Assembly: GCA_023484085.1 (NCBI GenBank)
Contig: JAMDAS010000001.1
Span: 1 to 64,000 of the forward strand
Length of the DNA: 64,000 nucleotides
Direction: 5' to 3'
Source: Candidatus Omnitrophota bacterium
Lineage (GTDB): Bacteria; Ratteibacteria; UBA8468; B48-G9; DTJG01
The position numbers and the translations under genes are program-made. Under the pieces are notes generated by a model. The model searched no databases, was not told the origin of the DNA, and saw only the letters and a list, made by a program, of their open reading frames with translations. Positions 1 through 64,000 of this stretch are shown one piece after another; within the stretch, counting starts at the first letter, position 1, and the number at the start of each line of letters is the position of its first letter.

Positions 1-800
1 ATTTCGTTAATATCCTGTCCCTTGATAGTATATCTCCAGTAGTCCAGTGAGTTTTGTACTTCTCTCTGCAAAGATTCCATCGCAGAAGAAACAGCCGGCA
101 GATCTAATCCTTTTTCTATCTTCATCTTTTCGGCTTCACCAAATTCAATCTGCCCGGCCTCAGATATTGAAGACGTAATAGTATCTCCGGAAGTTGTCAG
201 CGCCCTCATTAAAATTTTTTCCTTATGTAAAATTATAAGATTGGAAGACCTTGCTCCTATTTCAAGTACCCCCTGACACTTGTTTTCATTAAAGTACGGG
301 GAAAATCTGAAAAGATTATAGAGAGCAAAAAAATCCGTTTCAAGATGTTCAATATCAAGATTGAATGGATTAAAATAAGAAATAAATTCATTCACAAGGT
401 CTTTTTTGATTGCACAAAGAAAAACCTGAAAATTATTTTCAATTTCTGAAAATATCTGGTATGACCACTCAACAACTTCTATAGGAAAAGGTATTTGCTG
501 CTGAATTTCAAATTTTAAAATATTCTTTAATTTTTTGGAAACGATTTTAGGGGTAGTAACCGTTCTGATTAAAATACCTCTGCCCGGGAGAGAAATGATA
601 ATTCTTTTAGAGGGGATCTTTTTAAAGAATTGCTTCCCTTCTGTTTTAATTGTATCAATTCTTTTTTCAGGTGGAACTGTGGAAATATCAAGTTCATTGT
701 AATATGAGATAACCGGCCGTTCACCTCTAAAAGAAATTTCCAGCACTCTTATATGAGATGAACCAAAGTCAACTGCCTCAATTTTTGATTTTCCTATCAT
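1..800 (-). CDS. pilM: Type IV pilus assembly ATPase-like protein PilM (3' part truncated by window edge)
   Basis: Reverse-strand translation from ATG at 798-800 gives MIGKSKIEAVDFGSSHIRVLEI..., an actin-like ATPase fold typical of PilM/FtsA family; runs off window start; not in ORF track because truncated. Confidence 0.5.
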   Translation of the reverse strand, partial: MIGKSKIEAVDFGSSHIRVLEISFRGERPVISYYNELDISTVPPEKRIDTIKTEGKQFFKKIPSKRIIISLPGRGILIRTVTTPKIVSKKLKNILKFEIQQQIPFPIEVVEWSYQIFSEIENNFQVFLCAIKKDLVNEFISYFNPFNLDIEHLETDFFALYNLFRFSPYFNENKCQGVLEIGARSSNLIILHKEKILMRALTTSGDTITSSISEAGQIEFGEAEKMKIEKGLDLPAVSSAMESLQREVQNSLDYWRYTIKGQDINE

Positions 801-872
801 TATTCTATGATTTTGTCTGTTTTTTTACATATTTTATATATTTAGGCCTAATTCTCCGATAAAAATAATTTT

Positions 873-946
873 TGTTGCGGGGGACCGATTTGAACGGCCG
901 ACCTCCGGGTTATGGGCCCGGCGAGCTACCACTGCTCCACCCCGCA
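873..946 (-). tRNA. Initiator tRNA-fMet (anticodon CAT)
   Basis: Reverse complement reads tGCGGGGTGGAGCAGTGGTAGCTCGCCGGGCCCATAACCCGGAGGTCGGCCGTTCAAATCGGTCCCCCGCAaca. Near-identical to E. coli tRNA-fMet. Anticodon loop CCCATAA with three consecutive G-C pairs in anticodon stem (initiator hallmark). 7-bp acceptor stem. 3' CCA not encoded. Confidence 0.9.
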
Positions 947-964
947 AAAAAGTTTATAAAAGTT

Positions 965-1120
965 TGTAAATATTCAGTAAACCCCGTCTCAGTGATTGAA
1001 ATGAAAATGTTCAGAGATAAGTTATGGATTGCTCTTTATATCTTTATAAAGATAAATGCTTCAAATAAAGATTTAAAGACAATCCAAACTTATTTCAAAC
1101 ACCATTCACTGAGTATTTAC
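965..1120. repeat. MITE-like dispersed repeat copy R1 (TIR + modules A+B)
   Basis: Begins tgtaaatattcagt... and ends ...cactgagtatttac. Contains gataagttatggattgctctt... and agacaatccaaacttatttcaaacacc modules shared with copies at 6779, 18222, 34118, 49631 and 61880. Confidence 0.8.
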
Positions 1121-1159
1121 GAGTTTATTATAATATTTAATAGACTATATGTCAATGTT

Positions 1160-1459
1160 TTAACGAGTATATTTTTCTATATAAGTATTTATCTCCTCCT
1201 TTAAATACTTCAGTTTTTTTCTTGAATTTATGTTTTTTTCATCTAAATATTTTAATTTCAGTTCATTATCCTCACACTGTTCAAAAAGCTGAAAAATATA
1301 CGTTATAAATGAATCAACAAAATCATAGACTGGAAGTTCAGCCCTTATTTTTTTAAGGGTTTTATTAACTATGTTTTCCAACTTTTCCACAAAATCCCCG
1401 TTCTTTTCTGTAACAAGAATATAGTTTCTATCCAATATTTTAACATTATATTTGTTCAT
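1160..1459 (-). CDS. zapA: Small coiled-coil protein, probable cell division protein ZapA
   Basis: 99 aa. Immediately downstream of pheT, as zapA is in Bacillus. N-terminal VKILDRNYILV...ENIVNKTLKKI pattern resembles ZapA strand-helix core; C-terminal coiled coil. Confidence 0.45.
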   Translation of the reverse strand: MNKYNVKILDRNYILVTEKNGDFVEKLENIVNKTLKKIRAELPVYDFVDSFITYIFQLFEQCEDNELKLKYLDEKNINSRKKLKYLKEEINTYIEKYTR

Positions 1460-3551
1460 GTCGTAATCTGACCCCTGATTTTTCTAATGTCTCTATTATT
1501 TTATGAACCTTATTATCAATGTTATCTTTTGTAAGATTACCTTTTTCATTTGAGAAAAAGATTGAAATACCGAGCCCGAGAATATCAACAGGTTCTTTAA
1601 ATCCAAATTTTTTCTGTAATTCTTTTTTTTCCCGGGCACTGAAAGAATATATGTCAAAAATTTTAATTTTATCTTTTGCAGAAAGCAATTCCGGGATATA
1701 GAGATTATCCACAATAAATCTCCATTCGGATTCAGGTCCGGCTTTTACTACCAGGGAAAGGTCCCTGCGAATCGGGGAAATAGAAGGAGTTTTATTTTTA
1801 TCAAAATACGATTTTAAAAATCCTTTATTTTTAAGTACTTCAAGGTCAATCTGGGAAATAAAAATCTCCTTACCCTGCAGGTCGTATTTTTCAAGAAGAG
1901 ATTGTGCCGGTTCAAAAATAAATCCCAAAATATCTTTTTGAGGCTCTTTTGCCGGAATATTCTCTAAAATAATATTATAATAGATACCTGTATTCCTTTC
2001 ATCCCGCTCAAAATCTATTACATAATCCTGTACCTGTACAGGATAAAAATACGTTTTCAAAAAATATTCAATCTTACCCTTAAACGTGGAAAAACCCTTA
2101 AATCCAGAATGGTCCCCTGTATCCATAATACCCAGAGAAACAGCCATATCAGAAGTTGGTTTATTGTCAGATAAAAAGTATGTATTTCCAATTTCAAATA
2201 AAGCAAGATTTTCATTTTTATACGCTGAATTTCTCTGAAAATTTTTTAAAAGCTCAATAACAAGAGATGGCCTTAAATGCGAAAAATTCATTGAAACAGG
2301 ATTTAAAATTTCAACAGGGTTTAGATTACCCATCTCAAAATTATTTATTTCATCCATGCTTACGAGTCCAAGATTAATTACTTCTGAAAAACCCAATTTT
2401 GTAAGAATATCTTTTGTTTCATTTATAAAAAAAATCGTTGAATCATCTTCTGATGGCGTAATCACTGCAACAGGTATTTCTTCATGAATTTTTTCATAGC
2501 CATGATATTTTGCAATTTCCTCTATCAAATCCACGTCATGTATAACGTCCTGCCTGTACGATGGGACAGAAACGTTAAGCAGGTCTCCTGAAATTCCGGT
2601 CTGGAACCCCAATCTGTTAAAAATTTCTTCTACAAGATTAACGGAAACATCATATCCAAGATAGCTATTGAGCCTGGTAAAACCAAGAGAGATAACTCTT
2701 TCCTTTGTTTTATAAGAACCCGTCAGTATTAATTCACCTGTCTCCCCCCCGCAGAGCTCATTTATCAATTTGCAGCATCTATCAAGGGCGGTAACAATTA
2801 TTTCAGGATCAATATTTTTTTCAAATTTAGAGGATGCCTCAGTCCGCAATCCGAGTATTTTAGAGGATTTTCTTATAATAGCCGGATTAAAAAATGCACT
2901 TTCAAGAAAAAGATTTGTTGTTTTTTCATTTACCTGTGAATTAACCCCGCCCATTATCCCTGCAATGGCAACAGGCCTGAAGTTATCAGCAATCACAAGA
3001 ATTTCCCTGTTTAATGTTCTTTTTACGCCATCAAGGGTTACAATCTGTTCACCATCAGATGCTCTCCGGACAAAAATCTTTGAATTAATAAGGTCTTTAT
3101 CAAATGCATGCATAGGCTGTCCTAATTCCCAGAAAACAAAATTCGTAATGTCCACAACGTTATTTACGCTGCGAAAACCTGCAGATTCAACCTTTTTTTT
3201 CAGCCAGCAGGATGAAGGCGATACTTTTACGTTTTCAATACATCTGCCTGCATAACAATAACAATCTTCATAAGAAGAAATTTCAACAGGAAGCTTTTTA
3301 TCTGTATGTGTGATAATTTTAAAATCCGGAAAATGAAATTTAAAGTCTCCTAAAGGGAGCAGACTTCTTGCCAGACCTGTAATAGACGTTAAATCTGCAC
3401 GATTGGAAGGTATTTCAATCTCAAATTCCCCAGGGGAATCCCCCTCTAAAATAATAGGGTTCAGCCCTAATTTTTCAAGGAAATTTTTAAGCTCATCAAC
3501 TGAATAATTTCCTTCAAGATATTCTCTGATTCCTTCATAAGAGTATTTCAT
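1446..3551 (-). CDS. pheT: Phenylalanine--tRNA ligase beta subunit
   Basis: 701-aa ORF downstream of pheS; B3/4 and B5 domain-like regions and a C-terminal anticodon-binding-like region; operon context pheS-pheT. Confidence 0.85.
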   Translation of the reverse strand: MKYSYEGIREYLEGNYSVDELKNFLEKLGLNPIILEGDSPGEFEIEIPSNRADLTSITGLARSLLPLGDFKFHFPDFKIITHTDKKLPVEISSYEDCYCYAGRCIENVKVSPSSCWLKKKVESAGFRSVNNVVDITNFVFWELGQPMHAFDKDLINSKIFVRRASDGEQIVTLDGVKRTLNREILVIADNFRPVAIAGIMGGVNSQVNEKTTNLFLESAFFNPAIIRKSSKILGLRTEASSKFEKNIDPEIIVTALDRCCKLINELCGGETGELILTGSYKTKERVISLGFTRLNSYLGYDVSVNLVEEIFNRLGFQTGISGDLLNVSVPSYRQDVIHDVDLIEEIAKYHGYEKIHEEIPVAVITPSEDDSTIFFINETKDILTKLGFSEVINLGLVSMDEINNFEMGNLNPVEILNPVSMNFSHLRPSLVIELLKNFQRNSAYKNENLALFEIGNTYFLSDNKPTSDMAVSLGIMDTGDHSGFKGFSTFKGKIEYFLKTYFYPVQVQDYVIDFERDERNTGIYYNIILENIPAKEPQKDILGFIFEPAQSLLEKYDLQGKEIFISQIDLEVLKNKGFLKSYFDKNKTPSISPIRRDLSLVVKAGPESEWRFIVDNLYIPELLSAKDKIKIFDIYSFSAREKKELQKKFGFKEPVDILGLGISIFFSNEKGNLTKDNIDNKVHKIIETLEKSGVRLRHEQI

Positions 3552-3579
3552 TATTTATTTTTTCCGTTCCTATGGTAAG

Positions 3580-4659
3580 TTAACCAAATTGACTGATAAA
3601 CCTTATGTCATTGTTGTAAAAATGCCTGATATCATCAATGCCATATTTTAACATTGCTATTCTTTCTATCCCCATTCCAAATGCAAAACCTGTAATCTTA
3701 TCAGGAGAATAAGCAGGGTCTTTCCGAGAAATATTTCCAAAAACTTCAGGATGGACCATTCCGGCTCCAAGAATCTCCAGCCACCCGCTACCTCCGCACG
3801 TGGAACATCCTTTGCCTTTGCAGATAACACATGAAATGGAAATCTCCGCACTTGGCTCCGTAAATGGGAAATATGCAGGTAAAAATCTCACCTTTATTTC
3901 AGAATCGAATAATTCTTTCAGAAAATATATCAATATCCCTTTAAGATGGGCAAAATTTATCCCATGCCCTACCATTAATCCTTCCATCTGGTGGAATACA
4001 GGAGAATGTGAAGAATCAAATGCATCCCGGCGGAAACATTTTCCAACGGCAATTATGCGAAAAGGCGGCTTGATTTTTTTCATTATCCTTATCTGGACAG
4101 GACTTGTATGTGTCCGTAGAAGAATTTTTTCATGATAATCAAGATACAGGGTATCCCACATATCCCTTGCCGGGTGATTTTCCGGCGTATTCAAGGCAGA
4201 AAAATTATAATAATCTGTTTCAATCTCAGGACCCGTATGAATACCAAAACCCATTTTTTTAAAAATATCAACCATATTTTTTGTAACAATGGTAAGAGGA
4301 TGCAGATAAGCATAATCAGGTTCTTTTCCTGGATACGTATATAAAGGCATACTGCCATGATGGAACGTTTCTTTTATTGCTGAAGAGGAAATTATCTCTT
4401 TTTTCTTATTCTCATAAAGAGAATTCAGATAATTTTTCCATTCATTTATTTTCCTGCCTGCCAGCGGTCTTAACTCCTCAGGAAGTCCTCCGATTTTCTG
4501 TGTAAAAGATAAGATCAACCCTTTCCTGCCAAAATATTTTATACGCCATTGTTCCAATTTTTCATTGTCACTTATATTTTTAATTCCATGTTGTGCAATC
4601 TCTATTTCTTTTTCTGCTTTTTCAAATATCTCATTATTCATATAAACGTTTCCTTTCAA
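3580..4659 (-). CDS. pheS: Phenylalanine--tRNA ligase alpha subunit
   Basis: Class II aaRS motifs (FRRDAFDSSHSPVFHQMEG, GFAFGMGIERIAML); 359 aa. Confidence 0.9.
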   Translation of the reverse strand: MKGNVYMNNEIFEKAEKEIEIAQHGIKNISDNEKLEQWRIKYFGRKGLILSFTQKIGGLPEELRPLAGRKINEWKNYLNSLYENKKKEIISSSAIKETFHHGSMPLYTYPGKEPDYAYLHPLTIVTKNMVDIFKKMGFGIHTGPEIETDYYNFSALNTPENHPARDMWDTLYLDYHEKILLRTHTSPVQIRIMKKIKPPFRIIAVGKCFRRDAFDSSHSPVFHQMEGLMVGHGINFAHLKGILIYFLKELFDSEIKVRFLPAYFPFTEPSAEISISCVICKGKGCSTCGGSGWLEILGAGMVHPEVFGNISRKDPAYSPDKITGFAFGMGIERIAMLKYGIDDIRHFYNNDIRFISQFG

Positions 4660-5227
4660 TATATTTCCTTACTTTTTCCGGAACAAGATATCTTATGGAT
4701 TTTTTCTCCCTGCAAAAATTTCTTATGGAACTTGATGATACATCTATAAAAGGGTTATTAATAATAAAATATTTAAGAGGAAAAGAAAAATCTGTCCCGG
4801 TTTTCTGAGATTTTTTATTCCGGGATGCAATTAAAAATGTGACCTCTTTAGATAAAGATGCAATATTTTTCCATTTATCAATAATACGAAATGCATCACT
4901 GCCGAGTATAAAAAAAAGAGCCGTATTTTTAAATTTTTTCCTGATTTGTAAAACAGTCCCATACGTATAAGAGACAGAAGTATTCCTGATCTCTATGTCA
5001 GCCACTTCAAAACGTGGATTATCTTCTATGGCAAGTTCAACCATTTTAAATCTGTCAAAACTGCCTGCTACGGGTAAGAACTTATGTGAAGGTATACCCG
5101 ATGGAATAAAAATAATCTTCTGAAGATGGAACTGCTGAAGGGATGTTTCTGCTATAACAAGATGTCCTATATGAGGAGGGTCAAAAGAACCGCCCAAAAT
5201 TCCAAGATTATTTTTTTTTGCCATCAT
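4634..5227 (-). CDS. nadD: Nicotinate-nucleotide adenylyltransferase
   Basis: GGSFDPPHIGH nucleotidyltransferase (HxGH) motif at N-terminus; 197 aa; SD AGGGAG upstream of ATGATG start. Confidence 0.85.
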   Translation of the reverse strand: MMAKKNNLGILGGSFDPPHIGHLVIAETSLQQFHLQKIIFIPSGIPSHKFLPVAGSFDRFKMVELAIEDNPRFEVADIEIRNTSVSYTYGTVLQIRKKFKNTALFFILGSDAFRIIDKWKNIASLSKEVTFLIASRNKKSQKTGTDFSFPLKYFIINNPFIDVSSSSIRNFCREKKSIRYLVPEKVRKYIERKRLYE

Positions 5228-5247
5228 TTTCTCCCTGATTAAAATTT

Positions 5248-5498
5248 GGTTCTGTCAAAAATGAAATAAATATACCTGTCCGCTCAGGTGCTCCGTCACA
5301 GACAAAACTACAAAGAAATCGTGCCAAAAACAACTCACTCCTGTCCGCATACTACTGCGGCCAGCGAGTTCAAACATGTTTTTGCAAAGAGACTAAAGTC
5401 TGATTGCACGAACGCTGACGCTTTTCTTCTTGTTTTGTTCCTGTGACTGTGCAATTCGCTATCAGGTATATTTATTTCATTTCTTATTTGACAGAACC
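5248..5498. other. GC-rich ~185-bp core flanked by near-perfect 31/36-bp inverted repeats (candidate structured ncRNA or non-autonomous element)
   Basis: Left arm ggttctgtcaaaaatgaaataaatatacctg (5248-5278) is reverse complement of right arm caggtatatttatttcatttcttatttgacagaacc (5463-5498) with a 5-nt indel. Inner nested inverted repeat cgtcacagacaaaac / gttttgttcctgtgactg. Core GC content far above surrounding AT-rich DNA. Confidence 0.5.
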
Positions 5499-5504
5499 TC
5501 AAAT

Positions 5505-6761
5505 TTAGCTTCTTATCTGGCCATTTCCATATATTAAATATTTGTAAATCGTAAGCTCCTCCAGAGCCATAGGTCCTCTTGCATGGAGCTTGTCCGTACT
5601 GATACCGATTTCCGCACCCATTCCAAATTCACCGCCATCTGTAAAACGGGTTGATGCATTATGATATACACAGGCAGAATCTACAGATAATAAAAATTTT
5701 TCTGCAGTTTTTTTATTACTTGTAACTATGGCATCAGAATGCTTTGTCCCGTATTTATTTATATGTGCAATGGCTTCATCAACGTCTTTAACAATCTTTA
5801 TTGAAAGAATCAAGTTTAGGTATTCTTCAGACCAGTCTTTTTCTGCCGCGGGAATAATAGCATCTACTATTGATAACGTTTCAGGACATCCTCTCATTTC
5901 CACACCTGCATCCCTGAATTTTTTTACCATGTCAGGAAGAAATTCTTTTGCAATGTCAATGTGAACAAGAAGCGTTTCCATAGCATTGCACGTAGCAGGC
6001 CTTTGAACCTTGGCATTATAACAAATCTCCTGCGCCATTGTAAGGTCAGCATCTCTGTCAACATAAGTATGGCAAACCCCTTTATAATGTTTTATAACAG
6101 GAATAAGACTATGTTCAGACACAGTTTCAATAAGGGACGTTCCGCCTCTTGGAATAATAAGGTCAATATACTCTTTCATTTTTAATATATATCTTACAGA
6201 CTGCCTGCCGCTGGCTCCCATATAACACACGCCATTTGAATTTATTCCTGTTTTTTCAAGGGCTTCTTTTATAAGAGATGTTAAAATCCTGTTTGAATTG
6301 ATTGATTCTTTCCCGCCTTTAAGCAGGACACAATTACCTGATTTTATACAAAGACTTGCAGCCTCAATGGTTACGTCAGGCCGTGATTCATAGATAATCC
6401 CTATAACGCCTATCGGGACTCTTATTTTTTTTATTACCATGCCATTGGGTCTTACATCCTGATGAAATATTTCCCCCACAGGGTCTTTTAAAAGAGCAAC
6501 TCTTTTCAGGGAATCCGACATCTTACTTACTCTTTCAGAGGTTAAGAGCAGCCTGTCTATAAAAGCTTTTGAATAATTATTTTTTCTGCATTTTTCTATG
6601 TCTTTTGAATTTTCATGAATTATTCTGTCTTTTTTTTCTTCCAGCAAAGATGAAAGAATTAAAAGAAACTCATTCTTTTTTTCCGTTGCCAATTGTGAAA
6701 ATTCAAAAGACGCATCCCTGGCACGTTTGATTTCTTCTTTTAGTTTTTCTTTCCAGTTCAT
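5505..6761 (-). CDS. proA: Gamma-glutamyl phosphate reductase
   Basis: Aldehyde dehydrogenase-family ProA (…RGGTSLIETV…, C-terminal GNGQIR). ORF-track N-terminus (to 6833) runs into repeat R2. Start chosen at MNWKEKLKEE (ATG 6759-6761) with AGGAAA SD. Confidence 0.85.
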   Translation of the reverse strand: MNWKEKLKEEIKRARDASFEFSQLATEKKNEFLLILSSLLEEKKDRIIHENSKDIEKCRKNNYSKAFIDRLLLTSERVSKMSDSLKRVALLKDPVGEIFHQDVRPNGMVIKKIRVPIGVIGIIYESRPDVTIEAASLCIKSGNCVLLKGGKESINSNRILTSLIKEALEKTGINSNGVCYMGASGRQSVRYILKMKEYIDLIIPRGGTSLIETVSEHSLIPVIKHYKGVCHTYVDRDADLTMAQEICYNAKVQRPATCNAMETLLVHIDIAKEFLPDMVKKFRDAGVEMRGCPETLSIVDAIIPAAEKDWSEEYLNLILSIKIVKDVDEAIAHINKYGTKHSDAIVTSNKKTAEKFLLSVDSACVYHNASTRFTDGGEFGMGAEIGISTDKLHARGPMALEELTIYKYLIYGNGQIRS

Positions 6762-6778
6762 AATATTTTCCTGAAGTA

Positions 6779-6884
6779 AGAGATAAGTTATGGATTGCTC
6801 TTCTCTTCTTTGTAAAAACATTCTTTCAAACAAAGATTCAAAGACAATCCAAACTTATTTCAAACACCGTTCAATGAGTATTTA
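6779..6884. repeat. MITE-like dispersed repeat copy R2 (modules A+B, no left TIR)
   Basis: gagataagttatggattgctcttctcttctttgtaaaaacattctttcaaacaaagattcaaagacaatccaaacttatttcaaacaccgttcaatgagtatttac; lies between proB and proA. Confidence 0.8.
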
Positions 6885-6924
6885 CCCCAAACTTATCCTG
6901 TTATTTTCTTTTTATGTCAGAATT

Positions 6925-7740
6925 TCAATCAGGGAGAAAGATTGTTCCTACGTCTTTTCCCTGAAAAATATCCTTAAGTACCCACGGTTTTTTGCCATTT
7001 GCAATAATACAGAACTTATTATTCTTCCCATCTCTCAAAACTCTCTCAATCGCATCAATCTTGGATACCATTCCGCCGCTACCCTTTAAAGAGGGCACAC
7101 CTTCCCTGGCAATTTGTTTTATTTTTTTTATTTGTTCCGTTATCCATATTACTTCTTTTACCGGCTTTGGATTATTATTATGTTTTGGGTCAAGATAACA
7201 AAACCCGTCTACATTCGTAAGTAAAACAAGACAATCCGCATTAAGAAGATGGACAACGAGAGAAGAAAGATAATCATTATCGCCAAATTTTATCTCTTCA
7301 ATTGCTATGGCATCATTTTCATTAATTATTGGTATAATTTTGTTCCCAAGAAGAGTCTGAAGGGTTATCTTTGCCCTTTCTCTTCTATCTTTAATTTCAA
7401 ATACGTCCCTTGTAAGGAGAACCTGTCCCACGTTATACCCCTCCTCACGAAAAATCCTTTCATAAAATCTCATAAGCCTGCTCTGCCCCACGCTTGCTGC
7501 AGCCTGGAGCTTTTCAATCTTTTCAGGTCTTTTTTTCCATCCAAGTATCTGGATACCTGCACCAATGGCGCCGGAGGTAACAATAATAACCTCTTTCCCA
7601 TGGGAAATAAGCCATACAACCTGTTCCCCGAGATGCTCCATTATAGAGGTATCCACCCTGTTGTTTGTATGGATTAGAACCTGTGTTCCTATTTTTATTA
7701 CCACCCTTTTAACTTTTTTCAGTAGTTCTTTTCTGTCCAT
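6925..7740 (-). CDS. proB: Glutamate 5-kinase (no PUA domain)
   Basis: Amino acid kinase fold: VVIKIGTQVL…, GNVGQVLLTRDVF…; start moved to MDRKELLKK (ATG 7738-7740). The 39 N-terminal residues in the ORF track are likely spurious. Confidence 0.8.
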   Translation of the reverse strand: MDRKELLKKVKRVVIKIGTQVLIHTNNRVDTSIMEHLGEQVVWLISHGKEVIIVTSGAIGAGIQILGWKKRPEKIEKLQAAASVGQSRLMRFYERIFREEGYNVGQVLLTRDVFEIKDRRERAKITLQTLLGNKIIPIINENDAIAIEEIKFGDNDYLSSLVVHLLNADCLVLLTNVDGFCYLDPKHNNNPKPVKEVIWITEQIKKIKQIAREGVPSLKGSGGMVSKIDAIERVLRDGKNNKFCIIANGKKPWVLKDIFQGKDVGTIFLPD

Positions 7741-8596
7741 TTTTTTCAATGATTTCTCTGACGTTTTTTGCCTCTTCCATGTATTTTTCAAGCAGGTTTT
7801 CATCTTTTTCCTGAAGCAGATGAATAAATTCATCAATCTCTGTTTTAAATCCCTCAATTGCTGATAAAACGTTATCCCTGTTATCTATAAATATCTCAGT
7901 CCATACCCGTGCATCACTCCCGGCTATCCTTGTAGTATCTCTAAGTCCGCTTCCAATACTTACAAAAAACCCCTTTTTATCAATCTCTCTTTTTAATCCT
8001 CTGCACAAGGCAAATATTATACTATGCGGAAGATGGCTTGTATATGCAAGGAGCTCATCGTGCCTGCCCGCATCCATAACAATTGTTTTTCCACCGAGAG
8101 ATTTCCAGAATTTTTCTATATGTCTGAAAGATGAGGGACTGCTTTTCTCCCCTGGGGTTAAAACTATTGTCTTATCATTAAACATATCCGCATCTGCAAA
8201 ATCAATTCCTTTTTTTTCAGAACCGGCTATTGGATGTGAACCAACAAAATTATGTGGATTGGAAAAACAGGCATCAACATGCTGGACAATCGTGGCTTTT
8301 GTGCTGCCTATATCCGTAAAAAGCAACCCGGGTTTCAGATGGACAACGTCTTCAACATATTTATTGTTTGAAAAAACCGGGGCGCAAAGAATTAAAAAAT
8401 TTGCGTCCTTAACAATCTCCTGAAAAGATGTAAATCCCTTATCAATAATCCCTGACTTTTCAGCTTTTATGATTGTTTCAGCCGTCCTTGTCCATCCCAA
8501 AACCTTTCCTGCAACCTTCCTTTTTTTTATGGCAAGCCCTAATGAGCCACCAAGGAGGCCTAAACCTACAATGCCAACGTTTTCAAATTCAGGCAT
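7709..8596 (-). CDS. tyrA: Prephenate dehydrogenase
   Basis: N-terminal Rossmann VGIVGLGLLGGSLGLA, ~295 aa TyrA-like. Confidence 0.7.
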   Translation of the reverse strand: MPEFENVGIVGLGLLGGSLGLAIKKRKVAGKVLGWTRTAETIIKAEKSGIIDKGFTSFQEIVKDANFLILCAPVFSNNKYVEDVVHLKPGLLFTDIGSTKATIVQHVDACFSNPHNFVGSHPIAGSEKKGIDFADADMFNDKTIVLTPGEKSSPSSFRHIEKFWKSLGGKTIVMDAGRHDELLAYTSHLPHSIIFALCRGLKREIDKKGFFVSIGSGLRDTTRIAGSDARVWTEIFIDNRDNVLSAIEGFKTEIDEFIHLLQEKDENLLEKYMEEAKNVREIIEKNGQKRTTEKS

Positions 8597-8608
8597 AACT
8601 ATAGTTAT

Positions 8609-9394
8609 TTAATCTTCTTTTTTATTCTCTACTGGTTTTTTATTTTCTACCATTTTTGTAGTAAACAAACTAAATAACTCAACAGGTATAGGGAAAACAA
8701 GTGTTGAGGTTTTATCTGAAGCAGCAATCTCTGTTGCTGTCTGCAAATATCTTAATTGAATGGCAAGAGGATTTTCTGACATCTTTTTACCTGCCGCAAC
8801 AAGCTTTTCACTTGCCTGGAATTCACCCTCTGCATTAATAACCTTTGCTCTTCTATCCCTTTCAACCTCAGCCTGTCTTGCCATCATTCTCTTCATTGTA
8901 TCAGGAACCTGGACGTCTTTAACCTCAACAAGACTTACTTTTATCCCCCAGGGTGATGTCTGCTCATCTATAATCTGTTGAAGCTTGGCATTTATCGTGT
9001 CTCTATCAGAAAGCAGTCCATCAAGGTCAACCTGGCCAAGAACACTTCTGAGGGTTGTCTGGGAAACCTGCATGGTTGCAAGACTAAAGTTTTCCACATT
9101 GACAACAGCCTTTGACGGGTCTATTATCCTGAACCATACAACGGCATTGACCTGTACAGGAACATTGTCCTTTGTCATCATTTCCTGAGGGGTGACCTCA
9201 AAAGTAACAGTTCTGAGACTCATTTTTACCATTTTTTCAATGCCCGGGATAAGTAAAAAAAGCCCAGGTCCCCGTGAGCCCATCAGTCTTCCCAATCTAA
9301 ATACAACACCTCTTTCATATTCAGGCACAATCTTTATTGTGTTGGTTATAAGCCATATCAATATTATTACTCCTGCAACAATCCCAAGAAACAT
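8609..9394 (-). CDS. SPFH/band-7 (stomatin/prohibitin-like) membrane protein
   Basis: N-terminal TM helix followed by IVPEYERGVVFRLGRL… SPFH domain and C-terminal coiled coil. Confidence 0.75.
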   Translation of the reverse strand: MFLGIVAGVIILIWLITNTIKIVPEYERGVVFRLGRLMGSRGPGLFLLIPGIEKMVKMSLRTVTFEVTPQEMMTKDNVPVQVNAVVWFRIIDPSKAVVNVENFSLATMQVSQTTLRSVLGQVDLDGLLSDRDTINAKLQQIIDEQTSPWGIKVSLVEVKDVQVPDTMKRMMARQAEVERDRRAKVINAEGEFQASEKLVAAGKKMSENPLAIQLRYLQTATEIAASDKTSTLVFPIPVELFSLFTTKMVENKKPVENKKED

Positions 9395-9449
9395 ATTATC
9401 CCCCTTTGTAAAATAATTTGTCCTTTCTTTCTTTTCTGAAGTTATTATA

Positions 9450-11060
9450 TCACATATCTGTGGATAAGTCTTTTTTTGTTATTGTCTGCTGTTTCTTCCA
9501 GTGGATATCATCTGTTTCAGGAAAATCCACCCGATAATGCGCCCCCCTGCTTTCCTGTCTTCTTAAAGCGCATAATGTGATAGATTTAGCAAGAATAAGC
9601 ATATTCTGGACCTCCCATCCCCATACATCAGAAAATTCCTTGAAAAACACATACCGGGCCCAGTTATCAATTCTTTCCATAGTTTCTTTTAATAAGTCCC
9701 CCTGTCTTTCTATACCCACATTTTTCCACATAAGGCTTTTTATTGAACGGCGTAAATCATCACAGTCTATAAATAATTTTTCTTTTTGTTTTACTGAATA
9801 TGAAATTTTAATTTCCTTATTATGCACACCCCTTTCTATTTCCTCTTTAACGGTTTTTCCTGCTCTTGAACCAAAAACAAGACCCTCAAGAAGAGAATTG
9901 GAGGCAAGTCTGTTCGCTCCCTGGACACCTGCATCTGCACATTCACCACAGGCAAAGAGGTTTCCCAGAGATGTTTTCCCGTATATATCTGTTTTTATTC
10001 CACCCATAAAGTAATGGGCTGCAGGCCGCACTGGAATAAGATTCTTTGTTATGTCAAGTCCATATTGAAGACACGTTTTATAAATACCCGGAAATCTTTT
10101 TTTTATGAATGAAGAGGAAAGTTTTTTTATATCAAGATAAACACAGATTGAAGAAGTCTTTTTCATATGGTCAATAATAGCCCTGCTTACTATGTCCCTG
10201 GGAGCAAGTTCTTTTAAAGGATGGTAGGATTCCATAAAAGGCCTGCCATTTTTATCAATCAACGTTCCGCCTTCCCCCCTTACGGATTCAGAAATCAAGA
10301 ATCTTGGCGCGCCTGCAAGATAAAGAGTCGTAGGATGGAACTGAACAAATTCCATGCTGCTTAAAACACCATTTTTTCTTAAAACCGCTGACTGTGCATC
10401 CCCTGTTATGGAAAAAGGATTCGTTGTTTCCTGGTAGAGCTGGCTTGCCCCGCCCGATGCAAGAATAATTTTTTTTGCGGATACAAAAAGAAGTTTTTTC
10501 TTTCTCCTGTTGAAAAGAATTGCACCATATATACCGGATTCAATTTCCACAAGGTCAACAAGAAAATATCCATCAATAATTTTTACACCTGAATTTTCAT
10601 GACACTTTTTTAAAAGTGTTTTTATCAATTCCTGTCCTGTTTTATCTCCATGGGAATGAAGAATTCTTTTTACCGAGTGTGCAGCCTCTATCGTCCAGTC
10701 AAAGCCACTGTTTTCCCTGTCAAATTCCACACCCCAGTCTATCAGTTCCTTAATCCGGGCAGGCCCTTCTTCCACAAGAATTTTAACTGATTCTATATTA
10801 TTAAGGAAACATCCTGCTTTAAGCGTATCTTCAAGATGTAATTGCGGGGTATCCCCTGATGAAAGTGATACTGCAATTCCGCCCTGGGCATTATAAGAAC
10901 AGCTGTCAAAAACGGATTCTTTGTTTACAATCAGAACGTTAAACCCTTTCAATTCAAGAGAAGCACGAAGGCCGGCAACCCCTGCGCCTATAATCAGGCA
11001 ATCCACGTTTTCAACCGGGAGTTTATTGATTGAAAAAGAAATAATGTATTCAGGAATCAT
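9450..11060 (-). CDS. nadB: L-aspartate oxidase
   Basis: FAD-binding GAGVAGL; succinate dehydrogenase/fumarate reductase flavoprotein-like family; 536 aa; no SdhB/C partner, nadD nearby. Confidence 0.75.
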   Translation of the reverse strand: MIPEYIISFSINKLPVENVDCLIIGAGVAGLRASLELKGFNVLIVNKESVFDSCSYNAQGGIAVSLSSGDTPQLHLEDTLKAGCFLNNIESVKILVEEGPARIKELIDWGVEFDRENSGFDWTIEAAHSVKRILHSHGDKTGQELIKTLLKKCHENSGVKIIDGYFLVDLVEIESGIYGAILFNRRKKKLLFVSAKKIILASGGASQLYQETTNPFSITGDAQSAVLRKNGVLSSMEFVQFHPTTLYLAGAPRFLISESVRGEGGTLIDKNGRPFMESYHPLKELAPRDIVSRAIIDHMKKTSSICVYLDIKKLSSSFIKKRFPGIYKTCLQYGLDITKNLIPVRPAAHYFMGGIKTDIYGKTSLGNLFACGECADAGVQGANRLASNSLLEGLVFGSRAGKTVKEEIERGVHNKEIKISYSVKQKEKLFIDCDDLRRSIKSLMWKNVGIERQGDLLKETMERIDNWARYVFFKEFSDVWGWEVQNMLILAKSITLCALRRQESRGAHYRVDFPETDDIHWKKQQTITKKDLSTDM

Positions 11061-11527
11061 AACGAATAATGTTTTTTTTCTTCCTCAGATGCATAATCAA
11101 TTATCAGCGTGCCATTAAGATGGTCATGCTCATGCGCAAAACATCTTGCAAGCAGACCTTTTGCCGGAATTATTATTTTTTTACCTCTTGGTGTCCATCC
11201 TGTTATTGTTATTTTTGCAGGCCTTTTAATTGAAAAATATACACCCGGAAAACTTAAACATCCTTCCAGATCAATCTCAAACTCTTCTATTTCAACTATT
11301 TCAGGATTTATAATTTTTATAATCTTTTTGGTATCAGGGTCATTGGCAATAAAGACTCTTTCCAAAACACCGAGCTGCGGGGCGGAAAGACCGACACCCC
11401 TGCTTTTCTTTAAAGTATCTTCAAGATTTTGTATGAGCTTAATGGTTTTTTCTGATATGTCTTTCACGGAAAGAGATTTTTTCCTCAGGACATCCGCTCC
11501 ATATTTTCTAATTCTTTTTACCGCCAT
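11057..11527 (-). CDS. def: Peptide deformylase
   Basis: Three PDF motifs: GVGLSAPQ, EGCLS, HEHDH. Confidence 0.9.
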   Translation of the reverse strand: MAVKRIRKYGADVLRKKSLSVKDISEKTIKLIQNLEDTLKKSRGVGLSAPQLGVLERVFIANDPDTKKIIKIINPEIVEIEEFEIDLEGCLSFPGVYFSIKRPAKITITGWTPRGKKIIIPAKGLLARCFAHEHDHLNGTLIIDYASEEEKKHYSL

Positions 11528-11542
11528 TTCAGTTTTCCCAGG

Positions 11543-12835
11543 TTAAAAGTGAGTAACCGGAGTTTTAAGCATATCACTTATTATCTTCATAGCGCAATAC
11601 TTGCCGCACATATTGCATACGTCATCAGAAAAAATTCCCTGTGATTCCCTCACCTTTTTAAATTTTTCAGGATTTATTGAAAATATTTCCTGCTGTTTCC
11701 AGTCCCGTTTAAATCTTGCCTCTGAAATCAGGTCATCCTGTTTTCTTGCACCCGGCATATCCCGGGCAATGTCCCCGGCATGGGCTGCAATTTTTGCAGC
11801 CACTACTCCATCAGCAACGTCATCAATTGTTGGAAGAGTCAGATGTTCACCCGGAGTCACATAACATATAAAATCAGCACCTGCCCAGCCGGCAACTGCT
11901 GCCCCAATTGCAGAGGTTATATGGTCATAACCCGGGGCTATATCAGTAACAAGAGGTCCTAAAAGATACAGGGGAGCAGATGCACATATGTTTTTTACAA
12001 TCTGTACATTAGTAAAAATCTGGTTTATCGGAACGTGCCCGGGACCTTCAATGATAACCTGAACTCCTTCTTCATTTGCGTATCCTGCTAATTTTCCTAA
12101 TTTCAAAACTTCAGAAATCTGTAAATTATCAGTAGCATCTGAAATACACCCTGGTCTCAATCCATCACCAAGACTTAAAACAAGGTCATATTTTTTTGCA
12201 ATCTCAATCAGTCTGTCAAAATTCTCATATAAAGGGTTTTCTTTGCCTGTAAGCGCCATCCATGAAAATATAAAGGAGCCTCCCCTGCTTACGACACCTG
12301 TTTTCCTTGGACTCTTTTTTAACATTTCAAGATTTTCAAGGGTTATTCCACAATGAACAGTTACAAAGGAAATACCGCTTTCTGCATGCTTTTCAATCGT
12401 CCTGAAAATTTTTTCTGCTGTCAGGTGGGAAAATGAACCTTTTTCTTCCACGGTTTCTATGTCTGCCTGGTATATGGGAACGGACCCGACAGGGACAGGA
12501 CTTGCCTGAACAATTTTTTCTCTTATAATGTCAAGATTTCCTCCTGTGCTGAGGTCCATCACTGTGTCTGTCTTAAGCTGGCATGCCTTATCAAGTTTTG
12601 ATAGTTCACCGTCAACGTCAACAACGTTTGGGGACGTCCCGAGATTGGCATTTACCTTTATGTGGAGACAGTCGCCTATACCTGTCCAGCAGATATTTTT
12701 ATGGGTTAAAATAACCGTTCTTCCTTTTGCAACTGATTCTGAAATTTTTTCAGCAGGAACGTTTTCCTTTTCACTGATTTTCCGGACAGATTCAGTAATA
12801 TTACCCTTTTTTGCCTCAATTTTTTGTAATAACAT
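11543..12835 (-). CDS. thiC: Phosphomethylpyrimidine synthase ThiC
   Basis: 430 aa, ThiC-family core with C-terminal CNMCGKYCAMK (CxxCx4C cluster motif). Confidence 0.75.
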   Translation of the reverse strand: MLLQKIEAKKGNITESVRKISEKENVPAEKISESVAKGRTVILTHKNICWTGIGDCLHIKVNANLGTSPNVVDVDGELSKLDKACQLKTDTVMDLSTGGNLDIIREKIVQASPVPVGSVPIYQADIETVEEKGSFSHLTAEKIFRTIEKHAESGISFVTVHCGITLENLEMLKKSPRKTGVVSRGGSFIFSWMALTGKENPLYENFDRLIEIAKKYDLVLSLGDGLRPGCISDATDNLQISEVLKLGKLAGYANEEGVQVIIEGPGHVPINQIFTNVQIVKNICASAPLYLLGPLVTDIAPGYDHITSAIGAAVAGWAGADFICYVTPGEHLTLPTIDDVADGVVAAKIAAHAGDIARDMPGARKQDDLISEARFKRDWKQQEIFSINPEKFKKVRESQGIFSDDVCNMCGKYCAMKIISDMLKTPVTHF

Positions 12836-12836
12836 A

Positions 12837-14504
12837 TTATTTTTGGACTCTTAGAACCGCACCCTCTGATGCTGAGCTTACAAAAGAAGCATATCTTTCA
12901 AGAACACCGGTTAATTTTTTCTCTTTTATTTTTAACTTTTTGCCTCTATCTGCAAATTCTTCTGCAGATACAAGCGCATTGAGTTTTCTTTCATGAATAT
13001 TAATCTCAATGATATCACCATCTTTTAATAATCCAACCGGTCCTCCAAGGGATGCCTCAGGACTTATGTGGCCGATACAGGCGCCTCTTGTGCCGCCAGA
13101 AAATCTTCCATCCGTAAGTAAAGCTACGTTTTCTCCAAGTCCTTTACCCACAATAGCCGAAGTAACAGACAGCATCTCCCGCATTCCAGGTCCGCCTTTT
13201 GGACCCTCGTATCTTATAACCACAACGTCTCCTCTTTTAATTTTATTGTTTAAAATTGCCTCCATAGTCTCTTCCTCACTATCAAAAACTTTTGCAGCCC
13301 CTTTACAAACAAACATTTGTGGTATAACTGCAGACTGTTTTACAACGCACCCATCAGGTGCAATATTACCTTTTAATATTGCAATCCCGCCTTCTTCTGA
13401 ATACGGGGTATCTATGTTTTTAATCACGCTGTTATCCATAACTTTTTGAGATTTTATTTCATCACCTATTTTATTACCCATAACTGTAATGGCATTCATA
13501 TGAAGCAGATTCTTTCTTGAAAGCTCATTCATAACACCATAAATACCGCCTGCACGATATAAGTCTTCCATATGATGTGTTCCTGCAGGCGAAATCCTGC
13601 AAAGATTAGGGGTTTTTTTACTTATTCTGTCAAAAACGTCCAGTGAAAGACTGATTCCTGCTTCATTTGCAATCGCAGGAAGATGTAAAACCGTATTTGT
13701 TGACGCACCAATCGCCATGTCAACTGTTATGGCATTTTCAAAAGCTTCTTTTGTCGTAATATCCTTTGGTTTTATATCTTTTTCAACAAGCTCCATTATT
13801 TTCATGCCCGCCTTTTTTGCAAGTCTTATCCTTTCTGAAGTTACAGCCAAAATTGTCCCGTTACCTGGTAAAGCCATTCCAATTGCTTCAGAAAGACAGT
13901 TCATTGAATTGGCTGTAAACATGCCTGAACAGGAACCGCAGGATGGACATGCATATTCTTCCATTATTTTTAACTGTTCCTCGGTCATCTGCCCGGAGGA
14001 GACCTTTCCTACGGCTTCATATACAGAAATAAGGTCTATTGTCCCGAATTCAGATGAAAAACCTGCAAGCATTGGTCCACCGCTTATAAGAATTGATGGA
14101 ATATTCAGTCTCAGCGCTGCCATCATCATACCCGGGATTATTTTGTCACAGTTGGGTATAAGAACCAGGCCATCAAACATATGTGACATTGCCATAATTT
14201 CTACAGAATCCGCAATGACTTCTCTGGAAACAAGTGAATATTTCATACCTTCATGACCCATTGCAATACCGTCGCATACGCCAATGGTCCTGAATTCAAC
14301 AGGCGTTCCACCGGCTATTCTTACGCCATCCTTTGCTGCTCTTGCAACATTGTCAAGATGGATATGGCCGGGAACCATTTCGTTGCCGGAATTCACAATT
14401 CCTATAATCGGCCTGTTAATCTCCTCGTCCGTAAGGCCGGTTGCCTTCATAAGACTTCTATGAGGCGCCCTCAAAAAACCTTTTTTGATACTGTCGCTTC
14501 TCAT
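12837..14504 (-). CDS. ilvD: Dihydroxy-acid dehydratase
   Basis: 555 aa IlvD/EDD family (…CDKIIPGM…, …[16 protein letters not shown]…). Confidence 0.9.
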
Positions 14505-14524
14505 TTTATTCCCTCTCCATACTC

Positions 14525-15490
14525 TTATATTGCCATTGATTTCAATAATTCCAATTTTTCCATGGAAATTGTCTTTTTACCGGAAATCACGTCAGAAAGT
14601 TTTACCCTTACAATCTTATTGCCGCTAATCCCCACCATTTTACCATAATCCTTTTCCTTGAACATTTTTATTGCCTCAAAACCAAAAATTGTTGCAAGCT
14701 CTCTTGAAAAATAAGTGGGAGAGCCTCCTCTCTGGGAATACCCCAGGACAACGTATCTCACTTCCCTGTCAGGTAAATTCTGATGGATTTTTTCTGTAAT
14801 ATCATGCGCTTTTCCAGCTCCTTCAGCAAGAATAATAAGAGAACTTAGTTTTCCTTTTTGTTTATTTTCTTCAAGGTCTTTGATGATTTTTTCCATTGAA
14901 ACAGGAAATTCAGGAATAATGGCTGTTTCTGCACCTGCTGCGATTGCAATATCAAGAGCAAGAAAACCATGTTCTCTTCCCATAACCTCAATAATAAAAA
15001 CCCTCTCATGGCTGCTTGCCGTATCCCTTATTTTATCTATTATTTCTACGGCAGTGTTTACAGCCGTATCAAAACCAATTGTCCAGTCTGTTCCAAAAAC
15101 ATCATTGTCAATAGAAGCAGGAATAAACACAACAGGAAAACCAAAATCTACGGATAAAGCGTATGCACCATTTGCAGAACCATCTCCGCCTATAGCAACA
15201 AGTCCTTCTATACCAAGCTCCTGTAAGTTTTTATAACATTTTTCTCTTGTCTGCTTTTCTTTAAATTCAGGAAATCTGATGGTCCGCAGGATGGTGCCGC
15301 CTTTATTTATAATATTGCCTACGCTTCTTGAATCCATATTTATAACGTCTTTTTCAAACAATCCATAATATCCTCTTTTTATTCCAGATACTTCAAAATC
15401 CGCCCCGAGCCCGGCTCTTACAACAGACCTGATAGCGCAGTTCATTCCAGGAGCATCCCCGCCACTTGTAAGAACGGCTATTCTTTTCAA
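14525..15490 (-). CDS. pfkA: ATP-dependent 6-phosphofructokinase
   Basis: [17 protein letters not shown]…, IGGDGS motif (Gly at the ATP/PPi-discriminating position), PASIDND. Confidence 0.8.
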
Positions 15491-15786
15491 TTTGGTACTC
15501 CTCTAAATGTGATTATACATTTAGGATTTAATAAAAATTTTTGTAATAAAGTTAACAAATCTTATTTGTTTAGATTCCCAAACAAAGTTTCTCTATATTT
15601 TATCTCTTATTTGTTTTTTTACCAATTTTATTTTTTATTGATGAAAGAGCCATTATCGCTCCTTGTTTTAATGAAAGGAAATAGAATAAAACAAATGCTC
15701 AATTTTAATTGTCGCTAAAAACAAAAATAATTAACATTAATCAGCGTATTATTTTCCCTATAATTTTTTTATAGTATAATTAAGAT

Positions 15787-15836
15787 GTAAATATTCAGTC
15801 AACGATGTTGCCTGAAGGCACTCAGTGAATATTTAC
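15787..15836. repeat. Minimal solo-TIR copy of the dispersed repeat family
   Basis: gtaaatattcagtcaacgatgttgcctgaaggcactcagtgaatatttac: inverted termini gtaaatattcagt / cagtgaatatttac flanking 20 bp; 25 nt upstream of methyltransferase start. Confidence 0.7.
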
Positions 15837-15859
15837 GATAAAACATAGGATATAATATT

Positions 15860-17521
15860 ATGAGTAAACTACAACAAAAACATAGAAACACAGAAACTTT
15901 GATGATTAGAGATTCTTATCAGCAATATTTATTCCCGGATATGCCTTTAATAACATCAAAACGAGAGTTCTTACATAAAGCAAGAAGCAAAACAAGTCTG
16001 GGATTACAATGCGAGAAAATAAATATTCTCATAAACAAAATTGGATTTGAGAATGCGTGGTATTCAATTTTAGCCACACATATCTATCAACTTCATCAAT
16101 CCCCCTTTGATTATCTTTTAAAACAACAAGAGTTTGCGAATGCAGTTATTTTGGATTCAGATATACTTTATTATCTTTCTATTGGTGAAATAGCAACACT
16201 TTATGAGTATTCTTTGTCGTATCTTAATAGAAATAAAAGAGCTCAGGAAGGACAGTATTTTACGCCTGATGATGTGGCTCAAGTAATGGCAAAAAGATCG
16301 CTCTTTTTCCCCCCTGATAAAATTTGGGTTGACCCTTGTTCAGGAATTGGTAATCTTTCCTTTTGGTTGATTAAGTTACAGAGTAATCCTGAGAGTTTTT
16401 TAACTAATCAACTTTATTTGATTGACAAGGATGCACTAGCATTGTTTATTGCCAGAACTTTATTCACACTATCATTTCAAAATAAATCAAAAAATTTATT
16501 TATTGAAATAGCACCTCGTTTTATAGTTGCAGATTTCCTTTTTGCTTCCGAACTTCCGGCATTTGATTTTGCTATTCTAAATCCACCCTATGTAGAAGTG
16601 GAATCTGATAATCGTTTTAAAACTGCTAAAACACGTAATTTGTATGCTTATTTTTTGGAACGAGTTATTAATCTATCAAGGGGATTTGTTTCTATTACAC
16701 CACAAACTTTCACGCACGGACAGAGATTTAAGACTTTACGCCAATTACTAATTGAAAATATGAAGGATATTTCAATTTATTGTTTTGATAATGTTCCTGA
16801 TACGATATTCAAAGGAATTAAATTTGGCTCAACCAATACAAATAAAACCAACAGCATAAGGGCGTCCATCACCGTAGCAAAATCTGAAAGTAAATTTCCT
16901 TGTTTTAAAATTACACCCTTGTTGCGATGGCGAACAAAAGAAAGAAAAAAAATACTGGAGAGTATTGATGATTATTTGACCAATGTAGAACCAAGCGTGG
17001 ATATTTTCCCCAAAATTCAAAAGGAACTTCTGTATTTATATTATGAAGTAAAAAAGGTGAAAAAAACATTGGTAAATCTTGTTTCAACCAATCCAACACA
17101 ATATAAACTCGTCATCCCAACCACGCCCAGATATTTTATTTCTGCACTGCGAACAGAAGTTAATCGTTCTTCATTCAGAATATTATATTTTTATAATAAA
17201 AAAGACTACGACCTTGCCTATATTTTATTAAATAGCAGTTATGCTTACTGGTGGTGGCGGATTAATGATGGTGGAATGACGATTTCAGAAAAAACTTTGC
17301 TTTCATTACCAATTCCAGATAACATTCCTGTTAACAGTCAACTTATATCAAAGATTGAACAATCAGAACTCACAAACCGAGTTTTCAAAAAAAATGCAGG
17401 TAAAAACAATGAGAATGTAAAACATAAAGCAATTCTTATAGGAGAAATAAATCAAACTCTTTTTCTTGATTTCGCTTCTGCACTTAACCATCTACATAAT
17501 AATTCGGTTATTACTATATGA
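15860..17521 (+). CDS. N6-adenine-specific DNA methyltransferase (gamma-class, HsdM/Eco57I-like catalytic domain + C-terminal putative target-recognition region)
   Basis: Motif X GQYFTP, motif I VDPCSGIGNLSF, motif IV FAILNPPYVEV in gamma-class order; 553 aa. One of only three plus-strand genes in the window. Confidence 0.65.
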   Translation: MSKLQQKHRNTETLMIRDSYQQYLFPDMPLITSKREFLHKARSKTSLGLQCEKINILINKIGFENAWYSILATHIYQLHQSPFDYLLKQQEFANAVILDSDILYYLSIGEIATLYEYSLSYLNRNKRAQEGQYFTPDDVAQVMAKRSLFFPPDKIWVDPCSGIGNLSFWLIKLQSNPESFLTNQLYLIDKDALALFIARTLFTLSFQNKSKNLFIEIAPRFIVADFLFASELPAFDFAILNPPYVEVESDNRFKTAKTRNLYAYFLERVINLSRGFVSITPQTFTHGQRFKTLRQLLIENMKDISIYCFDNVPDTIFKGIKFGSTNTNKTNSIRASITVAKSESKFPCFKITPLLRWRTKERKKILESIDDYLTNVEPSVDIFPKIQKELLYLYYEVKKVKKTLVNLVSTNPTQYKLVIPTTPRYFISALRTEVNRSSFRILYFYNKKDYDLAYILLNSSYAYWWWRINDGGMTISEKTLLSLPIPDNIPVNSQLISKIEQSELTNRVFKKNAGKNNENVKHKAILIGEINQTLFLDFASALNHLHNNSVITI

Positions 17522-18186
17522 TACTATCAAAACAACTATTAAATGAAATCGTTACAGGATTATTAAAAATGCCTAATAAATGGAATGCTCGTAAAATTTA
17601 TTTAGAGTGGAAAAGAATTAATAGCCGGCATTTTCGACAAACGGAATGGATTGGTTGGCGGTTCCAAGAACTTTGTGAACAATACCTGAAATCAATTCAA
17701 AAATTTAATTTTTCGCCTCAGAGATATGGTTATGCTGATTTTGATGCATTTGCAGAAATCCCATGGGACTTCAAGACACACATTCGTCAAAATCCTCGTG
17801 GACAACAAACTCACAAGGTTCCCGGCACTGATAGACGAGCGACTTTCCAAGCAATTAAGGATTATGGAGCAGTTGGTTTCATCATAGGAATAGGCGATGC
17901 TGTTTTTAACGATAAAGATAGAAGTTTTCAACTTTGGCACAATAAACTCAAGGGTGGTTTGTCAGAGTATGAGAAAGAGAGAGTATCCCGTGGGGCACCT
18001 TCCCGTCTACGTAAAACTGCGTTTTCTCTATGTGAAATTTGGATTATTGAAGTTGACGAAAAATTATACAAGAATCTTGAAACTTTTATGGAAGGGTTTA
18101 GAAATAGAGACGGAAACCCTCGTAAAGCAAAAGTAATGTTGGATTTAAATAAAATTGAACCGATTTACAAGATTGAGTTTTCATAA
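17518..18186 (+). CDS. Hypothetical protein translationally coupled to the methyltransferase; candidate restriction endonuclease/partner
   Basis: ATGA start/stop overlap with preceding gene. 222 aa. Possible PD-(D/E)xK-like core D76-x7-D84-F-K86 (YADFDAFAEIPWDFK). No other recognisable domain. Confidence 0.35.
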   Translation: MILSKQLLNEIVTGLLKMPNKWNARKIYLEWKRINSRHFRQTEWIGWRFQELCEQYLKSIQKFNFSPQRYGYADFDAFAEIPWDFKTHIRQNPRGQQTHKVPGTDRRATFQAIKDYGAVGFIIGIGDAVFNDKDRSFQLWHNKLKGGLSEYEKERVSRGAPSRLRKTAFSLCEIWIIEVDEKLYKNLETFMEGFRNRDGNPRKAKVMLDLNKIEPIYKIEFS

Positions 18187-18221
18187 ATGATACTTTTGCC
18201 TTAAATCCTGCTTCAAATTTC

Positions 18222-18314
18222 GTAAATATTCACTAAGACAGTGTTTCCACCAAAAAGATTGGCGGATCAAAGACGAGCCAAACTTATTTCAAGCACCGTT
18301 AACTGAGTATTTAC
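18222..18314. repeat. MITE-like dispersed repeat copy R3 (modules C+B with both TIRs)
   Basis: gtaaatattcactaagacagtgtttcc…attggcgga…ccaaacttatttcaagcaccgttaactgagtatttac. Confidence 0.8.
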
Positions 18315-18320
18315 AAATTC

Positions 18321-19394
18321 TTAGTATCCAAAGTCTGCCTTGACAGAAACACTTTCTCTTGTAGATGGTTTTAAAAGCGCTTTTGCTTCATCAGAAATTC
18401 CTGAAAATTTGTACCACCACGGCTTAGACATGGACCGGGCAAGTTTTTTTATAATTTTAATTCTTGGAAGAGCAATTTTTTTAAATGATTTTTCCAGGGT
18501 CTCCCAATCTTTTGTATCAGGGTCAGTAAATGCTTCTTTAAAATAAGCCCTGCCGCACATGGGTCCGCAAATAATGTCTGAAACTATACTATACTGTGCT
18601 ACATACTGTTCAAAATCAACTGCAGCGCTTAAAAGAAGGATAGGCCTTGGCGAAATCTTTTCCATTTCAGATGCGGTATCCCGGACAACCTGTGGGGAGG
18701 AAATGTTTATAACCTTTCCATTTTCTTCAATCCATAATAATGGAACCTGTGTTTTATAGAAATTGCCAATTAAACCAAAATCCTGAGCCATTTTTATAAG
18801 TCCTTCAGGCAGTCTTTTGGCAAATTCTTTTTTATCTTCACCTGGTTCAGGAGAAAGAAGTGTTTCAGTAAATAATGGTTTACCAAGTTTTTCTGCTCTT
18901 TCAAAAGTATCTTTTGCAAAAGCAAGATTTTTTTCCCAGCTTTCCTTATGTGATGGATTTAATTTTACAAGAATTTTAAAGCCATCAACTTTTTCTGCAA
19001 TGTCTTCCGGCTGAACGGCAAGTTTTGTAATCTGCCCTCTCCCGCCATCAATATTGATTGTATTGGTGTCTTCAAGTCTTCCTATTAAAAGAACGTTTTC
19101 ACCAAGCGTTTTTTTAAATCCGGGCGTAAGATATGCAAAATGATTAAAAAGAGCTGCTGTTGTAATCCCACCAAGATTTTTTGCAAAACGAAGACATATC
19201 TCTTTTACATCACTATCTTCTGCTTTTTTGGGTTTCCCTATATGCTTAAAAAACGTTTCCCCTAATTTAAGATAAGAATTATGCTGGTCCGATGCAAAAA
19301 CATCAAGAATTCCATCAGGAGAAAATTTTGCAAGAATCTTAAAAACCTTCTCTTCAATCTTTACTCCATCCTTATATTTAACTTCTATTCCCAT
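18321..19394 (-). CDS. Class I fructose-bisphosphate aldolase (DeoC/LacD/FbaB family)
   Basis: ILVKLNPSHKESW matches FbaB FLVKLNHNETLSY region; start moved to MGIEVKY (ATG 19392-19394) preceded by AAGGGGGA SD; adjacent to PPi-PFK. Confidence 0.55.
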   Translation of the reverse strand: MGIEVKYKDGVKIEEKVFKILAKFSPDGILDVFASDQHNSYLKLGETFFKHIGKPKKAEDSDVKEICLRFAKNLGGITTAALFNHFAYLTPGFKKTLGENVLLIGRLEDTNTINIDGGRGQITKLAVQPEDIAEKVDGFKILVKLNPSHKESWEKNLAFAKDTFERAEKLGKPLFTETLLSPEPGEDKKEFAKRLPEGLIKMAQDFGLIGNFYKTQVPLLWIEENGKVINISSPQVVRDTASEMEKISPRPILLLSAAVDFEQYVAQYSIVSDIICGPMCGRAYFKEAFTDPDTKDWETLEKSFKKIALPRIKIIKKLARSMSKPWWYKFSGISDEAKALLKPSTRESVSVKADFGY

Positions 19395-19422
19395 GTTATC
19401 CCCCTTATTGTAAAAGTGATAT

Positions 19423-20442
19423 CTATTTAAAAAATATTTTTGTAAGCTCAAACCAGTCTTTGTCTACTGTTTTTAGTTTTGCCACAGCCTCTTTCAGCTC
19501 AACCGCCTCTATCTTATTACCTCTCAGGCAAGCCATTTTACCGAAGTCCCCGTTATTCACAAGTTCTGCGGCTTTAACTCCAACCCTGAGCCCCAAAATC
19601 CTGTCAAATACCGTAGGAGCGCCACCTCTTTGCATATGCCCCATTACAGAAGACCTTGTTTCAATTCCGGTATTTTTTTCTATCATCTTTGCAATTTTTT
19701 CGTCTGTTCCTCTTTTTGTAACCGTGATATGTCCAAACTCATCCGTTACCTGTGTTGATGTATCTTCCGGGATATCAATGCCCTCAGATATAATAACAAG
19801 TCCGTAATTTTTTCTTTTATAAACCTCTTTCAGGTGCTGATACATTTTATCATAATCATTTTTAAATTCAGGAAGTATACACCAGTCAGCGCCGGATGCA
19901 AGAAACGTATAAGCGGCAATCCAGCCTGCATGTCTTCCCATAACCTCAAGGACCATTATCCTCCTGTGAGACTTTCCCGTATCCATTAATGCCCTGCATG
20001 CGTCAATATTCCGTGTTACTGCAGTATCAAAACCAAACGTAAAATCTGTCGCGTAAAGGTCATTGTCAATTGTTTTAGGCACCCCTACCACTTTTATTCC
20101 CTGCTCATAAATTTTTGCTGCAACTCCAAGTGTATCCTCGCCACCCATTGCAACAATTGCATCAACGTTATATTTCTCCATATTCCTCTTTATTTTTTCA
20201 ATGCCATCATCTCTTTTTGCAAGATTAAACCTTGACGTCCCGATGATTGTTCCACCCTTGTAAACAATCTCATCCACTTCTTTCAATCCCATTGGAACAG
20301 TATTACCTTCATAAAGACCCTTCCATCCTTCCAAAAAACCAATACATTCATTTCCAAAATCCATACTTCTTATAACACAACCCCTGATAGCAGGGTTTAA
20401 TCCCGGGCAATCCCCTCCACCTGTTAACATCCCGATTCTCAT
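19423..20442 (-). CDS. pfp: Pyrophosphate-dependent phosphofructokinase (group III PFK, PPi-type residues)
   Basis: MRIGMLTGGGDCPGLN; GGEDT (Asp at the position that is Gly in ATP-PFKs) and PKTIDND (Lys where ATP-PFKs have Gly); start at ATG 20440-20442 with GGAGGG SD. Confidence 0.65.
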   Translation of the reverse strand: MRIGMLTGGGDCPGLNPAIRGCVIRSMDFGNECIGFLEGWKGLYEGNTVPMGLKEVDEIVYKGGTIIGTSRFNLAKRDDGIEKIKRNMEKYNVDAIVAMGGEDTLGVAAKIYEQGIKVVGVPKTIDNDLYATDFTFGFDTAVTRNIDACRALMDTGKSHRRIMVLEVMGRHAGWIAAYTFLASGADWCILPEFKNDYDKMYQHLKEVYKRKNYGLVIISEGIDIPEDTSTQVTDEFGHITVTKRGTDEKIAKMIEKNTGIETRSSVMGHMQRGGAPTVFDRILGLRVGVKAAELVNNGDFGKMACLRGNKIEAVELKEAVAKLKTVDKDWFELTKIFFK

Positions 20443-20461
20443 AATTCCCTCCACTCCCCCT

Positions 20462-20920
20462 TTACTTAAGGTCTTCCTTAAATTTATTAAGTCTCATTTT
20501 AATATTATCCTCTTGCAGAGACAGGATTGAAGCCGCAAATATTGCAGCATTTTTTACTCCTGCTTTCCCTATTGCCATAACTGCAACAGGAACACCCGAA
20601 GGCATCTGCACCATTGACATCAGGGAATCAATTCCCTTTATTTCACTGGTTGGCAGAGGAACGCCTATCACAGGGAGGATCGTCTTTGCTGCAATAACAC
20701 CCGGTAAATGAGCAGCCATTCCTGCACAGGCAATAATAACCCCATAACCCTGCTCTTCAGCCGTCTCAGCAAATTTAACGGTTTCATTCAGGCTTCTATG
20801 AGCCGATAAAACTTTGATGTCATAAGATATCCCAAAACTTTCAAGGGTTTCTTTTGCCCCGTCAAGATATGAAATGTCGTTTTTACTCCCTACAATCAAA
20901 GCAACCTTTATTTTTTCCAT
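20462..20920 (-). CDS. purE: N5-carboxyaminoimidazole ribonucleotide mutase
   Basis: 152 aa; MEKIKVALIVGSKNDI…AGMAAHLPGVIAAKT PurE signature. Confidence 0.85.
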   Translation of the reverse strand: MEKIKVALIVGSKNDISYLDGAKETLESFGISYDIKVLSAHRSLNETVKFAETAEEQGYGVIIACAGMAAHLPGVIAAKTILPVIGVPLPTSEIKGIDSLMSMVQMPSGVPVAVMAIGKAGVKNAAIFAASILSLQEDNIKMRLNKFKEDLK

Positions 20921-22068
20921 AAACTCTCCATTTTTACAAGCGCCTGCTGAATTTTTTCTTTTGGTATGGTAAGGGCAAATCTTACGAATCTTTTCCCTGA
21001 TGGACCGAAACCAAGCCCTGGAGTAACTATGATACCGGCTTTTTCAAGAAGATTTGTTGTCCATTCTACACCATCGCTGCCAACGTTCAACCAGACATAA
21101 AAGGTAGCTTCCGGTATTTTAACATTAAAGGATAATTTTTTCAAACCCTCAACCAGGATGTCTCTTCTTTCCTGGTATATTCCCCTGATTTCATGGACGT
21201 CGTCCTGCGGTCCTGAAAGGGCTTCAATACCAGCAAGCTGGATGGCTTCAAACGTCCCGGAATCAATATTTTCCTTTAATATTGCCAGCTTACTGACAAT
21301 CTCTTTATTTCCACATGCCCACCCTATTCTCCATCCTGTCATGTTATAGGTTTTTGACAGGGAATGAAATTCAATCCCCACATCCTTTGCACCTGGAATG
21401 GAAAAAAATGACACAGGCTTTTTACCGTCATAATAAATTTCCTGGTATGCTGCATCATATACAAGAATAATGTTCCATTTTTTACAAAAGTTTATTGCAT
21501 CTGATAAAAATTCTTTTGTAGCACAGGCACTCGTGGGATTATTGGGATAATTTAAATAAAGGAGTTTTGCTTTTCCAAGGACGTCCTGCGGTATAGAGCC
21601 TAACTGCGGCTCAAACCTGTTTTTTTCTTCAAGTGGTAAAAGATAGGGTGTCCCTCCCGCCAGGTACGTTCCTATTTTATAAACCGGATATGCAGGTTCA
21701 GGAACAAGCGTAAATTCACCTGGATTAACAAAAACCTCCGGGAAATGTGCAAGACCTTCTTTTGACCCTATTAAAACAGCTATTTCCTTATCATAGTCAA
21801 GACTGACGTCATAATTTTTTTTATAATATTGACTTATTGATTTCCTGAAATCCTTTCTCCCTTTTCCCAAAGGGTATCTGAAAACTGAAGGCTCATCAAG
21901 AGCTTTTTTCATTGCATCAACAATCCTTTTTGGTGTAGGAATATCCGGGTCCCCAATACCAAAACTTATTACCTCCCTGCCTTTTTCCTCCAATATTTTT
22001 CTTTTCCTGTCAATCTCTGCAAATAAATATGGAGGAAGTTTATCCATCCTTTCACTTTGTTTCCACAT
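20908..22068 (-). CDS. Class I/II PLP aminotransferase, probable LL-diaminopimelate aminotransferase (adjacent to dapB)
   Basis: 386 aa; SKTYNMTGWRIGW PLP-lysine region; overlaps dapB and purE by a few codons (operon). Confidence 0.5.
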   Translation of the reverse strand: MWKQSERMDKLPPYLFAEIDRKRKILEEKGREVISFGIGDPDIPTPKRIVDAMKKALDEPSVFRYPLGKGRKDFRKSISQYYKKNYDVSLDYDKEIAVLIGSKEGLAHFPEVFVNPGEFTLVPEPAYPVYKIGTYLAGGTPYLLPLEEKNRFEPQLGSIPQDVLGKAKLLYLNYPNNPTSACATKEFLSDAINFCKKWNIILVYDAAYQEIYYDGKKPVSFFSIPGAKDVGIEFHSLSKTYNMTGWRIGWACGNKEIVSKLAILKENIDSGTFEAIQLAGIEALSGPQDDVHEIRGIYQERRDILVEGLKKLSFNVKIPEATFYVWLNVGSDGVEWTTNLLEKAGIIVTPGLGFGPSGKRFVRFALTIPKEKIQQALVKMESLWKK

Positions 22069-22867
22069 TATTTTCTCCCTTCATCCAGTTTATAACGTCT
22101 TTCATCTCATACATACCGGATTTTTGTATTAATAAAAATTTTGCACCAAGAATAGCCCCTGCTGCAAAGCTTTCCCTGCTTAAACATCTATGTGTTATTT
22201 CAATGGTTTCTCCTGTTCCTGCAAAAAAAACAGAATGTTCGCCAATAATATCACCCATCCTGACGGCATGGATACCTATTTCATCTTTATTTCTTGGACC
22301 GGTCTGATTATGACGGCTGAATTTAAACGTACTTTCAGGTTTTAAATTCTTTACTTTACATATAATCTCACCAAGTTTTAAGGCTGTTCCGCTTGGAGCA
22401 TCTTTTTTATTATGATGGTGCGTTTCCAGTATCTCCACTTCATAATCCCGGGATAAAATTTTAGCAGCGTATTCCACAACGTCCATCATAAGATGGACAC
22501 CGGGACTCATATTTGGAGAAAAAAGTATGGGAAGAGATTTACTTTTTTCAAGTATTTTATTTTTTTCCTCTTTTGAAAACCCGGTTGTCCCTATTACGAT
22601 TGGAATCTTATTTAAGTGAGCGAATTCAAGATTTTTTAAGGTGGATACAGGCGCTGTAAAATCAATAATAATATCTATTTTGTTCTCACAGCCCTGCCAG
22701 TTGGAAGAAATTTTTACCCCTGGCAAAATCTCCCTGTTTATAGATGAATGCATTTCAGATTCAAGCGCAACAGAAAGTAAAAGGTCTGCGTCTTTATTAA
22801 GAAGTCCGATGAGCGTTGAGCCCATTCTTCCACATGCACCGCATACGGCAACTCTCTTTTTCATCAT
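22052..22867 (-). CDS. dapB: 4-hydroxy-tetrahydrodipicolinate reductase
   Basis: VAVCGACGRMG NAD(P)-binding; ETHHHNKKDAPSGTA signature. Confidence 0.9.
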   Translation of the reverse strand: MMKKRVAVCGACGRMGSTLIGLLNKDADLLLSVALESEMHSSINREILPGVKISSNWQGCENKIDIIIDFTAPVSTLKNLEFAHLNKIPIVIGTTGFSKEEKNKILEKSKSLPILFSPNMSPGVHLMMDVVEYAAKILSRDYEVEILETHHHNKKDAPSGTALKLGEIICKVKNLKPESTFKFSRHNQTGPRNKDEIGIHAVRMGDIIGEHSVFFAGTGETIEITHRCLSRESFAAGAILGAKFLLIQKSGMYEMKDVINWMKGENNVETK

Positions 22868-24129
22868 TCCTCCAGTGTTTTGATTTCCACTCCAATGTTT
22901 TTCAGCTTTTTTTCAAAATCCTCGTATCCTCTGCGTAAATGATATATCCGTGAAATTTCAGTTTTCCCTTCTGCAGCAAGACCTGCAATAACCAGGGCGG
23001 CACTTGCCCTTAAATCTGATGCCATAACCTTTGCACCATGAAGATTTTTTACCCCCCTGATTATGGCAGTTGCACCATCCCTGATAATATTCGTCCCAAG
23101 TCTGTTCAGCTCCAATACGTGAATAAATCTTTCAGGAAAAATTTTTTCCGTAACAATGCTCACTCCGTCTGCAAGCGACAAAAAAGCCATCATTTGTGCC
23201 TGAAGGTCCGTAGGAAAACCGGGATATGGCAGAGTAACAACATCCAATGCCTTCCATGACGGTCTGCCATTTACCCGTATATAATCTTTTCCTACGTCAT
23301 AGGTAATCCCGGATGCACTAATTTTTTCCCAAAATGCACCTAAATGATATGGCTGGCATTTTTCAATTACTATCTCCCCGCCGGTAATGGCGCCTGCAAG
23401 AACAAAAGTTCCTGTCTCAATTCTATCCGGTATGATAGTCCATTCAATGCCATCTAATTTTTTTACACCCTCTATCCTTAAAAAAGATGAACCGGTACCA
23501 TAAATTTTTGCCCCCATCCCTGAAAGATAATCTGCAAGGTCAACAACCTCCGGCTCAGATGCAGCAAATTCAATTGCCGTTTCCCCTTCAGCAAGAACAG
23601 CAGCGCACATAACGTTACACGTTGCAAGAACGCTGGAACCAAAATTTCCGCCAAGAAATATATAGTTTCCTTTTAAACCATCATTGGCATTCGCAATAAT
23701 ATACCCATCGTTTATCTTTATGTCAGCTCCTAATTTCTGCAGGCCTTTTATATGAAGGTCTATGGGTCTTGAACCTATTACGCATCCCCCGGGCAGGGAA
23801 AATTCCGCCCGTTTAAATTTTGCAATCAATGGACCTAAAAGAGATATAGATGCCCGCATTGTTTTCACAAATTCATAAGGGGCAACAAATTTATTTATAC
23901 CTGACGGGTCTATTTCCAGGGTTTTGTTTTCAAATTTCACACCCGCCCCAAGATACTTGAGAATTTTAATCATTGTAAAAACGTCTTCAAGCCCGGGGAC
24001 GTTATGGATAATACTTTTCCCTTTTGTCAGAATTGATGCTGCCATTATCGGCAAAACTGCATTTTTAGCCCCTGAAACCTCTATCTTACCTGAGAGTTTT
24101 TTCCCCCCGTTGATTTCAAATTTTTCCAT
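22864..24129 (-). CDS. murA: UDP-N-acetylglucosamine 1-carboxyvinyltransferase
   Basis: 421 aa EPSP-synthase-fold MurA (…KLSGKIEVSGAKNAVLPI…, active-site C in PGGCVIGSRPIDLH). Confidence 0.9.
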   Translation of the reverse strand: MEKFEINGGKKLSGKIEVSGAKNAVLPIMAASILTKGKSIIHNVPGLEDVFTMIKILKYLGAGVKFENKTLEIDPSGINKFVAPYEFVKTMRASISLLGPLIAKFKRAEFSLPGGCVIGSRPIDLHIKGLQKLGADIKINDGYIIANANDGLKGNYIFLGGNFGSSVLATCNVMCAAVLAEGETAIEFAASEPEVVDLADYLSGMGAKIYGTGSSFLRIEGVKKLDGIEWTIIPDRIETGTFVLAGAITGGEIVIEKCQPYHLGAFWEKISASGITYDVGKDYIRVNGRPSWKALDVVTLPYPGFPTDLQAQMMAFLSLADGVSIVTEKIFPERFIHVLELNRLGTNIIRDGATAIIRGVKNLHGAKVMASDLRASAALVIAGLAAEGKTEISRIYHLRRGYEDFEKKLKNIGVEIKTLEE

Positions 24130-24254
24130 GTGTTTTTGTTATCCCGAAATTCAGATATGGTAAATTAATAAATTATAATATAAAGAACATCCAAAGGAAA
24201 ATTTATCTGTATGTTGATTGAAATTCCGACATAAAAAATATTTACTTTACTAAA

Positions 24255-24292
24255 GTAAGAAAAATAAGTTCTGGAACAATCCAAACTTATCA
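24255..24292. repeat. Truncated copy R4 of dispersed repeat (A-start fused to B-middle)
   Basis: aaataagttctggaacaatccaaacttat. Confidence 0.6.
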
Positions 24293-24316
24293 TACATTAT
24301 ATCAAAATTTTACGTA

Positions 24317-25261
24317 TTATGTTGATTTAATTTCACCCCGTAAAAAATTTTTTATAATAGATATAATCTGCTTGTAAAAAATACCAATCGTAAAATGTGT
24401 ACATGGCAGCCAGAAAATTTCCGGTTTACCTATTGCCTTCCGGAATTGTCTTACCTGTGCCCCTGGAATCACCATATCAAAAATAGCATTAATCATAATA
24501 AATTTTCTTCCCCTGAAACCTTCTGTATAAGTAAGAGGGTCAAGAAGAAACCATGTATATTTTGGTTTTACATTTTCAATCCCTTTTTCTTTTATATCCT
24601 GTAAAAACGTCTTATAATCAGAATTTATCTCCCTGATGTGCCTGATTCTGAGACCCTTTAAAAAAGCCGTAAAAACAAAAGGGAACGTCATCATACTTTT
24701 AATAAAAATCTCTTCCAGGTTCCCTGCACCAAGTATTGAAATCCCGGCGTCAATCCTCTTATCAATTGCAAACAACGTATTTAAAATAATTGCGCCCATA
24801 CTTACGCCGATTGCGCTGATTGAAAAACAAGAAAGGGCTGCAAACTCCGGGGCACCCCGGATAATATCAATTAAAGCAAGGGTGTCAATAATAGCCTGAC
24901 GATGCGCAGCATCTGAACGTTTTTCATCCATAGTCAAAAACAGCTGCCCGCTGAAGGTGCCTTTGGGTTTTCTATCCATGTGAAATGGAAGTTCAATAAG
25001 AAATGTGGAAAAACCCTGTTCTGATAATTTTTTAACAAAAAAGGAATGTTTGCTATGTTTTTTTTCATATAATCCATGTATGTGGATTACGGGCGGAGAA
25101 GGTTTCTGCGGAATAATAAAATGGACATAAACAGTATTATTCTCAGGATAATCCGTCACAACAGGAGAAGGAAAAGTCAGAACCCCATACCTGCCCCCAT
25201 CCAGATTTTTTTCCCGATAGATTTTGTATGCAGCCGGTTTTATATAATCAAAAAAATCCAT
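24317..25261 (-). CDS. Alpha/beta-hydrolase fold protein
   Basis: GxSxG nucleophile elbow (GVSMG), ~314 aa, esterase/lipase-like. Confidence 0.5.
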   Translation of the reverse strand: MDFFDYIKPAAYKIYREKNLDGGRYGVLTFPSPVVTDYPENNTVYVHFIIPQKPSPPVIHIHGLYEKKHSKHSFFVKKLSEQGFSTFLIELPFHMDRKPKGTFSGQLFLTMDEKRSDAAHRQAIIDTLALIDIIRGAPEFAALSCFSISAIGVSMGAIILNTLFAIDKRIDAGISILGAGNLEEIFIKSMMTFPFVFTAFLKGLRIRHIREINSDYKTFLQDIKEKGIENVKPKYTWFLLDPLTYTEGFRGRKFIMINAIFDMVIPGAQVRQFRKAIGKPEIFWLPCTHFTIGIFYKQIISIIKNFLRGEIKST

Positions 25262-25291
25262 AAACCTATTGTATAATAATTATGCTGAATT

Positions 25292-26125
25292 TTAAAGATC
25301 TGATAAAATTACCACTCTATCAAGGTTACAGAAGTCTTTTTTTATTTCCATGACTTTCAAGGACGAAAAATTCCGGTCCAGGAAAAAACTTTTTTGTTCC
25401 GGGGAGATTTCCATTATGAGGTATCCATTTTTTTTAAGAAATTTTTTTGAACCTTCAATGATTTTTTTATGATAATCAAGACCGTTTTTACCCCCGTCCA
25501 ATGCTCTTTCAGGCTCATATTGAACTTCTTTTGGCAGATTTCTCATGGCAGATTTTGATATGTAAGGCGGATTACTGATAATAAGGTCATAAAAGATTTT
25601 TTTCCGTGGAAAAAGATTGCATCGTAAAAATTCAATCCTGTCTGAAACATCAATATTTTTAGCATTTTTTTTTGATAAACATATGGATTTTCCGGAAATA
25701 TCAGTAGCAACAACTTTGGATTCCGGGAATTCTTTTGCAAGACAAACAGCAAGAACACCGCAACCGGTACATATATCAAGAATTTTAATTTTATCTTTTT
25801 CAGAAAAAATCTGTTTTGCTGATTCAATTATTAATTCTGTCTCCGGCCTGGGAATAAAAACTCCAGGCTCCATTTCAAACCTGTATTTCCAGAAATAAAC
25901 GTATTTTATAAGATAGACGAGTGGAATTCCCCGGATTCTTTTTTGGAGTAGTAGAAAATATTTTTTGAAATGGGTCCTGGAAATATTGATTTTTTCTATA
26001 TATAATCTGTATCTTTTCAGGTCAAGAACATTTGAAAGAAGCACCTCTGCCTCTATATCATAATCTTTAATCCCTGCCTTTCTTAAAATCTCTTTACCAT
26101 CTTTCAAAATCCCGTAAATTTCCAC
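25292..26125 (-). CDS. prmC: Release factor glutamine N5-methyltransferase
   Basis: ILDICTGCGVLA SAM motif, IISNPPYI; directly downstream of prfA as in the prfA-prmC operon. Confidence 0.85.
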   Translation of the reverse strand: MEIYGILKDGKEILRKAGIKDYDIEAEVLLSNVLDLKRYRLYIEKINISRTHFKKYFLLLQKRIRGIPLVYLIKYVYFWKYRFEMEPGVFIPRPETELIIESAKQIFSEKDKIKILDICTGCGVLAVCLAKEFPESKVVATDISGKSICLSKKNAKNIDVSDRIEFLRCNLFPRKKIFYDLIISNPPYISKSAMRNLPKEVQYEPERALDGGKNGLDYHKKIIEGSKKFLKKNGYLIMEISPEQKSFFLDRNFSSLKVMEIKKDFCNLDRVVILSDL

Positions 26126-28003
26126 TTATTTTAATTTTAAAAAAGCCTGTTGTGCCGCATTTCTTACTTCTTTGTTCGGGTCTGACTGTGAGATATATTC
26201 CAGCAGCCCTTGAAACTCTTTATTTTTATTTTGAACAAGATATTGTCCAAGAATCGTAACAATTCCCTCCCTTAATGATATTTCATCCGCTAATTGCGTT
26301 GTGCCTGACGGATAGTTTTCTTTGAGTCTGCGAAGAAGAGTCCCGATATGGTCATAATCACCAAGCTGGGCTTCTGCAAGATAATAGTGAATTTTAAAAG
26401 ATTTATTACCAAATATTGACCATGCATTCTGAATTGCATTTAAACAATCCGTATTTCCAAGTTTTCCTAATGTTTCAATAAGAGCAAAAGCAAAAGATTG
26501 TTCATGGATAGCCTGATTTTTAAAAGAGGCTCTTACATTGACAGAAGTTTGTGCCATCATTCCCATGCGGCCTGGCATTCCAGGAGGCATTCCCTGTCCC
26601 ATTTGTAGTTGCGGCATTACCGGCGCAGTGGATTGTAATTTTGCAAAACTAAAAGAAAGGATAACCTTTTCTTTTGCAATTTTTTCCTGTAATCTATGTT
26701 CTTTCATGGCAATTCTTTGTATTTTTTTTTGTTTTTCTTTCAGGGATGCCTGATTGTTTTTCAAGTCCTTATTGAGTGTTTTTCTTTCATCAGCAGTCAG
26801 TGCTGTCCTTTGTGAGGAAGCAAATCCCTGTGTTCCAGGCATTCCTGGAGGCATACCCGGCATTCTCATAGACCCAATGCCAAGTTTTTTTCTTTCAGTA
26901 TTTATAGTTTTTCTGAGATTATGGATATCTGTCACTATTGCTGATTTATCTTCTTCAAGAGAAAGAATTGTATTATTCGCATCATCAATTGCAGAATTTG
27001 CTTCGTCTATTTTATTTTCCCATTTTTCAACAAGAGATTTAAGAATATCTTTTAATTTTTCTGCAAGGTCAGGATTATTAGTTATATTCCCTAGAGCTCC
27101 CAAAGCAACAAGTTTTAAAGAAAAATTTTCATATTGTCTGTTAAGAAATCTTAAAAGAAATTTTCCTGCATCAGGAGTACCGGCTATGCCAATTGCGAAA
27201 AGAAGATTTTTTATTATTTCCGGATTTCTTTCACTGTCAACCAGCTTAATAAGCGATTGTAAATTTTTTTGTATGTCTGCCTGGGAATAATAAAGAAGGG
27301 ACTGACTGGCTGATTCTCTTACTGAAAGTATACCATATTCCATATCTTCTATTGTCTGTTCAATTGTTTTTTGCGGCTGTGTTGTCAGGGTTTTTACACC
27401 CGGCATAGAAGGCATACCCGGCATTCCCGGAGGCATACCCGGCATACCAGGTTTAACCCCTTTTTGTTGTACTTTTGTTGTTGTTTTCACTTTTGTCTCT
27501 TCTGCAAGTAATGCTATTTCCTCTGACTTCCATTTTTTTAAAATTTTTGCCGTATTTAATGTATTATTGATAGATTGTATTTGTTCACCAGCCATTTCCG
27601 CGAGTATTGAGTCAGGCTGGATTTTTATAACACTTTCAAAATCCTGTCCTGCTTTATTTGAATGCCCTTCCATAATCTCAACCAAACCAAGGTTATAATA
27701 AGCGGAAATATTATTGGCATCAAGATGGATTGCCTGATTGTAATTTTTTATAGCGTTTTTCAGGTCTCCTTTTTTCTGGCAGGCATCCCCCAGGTAAAAA
27801 TAAAGCATGCTGTCTGATTCCCCGGAGTTTATCAGGCCATTAAAATATTCAATTGCCTTGTTAACGTTATTACTATTTAAATACAACAGCCCTTTATTTA
27901 ATTCATTAATGTTTGTATCTGTGGATGTGTTATCCCGAGGAAAAACCAAAGAAACCGCAAAAAAACATATAATAACAGGTAAAATATATTTTAATCGTTT
28001 CAT
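26126..28003 (-). CDS. Secreted TPR/HEAT-repeat protein with PGMPPGMPG low-complexity repeats
   Basis: Signal peptide; TPR units (YFYLGDACQKKGDLKNAIKNYNQAI…); three P/G/M-rich tracts (PGMPGMPPGMPGMPSMPG etc.); C-terminal HEAT-like repeats. Confidence 0.5.
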   Translation of the reverse strand: MKRLKYILPVIICFFAVSLVFPRDNTSTDTNINELNKGLLYLNSNNVNKAIEYFNGLINSGESDSMLYFYLGDACQKKGDLKNAIKNYNQAIHLDANNISAYYNLGLVEIMEGHSNKAGQDFESVIKIQPDSILAEMAGEQIQSINNTLNTAKILKKWKSEEIALLAEETKVKTTTKVQQKGVKPGMPGMPPGMPGMPSMPGVKTLTTQPQKTIEQTIEDMEYGILSVRESASQSLLYYSQADIQKNLQSLIKLVDSERNPEIIKNLLFAIGIAGTPDAGKFLLRFLNRQYENFSLKLVALGALGNITNNPDLAEKLKDILKSLVEKWENKIDEANSAIDDANNTILSLEEDKSAIVTDIHNLRKTINTERKKLGIGSMRMPGMPPGMPGTQGFASSQRTALTADERKTLNKDLKNNQASLKEKQKKIQRIAMKEHRLQEKIAKEKVILSFSFAKLQSTAPVMPQLQMGQGMPPGMPGRMGMMAQTSVNVRASFKNQAIHEQSFAFALIETLGKLGNTDCLNAIQNAWSIFGNKSFKIHYYLAEAQLGDYDHIGTLLRRLKENYPSGTTQLADEISLREGIVTILGQYLVQNKNKEFQGLLEYISQSDPNKEVRNAAQQAFLKLK

Positions 28004-28005
28004 TT

Positions 28006-29097
28006 TTATGTACCCTTTAATGATTCTTTTTTAATTTCTTTTATCATAGGTTCAATATTCCCGTCAATGATTTCACTTAAATTATACAAGGTAAGATTTA
28101 TCCTGTGGTCGGTAATACGGTTCTGGGGAAAGTTATAGGTTCTTATTTTTTCACTTCTGTCCCCTGTTTTTATCTGTTCTTTTCTGTTAATGGATAGTTC
28201 CTCTTCTTTTTTCTGCTGGACAAGACTGTTAATCTTTGCCCTTAAAATTTTCATTGCCCTCAGTTTATTCTGTGCCTGGGACCTTTCATCCTGGCAGGCT
28301 ACAACAACACCTGTAGGAACATGCGTAATACGAACAGCCGAATAAGTAGTATTTACACTCTGGCCGCCTTTACCTGAAGCACAGAAAGTATCAATTTTTA
28401 AATCCTTTGGGTCAATATCACGTTCTTTTTCCTCTATCTCGGGAAAAACCGCCACTGTAGCAGCAGACGTATGAATTCTTCCATTTGCCTCTGTAACCGG
28501 GATCCTCTGGACCCTGTGAACCCCGCTTTCGTATTTCAACTCACCATAAGCATCTTTTCCCTCAATGACAAAAACTATTTCCTTAAAACCCCCTATCTCC
28601 GATGAATGAGAGTTCAGGATGTCTATCTTCCATCCTTTTTTATCTGCATACCGGGCATACATTCTAAAAAGGTCCTTTGCAAAAAGAGAAGCCTCGGTTC
28701 CACCTGTTCCCGCCCTTATTTCCATTATACAGTTTTTTTTATCTTCAGCCGTGGAAAAGAAAAAATCCCGTAATTTTTCTTCAGTCTGATTAATTTCCCT
28801 GTCTATAGAATTTTTTTCTTCTTCTGCAAGTTCAATGAGGCTTTCATCATTTAAAAGGGTTTCAATATCTTCCCTTTTCTGAAGAAGCTCAACGTATTTT
28901 CTGCCTGAAGAAACAGATTCTTCCATCTCTCCGATTTTTTTTATTTTTTCACGATAAGACGGACCGTTATAATTTTCAGAACGGGAAATAAAATCAAGAA
29001 TCTCATTATATTCCTTCTCTGTTTTCCTGAATTTTTTTATAATGAGAGCGTTTCCTGATTTATCAACAGATTTATTTAACAACAGATTTTTTGCCAT
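28006..29097 (-). CDS. prfA: Peptide chain release factor 1
   Basis: PVT tripeptide (RF1 PxT class), GGQSVN variant of GGQ motif. ORF-track start at 29187 lies inside rpmE; start moved to MAKNLL (ATG 29095-29097). Confidence 0.8.
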
Positions 29098-29284
29098 ATC
29101 TACGATTAAATCTTTCAACCATGCCCGTAGAATCCAGTATCCTTTGCTTACCTGTAAAATATGGATGGCATTTATTACATATTTCAATCTTAATCTCGGG
29201 TTTTACAGACCTTGTCTGCACTACATTGCCGCATGCGCACGTAATTACGGATTCCTTATAATCCGGGTGAATTCCCTCTTTCAT
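29072..29284 (-). CDS. rpmE: 50S ribosomal protein L31
   Basis: [20 protein letters not shown]…[10 protein letters not shown] zinc-ribbon L31. Confidence 0.9.
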
Positions 29285-31940
29285 TTTCGCCTCCAGTATT
29301 TATTGGTTTTATTATACCATAAAAAGTAAAAACAAGGAAATTTTTATATTTTCTGCCGGGAAATAGTCCTTCAACGGCTTTCCGGTAAATATAAATCTGT
29401 TTTTTATCATCTTCCGTAATTTTTAAGCTTTTTCTTGTTTTAAAATCATAAACATAAACTACATTTTCTCTTACAATCAACCTGTCTATGTAACCCTGAA
29501 AAACCTGATTATCCATGGAAAAAAGAAAATTAAGCTCATTGAAACCATCATGGACAGGGCAAACAACGTCTTTTAATTTTTCAGAGACAATATTATTTAT
29601 GTGTATGTTTAGTAATTTTTCATCAGGGACAACTGAAAATTTATTAAAATAAAACTCTGCTCTTTTCTTTAATCGGTCAAAATCCGCAGAGACTTTATTT
29701 CTCCCGATTTCTGATAAAATCTTATGTATTATAATACCAAAAACCTCTTCATCATGTTTTTCAGCAAAATCCGGAACGTTTTTATTACCGGAAGATATTG
29801 ACGTCCATGAAACAGGAATAAAAGAACGTATTTCAGGCAAATGACGTTTTATTTCTTTTTCTTCTACGGGTGAACATGCAGGAAAAATCTCTTTTTCCCC
29901 ACCTACTTCAGGAACACATTCTGAAAAAAACGGCTCTAAGATTTTTAACCATACGGTATTTTTTTTATCTTTTATGTTATCCCCGACAACAATAATTCCC
30001 TGTCTTGCTCTTGTAAGAGCAACGTAAAGAAGATTCGTTTCCTCTTCTTCAAGTCTCTTATAAAATTCACCTGATAATTCTTTTTCTGATTCCATTTTTA
30101 ATCCAAATACGTATTCCGGCCCTGCTTCCATACCCGTCATGAATTTATTATATAAGATGGAAATGTTTCTTTTATCCACCCTGCCCTGTTCTGCATCTAT
30201 AATAAAAACAACCGGGAATTCAAGGCCTTTTGAGGAATGAACCGTAAGAACCCTTACGGCATTTTCATCCTCTGTAAACACGTCTGCTTTTGGCTCATTT
30301 GAATTTTTCATAAGATGCCTCAGACTCATCCCTGCCTGGAAAAGCGGAAATTTCTGCAGACTATTAAGAACAATTAAAAATTTTTCAATATTCGCCTGTT
30401 TCTGTGTGCTGATATTTTTTCTGAAATTGAGCTCATCCAAAATGTTTTCAATGATATTGACAATTGGTTCCCGGGATAAATTATTCCTGTATTTTGAAAT
30501 AAACCCCTCGTCTATTTTAAACAAGGAGTTTTTCAGGTGCCAGAATGAAAAAACGTCTGACGGGTCAATAAGTACAAAAACAAGCGATAACATAAACAGG
30601 ATTTCAGGCTCCTGGTAAAAACCTATACCACCTATATTAACGTAAGGAATGCCAAAACTGCGTAAAACCTCTTCAAGAATCGTAAGATGACTTCTTTTTC
30701 TAAAAAGAATTGCAATGTCACTGTACCGGGCATCCCTGAATTTTTTTTGGGATTTATCCCATACCTGAAATCTCTCAAAAAGTATTTTTTTTATTCTTTT
30801 TGCGACCCACGCATATTCGTCTCTTTTCCTCAGATTGATTTTTTTGTCGTTTTTTTCAAAAATGTTTATTTCCACAAAACTCCTGTCCTGGAATTCTTTA
30901 TCCCGGAACTCATTTCTCACTTTTAACCGCTCTTCCACGGGAATAAAATTTTTAAAAGCCTCATTGACAAAATCAACAATCCCGGGAAAACTGCGAAAAC
31001 TTTGTGTCAGAAATTCTTTTTGTAAACTCCGGGAAAAAAACGTTTCCGCCTCAGCCATCAGTTCTTTTTCAGCACCCCTGAAGTAATAAATTGACTGCTT
31101 CTTGTCCCCGACGATAAAAACACCATACGGCCTTCCTGTATCCGCCTTTGAACCATAACCTGAAATCCAGTCCAGCGTGAATTCCTTGATTATCTCCCAT
31201 TGAAGAAGGTTGGTATCCTGGAATTCATCTACGAATACAATGTCAATTGACTCATCAAAATCATAGAGAACGTTCAGGGCTTCAGGGTTTTCCCTGATTA
31301 TAGAATAGGTTTTGGTTTCAAGGTCATTAAAATCAAGAAAAGCTTTTTCTTTTTTAAGCCCTTCATAAATTTTTCTGATGGACAAAAAATATTTATATAT
31401 CATGGATGTCAGGGGAAAATCTCCAGGGACACCAAGAAATACGTGAGGATGAAGCTCCTGTAAGCCATTGATAAATTTAAGAAGGTCATTCAGTTTAAGT
31501 CTTTTACAAAGAAAACTAAAGTCCGCATCACTTTCAGAAACGTTTTTGAGGAATTTATATTTGGCTCTTTCAAAAAGAATACTGCCTGTATTTTCATCTG
31601 TCACCGTAAACAACGGGTCAATGCCGGAAACAAAACTGAATCTTTTAAGTATACTCCTGCAAAAAGAATGGATAGTGGAAATTCTTATACGGAAAAGATT
31701 ATTCTCAAGTTTAATTATTTCAGCTTCGTCCTTAATCCCTGGTATGAGTTTATCCCATATCCTTCCAACGATTCTTTCCTTCATCTCACATGCAGCTTCT
31801 TCTGAGAAAGTAAGAGCAAGAAAATGTTTAAGGGAATCTATGGATGAACTTTTTTCAAGTCTGTGGATAAACTCCTCGGTAAGCATGTGGGTTTTTCCGG
31901 TTCCTGCAGAAGCCTCAATTATTTTTGAAATAAAATCCAT
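29256..31940 (-). CDS. UvrD/REP-family helicase with C-terminal PD-(D/E)xK-like nuclease region (short AddA/PcrA-like)
   Basis: Walker [13 protein letters not shown] at N-terminus; helicase motifs (…VDEFQDTN…, …[14 protein letters not shown]…); C-terminal [11 protein letters not shown]. Confidence 0.65.
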
Positions 31941-31953
31941 AATTCCAGAATAT

Positions 31954-32030
31954 GTAAATATTCACTGAACGGCGTAATATTTACAGGCCAAAGGCACAAA
32001 ATTTTTTAAAAACACCTTTGTGCCGTAATG
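31954..32030. repeat. Repeat copy R5: solo TIR module plus aaggcacaaa…tttgtgcc hairpin module
   Basis: gtaaatattcactgaacggcgtaatatttac followed by ggccaaaggcacaaaattttttaaaaacacctttgtgcc. Confidence 0.65.
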
Positions 32031-32062
32031 TATCAGCCGGCAAAGAATAGTTACGCATCCGG

Positions 32063-32320
32063 TTAAAAACGTTTATTAACGACTTCTAATTTCTCATAAA
32101 GTGTTTCCGGGGCAACATCGGCTCCATTTGGCCAAGTGATTGTTCCATTTTCTACATGGGCCGCACTGAAAAACGACACGTTTTTCAGTGGTTCAAATAC
32201 GGGACCCTTATTCAAATATTCAGAGAAGTCAATTTCTCCTTCAAGACCGTCATCAAAGACGATGTAAAAGATATACCCATTACGATGCTTAATAGTCTTT
32301 ACATCATTAAAATTCCACAT
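32063..32320 (-). CDS. DUF2442-family small protein
   Basis: 85 aa, pairs with upstream DUF4160 gene as in widespread two-gene cassettes. Confidence 0.6.
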   Translation of the reverse strand: MWNFNDVKTIKHRNGYIFYIVFDDGLEGEIDFSEYLNKGPVFEPLKNVSFFSAAHVENGTITWPNGADVAPETLYEKLEVVNKRF

Positions 32321-32334
32321 GGAAGACCCCCTTT

Positions 32335-32595
32335 TTACTTTAGTGGAGTTATCTTATTGATATCCTTCCCATCACGGGCAAGAATCCAATCTACTGCCAA
32401 TTCTTCTTCATGGAGATATATCCATTCACGAAGCAAACGCAAAGCTGTCCTGGAACCAAGATCTCCACGCAGCACATTTCCCATAAAATCCACCAGTGCT
32501 TTTTTCCCCTGATATACCGCATGTACATGTGGTGGAGTATGATCTTCATAATACATCTGGACGATAATACCAAAAAATCGTGCAATTTCCGGCAT
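32335..32595 (-). CDS. DUF4160-family small protein
   Basis: 86 aa with HTPPHVH signature; locally elevated GC relative to flanks. Confidence 0.6.
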   Translation of the reverse strand: MPEIARFFGIIVQMYYEDHTPPHVHAVYQGKKALVDFMGNVLRGDLGSRTALRLLREWIYLHEEELAVDWILARDGKDINKITPLK

Positions 32596-32669
32596 GGTTA
32601 AAGTTTAACATAAACATTGTTTTCCAACAATTATAAGTTTGCTGAATCTGAGTTGAGTCGGTCTTCAGT

Positions 32670-34094
32670 TTAATGGAAGAGAGTGGTTTTAAACAAGGAT
32701 ATTATGGGTGACGGGAATATGCCAAAATATATTGCTGCTATGCCAAGAATAAACAGGGAAACCCCGAGAGACGGGAAAAGGGTGACGGGAACGTTCTCTT
32801 TTTCCTCCTTCATATACATAAGATACACGATTCTCAGGTAATAGTATGCAGCAAGGACGCTGTTGATAAGACCTGCTATGACAAGCCCGGTAAACCCGTT
32901 TTTCACGGTAACACTGAAAAGATAAAATTTACCCATAAATCCCGCAGTCGGTGGAACACCGGCAAGAGAAAGCATAAATATAGCCATAAATCCTGCAAGT
33001 AATGGCCTTTTCCATGCAAGTCCGGAAAAATGCATGATGTCTATGTATTCCCTGTCTTTTTGCCTGAGGGCAAGAACGATGCCGAATGCCCCCAGGTTGG
33101 CAATAACGTATACCATCAAATAAAAAATCGCCGAGGAAATACTTGCAGGGGTAAAAACCGTCAGAACCATAAGAACGTAGCCTGAATGGGCTATGCTGGA
33201 GTATGCAAGCATCCTTTTTATGTTCCTTTGCGCTATCGCCACTATATTGCCAAGAGTCATCGTAATCACGGAAAGAACAATAAAGACTTCAGTCAGGCTC
33301 AGATGAATGCCTGGAAAAAGGTAAAAGAAGATTCTTATGAGAGCTGCAAATCCCGCCACCTTTGCCCCTGCAGACAAAAAAGCAGTAACAGGCGTGGGTG
33401 CACCATGATATACGTCCGGTGTCCATATATGAAAAGGTACCGAGGATATTTTAAATCCCAGCCCGAGAATAAGCAGTCCGGCAGAAATCAAAAGATAGGG
33501 AAGACTTATCACTGCATGGGTTGAAAAATCTCCTGCAACCTGTGCTATGTTTATGGTACCGGCTGCTCCAAACATAAAAGCAATTCCAAACAGGAAAAAA
33601 GCGCTGGAAAACACTGAAAGAATAAAGAACTTGAGCGAAGCCTCGTGCGAAAAATCCCTGCCTTTTTTAAAACATATGAGAATAGCCAATGGAAGTGTCA
33701 GCAGTTCAAGTCCGAGATAAAGAACGATAAGGTTAAACGTGGATGCCATAAACATCATACCCGCCGTGGCAAACAGAACCAGCGCATAATATTCGCCAAC
33801 GTTCAGGTTGTTATCATTAAGATAGGTATAAGAAATAAGAAGGATAAACGCGGATGACAAAAGGAAAAAAACTGAAAAAATTATGGAGAAATTGTCAGAT
33901 ACGAGCATACCTTTCATGAATGAAAACGGGAGCCCCCAGAGTATGGCGGAATATAAAGTGGATATTATCAGTCCCGCTAAACTGATAAAAAGCAGATGCT
34001 CCTTCCGTACATTTACTGCAAGCACATCATATAAAAGTACCAGCAGTCCCGTAAAAACAACTATAATAATTGGCATAAACAGATAACTGAACAT
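32670..34094 (-). CDS. nuoN: NADH-quinone oxidoreductase subunit N
   Basis: 474 aa polytopic antiporter-like subunit, last gene of nuo operon. Confidence 0.85.
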   Translation of the reverse strand: MFSYLFMPIIIVVFTGLLVLLYDVLAVNVRKEHLLFISLAGLIISTLYSAILWGLPFSFMKGMLVSDNFSIIFSVFFLLSSAFILLISYTYLNDNNLNVGEYYALVLFATAGMMFMASTFNLIVLYLGLELLTLPLAILICFKKGRDFSHEASLKFFILSVFSSAFFLFGIAFMFGAAGTINIAQVAGDFSTHAVISLPYLLISAGLLILGLGFKISSVPFHIWTPDVYHGAPTPVTAFLSAGAKVAGFAALIRIFFYLFPGIHLSLTEVFIVLSVITMTLGNIVAIAQRNIKRMLAYSSIAHSGYVLMVLTVFTPASISSAIFYLMVYVIANLGAFGIVLALRQKDREYIDIMHFSGLAWKRPLLAGFMAIFMLSLAGVPPTAGFMGKFYLFSVTVKNGFTGLVIAGLINSVLAAYYYLRIVYLMYMKEEKENVPVTLFPSLGVSLFILGIAAIYFGIFPSPIISLFKTTLFH

Positions 34095-34117
34095 ATTTTT
34101 CTCCTCACTTGTTCACT

Positions 34118-34208
34118 GTAAATATTCACTAAGACAGTGTTTCCGCCTCAAAGACAATCCACACTTATTTCAAATACTGTTCACTGAGTATTCACTGCAA
34201 ATATTCAC
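34118..34208. repeat. MITE-like repeat copy R6 (C+B modules with TIRs) inserted between nuoM and nuoN
   Basis: gtaaatattcactaagacagtgtttccgcctcaaagacaatccacacttatttcaaatactgttcactgagtattcac; abuts nuoM stop codon. Confidence 0.85.
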
Positions 34209-35785
34209 TTTCCCGGTAATGACTTCAAAAAAGTTTTTTCAGGGATTTTTTTATCTGATAAAAACTGTGATGCCACAGGAGCCACAAAATGACCCGGAGC
34301 GGTTACGGTTATCAGATTTTTAACAGACGGCTCAATCCTGGAAAGAAAAGGTTTCGGGTATAATCCGAGCCAGAACATCATTAAAATTATCGGTACAAGG
34401 ATTAATATTTCTCTTAACGAAAGGTCCGGCAGTTTTTTGACTTCCCGGTCAGCAGGTGTAACATAACTGACTTTCTGAAACATCCACAGCATATAAATAG
34501 CACTCAGGATTATTCCTGTGGATGCAATTGCAGTTAAGGCAATGTTCACCTTGAAAACACCAAGAAGAATCAGAAACTCTCCAACAAATCCGTTTAACCC
34601 CGGCAATCCTATGGAAGACAGAATGGTTATAAGTAAAAATGCTGAAAAAACAGGCATACTGCCGGATAATCCCCCAAAATCATTTATTCCTCTTTTCCCC
34701 GTCCTGTCATAAAGCATTCCCACAAGTAAAAACAGCGCAGAGATTGAAAGCCCGTGATTAATCATCTGCAAAACCCCGCCTGTCATTCCGGTATCAGTAA
34801 ACGAAAATATGCCAAGCATGATGAATCCAACCTGGCTGAAGCTGGAATAGGCGATTAGTTTTTTCATGTCCTTCTGGACGTATGCAATTAAAGCACCATA
34901 TATTATTCCGATTACGGCGAGTATCCCGATTGGATAAAAGAAATCCCTGGAAACTTCAGGGAAAAATGGTATGGCAAATCTTAAAAATCCGTATACCCCC
35001 ATCTTTACAAGTATGCCTGCCAAAAGAAGATTTCCCGGTATGGGTGCTTCTGTATAGGCGTCAGGAAGCCATGTATGAAACGGGAAAAGAGGAACTTTTA
35101 TGGCAAACGCAATGGCAAAACCGAGGAATAAAAAGAGTCTTGTTTTGAAAGGAAGATAAGCAGTTGAATACGCCAGCAGACTCTGCAGGTCAAAGGTACT
35201 TATACCTGTGGCTTTTTGATGCATAAAATAAATATATAATATCGCGGCTAACATCAGAACACTGCCAAACATGGTGTATAAAAAGAATTTCATTGTTGCA
35301 TAGACTCTTCTTTCTCCTCCCCATATACCAATAAGAAAATACATCGGTATAAGCATTGCTTCCCAGAAAAGATAGAAAAGCAGCATGTCAAGTGATACAA
35401 ATACTCCAAGCATCGTGGTATTTAAAAAAAGCATAAAAATCATGAATTCCTTAACCTTTGAACCAATGGAGCGAAAAGAATAGAGAATGGCTATAGAAGT
35501 AAGGAAAGTGGTAAGCATGAGCAAAAACAGGCTTATTCCATCAATGCCGATTGAATAGTTCGCACCTATGCTGCTTATCCACGGGACGAATTCCATGAAT
35601 TGAAAAGTCCCGACAGAAGGGTTGAACAGGAAAAACAGAGAAACTGACAGGAGAAAAGTAATGAATGAAAACAAAAAAGCAACGAGTTTTATAAAGGGTT
35701 TATTCTGCCCCGGTATAAAAGAAACGCAGACCGCGCCGAGAAGCGGTAAAAAAACGATAATACTTAAAATCGGAATGTCAGTCAT
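34205..35785 (-). CDS. nuoM: NADH-quinone oxidoreductase subunit M
   Basis: 526 aa antiporter-like subunit. Confidence 0.85.
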   Translation of the reverse strand: MTDIPILSIIVFLPLLGAVCVSFIPGQNKPFIKLVAFLFSFITFLLSVSLFFLFNPSVGTFQFMEFVPWISSIGANYSIGIDGISLFLLMLTTFLTSIAILYSFRSIGSKVKEFMIFMLFLNTTMLGVFVSLDMLLFYLFWEAMLIPMYFLIGIWGGERRVYATMKFFLYTMFGSVLMLAAILYIYFMHQKATGISTFDLQSLLAYSTAYLPFKTRLFLFLGFAIAFAIKVPLFPFHTWLPDAYTEAPIPGNLLLAGILVKMGVYGFLRFAIPFFPEVSRDFFYPIGILAVIGIIYGALIAYVQKDMKKLIAYSSFSQVGFIMLGIFSFTDTGMTGGVLQMINHGLSISALFLLVGMLYDRTGKRGINDFGGLSGSMPVFSAFLLITILSSIGLPGLNGFVGEFLILLGVFKVNIALTAIASTGIILSAIYMLWMFQKVSYVTPADREVKKLPDLSLREILILVPIILMMFWLGLYPKPFLSRIEPSVKNLITVTAPGHFVAPVASQFLSDKKIPEKTFLKSLPGK

Positions 35786-35802
35786 AAATTGTCCTTATAA
35801 GG

Positions 35803-37701
35803 TTAATGTATTTTTGTCATCAGAAACCCAAGCAGCAGGATCCCGCCGATAAGAATAATGAGCGCATAGTTTCTTAAGTATCCTGTATGTATTTTTCTCC
35901 ATTGCTCACTATTGGTTTTTATCCATTTGCCTGTTTCATTTACGGCTCCGTCAATATATTTAGCGTCAAATACGTCTGCAAAAAAGGATGACAGTTTCCT
36001 GCCGGGCAAAACAAAAATCCGTTCATAAATCTCATCCACAAAATACTTGTTCAGCAATAGTTTGTATAACCCGGCGGCTTTTTTCTTCATACTTTCCGGC
36101 AGGGAAGGATTAACAAGATAAAAATACCATGCTGTAGCAATACCACCCAGGGAGAAAACAAGGGAAACCATTATGGTCTTCAGTTCAACGTTTGAAGACA
36201 ACACTGCAGTTCCCAGGAAAACAGGGGAAAGAAACCTGTGGATGAGATTTGATTCAGGCAGTCCCACGTATCCACCGATAATTGCAAGGAGTGCAAGTAT
36301 AATCAGAGGAAACGTCATAATTTTGGGGGATTCATGGGGATGGCTTTCCTTCTGCTTATCACCCCAGAAAACAATGAAAATCATTCTGAATATGTAGAAT
36401 GAGGTTAAAGCAGCAGTAATGATTCCCAGTCCCCATAAGAATTTTCCATAATACGGTGTCACGTAAGCGTGTGCCAGGATATCATCCTTACTGAAAAAAC
36501 CTGCGGTTCCAGGGAACCCGGACAATGACAGAGCACCTATAACCATCGTCCAGAAGGTTACGGGAAGATATTTTCTTAATCCGCTTAATTTCCGCAGGTC
36601 AGTTTCTCCTGCACTTGCATGCATGATACTGCCTGCGCACAAAAATAACAGTGCCTTGAAAAACGCATGTGACATAAGGTGAAAAATCCCGGCAGAATAT
36701 GCTGCGACTCCAACGCCAAGGAACATATATCCAAGCTGACTGATTGTGGAATAAGCCAATATTCTTTTAATGTCAAACTGGACCATGCCTATTGAGGCTG
36801 AATAAAAAGCGGTTATGATTCCGACAAAAGCGACCACTCCCATGGAAACAGGTGATAACTGATACAGGACATGTGTTCTTGCAACCATGTATACGCCTGC
36901 GGTTACCATAGTAGCCGCGTGTATAAGAGCTGAAACAGGCGTAGGACCTTCCATGGCATCAGGAAGCCATACGTACAGAGGCAGCTGTGCGGATTTTCCG
37001 ACTGCACCCATAAAAAGCAGAAGGGTTATGGCAGTAGCTATGCCACTGCCATGGCTGAGAATAAGGGGAGCGTTGGAAAATACAACATTATAGTTAAGAC
37101 TTTTAAAGGTATGATATATAAGTAAAATACCCAGCAGAAACCCGAAATCACCTATTCTGTTTATGATGAAGGCTTTTCTTCCTGCATCCGCGGCGGATTT
37201 TTTATGGAACCAGAATCCTATCAAAAGGTATGAACACAACCCGACGCCCTCCCATCCCATGAACAGGAGAAGAAAATTGTCCGCCAAAACAAGGAGCAGC
37301 ATTGATGCAACAAAAAGATTAAGATACGAAAAATAACGGGAGAAATGTTCTTCATCCTTCATGTAGCCTATTGAATACAGGTGGATTACAAAACTTACGC
37401 TGCTGACCACCATTATCATCAGCAGAGACAACGGGTCAACGTAAAACCCGAAATTTACCAAAAAATGTCCTACCGGAACCCACTGGAAAAATACCTTGTC
37501 AAAGAACCTGAGGTCCGGCGGCAGTTTAATAAGACTAAAAAACGTAAACACCGAGATTACAAAGGAAAGTCCCACGGAACAACTGGCAATAATACCTGCC
37601 AGAGGTTTTTTGAGCCATTTGCCGGCAATACCCACAAACAATGACCCAAAAACAGGAAACAGGACTACAAACAATACAGAATTAAGTAATGTGGAATTCA
37701 T
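35803..37701 (-). CDS. nuoL: NADH-quinone oxidoreductase subunit L
   Basis: 632 aa antiporter-like subunit with long C-terminal amphipathic helix region. Confidence 0.85.
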   Translation of the reverse strand: MNSTLLNSVLFVVLFPVFGSLFVGIAGKWLKKPLAGIIASCSVGLSFVISVFTFFSLIKLPPDLRFFDKVFFQWVPVGHFLVNFGFYVDPLSLLMIMVVSSVSFVIHLYSIGYMKDEEHFSRYFSYLNLFVASMLLLVLADNFLLLFMGWEGVGLCSYLLIGFWFHKKSAADAGRKAFIINRIGDFGFLLGILLIYHTFKSLNYNVVFSNAPLILSHGSGIATAITLLLFMGAVGKSAQLPLYVWLPDAMEGPTPVSALIHAATMVTAGVYMVARTHVLYQLSPVSMGVVAFVGIITAFYSASIGMVQFDIKRILAYSTISQLGYMFLGVGVAAYSAGIFHLMSHAFFKALLFLCAGSIMHASAGETDLRKLSGLRKYLPVTFWTMVIGALSLSGFPGTAGFFSKDDILAHAYVTPYYGKFLWGLGIITAALTSFYIFRMIFIVFWGDKQKESHPHESPKIMTFPLIILALLAIIGGYVGLPESNLIHRFLSPVFLGTAVLSSNVELKTIMVSLVFSLGGIATAWYFYLVNPSLPESMKKKAAGLYKLLLNKYFVDEIYERIFVLPGRKLSSFFADVFDAKYIDGAVNETGKWIKTNSEQWRKIHTGYLRNYALIILIGGILLLGFLMTKIH

Positions 37702-37703
37702 AT

Positions 37704-38006
37704 TTATCCTTTAAGAACGTTCATGTCATCCACGTCCATACTTTCTTTTTTATGAAATATGCTGATTATTATCGCAAGCCCGACTATCACTTCTGCAGCA
37801 GCCACAGTGATGCTGAAAAAAACGTATACCTGTCCCTTTGGAAGCATCATATATCTTGCAAAAGAGACAAAAGCAAGGTTAACTGCATTCAGCATAATTT
37901 CAACAGACATTAACATTACAAGAACGTTTTTCCTTACTAAAACCCCGCTTGTCCCTATGACAAAAAGAACCCCGCTCAACACCAGATAAAGTTTTATAGG
38001 TATCAT
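37704..38006 (-). CDS. nuoK: NADH-quinone oxidoreductase subunit K
   Basis: 100 aa, three TM helices. Confidence 0.85.
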   Translation of the reverse strand: MIPIKLYLVLSGVLFVIGTSGVLVRKNVLVMLMSVEIMLNAVNLAFVSFARYMMLPKGQVYVFFSITVAAAEVIVGLAIIISIFHKKESMDVDDMNVLKG

Positions 38007-38509
38007 TGCTCTGACCTCCTGAGGTACACAGCACCTATTATCGCCACAAGAAGAATCAAAGAGGTAATTTCAAACGGAACAAGGTACCTCTTAAATAAGA
38101 GCTGTCCAAGACTGACAATCCCACCGAAATTCTCAAACGAAAGAGACGAAGGGCTTTTCCCTGCACTTGCATACAAACCACAAGACAGGACATATACAAG
38201 TTCAAACAGGAATATCAAAAGCAACGGCATAATGAGAAATTTCTGGAAAGACATTTTACCGAAGCGGTTTTCCACTACAGGCGGCATCATCATTATTACG
38301 AACAAAAAAAGAACCATTACGGCACCTGCATAAATGAGTACCTGGACAACTGCAAGAAACTCCGAATGCAGTGTCAGATAAATAAGGGAAAGAACGACAA
38401 GATTAGCAATAAAATAAAGAGCGCTGTAAACCGGTCGTTTCTCCACTACAACCGCGATTGCCGTAAAAACCGACAGAATGCCGAGAATTAAAAATATTAT
38501 CAGTCCCAT
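38003..38509 (-). CDS. nuoJ: NADH-quinone oxidoreductase subunit J
   Basis: 168 aa membrane subunit, operon position. Confidence 0.8.
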
Positions 38510-39021
38510 GGGTATTTTTTATCCATTTCACCCGGCTCTTTTTCCAGGAGCATCTCTTTGGTATAGATTAGCCTGTCCCTGTCATATTCTGACAATTCAT
38601 ATTCAGGGCACATGTTAAGCGCAAAGGTCGGGCATGCCTCCACGCAAAGTCCGCAAAAGATACATCTTATCATGTTTATTTCGTATACCATGGCATATCT
38701 TTCACCTTTTGAATATCTTGCTTTTTCCGTGTTTTCACCGGCTTCAACGTAGATTGCCTCTGCAGGACACGCCACCGCGCACAAGGAACATCCCACACAT
38801 TTTTCCAATCCATCCTCATGTCTTGCAAGCCAGTGTCTTCCATGAAATCTGCGATAAAGCTTCCTTCTTTTTTCCGGGTACTGATAAGTCACCTTCTTTT
38901 TAAATATGTATCCGAAGGTAACCCTGAACCCTTTCAGAAAGTTTATTATGTCCCGGATTATATTATCATTGCTCCTGTTATTAGTATCCATATTAAAGAA
39001 AATGGTAAAAGAACCTTCCAC
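38500..39021 (-). CDS. nuoI: NADH-quinone oxidoreductase subunit I (2x[4Fe-4S])
   Basis: [12 protein letters not shown] and [12 protein letters not shown] motifs; true start may be the internal MDTNN (38991). Confidence 0.85.
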
Positions 39022-39950
39022 TGAAACATCATTAATTTGTCATATCTTAACCTGGGATAAGTAGCCCTGAGCCAGATAAAGAAAAACAACATTGCAGCAA
39101 CCTTCAGCAGGAACCATATAAACGGCGGGAAAAAAGAAGGTCCAAGCCAGCCGCCAAAGAATAAGGTAACCGCTAATGCACTGAAGGTAATCATACTTGC
39201 ATATTCAGCCATAAAAAACATTGCAAATTTAAAACTGCTGTATTCTGTGTGATACCCTGCAACCAATTCTGTCTCTGCCTCAGGGAAATCAAACGGAGCC
39301 CTGTTTGTTTCCGCAATGCTGCTTATTAAAAACACGATGAAAGCCGGGAACTGCATAAGTATGAACCAATGTCTGCTTTGTGCCGCAACGATACTCCTGA
39401 GACTCAAAGAATGACTGAGCAGCAGCACTCCAACCATGGACAGGCCCAGTGGCAACTCATAGCTTATCATCTGGGCACAGCTTCGCATTCCTCCAAAGAA
39501 CGAATACTTGGAGTTGGAAGACCATCCTGCCAATACAATTCCGTAAACGTTGATTGCAAATATTGCAAGAAGATAAAGTACCCCCACGTTCAGGTTGGTA
39601 ATCTGGAGAGGAATCCGGACATTGTGAATGATGAGATCTCTTCCAAATGGTATTATGGCAAATGCCATAAAAGCTGTAAACACTGAAATACAGGGCGCAA
39701 GAATGAAAAGAAACCTGTCAGCTCCTGCAGGCGTAAGGTCTTCTTTCAGAAAAAGTTTGGTTATGTCAGCAAAAGGCTGAAGGAGTCCTATGGGTCCTAC
39801 CCTGTTGGGCCCAATTCTTGACTGCATAAAAGCAATAAGCTTACGTTCTGCATAAATTAAAAATGCAATGGTTAAAAGCAGTCCTATAAAGACCAGAAGT
39901 ATCAGAATTATTTTCGCAACCAACCATATAATAAAAACTTCTTTTGGCAT
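38958..39950 (-). CDS. nuoH: NADH-quinone oxidoreductase subunit H
   Basis: 330 aa; NuoH/ND1 family. Confidence 0.85.
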
Positions 39951-39951
39951 G

Positions 39952-42369
39952 TTATTCCTTTCTAATGTCCACTTCTACAAAACCCTCTTCCGAATCTTTT
40001 AAAATGTTTAGAGGACAGGCTATATCATCAGTCATAACCGCGTACCCCGGCTGAACGTCTTTCATGGTAGAAACCATGACCTTCAACTCCCCGAGGTTAT
40101 TGAATACCGTTACAGCATCGCCATCCATTAGACCGGATTTTTCTGCATCAGAAGGACTTATGCATACCCCGGGTTTAAAGAAAAACTTAATGGCGCCACA
40201 GCGGGAAATAAATTTGTCTCTGGCAAACATGTTTTTCCCTTCAACAAGGACAAATGGAAATTTCCCGGGCTTTTCAAAAATCCGTACAGGCAGAAATTTT
40301 TCCCTGCAGGAATCTTTTTTCTGCAGTACAGAAAGCATCTCATTTCTCAAGTCATCAATTATATCATACCTCATTGAATAACCCAGTCTTTCAGCGAGCC
40401 GTGTTATGGTTTTCCATTCACTTTCCATCCCTTCCTTTATTCCTTCCTGAAGTTCCCGGGTAAGTCCGCCGGAACATATAAAACTGCCTTGTTTGGCATG
40501 AGGTGCTTTTCCGGGAAGAACTATGCTGGCATATTGAGCGGCTTCAGTCAGAAAAACATCCTGTGCCACAATGAATTCAACGTTCTTAAGAACTGCTCCC
40601 ATTTTTTTTCTGTCCAAAAACTCAGATACAGGGTCAGAACCCAATAAATAAAGAAACTTCAATTTCCCTGATAAAGCAGCGTCAATAATTTTTCTGGCAT
40701 TACAACTTTCCGGCATTAATTTCATCGCACCCCTGTGATTGGGCTGTGAAAAAACCGGCAGAACTTTTGACTTTACCCTGCCTTTTTGGACATTATTCAA
40801 AGCCATACCAAGGTTGTGGGCAGAAAACAAAAGGGATTCTTTCTCCCCATCAATTATGATTGTCCACCCCTCTTTATCCAAAAGCAAAGACGAAACTTTT
40901 TCCATGGTTTCTTTTGTAACCCCTGTAGTCTGCTCCACGGCTTCCATGGTAATTTCTTTAAAGGAGTTCCTGAATTCTTCAAAGCCTTCAATGCGTGAGA
41001 GATCTTCCCTGTTTTCAGGATTCAGCATGCAAAGTATAAGACCATAGAGCAGATATGCTTCTGTCCCTGGTCTGTAGCAAACAGATAAAGATGCACAATC
41101 CTCCATTCCTGTTTTATACGGTTCTGCAAGAAGAAGAGTTGAGCCTTTCCTCTTTGCACGGTTACGCAGGTAAAGGCCAAGAACCGGCTGCTGGTGCAGA
41201 ATGTTTGTCCCCAATACAAAAACCCCTCCGGAACCAGGCAGGTCTGAATATTCCGCACTTTCATCCAAAATGGCATTAACCTGACCGCTGTCAGAAAATC
41301 TGCTCCTGAAATCAACATTTGGTGAACCAATACAGTCTTTAAAAAGTTTTTTAAAAAGGTATATTTCCTCGCAGGTAGATGCAGAAGATATGATACCCCC
41401 TACAGAATCCGGACCTGATTCTGCAATACTTTTTTTCAGCCTAAAAACAATCATGTCCATTGCCTTTTCATAAGTGACAGGAATAAATCCATCATTTTGC
41501 TTTATCATCGGTGTTCTGACCCGCTCTCCTGAAGAAAGATACTCAAAATCAAACTGACCCCTGTCGCACAAAAAATTATTAAGAATTCCATGATTACTAT
41601 TATTACTACAATTATTATTTCTGTCAGGGGTAATCCTCAATATTCTGTTGTTTCTTGACCAAAGCCTGATACTGCAACCGGTCCCGCAGCCAGGGCATAC
41701 AGAGGTTATGAATTTCATATCCCAAACCCTTGCCTTGAATCTATAAACCTTGTCTGTAAGAGCGCCGACAGGACAAAGAAAAATGGTGTTACCGGAAAAC
41801 CCGGGGTTGAATTCAGTTTTGTAAAAAGTTCTTATGTCGGTTTCTGCAGCTCTGTTAAACTCTCCAAGCGTGGTTTCACCGCCATATTCATCATAGAACC
41901 TTACGCATCTTTTACATAGGATGCACCTGTTCATTTCTCTTTCCACCAGGGGACCTATGTAATACTTCTGAAAGGTTCTCTTATGCTCTTTGAATTTGGC
42001 TACTGCGGGCCCGTATCTATGAGAAAAATTCTGAAGGTCGCATTCTCCACCCTGGTCGCATACAGGACAATCAAGAGGATGGTTGGCAAGTAAGAATCCA
42101 ATAACCCCCTTTCTTCTTTTTTGCACCAATGGAGTATTGGTTCTTACAACCATTCCGTTTTTAACCTCAAGCGTGCACGACGTCTGAAGCTTGGGAATGC
42201 CCTCAACTTCCACAAGGCATACCCTGCAGCATCCAACCGATTTCAAGAGAGGGTGGTAGCAATAATAGGGAATCTCTATCCCCAATTTTTTTGCTGCCTC
42301 AATTACCATTGTCCCTTCCTGTACGGTTACTTCCCTTCCATCAATTGTCAGTGTGATTGCATTTCCCAT
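39952..42369 (-). CDS. nuoG: NADH-quinone oxidoreductase subunit G
   Basis: N-terminal 2Fe-2S/4Fe-4S cysteine clusters (CYHPLLKSVGCCRVC, HPLDCPVCDQGGEC) and molybdopterin-oxidoreductase-like C-terminal region; 805 aa. Confidence 0.85.
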   Translation of the reverse strand: MGNAITLTIDGREVTVQEGTMVIEAAKKLGIEIPYYCYHPLLKSVGCCRVCLVEVEGIPKLQTSCTLEVKNGMVVRTNTPLVQKRRKGVIGFLLANHPLDCPVCDQGGECDLQNFSHRYGPAVAKFKEHKRTFQKYYIGPLVEREMNRCILCKRCVRFYDEYGGETTLGEFNRAAETDIRTFYKTEFNPGFSGNTIFLCPVGALTDKVYRFKARVWDMKFITSVCPGCGTGCSIRLWSRNNRILRITPDRNNNCSNNSNHGILNNFLCDRGQFDFEYLSSGERVRTPMIKQNDGFIPVTYEKAMDMIVFRLKKSIAESGPDSVGGIISSASTCEEIYLFKKLFKDCIGSPNVDFRSRFSDSGQVNAILDESAEYSDLPGSGGVFVLGTNILHQQPVLGLYLRNRAKRKGSTLLLAEPYKTGMEDCASLSVCYRPGTEAYLLYGLILCMLNPENREDLSRIEGFEEFRNSFKEITMEAVEQTTGVTKETMEKVSSLLLDKEGWTIIIDGEKESLLFSAHNLGMALNNVQKGRVKSKVLPVFSQPNHRGAMKLMPESCNARKIIDAALSGKLKFLYLLGSDPVSEFLDRKKMGAVLKNVEFIVAQDVFLTEAAQYASIVLPGKAPHAKQGSFICSGGLTRELQEGIKEGMESEWKTITRLAERLGYSMRYDIIDDLRNEMLSVLQKKDSCREKFLPVRIFEKPGKFPFVLVEGKNMFARDKFISRCGAIKFFFKPGVCISPSDAEKSGLMDGDAVTVFNNLGELKVMVSTMKDVQPGYAVMTDDIACPLNILKDSEEGFVEVDIRKE

Positions 42370-43606
42370 TTATGTGTTCCTCGTATTCTTTTCTGAAATA
42401 TTTTATACTGCTTACAACCGGCATAGTTGCAGCATCCCCAAGAGGACAAAAGGTTGTCCCGTAAATATCGTGGGATATGCTTAGAAGAAGGTCTATGTCT
42501 CCATCTCTTCCCTTGTTGTCCATAATCCGTTTATAAACCTTTGCCAGCCAGTCTGTCCCTTCCCTGCATGGACTGCATTTTCCACAGGATTCATCCCTAT
42601 AAAACTTCACCAATCTCGCCGCTGTTTTTACCATGCACCTGTCTTCATTCAAGACTATTACTGCACCTGAACCAAGCATAGACCCTGCTTTTTTAAGCGA
42701 TTCAAAATCCATTTCAATGTTTAAATGAGCATCAGTGAGTATAGGTGTGGATGAGCCTCCAGGAAAAAAGGCTTTCAATTTTTTGCCATCCTTTATTCCA
42801 TCAGCCATTTTTAGTAATTCTTTAAATGATATTCCCATAGGAGTTTCATAAACTCCCGGTTTATTCACGTCCCCGCTTATGCAGAAAATTTTTGTGCCTG
42901 TGCTATGTGGAGTTCCAATACCTGCAAACCATTCAGCACCATTGTCTATTATGCGCGGAATGTTTGCCAGAGTCTCTACGTTATTTATCATGGTAGGTGA
43001 AGCGTAAAGCCCGACAACTACAGGAAAAGGAGGCTTGAGTCTGGGCATGCCTCTTCTTCCTTCAAGAGAATCAAGAAGAGCCGTCTCTTCACCGCATATG
43101 TAGGCTCCTGCACCCCTGAAAACATCAATGTCAATGTCAAGCCCTGACCCGAGAACGTTTTTACCGAGAAACCCCGCCTCCCTTGCCTGGTTGATTGCAC
43201 TGACAAGAATATCCGCGCCCATGGCAAACTCACCTCTTATGTATATGTATGCCTTATGTGCGCCAATTGCATAGCTTGAAATAGCCATCCCCTCAATCAA
43301 TAAATGCGGGTCACCCTCTATAATTGCCCTGTCTTTAAACGTCCCCGGTTCACCCTCATCAGCATTGCATACAAGATATTTAGGTTTAGGTGAGGTTTTT
43401 GGTATAAAACCCCATTTCTTACCCGTAGGAAAACCTGCCCCACCTCTTCCTCTTAATCCTGATTTATCAACTAATTGAATTATCTCATCAGGTTTATATT
43501 CAGAAAGTGCACGCGGCAAGGCTTTATATCCACCATTCTTCATATATGTCCCAATATTTTTCTGTTCAGGTACGTCTGCATATTTCAAAACTATTTTTTC
43601 ACTCAT
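42341..43606 (-). CDS. nuoF: NADH-quinone oxidoreductase subunit F
   Basis: GRGGAGFPTGKKW FMN/NADH site; C-terminal ESCGKCSPCREG 4Fe-4S motif. Confidence 0.9.
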   Translation of the reverse strand: MSEKIVLKYADVPEQKNIGTYMKNGGYKALPRALSEYKPDEIIQLVDKSGLRGRGGAGFPTGKKWGFIPKTSPKPKYLVCNADEGEPGTFKDRAIIEGDPHLLIEGMAISSYAIGAHKAYIYIRGEFAMGADILVSAINQAREAGFLGKNVLGSGLDIDIDVFRGAGAYICGEETALLDSLEGRRGMPRLKPPFPVVVGLYASPTMINNVETLANIPRIIDNGAEWFAGIGTPHSTGTKIFCISGDVNKPGVYETPMGISFKELLKMADGIKDGKKLKAFFPGGSSTPILTDAHLNIEMDFESLKKAGSMLGSGAVIVLNEDRCMVKTAARLVKFYRDESCGKCSPCREGTDWLAKVYKRIMDNKGRDGDIDLLLSISHDIYGTTFCPLGDAATMPVVSSIKYFRKEYEEHINGKCNHTDN

Positions 43607-43620
43607 AATATCCTTAAAAA

Positions 43621-43664
43621 CAACCCAAACTTATTTTTTACTTTAGTTCCGTATAAATATTCAT
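43621..43664. repeat. Truncated repeat fragment R7 between nuoF and nuoE
   Basis: caacccaaacttatttttta…gtataaatattcat. Confidence 0.5.
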
Positions 43665-43681
43665 TATATTGAAATTTAATA

Positions 43682-44161
43682 TTATTGTTTCTCCATCTCC
43701 GATATAATCTTTTCCATTTTTTCGTTTGTCATATTCTCGTAATAGGTATTATTTATCTGCACCACAGGTGCGCCGCCGCAGGCACCGAGACATTCAACGG
43801 TCCGTAGTGCAAATTTACCATCAACTGTTATCTGCCCTTCTTTAATATTCAGTCTGTTTTCCAAAAAAGTGATAATTTTCTCTGCTCCGTGAAGTCCGCA
43901 TGATACATTAGAACACACATAAATCATGTATTGGGCAGAAGGGCTGGTATTGAACATGCCATAAAATGACAACACTGACCCTATCTCAGTAGAACTCAAC
44001 CCCAGAACATCTGCAACCGTTTCCACGTTTTCCTTTGATATGTATCCGTATTTTTTCTGAACAAACTGCAACATCGGTAAAATTGCAGACCTTGGAGTAT
44101 TATATCTTTTCAGAATGCCCTGAAAATCTTTTTCAAGTAAGGTATTTATGCTGTTTTCCAT
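43682..44161 (-). CDS. nuoE: NADH-quinone oxidoreductase subunit E
   Basis: Thioredoxin-like 2Fe-2S subunit (CSNVSCGLHGAE…CLGACGGAPV). Confidence 0.85.
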   Translation of the reverse strand: MENSINTLLEKDFQGILKRYNTPRSAILPMLQFVQKKYGYISKENVETVADVLGLSSTEIGSVLSFYGMFNTSPSAQYMIYVCSNVSCGLHGAEKIITFLENRLNIKEGQITVDGKFALRTVECLGACGGAPVVQINNTYYENMTNEKMEKIISEMEKQ

Positions 44162-45369
44162 TATCTATCTACATCCCCCAACACTATGTCTATACTGGCA
44201 ATTACCGCTATCACGTCCGATATCATTATTCCTTTTAACATTAAAGGTAATGCCTGCAAATTTGCAAAAGAAGGAGTTCTGACCTTTAATCTATATGGCT
44301 TATTCCCGCCATCACTCACAAGGTAAAATCCCAGTTCACCCCTTGCGGATTCCACAGCAACGTACGTTTCTCCTTCAGGGACAGGAAACCCGGCACTGAC
44401 TATCTTAAAATGGTGTATCATCTCCTCCATCCCAAGTTCCGCATTTCTTTTCGGTGGAAGAATAATGTCCGGTCTGTCAACAACGTTAACAGGACCTGAT
44501 GGAAGATTTTTGACTGCCTGTGAAATAATTCTTAAACTCTGGCGCATTTCCTCCATTCTCACCAAATACCTGTCGTACACGTCGCCATGAGTTCCCACCG
44601 GAACGTCAAATTCAAAAAGCTCATACCCTGAGTAAGGATGCGCAGTCCGGATATCCCACTTAACACCACTTGCCCTGAGAAGAGGTCCGCTTACCCCGAA
44701 ATTGATTGCATCCTCTGCAGAAAGAACCCCTAATCCCACGGTTCTTTCCTTCCAGATTATATTTTTCGTCAAAAGGGTTTCATATTCATTTATCTTTGAT
44801 GGGAATACGTTAATAAAATTTTTTAATCGGTCTATAAATCCATCAGGGAAATCCAGGTAAAATCCGCCCACTCTCATATAACCTGAATTCATCCTGTATC
44901 CTGAACACATTTCAAAAAGTTCAAGTATAAGTTCTCTTTCCCTGAAAGTATAAAGCATTACACTCATGGCTCCTAATTCAAGCGCATGGGTTCCCAGCCA
45001 TACAAGATGGCTTGCAATTCTCTGAAGCTCGCAAAGTATAATCCTCATAAACTTTACGCGCTCAGGCACCTCAATGCCAAGAAGCTTTTCAACGGCAAGA
45101 ATATATCCAATTTCATTAAAAAAACAGGACAGGTAATCCATCCTGTCCACTATGGTGATTGCCTGGACGTATCTTTCAGACTCAATGGTCTTTTCCATTC
45201 CTGTATGAAGATAGCCAATCACCGTATTTGAATTTACAACAATTTCACCATCCAGCTCCAGAACAACCCGCAAAACCCCGTGCGTACTGGGATGTTGGGG
45301 TCCCACATTCAATATCATTGTATCTCTTTCAGTCTCTGTATTTACCATGGTCTGTCCTGTTTGGTCCAT
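44161..45369 (-). CDS. nuoD: NADH-quinone oxidoreductase subunit D
   Basis: 402 aa NiFe-hydrogenase large-subunit-like 49-kDa subunit. Confidence 0.9.
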
Positions 45370-45827
45370 TTGGCAGGTATAAAACCCTTCAAAGGATAAT
45401 CTTTACGCAAAGGGTATCCTGTCCAATCATCCGGCATCAAAATACGCTTCATAGCAGGATGCCCTGAAAATTTTATTCCATACATGTCAAAAACCTCTCT
45501 TTCAAACCAGTTTGCACCCCTCCATACAGATGATACGGATGGAACAGAATGGTTTTCCGGAACGAGCACCTTAAGCGTAAGCCTGTTTTTATTTTTCATT
45601 GAATAAACGTGATATACCACTGCAAATCTCGGTTCTTTTCCTAAATAATCAACACCGGATATGCCAGAGATATAATCATATGCAAGATCTTCATCGTCAT
45701 GCAGGAACCGGCACACATTTACTATGTCCCCGGGGTTTACCAGCACTGTCGTCTCATTTCTGCATGTTTTTACTTCAAGAACTGCGTCAGAACATTTTTC
45801 TTTGAGTTTTTCTGTCAGATTATTCAT
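45342..45827 (-). CDS. nuoC: NADH-quinone oxidoreductase subunit C
   Basis: 161 aa 30-kDa subunit, separate from nuoD. Confidence 0.85.
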
Positions 45828-46300
45828 ATTCTTAGTTTTTCCCTGTCAATCTTTTGTTGCAGTTTCATAACCCCCTGAAGCAGAAGCTCCGGTCTTGGAG
45901 GACATCCAGGAACATAAACGTCAACAGGTACTATTTCATCAACACCCTGAACCACAGCATAATTTTTAAAAACACCGCCACATGAGGCACAGGCACCCAT
46001 TGCAATAACCCATTTTGGTTCCGCCATCTGATCGTATAACTGCCGTAGAACAGGTGCCATTTTGCGGGAAACCCTGCCCGCCACTATCATCAGGTCTGAC
46101 TGTCGCGGTGAGCCCCTGAACACTTCTGACCCAAACCGGGCTATGTCATGATGGGAAGCTGAGGTTGCCATCATTTCTATGGCGCAGCATGCCAATCCGA
46201 ATGTCATAGGCCAAATAGAGGACCTACGCGCCCAGTTGGTAATCTTTGTCAGACTGGTCAGAATGATACGATTGCTTATTAAAAACTCTTTTTCTCCCAC
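45824..46300 (-). CDS. nuoB: NADH-quinone oxidoreductase subunit B
   Basis: CCAIEMM … GACASCGG … PGCPP cluster N2 motifs. Confidence 0.9.
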
Positions 46301-46647
46301 TCAAATCCTCCACGTTTCAGAACGTATAGATACCCTGCAAGAAGAACCAAAATAAAAATAACCATTTCCACGTAACCTGGAACCCCGAGCTTTTTAAACA
46401 CCACTGCCCAGGGATAAACAAATACCAATTCCACGTCAAATACGACAAACAGCATAGCAACAGGATAAAACTTTATGGGGAATCTTTTCCTTGCAACGTC
46501 TTCAGGTATTATTCCACACTCGTAGGGAACAGATTTCGCCGCACCCGGGTTTTTAGGCCCGATAAAATTTGATAAAACCACCGACGTAAGAATAAAAAAA
46601 CCTACGAGCGCCGCCAAAATGAATAATGGTAAATAGATATAAATCAT
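46279..46647 (-). CDS. nuoA: NADH-quinone oxidoreductase subunit A
   Basis: 122 aa, three TM helices, first gene of operon. Confidence 0.85.
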
Positions 46648-46653
46648 GGACGT

Positions 46654-47397
46654 TTAAGTATTTTGTAAAATTTCAACATTTGTATTCCCACTCTTTGGAT
46701 TTGCAATAAAAGAAACAAGCAGACTTACACCATATAAAAAAAACATAGGTATTGCCATCATAAACATACTGAACATATCAGGTGATGGCGCTAATATGGC
46801 AGCCACAATAAAAATACCAACAATAGCATATCTGATTTTGCCTGTCAAAAATTTCCAGTTTAACATGCCGAACTTTGTCAAAAAGAAACTCAGGACAGGC
46901 ATCTGGAATATTATCCCCCCGGCTATAAGTGTGCCTACAACAAAAGAAATATAACTTGCAGCGGAAATCATGGGTGTTAGCTGAGTCCCTCCCAATAGCA
47001 ATAAAAATTTAAGTCCTGCAGGCAGAACCAGCAAAAAGATAAATGCCATTCCTGCTAAAAATAACAGTGTTGCAAAAAGGACAAAGATTACAATGTATTT
47101 TTGGGTTTTTCTTTCCATGGCAGGAGCAATAAATTCCCATACCTGAAACATAATTACAGGAAGAGAAATTACCAGACCCGTAAGAATGGATATCCGAAGA
47201 TAAACAAGAAAAGCATCCTGCGGGCTGAAAAATACAAAGTTATGTATAATTCCCTTGCATGGCAATTCCAGGAATCCAAAAACGTCCTTACTGAAAGGGA
47301 AAGATACAACAATCCCTATACCAACAAATATCAGGCATACTATAAGCCTGTATCTCAATTCGACAATGTGCTCCCACAAAGACATTTCCTTATACAT
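46654..47397 (-). CDS. tatC: Sec-independent protein translocase TatC
   Basis: 247 aa six-TM TatC family (…LWEHIVELRYRLI…). Confidence 0.8.
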   Translation of the reverse strand: MYKEMSLWEHIVELRYRLIVCLIFVGIGIVVSFPFSKDVFGFLELPCKGIIHNFVFFSPQDAFLVYLRISILTGLVISLPVIMFQVWEFIAPAMERKTQKYIVIFVLFATLLFLAGMAFIFLLVLPAGLKFLLLLGGTQLTPMISAASYISFVVGTLIAGGIIFQMPVLSFFLTKFGMLNWKFLTGKIRYAIVGIFIVAAILAPSPDMFSMFMMAIPMFFLYGVSLLVSFIANPKSGNTNVEILQNT

Positions 47398-47432
47398 TTT
47401 TACTCAGGTATCTGAAATTCTGACATTACAAG

Positions 47433-47545
47433 CACTACCTGTGCATACTCTCCGCCTTCTTTGGAAAGACAACTACCTGTATGGTAAAAACAGGCGTCGT
47501 GGTGAATTATAAAGCAGTAAAGAGAAATCCAGAACTTATCTCTTA
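47433..47545. repeat. Repeat copy R11 (inverted orientation; ~90-bp hairpin-rich module also found inside R8)
   Basis: cactacctgtgcatactctccgccttctttggaaag…cctgtatggtaaaaacaggcgtcgtggtgaattataaagcag…agaacttatctc is reverse complement of 49631-49745 with few mismatches. Confidence 0.75.
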
Positions 47546-47600
47546 CTTTGAGTATGGCATAAATAAATCTCTATGTCAGAATTTCATTCAGGTATAGAAA

Positions 47601-47813
47601 CTATTTACTTTTTTTATTTTCTTTATCTTTTTCTGAAGATTCATCTTCATCATTATCCTGTGTAAATTCCTTTTGGGATTCTTTCATACCTTTTTTAAAT
47701 TCACCCAATGCCTTTCCAAGAGAACGGCCTACTTCAGGTAAACGGTTTGCACCAAAAAGAATAAGAATAATAAGCAGTATAAACAGAATTTCGGGCATAC
47801 CTAAATCAAACAT
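47601..47813 (-). CDS. tatA: Twin-arginine translocase TatA/E family protein
   Basis: 70 aa, N-terminal TM helix + FG hinge + amphipathic helix (ILFILLIILILFGANRLPEVGRSLGKA). Confidence 0.85.
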   Translation of the reverse strand: MFDLGMPEILFILLIILILFGANRLPEVGRSLGKALGEFKKGMKESQKEFTQDNDEDESSEKDKENKKSK

Positions 47814-47895
47814 TGTAACTACCTCCTATCAGCAATTCATCTTCATTCGTCTAAATATCCGGGCCGGATTCCAACCATAGATATTATATTAAATT

Positions 47896-48495
47896 TTATT
47901 TAAGAAATAAAGCCCAATATAAAGCAACTGCTTTTTTAACAGCAAATGCAGCGGAAGATGATGAAATAGTAGCGCCGCTTACCGAATCAATATCCTTTCC
48001 AACTTCAATTGGACTTTTAATGTTTTTCCCGATAAACTGTTTCAGCCAGACCTTGTTTGCAATGGGTCTGCCCCATTGTTCCCTATATTTCATAACCACA
48101 ACTCTTTTCACTGACCCATCAGGATTTAGACCTATCATAAATGTGTTCTGTCCCCATCTTCCCGGTTCAACGTCTATAAGAGCCACACCTACTTCTTTTC
48201 CATCCCTGGTTCCTTTATAAAATGTAAAGGTAGTTGTAGGTTCTACCCCCCAATTTTCTCCTACAGGAGATTTGTATACTAATCTATCTCCTAATTTTCT
48301 TTCAACCTCACGTTTTTCTTCATGACTAACTAATTTTTTCACTATAGGTGTTATTTGCACTCCGGTTCCCAGCACCATTTGCAATGCCTGGTCTTGTGTA
48401 GCGAGTGTCTGGTAAGCGTTTGCCTGACTTGTTAAAAATAAAACACCCGCTCCTGCTGCTGCCAATAATAATAGCTTTTTACTCATTCTACACAT
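47896..48495 (-). CDS. Exported FMN-binding domain protein (ApbE substrate-type)
   Basis: Signal peptide; C-terminal DSVSGATISS flavinylation motif (S/T-G-A-T/S) of FMN_bind domains. Confidence 0.6.
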   Translation of the reverse strand: MCRMSKKLLLLAAAGAGVLFLTSQANAYQTLATQDQALQMVLGTGVQITPIVKKLVSHEEKREVERKLGDRLVYKSPVGENWGVEPTTTFTFYKGTRDGKEVGVALIDVEPGRWGQNTFMIGLNPDGSVKRVVVMKYREQWGRPIANKVWLKQFIGKNIKSPIEVGKDIDSVSGATISSSSAAFAVKKAVALYWALFLK

Positions 48496-48526
48496 TTTTT
48501 TGTTCCTCCTTTTTATTTGGACTTTC

Positions 48527-49588
48527 TTAGTTTGTGGTTCCTGATTTTTTTCCGCGTGTTTCCAAATCTTTTTTTAGACCCGGGCTGGTCCATAATTTCC
48601 CGGATTCCGTTATAATGATAGCCTGTATCTCTGGCTCTTTCTTTAATGCTTTCAAACCATTTTGGGGCCCCATAACAAAAAGAGTAGTCCCCCATGCATC
48701 AGTTAATGCTGCTCCTGGTCCGATAGCTGTTGTCCCTATAACGCCATGGGCAGGCCAGCCTGTTTTAGGATTAAAGATATGACTATACCTTTTGCCATTA
48801 TAAAAAAAATAATGTTCATAATCACCCGAAGAAGCAACATACAGGTCTTCTATTTTCATATATCCCAAAAGACCTTTACCCCGTGGTGATTTAATTCCAA
48901 CAACCCACATTTTTTTATTGTCTTTTCCTAATGCATATATATCCCCGCCACCATTAATCAAAGCAGATTTTATTCCATTTGCTTTTAATACTTTTACAGC
49001 CTGGCCAACAGCATAACCTTTTGTAAGAGCCCCCAAATCTATTTCAATACTCTTTTTATCCTTAATCAGTGCCCCATTATGAATCCTTAAATGCCACCAG
49101 CCAACATATTTAAGGGCTTTTCTTATGTTTTTTTCAGAAGGGACATGTGGATGTTCTGTATCAAAACCCCAGAGTGCAACCAGAGGGTGTATTGTAATAT
49201 CAAATGCTCCTCCTGATTCTTTGCTAATCTTTATTGCTTCTTTTACTACATGAAGAATATCCGGATTAGTAATTGGTGTTCCATAGTGATTAAATTTATA
49301 AACAGGACTTTTGGGATTTTCCGGGTTCATTTCATTTCCTATCTCTTCCATCCTGTCCATTGCTAAATTAATAGCATGGTCCGTAATCTTTTTATTCGGA
49401 CCATATGCAGATATAATTATATATGTATACATCATATAGCGCATTTCTTTATACAGGTGTTCTACACTACCATTTTGTTCATGCACTATAGATTGATGAT
49501 TTGTGTTATTCTCACCCCATACAACGTTTATTGAACACATCAACATAAAAATTAGTATTCCAGCAAAAACTTTATTTTTCATAAGCAT
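48527..49588 (-). CDS. apbE: FAD:protein FMN transferase (ApbE family)
   Basis: 353 aa ApbE family, signal peptide, adjacent to FMN-binding domain substrate gene. Confidence 0.75.
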   Translation of the reverse strand: MLMKNKVFAGILIFMLMCSINVVWGENNTNHQSIVHEQNGSVEHLYKEMRYMMYTYIIISAYGPNKKITDHAINLAMDRMEEIGNEMNPENPKSPVYKFNHYGTPITNPDILHVVKEAIKISKESGGAFDITIHPLVALWGFDTEHPHVPSEKNIRKALKYVGWWHLRIHNGALIKDKKSIEIDLGALTKGYAVGQAVKVLKANGIKSALINGGGDIYALGKDNKKMWVVGIKSPRGKGLLGYMKIEDLYVASSGDYEHYFFYNGKRYSHIFNPKTGWPAHGVIGTTAIGPGAALTDAWGTTLFVMGPQNGLKALKKEPEIQAIIITESGKLWTSPGLKKDLETRGKKSGTTN

Positions 49589-49601
49589 AAATTAAATATA
49601 T

Positions 49602-49619
49602 TTGTTGCTTTTTTCACAA
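49602..49619. promoter_or_regulatory. 18-bp TTGTGAA-N4-NNNACAA operator-like motif overlapping the apbE start region
   Basis: Minus-strand reading TTGTGAAAAAAGCAACAA; left half is perfect Rex half-site TTGTGAA; same architecture repeated twice upstream of porin gene. Confidence 0.35.
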
Positions 49620-49630
49620 ATATATATTCA

Positions 49631-49811
49631 GATATAAGTTATGGATTGCTCTTTCCTGCTTTATAAATTCACCACGACGCCTGTTTTTAGCAAACAGGCA
49701 GTCGCTCTCCAAAGAAGGCGGAGAGTATGCACAGGTAGTGCCTGTTCTGTGCATAATAAAGATTTAAAGACAATCCAAACTTACTTCAGACGTCGTTCAC
49801 TGAGTATTTAC
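49631..49811. repeat. Composite repeat copy R8 (module A + ~90-bp hairpin insert + module B)
   Basis: gatataagttatggattgctcttt…[cctgtttttagcaaacagg; ctctccaaagaaggcggagag hairpins]…agacaatccaaacttacttcag…cactgagtatttac. Confidence 0.8.
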
Positions 49812-49821
49812 GGTATTGTTA

Positions 49822-49866
49822 TGATAATAAAAATAATTTATCATATGAAAATTTTTTGTCAAATTT
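49822..49866 (-). promoter_or_regulatory. Candidate sigma70-type promoter module (TTGACA -35), duplicated at 51431-51476
   Basis: Minus strand: aaaTTTGACAaaaaattttcatatgaTAAATTattttt; -35 TTGACA, ~16-nt spacer, TAAATT -10-like; near-identical 45-bp copy downstream of the ubiA/menA-like gene. Confidence 0.3.
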
Positions 49867-49940
49867 CAGTTTTTCCCCCCATCTATTCTAAGAATAGATG
49901 GGGGGAATTATATACAACCTTTCAATTTTCCATGACTATA

Positions 49941-51275
49941 CTAAAAATCTGTTCGCCATCCAACGGTAAGCCTGCTATAGTCAAGACCGCCTATCTCCGG
50001 ATTGGTTGATTTTCCCACGGATAATTCACCCATAATAACCGATGTTGGCGTAATAAAATAGTCAACGCCGTAAGTTACAGTCTTATAGGTACTATAATAT
50101 CCATCAAAACCAGGATTACCCTCAATACCATCAACAGCAGAAAATCCGCCCGGTAAATCCTTTGCATAGGAATATTGTACAAGACTCTGCCATTTTGGAT
50201 TAAACCTGTAAAGACTTTCAATATAATAGGCATCCGTTTTAGCGTCTATCGTACCGGATACTGCACCAGGTACACTATCCCATTTGCCTCCTATCTCTTC
50301 ACCTTTCAAAGTCCATTTGGCATAATTCAAAACAAGCCCAAGTTCATCCCTTGAAAAATTATGGCTGCTGGTATTATCCCACTTACCTGCAAGATAAGAA
50401 CCCTCAAATTTCACCTGGCTATTACCGGACAGAAAAATATTTGGAGCAACATGGACCATGACTGCCTTTGACTGGTCAGTTCCAACATCGCTGCTGTTGA
50501 TAAAATTACTTAACAGATAAAAATATACAGGTATACCCCAGTTTCCTACATAATAGTGTTTATCAAGTTCCACTCCAGCAGCATGTAATGGTAGAACCCG
50601 GCACATTCCTGGCGGAAGATGATAAAGCTGTGTCCAGAAAATTCCTCTCGCGTACTCCTCAGAAAACTCTGGTGTTAATGCACCTGCTTTCAGGTCCCAT
50701 TCATGCGGTAATGATGCATCCACATACGCTTTCCATAAAGTGAATTTGTATCCGCTCATTGACCGGGTTATTCCTGGCGTTACATTCGGTGTAGCTAATG
50801 TAACAGCCTTTATCCAGGGGTCTACTTCTATACTAAGATTTGGTGTAATCTGCTTATGCATAAAAAGCCATAGCATACTAACTCCCGCACTTGGATTATT
50901 GGACTGGTTCGCCCCATCTTCCGTTCCCCATGACTGGTCAAAAAGATACAGCTTCAGGTGGCCATGAATGGTTAACGCTTTGCTCGCTTCTTCTTGTTGT
51001 TGTTTTTCTTGTTTGACGGATCTTTTTCGTAGATATTTAATACGTCTCAATGCTCTTGCTGTCCGTCTTGACTGGGTGGTTTGATTTTTCTCCAATTGGG
51101 TTACCTGTTTTTGTAATGTATTAAGCACTGATTGCAGTTGCTCAATCTTTTTTTGCAGTTTTGCAACCTGTTTACCGTTACCTGGATCCTGAGCCGCCCT
51201 GGCAGAAACGACTGTCAGCATTAACCCAGCCGCCATACATACTAAAATTAATTTCTTATACAGCATTTTTTTCAC
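49941..51275 (-). CDS. Outer-membrane beta-barrel (porin-like) protein with N-terminal coiled coil
   Basis: Signal peptide (MKKMLYKKLILVCMAAGLMLTVVSARAA), coiled-coil segment, alternating amphipathic strands, C-terminal …GWRTDF terminal-Phe OMP signature; strong AGGAGG SD. Confidence 0.55.
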   Translation of the reverse strand: MKKMLYKKLILVCMAAGLMLTVVSARAAQDPGNGKQVAKLQKKIEQLQSVLNTLQKQVTQLEKNQTTQSRRTARALRRIKYLRKRSVKQEKQQQEEASKALTIHGHLKLYLFDQSWGTEDGANQSNNPSAGVSMLWLFMHKQITPNLSIEVDPWIKAVTLATPNVTPGITRSMSGYKFTLWKAYVDASLPHEWDLKAGALTPEFSEEYARGIFWTQLYHLPPGMCRVLPLHAAGVELDKHYYVGNWGIPVYFYLLSNFINSSDVGTDQSKAVMVHVAPNIFLSGNSQVKFEGSYLAGKWDNTSSHNFSRDELGLVLNYAKWTLKGEEIGGKWDSVPGAVSGTIDAKTDAYYIESLYRFNPKWQSLVQYSYAKDLPGGFSAVDGIEGNPGFDGYYSTYKTVTYGVDYFITPTSVIMGELSVGKSTNPEIGGLDYSRLTVGWRTDF

Positions 51276-51279
51276 CTCC

Positions 51280-51351
51280 TTGTTCTTTTTTTCACAAACA
51301 ATGTGAAAAAAATAATAGAAAATTATTCAGACTTTGTTCTTTTTTTCACAA
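51280..51351. promoter_or_regulatory. Two direct copies of 18-bp TTGTGAAAAAAAGAACAA motif (54-bp spacing) at the porin translation start
   Basis: Plus-strand ttgttctttttttcacaa at 51280-51297 and 51334-51351. Minus-strand reading TTGTGAA(A)4-5 … ACAA; first copy sits immediately 5' of the SD. Confidence 0.35.
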
Positions 51352-51430
51352 ATAGAATCAAAAAAATTTACATAACCTGCTTTTTGTTTAATTTATATTA
51401 TTACTGTTATTATCATCATTATTATTATTC

Positions 51431-51476
51431 TGATAATGATAATAATTTAACATATAAAAATTTTTTGTCAAATTTA
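51431..51476 (-). promoter_or_regulatory. Second copy of TTGACA promoter-like module, upstream of porin gene
   Basis: Minus: aaaTTTGACAaaaaattttttatatgTTAAATtatta; followed by AT-only microsatellite-like tract (ataat/attatt). Confidence 0.3.
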
Positions 51477-51498
51477 TTTTGTGGCCATGTTGAAAATA

Positions 51499-52356
51499 CT
51501 ATTTTATATAGCTGAAACTTAAAATAAATAAAGTGATCAGATAAACAGCAACAGACATGTTTATCACCGGAAGAAAATAATTTTTATTTTCATAATTTTT
51601 ATTCAGGGGGAATAAATTTTTCCAGAGCCATGGAATTATTGAAAACAGGATAACGGCAAACAACGGTATTTTTTTTAATACCAGCCCCAATCCAAGAAAT
51701 AAAAAAATAGAAATAAAACATATATTTATAATTCCGGTTATTTTTTGTTTCCCCATTTTTACCACTAAATTTCTTTTTCCTATCAGCTTATCCTGGTAGT
51801 AATCCGGAATCTCATTGAGAAGAGCCAAACAAAAAACAAATAGTCCGCAAATCAATGATGGCAATAATGGCTCTATGTTAATAGACTTTGTCTGGATATA
51901 ATAACTGCCATATACCATAAAAGGGCCATAAGATAATGCGATTACTGTCTCACCTAATCCCCGATATGCCCACCGTATAGGTGGACCCACATAAAAATAA
52001 GCCCCTAAAAATCCAAATAAAATAAAAAGAATAACAGGCCAGCCAACCTGAAAAGACAGGTAAATGCCGATAAAAGAGGCAAGCATAAAAACAAAAACAC
52101 CAAGCCGAAAAAAATAACGCGGAATCTCTTTCTTTTCAAGAGAAAATACACGGTCTCCTCCGGATTGAGAATCAAAATATTCATTAAACAACTCTACACC
52201 AACAAGCGTAAAAAAAATGCCCAGCAGGCCCAGCCAGAAGTAATTTTTAATTATCAGTCCTTTTGTATGGAAAGCTAATGATTGGCCTAAAAGATATGGA
52301 AGTAATCCCGCCCACAGGAAAAAACGGTATCTTATTAATGAAACAATTCTACCCAT
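51499..52356 (-). CDS. UbiA-superfamily membrane prenyltransferase, MenA-like Asp-rich motifs
   Basis: 285 aa, ~8 TM helices; first motif NEYFDSQSGGD (N[DE]YxDxxxGxD as in MenA), second motif NEIPDYYQD. 22-nt overlap with upstream radical SAM gene. Confidence 0.7.
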   Translation of the reverse strand: MGRIVSLIRYRFFLWAGLLPYLLGQSLAFHTKGLIIKNYFWLGLLGIFFTLVGVELFNEYFDSQSGGDRVFSLEKKEIPRYFFRLGVFVFMLASFIGIYLSFQVGWPVILFILFGFLGAYFYVGPPIRWAYRGLGETVIALSYGPFMVYGSYYIQTKSINIEPLLPSLICGLFVFCLALLNEIPDYYQDKLIGKRNLVVKMGKQKITGIINICFISIFLFLGLGLVLKKIPLFAVILFSIIPWLWKNLFPLNKNYENKNYFLPVINMSVAVYLITLFILSFSYIK

Positions 52357-53291
52357 TTATTTGATTCTGCCAAAAGTTTCGGCTCTTTGATAAGTCTGTC
52401 TATAAATTCCTGGACCTGGGGTTTCTGCCAGCTTATTTTGTAATTTTCCCACACCTGCTTTAATGTCTGTTTTTTCAAATTTCCGCAAACAAATGGCAGT
52501 GGTCCGATTAGTTTTACTTTTCCATTTGGTATTACAAGAAGACTGGCAGCAGGAGACATACGACGATATTTCAGTTCCTCTAAAACATCATAGGGATAGA
52601 AATAAACCTTCATTTTCCCATCATATTGTTTAAGTTTTTCATTTAAAGTGGTAAAAAACTCTTTATACTCTTCATCTGACGGGCAAAGTATGTCCCAATT
52701 TTGGGCTGCACGGCCAATCCTCATTATTTTCCCCGTATATATTCCATATACGCCAAGTGAATAGGCAAAATCTATTATCTGACCTATTTCATGGATGTTA
52801 AATTTAGTCGGTACAAACACAATCTCAGTATTGACACCTTTGGACTTCAATAATTTACAGGCATTCGTTGCCTTATTCCAGTTTCCACCCAATCTTAACT
52901 TCTCATGGGCAACCGACGTAGCACCGTCTAAACTTATCTGGACAGAACGAAGATTAAGCGAAGCAAATCGTTCTGCTTTTTTCTCATCAATATACTCACC
53001 ATTAGTTTCTATTTTAAGGTCTATTGAATTTTTTCTTAAGAATTCACACATTTCAAAAATATAAGGATGAAGTAATGGTTCGCCACCGGAAAAAGCTACG
53101 TATGGAATCTTTAGAGCAACAATCTGCTCTAAAACTTTAAAAGTTTCATCCCTTGATAACTTATCAGGCATACTATGTCCTGCCTCTTCACAGCAGTGCA
53201 GGCATCCAAGATTACATTCTGCATTTATCTGCCATGCAATAAATAATGGTGCCTCCAAATCATTAATATTTATTATATTGTTTTTATCCAT
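52335..53291 (-). CDS. Radical SAM enzyme (PqqE/AhbD/NirJ-like core) with Cys-poor SPASM-like C-terminal tail
   Basis: IAWQINAECNLGCLHC (CxxxCxxC); GGEPLL; C-terminal VIPNGKVKLIGPLPFVCGNLKKQTLKQVWEN matches SPASM terminal motif (…PCxx…GNxxxxSLxEIW) but only 2 downstream Cys. Confidence 0.75.
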   Translation of the reverse strand: MDKNNIININDLEAPLFIAWQINAECNLGCLHCCEEAGHSMPDKLSRDETFKVLEQIVALKIPYVAFSGGEPLLHPYIFEMCEFLRKNSIDLKIETNGEYIDEKKAERFASLNLRSVQISLDGATSVAHEKLRLGGNWNKATNACKLLKSKGVNTEIVFVPTKFNIHEIGQIIDFAYSLGVYGIYTGKIMRIGRAAQNWDILCPSDEEYKEFFTTLNEKLKQYDGKMKVYFYPYDVLEELKYRRMSPAASLLVIPNGKVKLIGPLPFVCGNLKKQTLKQVWENYKISWQKPQVQEFIDRLIKEPKLLAESNKWVELFH

Positions 53292-53330
53292 TGTTTTCCT
53301 TGTTTTTTTATTATTTCTTATGTGATTATC

Positions 53331-53582
53331 TCAGACTTCTATCAGAGAATTGTTTTTAAGGCTATCAATAAATGACAGGATGTCATTCTGTATCTCTGCA
53401 GGTTCTTTATTATATAAATCACTTAAAGACCGGACAATATTTTCAGAAGAATAACCCTGTTGAAGTAAATCCACAATGTCTTTACCTGTTTCATTGGTTA
53501 CAAATACTTTTTCTTTTAATGTATCAAAAATCACCTCACCGAATTTTTCATCTCTGGTTTTTACAAATTTTTTTAGTTTCAT
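53331..53582 (-). CDS. PqqD-family protein (RiPP recognition element)
   Basis: 83 aa; VTNETGKDIVDLLQQGYSSENIVRSLSDLYNKEPAEIQNDILSFIDSLKNNSLIE fits PqqD/RRE winged-helix pattern. Confidence 0.7.
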   Translation of the reverse strand: MKLKKFVKTRDEKFGEVIFDTLKEKVFVTNETGKDIVDLLQQGYSSENIVRSLSDLYNKEPAEIQNDILSFIDSLKNNSLIEV

Positions 53583-53604
53583 AATTTATCCATTAAGTTT
53601 ATAT

Positions 53605-53666
53605 TACAGACACTAAGGCACAAAGGAAAAATTGAAATATCTTTAAACTCTGAGCCTTTGTGCCTT
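53605..53666 (-). other. 12-bp-stem hairpin (aaggcacaaagg / cctttgtgcctt) between precursor peptide gene and pqqD-like gene
   Basis: Perfect 12-bp inverted repeat with 38-nt loop; no U tract after it; related hairpin module also occurs in repeat R5. Confidence 0.4.
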
Positions 53667-53694
53667 CAGTTCGTTAGGACCGGGTATTTACCTC

Positions 53695-53820
53695 TTATGT
53701 AAATCTGATATATGGCTGCGCCATTATTTTTTCTGAAACATCTTCTAATTCAGGCTTTTTCCATTCATGCTTTTGATTTTCCTGCTTTTGCATATTTTTC
53801 TTTTCAACAAATTTTTTCAT
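53695..53820 (-). CDS. Candidate precursor peptide (41 aa), PqqA-like core
   Basis: Not in ORF track (short). Perfect SD AGGAGG 5 nt upstream of ATG. Translation MKKFVEKKNMQKQENQKHEWKKPELEDVSEKIMAQPYIRFT. WKKP motif and W-to-Y spacing of 17 residues, same as PqqA (WKKPAF…EVTLY). First gene of the PqqD/rSAM/prenyltransferase operon. Confidence 0.55.
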   Translation of the reverse strand: MKKFVEKKNMQKQENQKHEWKKPELEDVSEKIMAQPYIRFT

Positions 53821-53933
53821 TTAATCCTCCTGTTATATTCAAAAAAATAAAAATTTATAAAGTTGATAAATCTACTAATATATATTTTATAACCATTTTT
53901 ATTTTTGTCAAAATTATTTCAGCCAGCCGGTTA

Positions 53934-54938
53934 CTACTTACATTTTGGTAAATTATTACGATTAAATCCAAGATTTGCAACCCATACATTCCCAGCAGAA
54001 TCTATTGCTATACCAACAGGGTTACTTACCACATCGTATGTTCCAATAGTTTTTCCACCGGGGCCAAGCTTTGTTACACCTTTACTCCCATAATTTGCAA
54101 CCCATACATTCCCGGTAGAATCTATCGCTATACCCCCGGGAAAACTTCCCACAGGATAAATCCCAATAGTTTTTCCACTAAAACTTAGTTTTGTTACATT
54201 ATCACTCCCCTCATTTGTAACCCATACATTTCCATGAGGGTTTATCGCTATACCAATTGGACCGCTTCCCACATGATAAATCCCGATAGTTTTTCCACTA
54301 AAACTTAGTTTTGTTACATTATTACTTCCCTCATTTACAACCCATACATTTCCATGAGGGTCTACTGCTATACCAATTGGACCGCTTCCCACAGGGTATG
54401 TCCCGATAGTTTTTCCACTAAAACTTAGTTTTGTTACATTATTACTGCGCCAATTGGCAACCCATACATTTCCATGATGGTCTATCGCTATACCATCAGG
54501 TCCTTTTCCCACAGGATATGTTCCTATAGTTTTTCCACTGGAATTTAGTTTGGTTACATTATTACTTACAGGATTTGCAATCCACACATTTCCAGCAGAA
54601 TCTATCGCTATACCCCAAGGTCCTTTTCCCACAGGATATGTTCCAATAGACTTTCCAGTTGAACTAAGCTTTGTTACATTATTACTTCCAAGGTTTGTAA
54701 TCCATACATTTCCAGTAGAATCTATTGCTATACCAATAGGTCCTTTTCCCACAGGATATGTTCCAATAGACTTTCCAGTTGAACTAAGCTTTGTTATACT
54801 GTTATTTCCAGCATTTGCAACCTGTACTTTTCCAGTAGAAGCCCAAACAATGGAATTAATAAAAAATAAATACAGAATTGCTCCATAGAAGACCAAAAAT
54901 TTTAATAATCTTTTACTCATAAGTTCCTCTTTTTTCAT
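53934..54938 (-). CDS. Secreted NHL/YVTN-type beta-propeller repeat protein
   Basis: Signal/anchor N-terminus, then eight ~40-aa tandem repeats (…NNVTKLSxSGKTIGTYPVGxGPxGIAIDxxGNVWVxN…); underlying DNA is a ~120-bp tandem array. Confidence 0.65.
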   Translation of the reverse strand: MKKEELMSKRLLKFLVFYGAILYLFFINSIVWASTGKVQVANAGNNSITKLSSTGKSIGTYPVGKGPIGIAIDSTGNVWITNLGSNNVTKLSSTGKSIGTYPVGKGPWGIAIDSAGNVWIANPVSNNVTKLNSSGKTIGTYPVGKGPDGIAIDHHGNVWVANWRSNNVTKLSFSGKTIGTYPVGSGPIGIAVDPHGNVWVVNEGSNNVTKLSFSGKTIGIYHVGSGPIGIAINPHGNVWVTNEGSDNVTKLSFSGKTIGIYPVGSFPGGIAIDSTGNVWVANYGSKGVTKLGPGGKTIGTYDVVSNPVGIAIDSAGNVWVANLGFNRNNLPKCK

Positions 54939-54956
54939 AATGAAACCATTTTGTTT

Positions 54957-56246
54957 CTATCTAAAAAATATTTTTTCACCTTCTGGAGAAATGCTTTCCC
55001 TGAACCCATCAGATGTTTCAATAAACTCTTTTATTTTCCCATAATTAAACCAGCTTTTCCCCAGGGAATCTTTATAGTCCTGTAAGTTCACTTTGGCTCT
55101 GATTAAGGCAAGGTAAACACCTGCGTCTTCAACTTCTCCGAGAAGCACCGCTCCTATCAGTCTATTGTATTTTAGAATAAATCTTTTGTAAATAGATTTT
55201 TCCTCTTCATTGAATTCTATAATCTCCACATCCTCTTTTTTTTTAACTTCTCCTAAAGAAATAACAGGTAAACCAAAAAATTCCGCTGAGTTACCCGCAA
55301 TTGACCCTGGATATAATTTCATTTCACCTGCCATATTCATACCAGCAACATACCCCTGTTCCTGGGCATTCATCCATAAAGGGTTAATATAATATTCCCC
55401 TGTAATTAAATCCTTTGTTTCAGCAACATCTCCTGCAGCATAAATGCCATCAATATTTGTTTTCAGATATTCATCAGCAACTACACCCCAATGTAAATTT
55501 AATCCGGTATTATTCAAAGAGGAAATATTTGCCCTGACACCTTTTCCTATAATTCCAAGTTGCGCTTTTTTTTCTTCACCATTATCAAATTTTACACCCG
55601 TCATTTCTTTGTTCCCGTAAACCTCAACAGGCGCAAGTCCTGTTGTAATTTTAATCCCGTTCTTTTGTATACAGTCTGAAATAATATCAGCTGCGGATTT
55701 ATTTAAAAATCTGGAAAAAAGCCGGGAGGATTTTACTATCAGTTCAACATCCACTCCTATTTTTTTTAATCCATAGGCTGCTTTAATCCCAATTAAACCT
55801 CCACCAAAAACAAATGCTTTTTCACATTTTTCAATCGTTTTTTTTATATTGTCCACATCCTGAATATTTCTAAATTCAAAAACACCTTGTTTCTCTTCAC
55901 CCGAACATTCAAGTTTTTGAGGAAGAGAACCAGTTGCAATAAGTAATTTGTCAAAAAAAATCTCTTTCCCGTCAGATAAAACAACCTTTTTATTTTTTGT
56001 ATCTAAATTTCCTGCTTTTTTCCCGAGAATCAGATTCACCCCCATCTCTTCATAATAAGATTTATTCCTCAGAAGTAAATCTTCTTCTGTATGGGTTCCA
56101 ATAAGATAATTAGTAATTAAACATCTGGCATATGGGGGATATTTTTCTTCACTTATAAGGGTAATATCCCCTTCTTTATCTACTTTTCTTATACCTTCTA
56201 TTCCATTTAAACCTGCAGCACAACCGCCTATTATCAAGTAGTGCAT
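54957..56246 (-). CDS. FAD-dependent pyridine nucleotide-disulfide oxidoreductase (NADH oxidase/CoA-disulfide reductase-like)
   Basis: IIGGCAAGLNG FAD site, second Rossmann GGGLIGIKAAYGL, C-terminal dimerisation domain; candidate redox Cys in YARCLITNY. Confidence 0.6.
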   Translation of the reverse strand: MHYLIIGGCAAGLNGIEGIRKVDKEGDITLISEEKYPPYARCLITNYLIGTHTEEDLLLRNKSYYEEMGVNLILGKKAGNLDTKNKKVVLSDGKEIFFDKLLIATGSLPQKLECSGEEKQGVFEFRNIQDVDNIKKTIEKCEKAFVFGGGLIGIKAAYGLKKIGVDVELIVKSSRLFSRFLNKSAADIISDCIQKNGIKITTGLAPVEVYGNKEMTGVKFDNGEEKKAQLGIIGKGVRANISSLNNTGLNLHWGVVADEYLKTNIDGIYAAGDVAETKDLITGEYYINPLWMNAQEQGYVAGMNMAGEMKLYPGSIAGNSAEFFGLPVISLGEVKKKEDVEIIEFNEEEKSIYKRFILKYNRLIGAVLLGEVEDAGVYLALIRAKVNLQDYKDSLGKSWFNYGKIKEFIETSDGFRESISPEGEKIFFR

Positions 56247-56758
56247 TTCTCTTTTCTTCCCTTAAGTAATTTTTTGAATTCCTGTTGGTTGCCAAAAAAT
56301 AATGTTCTTGTAGGACAGCTTACAACACAAGGCGGTATTTTTTCATCAGGGCACAGGTCACATCTTACGGCAGGCATGGAGACGTCCTCACCGAGATGCA
56401 TAACACCATAAGGACAGCTCATAACACAGGAATAACAATGTGTGCATTTATCTTCATCAAAAATCATATTGCCATCTTCTATTTTTATTGCACCTGCAAT
56501 ACAGGCAAAATAACAGTATGGTTCAGGACATTGTCTGCACTGTAAAGGCAACGCATAGGTTTTATATTTTGTTATCTTAATCCTTGAAATCCCCTCTATG
56601 TCACCATTTCTTTTTCCTATGTCAGTGCCATTTGAACCGGAGTGTTTTTTTATACAGGCCATTTCACAGGCTTTACACCCCATACACCGTTGAATGTCAA
56701 TAAATATTCTTTTCCCGTTTCCTGATAATTTTTCTACTTTTTTATTTCCGGGCTGCAT
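56234..56758 (-). CDS. Poly-ferredoxin (multiple 4Fe-4S clusters)
   Basis: CMGCKACEMAC, CRQCPEPYCYFAC, CTHCYSCVMSCP, CDLCPDEKIPPCVVSCP. Confidence 0.7.
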   Translation of the reverse strand: MQPGNKKVEKLSGNGKRIFIDIQRCMGCKACEMACIKKHSGSNGTDIGKRNGDIEGISRIKITKYKTYALPLQCRQCPEPYCYFACIAGAIKIEDGNMIFDEDKCTHCYSCVMSCPYGVMHLGEDVSMPAVRCDLCPDEKIPPCVVSCPTRTLFFGNQQEFKKLLKGRKEKCTT

Positions 56759-56775
56759 CTTTTTATAAATTTGTT

Positions 56776-58821
56776 TTAATGATGTATTATTATAAACAGG
56801 TTGGAAAACACAAGCGTAAGAGTTGCCAATAATTTTATAAGAATATGCAAAGAAGGACCTGCCGTATCCTTAAACGGGTCCCCCACTGTGTCTCCAACAA
56901 CTGCTGCTTTATGCGCATTGGAACTCTTATCTCCAAACTCCACTTTTTCAATATATTTCTTTGCATTATCCCAGGAACCGCCTCCATTGTTCAACGACAG
57001 GGCGAGCATAACACCAGCAATTGTTCCCACCATTAAAGTAGCCCCCACAGATTCTGTTCCAAGGAAAAAACCCACTGCTATAGGAACAATTATCGCTATT
57101 AAGCCGGGAAGAATCATTTCTTTTAAAGCCCCACGGGTACATATATCTACAGTTTCTGCATAGTCTGGTTTTTCTGTTCCTTTCATAATTCCAGGATTTT
57201 CCCTGAACTGTTTTTTTGCATCATTAATGATATAATAGGCTGCACGGCCCACTGCCCTGATAGCAAGTGAAGCAAATACAAAAACAAGGCCGGCACCTAA
57301 AAAACCGCCTACAAAAACTATTGGTTTGCCAAGATTAATGACTTTTAAATGAGCTGATTCCATATATGCTGAAAAAAGTAAAAATGCAGCAAGAGCAGCT
57401 GAACCAACTGCATATCCTTTGGTTAAAGCCTTTGTGGTATTCCCAACTGCATCAAACCGGTCTATTTTTTTTCTTATTTCTTTTGGAGAATGAGACATCG
57501 CCACAATTCCACCCGCATTATCAGCAATGGGTCCAAACGTATCCATTGCAAGAATAAATGCACATGGTGAAAGCATTCCCATGGTTGCTACTGCCGTACC
57601 ATAAAGTCCGCCATTTTGAAGTCCTGTAGCTTTTCCAAGATAATAAGAAAGAAATAAAGCAATTAATATTACAAATACAGACAGTCCCGTACTTTCCAGT
57701 CCTATGGAAAAACCTGTAATTATATTTGTTCCCACACCTACTTCAGAGCCCCTGACAATGTCTTTTACCGGCCTGTATTTATCTTCTGTATAATACTGGG
57801 TAATATGAACAAAAGCCTGGCTTGTTAATATGCCTATAAGACCTGCAAGAAAAAAATCAAACCAGTAATGTGTAAAAAACAGGTATGTTGCTATAGCAAA
57901 ACCAATTGTAGAAAGAATTGTTGTACAAAGATATCCTCTGTTAAGTCCATGCATCGGGTCTTCATCTTCATCAATCCTTACAGACATAATTCCTGCAATT
58001 GAAGCAAGAAGACCAAAAGAACAGGTTACCAGGGGAAAAAGTATACTATTCAAACCAAAAACCTGGTACAGCGGAATACCAAGAATCATAGCACCTATAT
58101 TTTCTGCAACTGTTGACTCAAAAAGGTCTGCACCACGGCCTGCACAGTCACCCACATTATCTCCCACAAGGTCAGCAATTACTGCCGGGTTCCGGGGGTC
58201 ATCTTCAGGAATACCCGCTTCAATCTTGCCTACAAGGTCTGCACCTACGTCAGCTGCCTTTGTATATATTCCTCCCCCCAATTGTGCAAAAAGAGCAACA
58301 AAAGATGCCCCAAATCCAAAACCTACTATCATCAAAGGAGTTATCTGCGGATTTGTAAATCCTCCAAAAAGAGAAAATATACCTGCAATACCAAGAAGAG
58401 AAAGAGAAACAACAAGGATTGCTGATACCGCGCCACCACGTAAACAAATTTTAAGGGCTCTATTTGTACTCCTGGTGATTGCCATAGCAGTTCTATCACC
58501 AGACCTCACAGAGATATACATACCAATAAAACCTGCTACAGAAGAACACAGCGCTCCAAGTATAAAAGCAAGGGCAGTATGCAATCCAAAAGAAAGTTCC
58601 CCGGTAACAGCATATATAAGAAGTATAACAACAGCAAAAATAAACGTTAATTTTGCAATTGTTCCATACTGCCTTTTCAGGAAAGCTATGGCACCTTCTT
58701 TTATTGCCACGGATATTTCCCTCATTTCAGGTGTCCCTTTTGCCTGTCTTGACACATATCCTGCAATAAGGGCTGCTGTCAATAAACCCACAAAACTTAC
58801 GGATATTATCCAGATAAACAT
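56776..58821 (-). CDS. hppA: Membrane-bound proton/sodium-translocating pyrophosphatase
   Basis: 681 aa, ~16 TM; conserved GGG…DNVGDCAGRGADLFES and …AVVGDTVGDPFKDTAGPSL motifs. Confidence 0.9.
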   Translation of the reverse strand: MFIWIISVSFVGLLTAALIAGYVSRQAKGTPEMREISVAIKEGAIAFLKRQYGTIAKLTFIFAVVILLIYAVTGELSFGLHTALAFILGALCSSVAGFIGMYISVRSGDRTAMAITRSTNRALKICLRGGAVSAILVVSLSLLGIAGIFSLFGGFTNPQITPLMIVGFGFGASFVALFAQLGGGIYTKAADVGADLVGKIEAGIPEDDPRNPAVIADLVGDNVGDCAGRGADLFESTVAENIGAMILGIPLYQVFGLNSILFPLVTCSFGLLASIAGIMSVRIDEDEDPMHGLNRGYLCTTILSTIGFAIATYLFFTHYWFDFFLAGLIGILTSQAFVHITQYYTEDKYRPVKDIVRGSEVGVGTNIITGFSIGLESTGLSVFVILIALFLSYYLGKATGLQNGGLYGTAVATMGMLSPCAFILAMDTFGPIADNAGGIVAMSHSPKEIRKKIDRFDAVGNTTKALTKGYAVGSAALAAFLLFSAYMESAHLKVINLGKPIVFVGGFLGAGLVFVFASLAIRAVGRAAYYIINDAKKQFRENPGIMKGTEKPDYAETVDICTRGALKEMILPGLIAIIVPIAVGFFLGTESVGATLMVGTIAGVMLALSLNNGGGSWDNAKKYIEKVEFGDKSSNAHKAAVVGDTVGDPFKDTAGPSLHILIKLLATLTLVFSNLFIIIHH

Positions 58822-58941
58822 TTGTCCTCGTTATACAATATTAGTAAAATGATAATGATTATAATAATACACCATATTTATCACCTGTGTCAATTTTTTG
58901 ATTTATCAATCCGGGAATTTGTTTTTGACTGGAGAACATTT

Positions 58942-59760
58942 TTATTTTTGATGTTTTTTTTCAAAAATTCTGGCGCGGTTTTTATAGAGCCAGCAGAATG
59001 CAGAAAAGGAATACCACCTGAAAGAAAAAAAAGTATTTATAACAGCCTTTAAAACAGCGATAAACGTCAAAAGAAGGTTTTCATAACAGCTGATATAAAA
59101 AACAAGTCTGTTCCTGAATTTGATGTATTCTACATATTTTTTGTTTATTTTCCCTGAGGTCTGTTCTCCTTTGTGAAAAACAATACTTTCAGGTTCAAGC
59201 AGGTTTTTCCAACCTGTTTTTAATGCCTTATAGCCAATATCCCTGTCTTCAAAATAGAACGGGGAATAAATAGGATGAAAACCGCCAAGAGATAAAAATT
59301 TTTCCCTGTCATAGGCAGAATATCCTCCGCTTGCATAAGGAATGTCTACAGGTTTTCCAGGTGATTTTTTGATTTTATTGTCAGAGCCAAGGGATAAGGC
59401 GCTTACGGAAAAAATCCTCCTGTCTGAAAAATGTCTTAACAGTGGCAGAATAAAATTTTCTGTAACCTCCACGTCATTATTAAGAAGAATGAAGATTTTA
59501 TTCTGACTCTGCCGTATCCCGGTATTGCATGCCTCGCCAAATCCGAGGTTTCTGTTTAATTGGATTGTTTTTATTACAGGGAACAGGTTTCTTAAAAATT
59601 CAACGCTTCCATCTGTGCTTCCATTATCAATAACAATAATCTCATCTTGTTGATTATGTCTTTTAATCGCTTTTAGCAATAAAGGAAGGTTTTTTTCAAG
59701 AAGATGCCTGCCATTATAATTTGGTATAATTATAGATACTTTTTCTTCTATTTTTTCCAT
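58942..59760 (-). CDS. Family 2 glycosyltransferase
   Basis: VSIIIPNYNG…, DNGSTDGS, …LNNDVEV GT-A fold motifs. Confidence 0.75.
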   Translation of the reverse strand: MEKIEEKVSIIIPNYNGRHLLEKNLPLLLKAIKRHNQQDEIIVIDNGSTDGSVEFLRNLFPVIKTIQLNRNLGFGEACNTGIRQSQNKIFILLNNDVEVTENFILPLLRHFSDRRIFSVSALSLGSDNKIKKSPGKPVDIPYASGGYSAYDREKFLSLGGFHPIYSPFYFEDRDIGYKALKTGWKNLLEPESIVFHKGEQTSGKINKKYVEYIKFRNRLVFYISCYENLLLTFIAVLKAVINTFFSFRWYSFSAFCWLYKNRARIFEKKHQK

Positions 59761-59809
59761 AGGGATATTTTAATGATATGATAAAAGACATAAAAAATAA
59801 AGAAAAATT

Positions 59810-60919
59810 ATGGATTATTTTGTTTCACAGGATTATCAGGATGAAGTTTTTAAAAGTATAAAAGGGCCGGCTCTTCCAAAGGAAAAAACAAGAAGAATAT
59901 TTGTTTTTGTGGGCAGGCCCGGGCTTGGAGACTTGATATTAAGCATCCCTTTCTTTAAAACACTCCTGAATAATCTGCCAAATATAAAGGAAATAGTATA
60001 TATCGGGGATATCCCGGATGCTCTTAAAAATATTTTTAACCTTATACCCAAAACCCGTCTATTCTATCTGCCGGAATATAAAAAACCGGGAAAGAGTATT
60101 AAATACTGGGCCCGACTATGGATAAAAGGGATTTTTGAGAATATAGACCTTTCAATTGATACACAGAGATATTTTATTTTTTCATTGTTTTTTAGATTTG
60201 TAAGGGCCCGGTATCACGCTGGTTATGGAAGCAAACGGGTTTTTTCTGACTGGAAGTTTAAGGAAAAAAACAGGAAAAGGGTTCATGATACATACCAGAC
60301 ACTCCTTCTTTCAAGAGCAATTGGAATTAAAAATATAGACATAAGCCCCTGTCTTGACATACCTGACAGGTTTTTAAAACCTGCCCGTGATTACATAAAA
60401 GAAAACAATCTTACGAAGGAAAATCTCGTTGCTTTTTTTCCCGGGGCCGGTATCGCATTTAAACGTTGGCCATATGAAAATTTCAAAAAATTAGGGGAAA
60501 TGCTAATAAAAGAAAATTATAAAATTCTGCTATTTGGTAATTATAATGAAATAGACCTGCTTAAAAAAACAGGAAACAGCCTTTTTCCTGTTCCCGGGTT
60601 TAAAGAACCATTATTTTTTTCTGACCCGCTCTATACTGCAGGACTTTTAAAGTATTGCAGGTTTTCTGTATCCAATGACTGCGGCGGGGCACACCTGTCC
60701 TCATTTGCCGGTATTTCTGTAGTAGCTATATTTGGACCCACGTCTCCGGTTAAGTTTGCACCCCTGGGGAATAAAAATATTCTATTTTATAAAAAACTGC
60801 CCTGCTCACCCTGTTCAATGAAGTCCTGCCATTTAAATAAAAAATGTCTGATTGACATTACGCCCGAGGAGGTTTTTCAAGCAATAAAAGAACTTTATTT
60901 AATACCTGGTCAACTGTAA
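59810..60919 (+). CDS. Family 9 glycosyltransferase (heptosyltransferase-like)
   Basis: GRPGLGDLILSIP N-terminal motif; C-terminal …NDCGGAHLSSFAGISVVAIFGPTSP… GT9 signature. Confidence 0.65.
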   Translation: MDYFVSQDYQDEVFKSIKGPALPKEKTRRIFVFVGRPGLGDLILSIPFFKTLLNNLPNIKEIVYIGDIPDALKNIFNLIPKTRLFYLPEYKKPGKSIKYWARLWIKGIFENIDLSIDTQRYFIFSLFFRFVRARYHAGYGSKRVFSDWKFKEKNRKRVHDTYQTLLLSRAIGIKNIDISPCLDIPDRFLKPARDYIKENNLTKENLVAFFPGAGIAFKRWPYENFKKLGEMLIKENYKILLFGNYNEIDLLKKTGNSLFPVPGFKEPLFFSDPLYTAGLLKYCRFSVSNDCGGAHLSSFAGISVVAIFGPTSPVKFAPLGNKNILFYKKLPCSPCSMKSCHLNKKCLIDITPEEVFQAIKELYLIPGQL

Positions 60920-61868
60920 TCTCCTTCATACATCTTAAATCATCACAAACCTTTTTATAGCATGGCCCGCACCATGATTTTTTGTATATATATTCTACGC
61001 CGGGCGGGCAATGTTTCCCGGGGTCAGTTGGTCCAAAAATACCGAGAACCTTTGTTCCTGAAGCCGCACCTATATGCATCGGGCCAGAATCAGTCGTGAT
61101 AAGAATTTCAGATTTTTCCAGTAAAAGAACCAGCCGGGCAAAATCTGTTTTTCCACAAAGGTTAACAGGCTCTGTTTTCATTTTTTTTATAATTTCTTCT
61201 ATATAATTACACCCATCCTTTGAACCAATAAAAATAATCTGGTAGCCTTTTTTTATAAGAATGTCAGAAAGTTCCGCAAAATAATCTTTTGGCCATCTTT
61301 TTGTGAACCACCCCTCAGATGAAACAGGATGTATGACAATCCATTTTTTGTTTGTGTCAAAAGATTGTGTTTTTATAAAAGATCTAAAATCCTCTCTCTT
61401 TTTTTCTGAAATCCAGACCTTCATGTTACTGGAAAAATTTTTTATGCCTGCTTTTTTTAAAAGAGGGAATTGTCCATCTACAGGGTTAAGAATATTTTTT
61501 CTTTTTACGCTTTTCGTAAGAAATATTTTGCCGGGAAGGTTACTATAAAATCCAATCCTTTCTTTCCCGCCGGAAACAAAAGAGAAAAAATTGGAGATAA
61601 AATTTCCCTGTATGTCAAAAGTAATACAGGGTTTTTCCCTGCGGATATTAAGCAGGGTCTTTACGTCTTTTAAAATATGCCCCTTGAGAAAATAAACCTT
61701 TTCAAATACCGGACAGGCTCCAACTACATCTTTGAATTTTTCATCCGTAAGTAGATAAACTCCGCTGTTTTTATAATTCTCCCTTATGGCGATAAATGAA
61801 ACAGAGGCAAGAACCATATCACCCAGGGCACCAGTTTTTATCACTAAAATTTTTTGTCTTTTTTGCAT
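60858..61868 (-). CDS. Family 9 glycosyltransferase (LPS heptosyltransferase-like)
   Basis: ILVIKTGALGDMVLA; …TDSGPMHIGAASGTKVLGIFGPTDP…; convergent 3' overlap with previous gene. Confidence 0.7.
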   Translation of the reverse strand: MQKRQKILVIKTGALGDMVLASVSFIAIRENYKNSGVYLLTDEKFKDVVGACPVFEKVYFLKGHILKDVKTLLNIRREKPCITFDIQGNFISNFFSFVSGGKERIGFYSNLPGKIFLTKSVKRKNILNPVDGQFPLLKKAGIKNFSSNMKVWISEKKREDFRSFIKTQSFDTNKKWIVIHPVSSEGWFTKRWPKDYFAELSDILIKKGYQIIFIGSKDGCNYIEEIIKKMKTEPVNLCGKTDFARLVLLLEKSEILITTDSGPMHIGAASGTKVLGIFGPTDPGKHCPPGVEYIYKKSWCGPCYKKVCDDLRCMKEITVDQVLNKVLLLLEKPPRA

Positions 61869-61879
61869 AATAAAAAAGT

Positions 61880-62059
61880 GTAAATATTCACTAAGACAGT
61901 GTTTCCGCCTAAAAGATTGGCGGACAGGTATAATTTATTTACCTGAAGTAGAAAATAAGTTCTGGATTGCTCTTCTCATCTTTGTAAAAACGTTCTTTCA
62001 AACAAATCCTCAAAGACAATCCAAACTTATTTCAAACACTGTTCCACTTGAGTATTTAC
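61880..62059. repeat. Full-length MITE-like repeat R9 (TIR-C-linker-A-B-TIR)
   Basis: gtaaatattcactaagacagtgtttccgcctaaaagattggcgga…aaataagttctggattgctcttctcatctttgtaaaaacgttctttcaaacaaatcctcaaagacaatccaaacttatttcaaacactgttccacttgagtatttac. Confidence 0.85.
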
Positions 62060-62066
62060 TAAAAAG

Positions 62067-63125
62067 TTATATTAATTCCTGGTATACTTTTAAGGTTTCT
62101 TCAGTCATCTTTTCAACTGTAAATTTTTCAAGACTGATTTTTTGGGCATTTTCTGTTATCTTTCCTGTTTCCCGGGGATGTAAAAGAATGTATTTTATCG
62201 CCTCAACCATCTGTAATGAATCCCGGGGTTCAACAAGAAATCCTGTCCTTTTATTCTCTATCAATTCAGGTATCGCTCCTATGTTTGAGGCAACCACAGG
62301 AACACCCGCCATCTGGGCTTCCACCACCACCCTTCCAAACCCTTCAGGTTCAAAAGACGGAACTGAAAGAACATCCATTTTTTTTAAAGCCTGCCTGCTA
62401 TCCATTGACAGGATTTCAATAGAATTTTCCATTTTATTCCGGACTATACAGGCATGGATTCTTTTTTTATATTTTTCACTCCCTGTTCCCACCAGTATAC
62501 CCTTTACTTTCTCCCCTTCCTCCAATAGTTTTTTCATTGCTTTCATGTAATAAAAATGCCCTTTTGTTTTTGAAAATCTTGCAATCATCCCTATCACAGG
62601 GGTTTCGTTTATTTCTTTTTTAATGTCAAAAAAATCATTTTTTGAAACACCATTATATACAAGTCTGAGCTTTTCTTCAGGAACTTTCAGGTATTTTATT
62701 GCATATTCTTTAATTGCATTACTTACCACAATAATCCTCTGTCCAAAACCAAGCGATTTTGTCCAAAATCTTAAATGGCAAAAACTATGTATGCTTGTTA
62801 CCCATCCAATCCCGGGAAATTGTTTTATTACACTTGACATAATCCAGCAGGGAAACCTGCTTTCAGAATGGATTATATCGGGTTTTTCCTTATCTATGAT
62901 TTTTCTTAGTTCTTTTTTTGCATGTGCGAATATTTTTATATTTTTGTTATCCATAGAAAGGTCATGCCAGTCAATCCCTTTCTGCTTAAGAAGCGGAATA
63001 AACCTGCCATATCCGGAAACAACTATAACATGGTGGCCCATTCTGTCTGCCTCTAAAGAGAAATCGTATACGCCCCTTTCAATTCCTGCAAAATCCATTG
63101 AAGGAAGAACTCTTAAAATTTTCAT
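62067..63125 (-). CDS. Family 4 (GT-B) glycosyltransferase
   Basis: C-terminal EPEGFGRVVVEAQMAGVPVVAS (EX7E region). Confidence 0.75.
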   Translation of the reverse strand: MKILRVLPSMDFAGIERGVYDFSLEADRMGHHVIVVSGYGRFIPLLKQKGIDWHDLSMDNKNIKIFAHAKKELRKIIDKEKPDIIHSESRFPCWIMSSVIKQFPGIGWVTSIHSFCHLRFWTKSLGFGQRIIVVSNAIKEYAIKYLKVPEEKLRLVYNGVSKNDFFDIKKEINETPVIGMIARFSKTKGHFYYMKAMKKLLEEGEKVKGILVGTGSEKYKKRIHACIVRNKMENSIEILSMDSRQALKKMDVLSVPSFEPEGFGRVVVEAQMAGVPVVASNIGAIPELIENKRTGFLVEPRDSLQMVEAIKYILLHPRETGKITENAQKISLEKFTVEKMTEETLKVYQELI

Positions 63126-63955
63126 TTTATTTTTTTTCTGATAATCTCTGCGCAGGTTTGTGCCTCATTCAGTCTGTTGAATTTTCTATTTTTACATTCA
63201 CTTATTTTATCCTGCAGCAAATGAATATCTTCATATGGAAGATACATACAATAGTTTTTTTCAACCAGTTCTTTTATTGTCTCATCAAAATAAATCTTTT
63301 TGTTTTTTCTTCTTTGAACACCAAGTATCAGGACAGGTTTCCCGGTTGAACAGGATTCAGAAATCATATTAACACTATCCTCGGTAACAAGAAGAATGTC
63401 GGATAATCCAAGGATGCCAAAATAAAATGATTCCCTGCTTAAACCAGGGAATTCACAGTAAATAAAAGAAGAATTGTTTTCTGTCTTTTCTTTCAGCAGA
63501 TAGACTACATCCAATGGGGTTCTCCTGGATGTTGTAAGGAAAAATCCTGCTTTTTTATTGTTTAAATTATATATTAACAAGGTGAAAATTCTATCAATAA
63601 ATTGTTTATCAATAAAATAATTCTGGTCATTTCCTCCAATAATAATACCAATCTTATAAAGGTCCCCCTGAACATTAAATCCCCTGCTTAATCTTATACC
63701 CCATTGCGTAATCAGTGTCTGGTTGATCCTGTTTGGCGCACCTATGGTTGTAATAATATTTTTATTCTTTTTCAGGCAGGGATGTTTTAAAACATCATGT
63801 TTGGGAACAAATACAAAATTAAAAAACCTTAAAGGGGTCCCTTCAGGCGTTAAAACACATACAGAAAATATCTTTTTTGTTATTGATAGCGTAGCATTTA
63901 CCGGGGCAAGATATGAGCCGGTGGAAATTATAATATCGTACTTCTTATTATCCAT
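63122..63955 (-). CDS. Hypothetical protein in LPS-core-like cluster (possibly ELM1/DUF1022-like); N-terminus may extend past window
   Basis: 277 aa from first in-window Met; reading frame remains open to window end at 64000. Confidence 0.3.
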   Translation of the reverse strand: MDNKKYDIIISTGSYLAPVNATLSITKKIFSVCVLTPEGTPLRFFNFVFVPKHDVLKHPCLKKNKNIITTIGAPNRINQTLITQWGIRLSRGFNVQGDLYKIGIIIGGNDQNYFIDKQFIDRIFTLLIYNLNNKKAGFFLTTSRRTPLDVVYLLKEKTENNSSFIYCEFPGLSRESFYFGILGLSDILLVTEDSVNMISESCSTGKPVLILGVQRRKNKKIYFDETIKELVEKNYCMYLPYEDIHLLQDKISECKNRKFNRLNEAQTCAEIIRKKIK

Positions 63956-64000
63956 TTCCTTTATATTTGAAAATACCCTGAGAAGAAAATCTGCAATACT

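Follow-up and report, generated by a model that had tools for sequence, protein, structure and literature searches.

What are the short mosaic repeats that recur between the genes of this bacterium: mobile DNA, a regulatory RNA, or the debris of one larger duplication? Members of the Omnitrophica (Omnitrophota) have not been cultured and are known from metagenomes, and the window analyzed here is the whole 64-kb stretch (64,000 nucleotides) of one such genome. It has 37% G+C and a GC skew that is negative throughout, with nearly all genes on the minus strand. Its annotated genes are of the housekeeping kind save for one small restriction-modification cassette, and include pheST, proBA, thiC, ilvD, two pfk genes, aroA, dapB, and prfA, together with a 14-subunit nuo operon, tatC, apbE, an H+-pyrophosphatase, and several glycosyltransferases. 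Eleven loci in the window have a mosaic repeat in common. We consider it likely that these repeats are a MITE family of ~155-180 bp whose members are mobilized in trans by a DDE transposase—most likely of the IS66 ISBst12 type—encoded elsewhere in the genome.

The first-pass annotation had proposed a family with at least 11 copies per 64 kb, and the proposal stands: All 11 reported loci carry family sequence, far above what chance would supply. The left terminus GTAAATATTCACTAAG matched the window eight times at ≤3 mismatches (1.2 expected by chance; 0 of 100 shuffles reached eight). A repeat search of the window turned up six instances of the right arm, four of arm A, and three of the left arm; when each copy was compared with the window by short-word BLAST, all 11 reported loci were linked, and no other sequence of note. 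A profile of the right arm (module B plus right terminus), run with nhmmer, identified six full arms in the window, with E-values of 1e-14 to 1e-16; besides these it returned just known remnants and no additional copies. Copies range from 31 to 187 bp, below the ceiling of ~300-500 bp usual for MITEs, with a full element of ~155-180 bp; no ORF is conserved across copies, and the element has no coding capacity. Roughly 11 of the 20 listed gaps of at least 60 nt hold a copy, a count that follows a rough gene model in which some gaps are artefactual. The loci themselves were correctly placed, and the limits of four copies (6779, 43621, 49631, and 31954) had to be redrawn (Table 1). For the first, the left limit moved to 6764 on the strength of 90% identity with 61936-62044; in the interval 31954-32030, family sequence ends at 31984 and the remainder is a separate hairpin.

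The full element is one long imperfect, nested palindrome. The terminal inverted repeats that had been claimed are real—GTAAATATTCACTAAG pairs with CACTGAGTATTTAC, and six window copies retain both ends—whereas the internal modules that had been described as separate units are not: All of them are arms of a single hairpin, with A and B the two arms of one stem. From the outside inward, it consists of the paired left and right termini (inverted repeats of 17-26 bp, GTAAATAYTCASTRAAC), a GTGTTT/AAACAC stem, a stem formed by arm A (GATAAGTTATGGATTGCTCTT) and arm B (AAGACAATCCAAACTTATTTC), and an innermost stem CTTTGT/ACAAAG that closes a loop of ~15 nt. Each terminus is itself a near-perfect 12-bp palindrome, GTRAATATTYAC, as read from the sequence. 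The fold is stable as either nucleic acid: Copy 61880-62059 reaches -59.6 kcal/mol (z = -7.3) when folded as RNA and -31.6 kcal/mol (z = -7.1) when folded as DNA. Across 13 copies the minimum folding energies are alike on either strand. Mispairs in the core stem are likewise balanced, with four G-U cells and four A-C cells (an A-C being a G-U on the opposite strand), and one stem pair covaries, as G-C in three copies and A-U in two. Scans of three copies disclosed no promoter-like or terminator-like site recurring inside the element; the sole strong promoter in those scans (1155 to 1127) belongs to flanking sequence.

The shorter forms are derivatives of this palindrome that arose by internal deletion or truncation or that bear an insert. 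Two copies consist of termini only (15787 and 31954), and two retain termini and arm B without arm A (18222 and 34118). A subfamily carries a multi-hairpin insert of ~88-90 bp, here called X, in place of the loop; it is represented by the copy at 49625 and by an inverted A plus X fragment at 47433.

Table 1. Repeat copies and associated features, with window positions unless a locus outside the window is named
Feature	Coordinates	Strand	Composition and context
Best-preserved full-length copy, 180 bp	61880..62059	+	Left terminus, GTGTTT stem, two side hairpins (CCGCC/GGCGG and CAGGTA/TACCTG), arm A, loop, arm B, AAACAC stem, right terminus
Putative 8-bp target-site duplication, left copy AAAAAAGT	61872..61879		7/8 match to 62060-62067
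Putative 8-bp target-site duplication, right copy TAAAAAGT	62060..62067		Last base overlaps stop codon of glycosyltransferase gene 62067-63125
Full-length variant, 155 bp	966..1120	+	Both termini, arms A and B; between promoter (1155 to 1127, minus) and tRNA-Met (946 to 874)
Left-truncated copy	6764..6884	+	Linker, arm A, loop, arm B, right terminus; occupies proB-proA spacer
Minimal 50-bp form	15787..15836	.	Two termini back to back, near-perfect palindrome; 24 nt 5' of methyltransferase ATG
Deletion derivative	18222..18314	+	Left terminus, GTGTTT stem, CCACC/GGCGG hairpin, arm B, right terminus; without arm A
38-bp remnant	24255..24292	+	Base of arm A joined to arm B as mini-hairpin; without termini
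Minimal 31-bp form	31954..31984	.	Left terminus 17 bp plus right terminus 9 bp; 100% identical in two independent Logan assemblies
Deletion derivative	34118..34208	+	Left terminus, GTGTTT stem, arm B, right terminus plus extra partial terminus TGCAAATATTCAC; nuoM-nuoN junction
Degenerate remnant	43610..43664 (start 43610, not 43621)	+	Arm B and terminus-like end; nuoE-nuoF spacer
Reverse-oriented fragment	47433..47545	-	Arm A and insert X only; 91% identical to 49634-49741
Composite copy	49625..49811 (start approximate, not 49631)	+	Degenerate left terminus, arm A, insert X replacing loop, arm B, right terminus
Copy in MAG FK4.bin61	L003 1627-1765		Between metK and coaE; antisense to flanking genes
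Copy in MAG FK4.bin61	L004 6108-6212		Between rsmD and coaD; antisense to flanking genes
Second-family element	L011 4197-4360		
Second-family element	L016 ~1969-2135		
Second-family element	L018 1066-1229	reverse	

Orthologous junctions in a relative lack the repeat. The closest relative with long contigs is represented by JGI 3300039716 locus L005 and Logan locus L006, and its NuoN is 80% identical to that of the window. In L005 the nuoM-nuoN spacer measures 31 nt and the nuoE-nuoF spacer 13 nt, where the window has 110 and 75 nt; at both junctions—filled in the window, compact in L005/L006—it is the repeat that makes up the difference. The metK-coaE junction holds a copy in L003 and spans 22 nt in L035, but the L035 spacer contains TCTTACTT, which also borders arm A in several copies, so that it is not a clean empty site. 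No copies were detected in ~57 kb of sequence from relatives whose proteins are 67-85% identical (L005-L010), including 21 kb of the ~80% relative.

The family nevertheless extends beyond the window. The exact 23-nt arm-B pattern, which occurs four times in the window, occurs twice across 185,579 GTDB species-representative genomes, both times in MAG FK4.bin61, accession JAJYYV01, and had 0 matches in JGI metagenomes and viral contigs. FK4.bin61 and the ~80% relative appear to belong to one species. So restricted a distribution of arm B indicates that the expansion was specific to the lineage of the window. The two FK4.bin61 copies match the window copies at 90-100% identity in the A/B core and have degenerate termini, a comparison with n=2 and with both copies found by requiring exact arm B. 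The flanks of the copies are mutually unrelated, at the 11 window loci and at the two in FK4.bin61, and on this ground segmental duplication is ruled out as the origin: The copies are dispersed and not fragments of one larger duplicated region.

Independent assemblies point the same way. In the Logan assemblies of two runs that contain this organism, contigs stop ~30-50 nt into copies 34118 and 61880, and copy 31954 is intact. Contig ends inside copies are the behavior of multi-copy DNA, and an assembly artefact of the MAG is ruled out. An empty-site variant at copy 61880 was sought in the same data and rejected, as the contig ends within the element; the copy is thus present there too.

A putative target-site duplication accompanies the best-preserved copy. 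The sequences that border copy 61880-62059, AAAAAAGT and TAAAAAGT, agree at seven of eight positions; a match of at least seven has p ~0.0012 among 200,000 random 8-mer pairs from the window. Removal of the element and one copy of the duplication leaves a spacer of ~10 nt between two glycosyltransferase genes, and the predicted empty junction would read TAACTTTTTTATTATG on the gene strand. Duplications of this kind do not extend to the other five two-ended window copies, whose flanks match at 1-4 of 8 positions, the chance level.

A second family supplies further cases. A search of metagenomes with a degenerate terminus pattern returned 14 loci, of which three carry an element and 11 are isolated; the latter have a single terminus without an inverted partner or a transposase ORF and were treated as chance, as were all 10 viral loci returned by the pattern, single matches lacking the same two features. 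The second element, of ~164 bp, is found in L011, L016, and L018 with 83% mean column identity, on contigs that differ in flanks and G+C. Its interior is unrelated to that of the window family, and its termini are similar over 19-26 bp. In L011 and L018 the terminus is repeated, inverted, at the far end of the element, where it matches the window right arm over 23-26 nt; this far-end terminus lay outside the query pattern. The L018 element is flanked by GACTTGAG/GACTTGAG, an 8/8 match (null probability 9e-5), and the L011 element by TGCGAGGG/TGCGTTGG, a 6/8 match (null probability 9e-3). The evidence for an 8-bp duplication thus rests on one window copy and two sister-family elements. Two non-coding families that have their termini alone in common, together with 8-bp duplications, are as expected if one type of transposase mobilizes different MITEs. 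BLAST of both families against PLSDB plasmids gave short chance matches only.

As a separate observation, two ENA metagenome contigs (L017 251-275 and L020 1777-1801) share a low-G+C, nearly ORF-free sequence that starts with a terminus-like 26-mer. This 26-mer is 92% identical to the window left end; a partner terminus was not found on these contigs, and the similarity may be a chance match.

The termini offer a way to ask which transposase might be responsible. IS66-family inverted repeats are 20-30 bp long, begin GTAA(GCG), and make 8-bp direct repeats (PMC11946415). In ISDge4 of Deinococcus geothermalis, a member of the ISBst12 group of the IS66 family whose transposition has been observed, the terminal repeats are GTGACTACTCAGCA and GTAACTGCTCAGCA and the direct repeat is 8 bp (PMC12898284). 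The window elements resemble this group in the GTAA start of their termini (which begin GTAAAT), in inverted repeats of ~20-26 bp, and in 8-bp duplications; GTAAATACTCAGTG and either ISDge4 terminal repeat agree at 10 of 14 positions, counted by eye against this single reference insertion sequence. They differ from it in having no transposase gene, in measuring just 31-187 bp, in an inverted repeat that reaches ~65 bp inward and makes the whole element a foldback, and in lacking the classical IS66 terminus GTAAGCG. Other IS families with 8-bp duplications (IS6, ISL3, IS256, IS1595, ISAs1) have different ends. The window's annotated genes include no transposase of whatever type, and no autonomous element with matching termini was found in the window, in 36 fetched loci, or beside the single-terminus metagenome matches. 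On the character of their ends and duplications, we provisionally class the elements as IS66/ISBst12-derived MITEs; the parent element and the identity of its transposase are inferred, as are any current activity and any effect on RNA.

The sequence of events would then be as follows. A DDE transposase would recognize the 17-26-bp termini and mobilize non-coding elements in trans, with 8 bp of target DNA duplicated on insertion. The family would have expanded in this Omnitrophica lineage, with copies settling where tolerated—intergenic spacers, intra-operon spacers, and a tRNA leader—and decay after insertion, by internal deletion, truncation, nested insertion, and inter-copy recombination, would have produced the "modular" mosaic. 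The long hairpin would be a consequence of the extended inverted repeat, and a co-transcribed copy would form a very stable stem-loop in the mRNA, at about -50 to -60 kcal/mol between cistrons.

Two observations do not follow from this mechanism. Eight orientable window copies lie antisense to their flanking genes, as do the two FK4.bin61 copies, with only the 47433 fragment reversed (10/11), and such a bias is not predicted by a simple DDE cut-or-copy model. Because gene direction and replication direction are confounded in the window, selection and strand-biased insertion are indistinguishable there. Also counting against the mechanism, the conserved core and degenerate termini in FK4.bin61 are the opposite of what is expected if termini alone were constrained, but those copies were selected by exact arm B.

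Both observations would be explained if the A/B hairpin core were itself the selected structure—an RNA stem-loop acting in polycistronic transcripts, for instance as an RNase III or stability determinant or in translational coupling—and the transposon ends a mere vehicle: A selected core would account for the 10/11 orientation bias relative to genes and for a core better kept than the termini in a second species. The very stable fold (z ~-7), the covarying stem pair, a core 90-100% conserved between genomes with ~80% protein identity while the termini decayed, and the location of the nuoF and proA ribosome-binding sites in element-derived sequence are all in line with such a role. The two strands nevertheless fold at about equal energy, and G-U mispairs in the core stem are as frequent as A-C, so that there is no strand signal. 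Copies 18222, 34118, and 47433 lack one arm, placement relative to start and stop codons is variable, the relative functions without the element at those operon junctions, and the conservation in FK4.bin61 was read from copies chosen by exact arm B. Nor does Rfam recognize the structure: A scan of the window at the gathering threshold passes tRNA-Met only, and the best scores on two copies, 15-18 bits, compare with thresholds of 42-102. We regard selection on the hairpin as unlikely, and give a similarly small chance to its fuller form, in which an A/B core carried by an IS66-type MITE would have been co-opted across Omnitrophica operons to provide ribosome-binding sites and stop codons along with hairpins for processing or stability. 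As to the initial choice between a MITE-like element and a REP/NEMIS-like regulatory RNA, the evidence sides with a non-autonomous transposable element, and the regulatory RNA found no direct support.

Transposition by another chemistry has less to recommend it. Were the repeats REP/REPIN-like palindromes, spread as single-stranded hairpins by a RAYT (an IS200/IS605-type Y1 transposase), one would expect copies that are palindromic, extragenic, and abundant, as these are; the two-termini forms 15787 and 31954 resemble inverted REP doublets, the orientation bias agrees with replication and GC-skew direction, and most copies have no clear target duplication. However, 8-bp duplications occur at the best-preserved copy and at two sister-family elements, and REP/RAYT and IS200/IS605 transposition leaves none. 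The termini start GTAA, in the ISBst12-like manner, against a REP consensus that is GTAG-headed; elements of 155-180 bp with 17-26-bp termini are bigger than REPs; and a Y1 transposase is absent from the window. We hold this origin to be quite improbable. Least credible, and in our judgment very improbable indeed, is that the 12-bp near-palindromic ends GTRAATATTYAC are operators of a dimeric DNA-binding regulator and that the repeats mark its regulon. Every terminus is indeed a nearly perfect 12-bp palindrome, and copy 15787 is placed between a -10-like box and the start codon of the methyltransferase gene, yet the sites also fall after stop codons, within operons, and between convergent genes, with no consistent association with promoters; the flanking genes (nuo, pro, glycosyltransferases, tRNA, restriction-modification) are functionally unrelated; and the conserved interior and target duplications would be left unexplained.

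Among known small repeats, the element behaves like Correia/NEMIS, RUP, ERIC, and similar bacterial MITEs, with no shared sequence and with different termini and duplication length. Like the Correia/NEMIS elements of Neisseria, it is small (~100-155 bp in theirs), abundant, intergenic, and often intra-operon; has long terminal inverted repeats that yield RNA hairpins on co-transcription; and exists in full-length and internally deleted forms together. Correia elements have 26-bp inverted repeats of the TATAGCGGATTAAC type, a TA target duplication, an IHF site, and outward promoters. Those sequences are absent here, the duplication is 8 bp, and there is no recurring internal promoter-like site. 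BOX elements of Streptococcus pneumoniae are similarly modular and intergenic, with variable module number and combination and with complementary outer modules that form a stable stem-loop, but they show no sequence similarity to this family, which also has no Rfam match; BOX elements have neither insertion-sequence-like terminal repeats nor target duplications. The likeness to REP/BIME/REPIN-RAYT systems lies in high-copy extragenic palindromes, doublet forms, and orientation bias, set against REP units of 20-40 nt with a GTAG head and no target duplication, where the element has 155-180 bp, GTAA, and 8-bp duplications. No description of the repeat family, its termini, or an Omnitrophica MITE was found in the searchable literature, and the family is possibly undescribed so far.

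Insertions appear to have altered the junctions they occupy. That every copy is intergenic, as had been stated, holds in general and fails for 34118-34208, whose terminus supplies the TGA stop codon of nuoM (34205-34207). NuoM has 526 aa in the window and 514 aa in the relative (window 34205-34244 compared with L005 9930-9969), and its 12 extra C-terminal residues, IPEKTFLKSLPGK, run up to the TGA within that terminus. Positions 43611-43616, which are element-derived, give the ribosome-binding site of nuoF, AAGGAT, when read as their reverse complement; 6769-6772, again element-derived sequence, likewise give the AGGA of proA. Read from the sequence of these junctions, the two ribosome-binding sites and the stop codon would be effects of insertion.

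Other features of the neighborhood deserve mention in their own right. A perfect sigma-70 consensus promoter, TTGACA-17 nt-TATAAT at 1127-1155 (-), reads through copy 966-1120 into tRNA-Met(CAT) at 874-946 (-); the tRNA precursor would accordingly carry a 155-nt hairpin leader. The block at 15860-18186 (+), the only plus-strand gene block in that part of the window, lies between the two pfk paralogues and encodes an Eco57I-like N6-adenine DNA methyltransferase (553 aa) and a 222-aa ORF without a family match; it is probably a type II restriction-modification cassette. The cassette has a G+C content of 33% and a GC skew near zero and is bracketed by copies 15787-15836 and 18222-18314. A composite transposon around it is not supported, the outer 8 bp matching at 2/8 by eye.

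Directly after nuoN, the window has a DUF4160/DUF2442 gene pair at 32063-32595 (-) that is absent from the relative L005, which has radical-SAM and heme-maturation genes in that place; synteny breaks there. A 53-nt AT-rich direct repeat, 89% identical between its copies at 49814-49866 and 51423-51475, is intergenic at both positions, one 5' of the apbE/FMN-binding genes and the other 5' of a porin-like gene. Within it, GATAATGATAATAATTT resembles a Fur box, and the repeat may be a shared operator or promoter. Seven tandem 120-nt repeats of 60-82% identity at 53853-54872 correspond to NHL/beta-propeller blades of protein 53934-54938 and are an ordinary protein repeat.

The element is probably an ordinary kind of MITE in a little-studied lineage and leaves the current understanding of MITEs unchanged; the finding is solid and useful for the annotation and assembly of Omnitrophica MAGs, and its general interest is modest. 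The family fills most of the larger intergenic gaps of the window and breaks short-read assemblies of the organism, which affects MAG contiguity and binning. A defined terminus and an 8-bp duplication, common to two MITE families, provide a way to find the transposase system, which is probably ISBst12-like. In the organism itself, the copies would illustrate how MITE insertions reshape operon junctions, through the extension and new stop of nuoM and the ribosome-binding sites of nuoF and proA.
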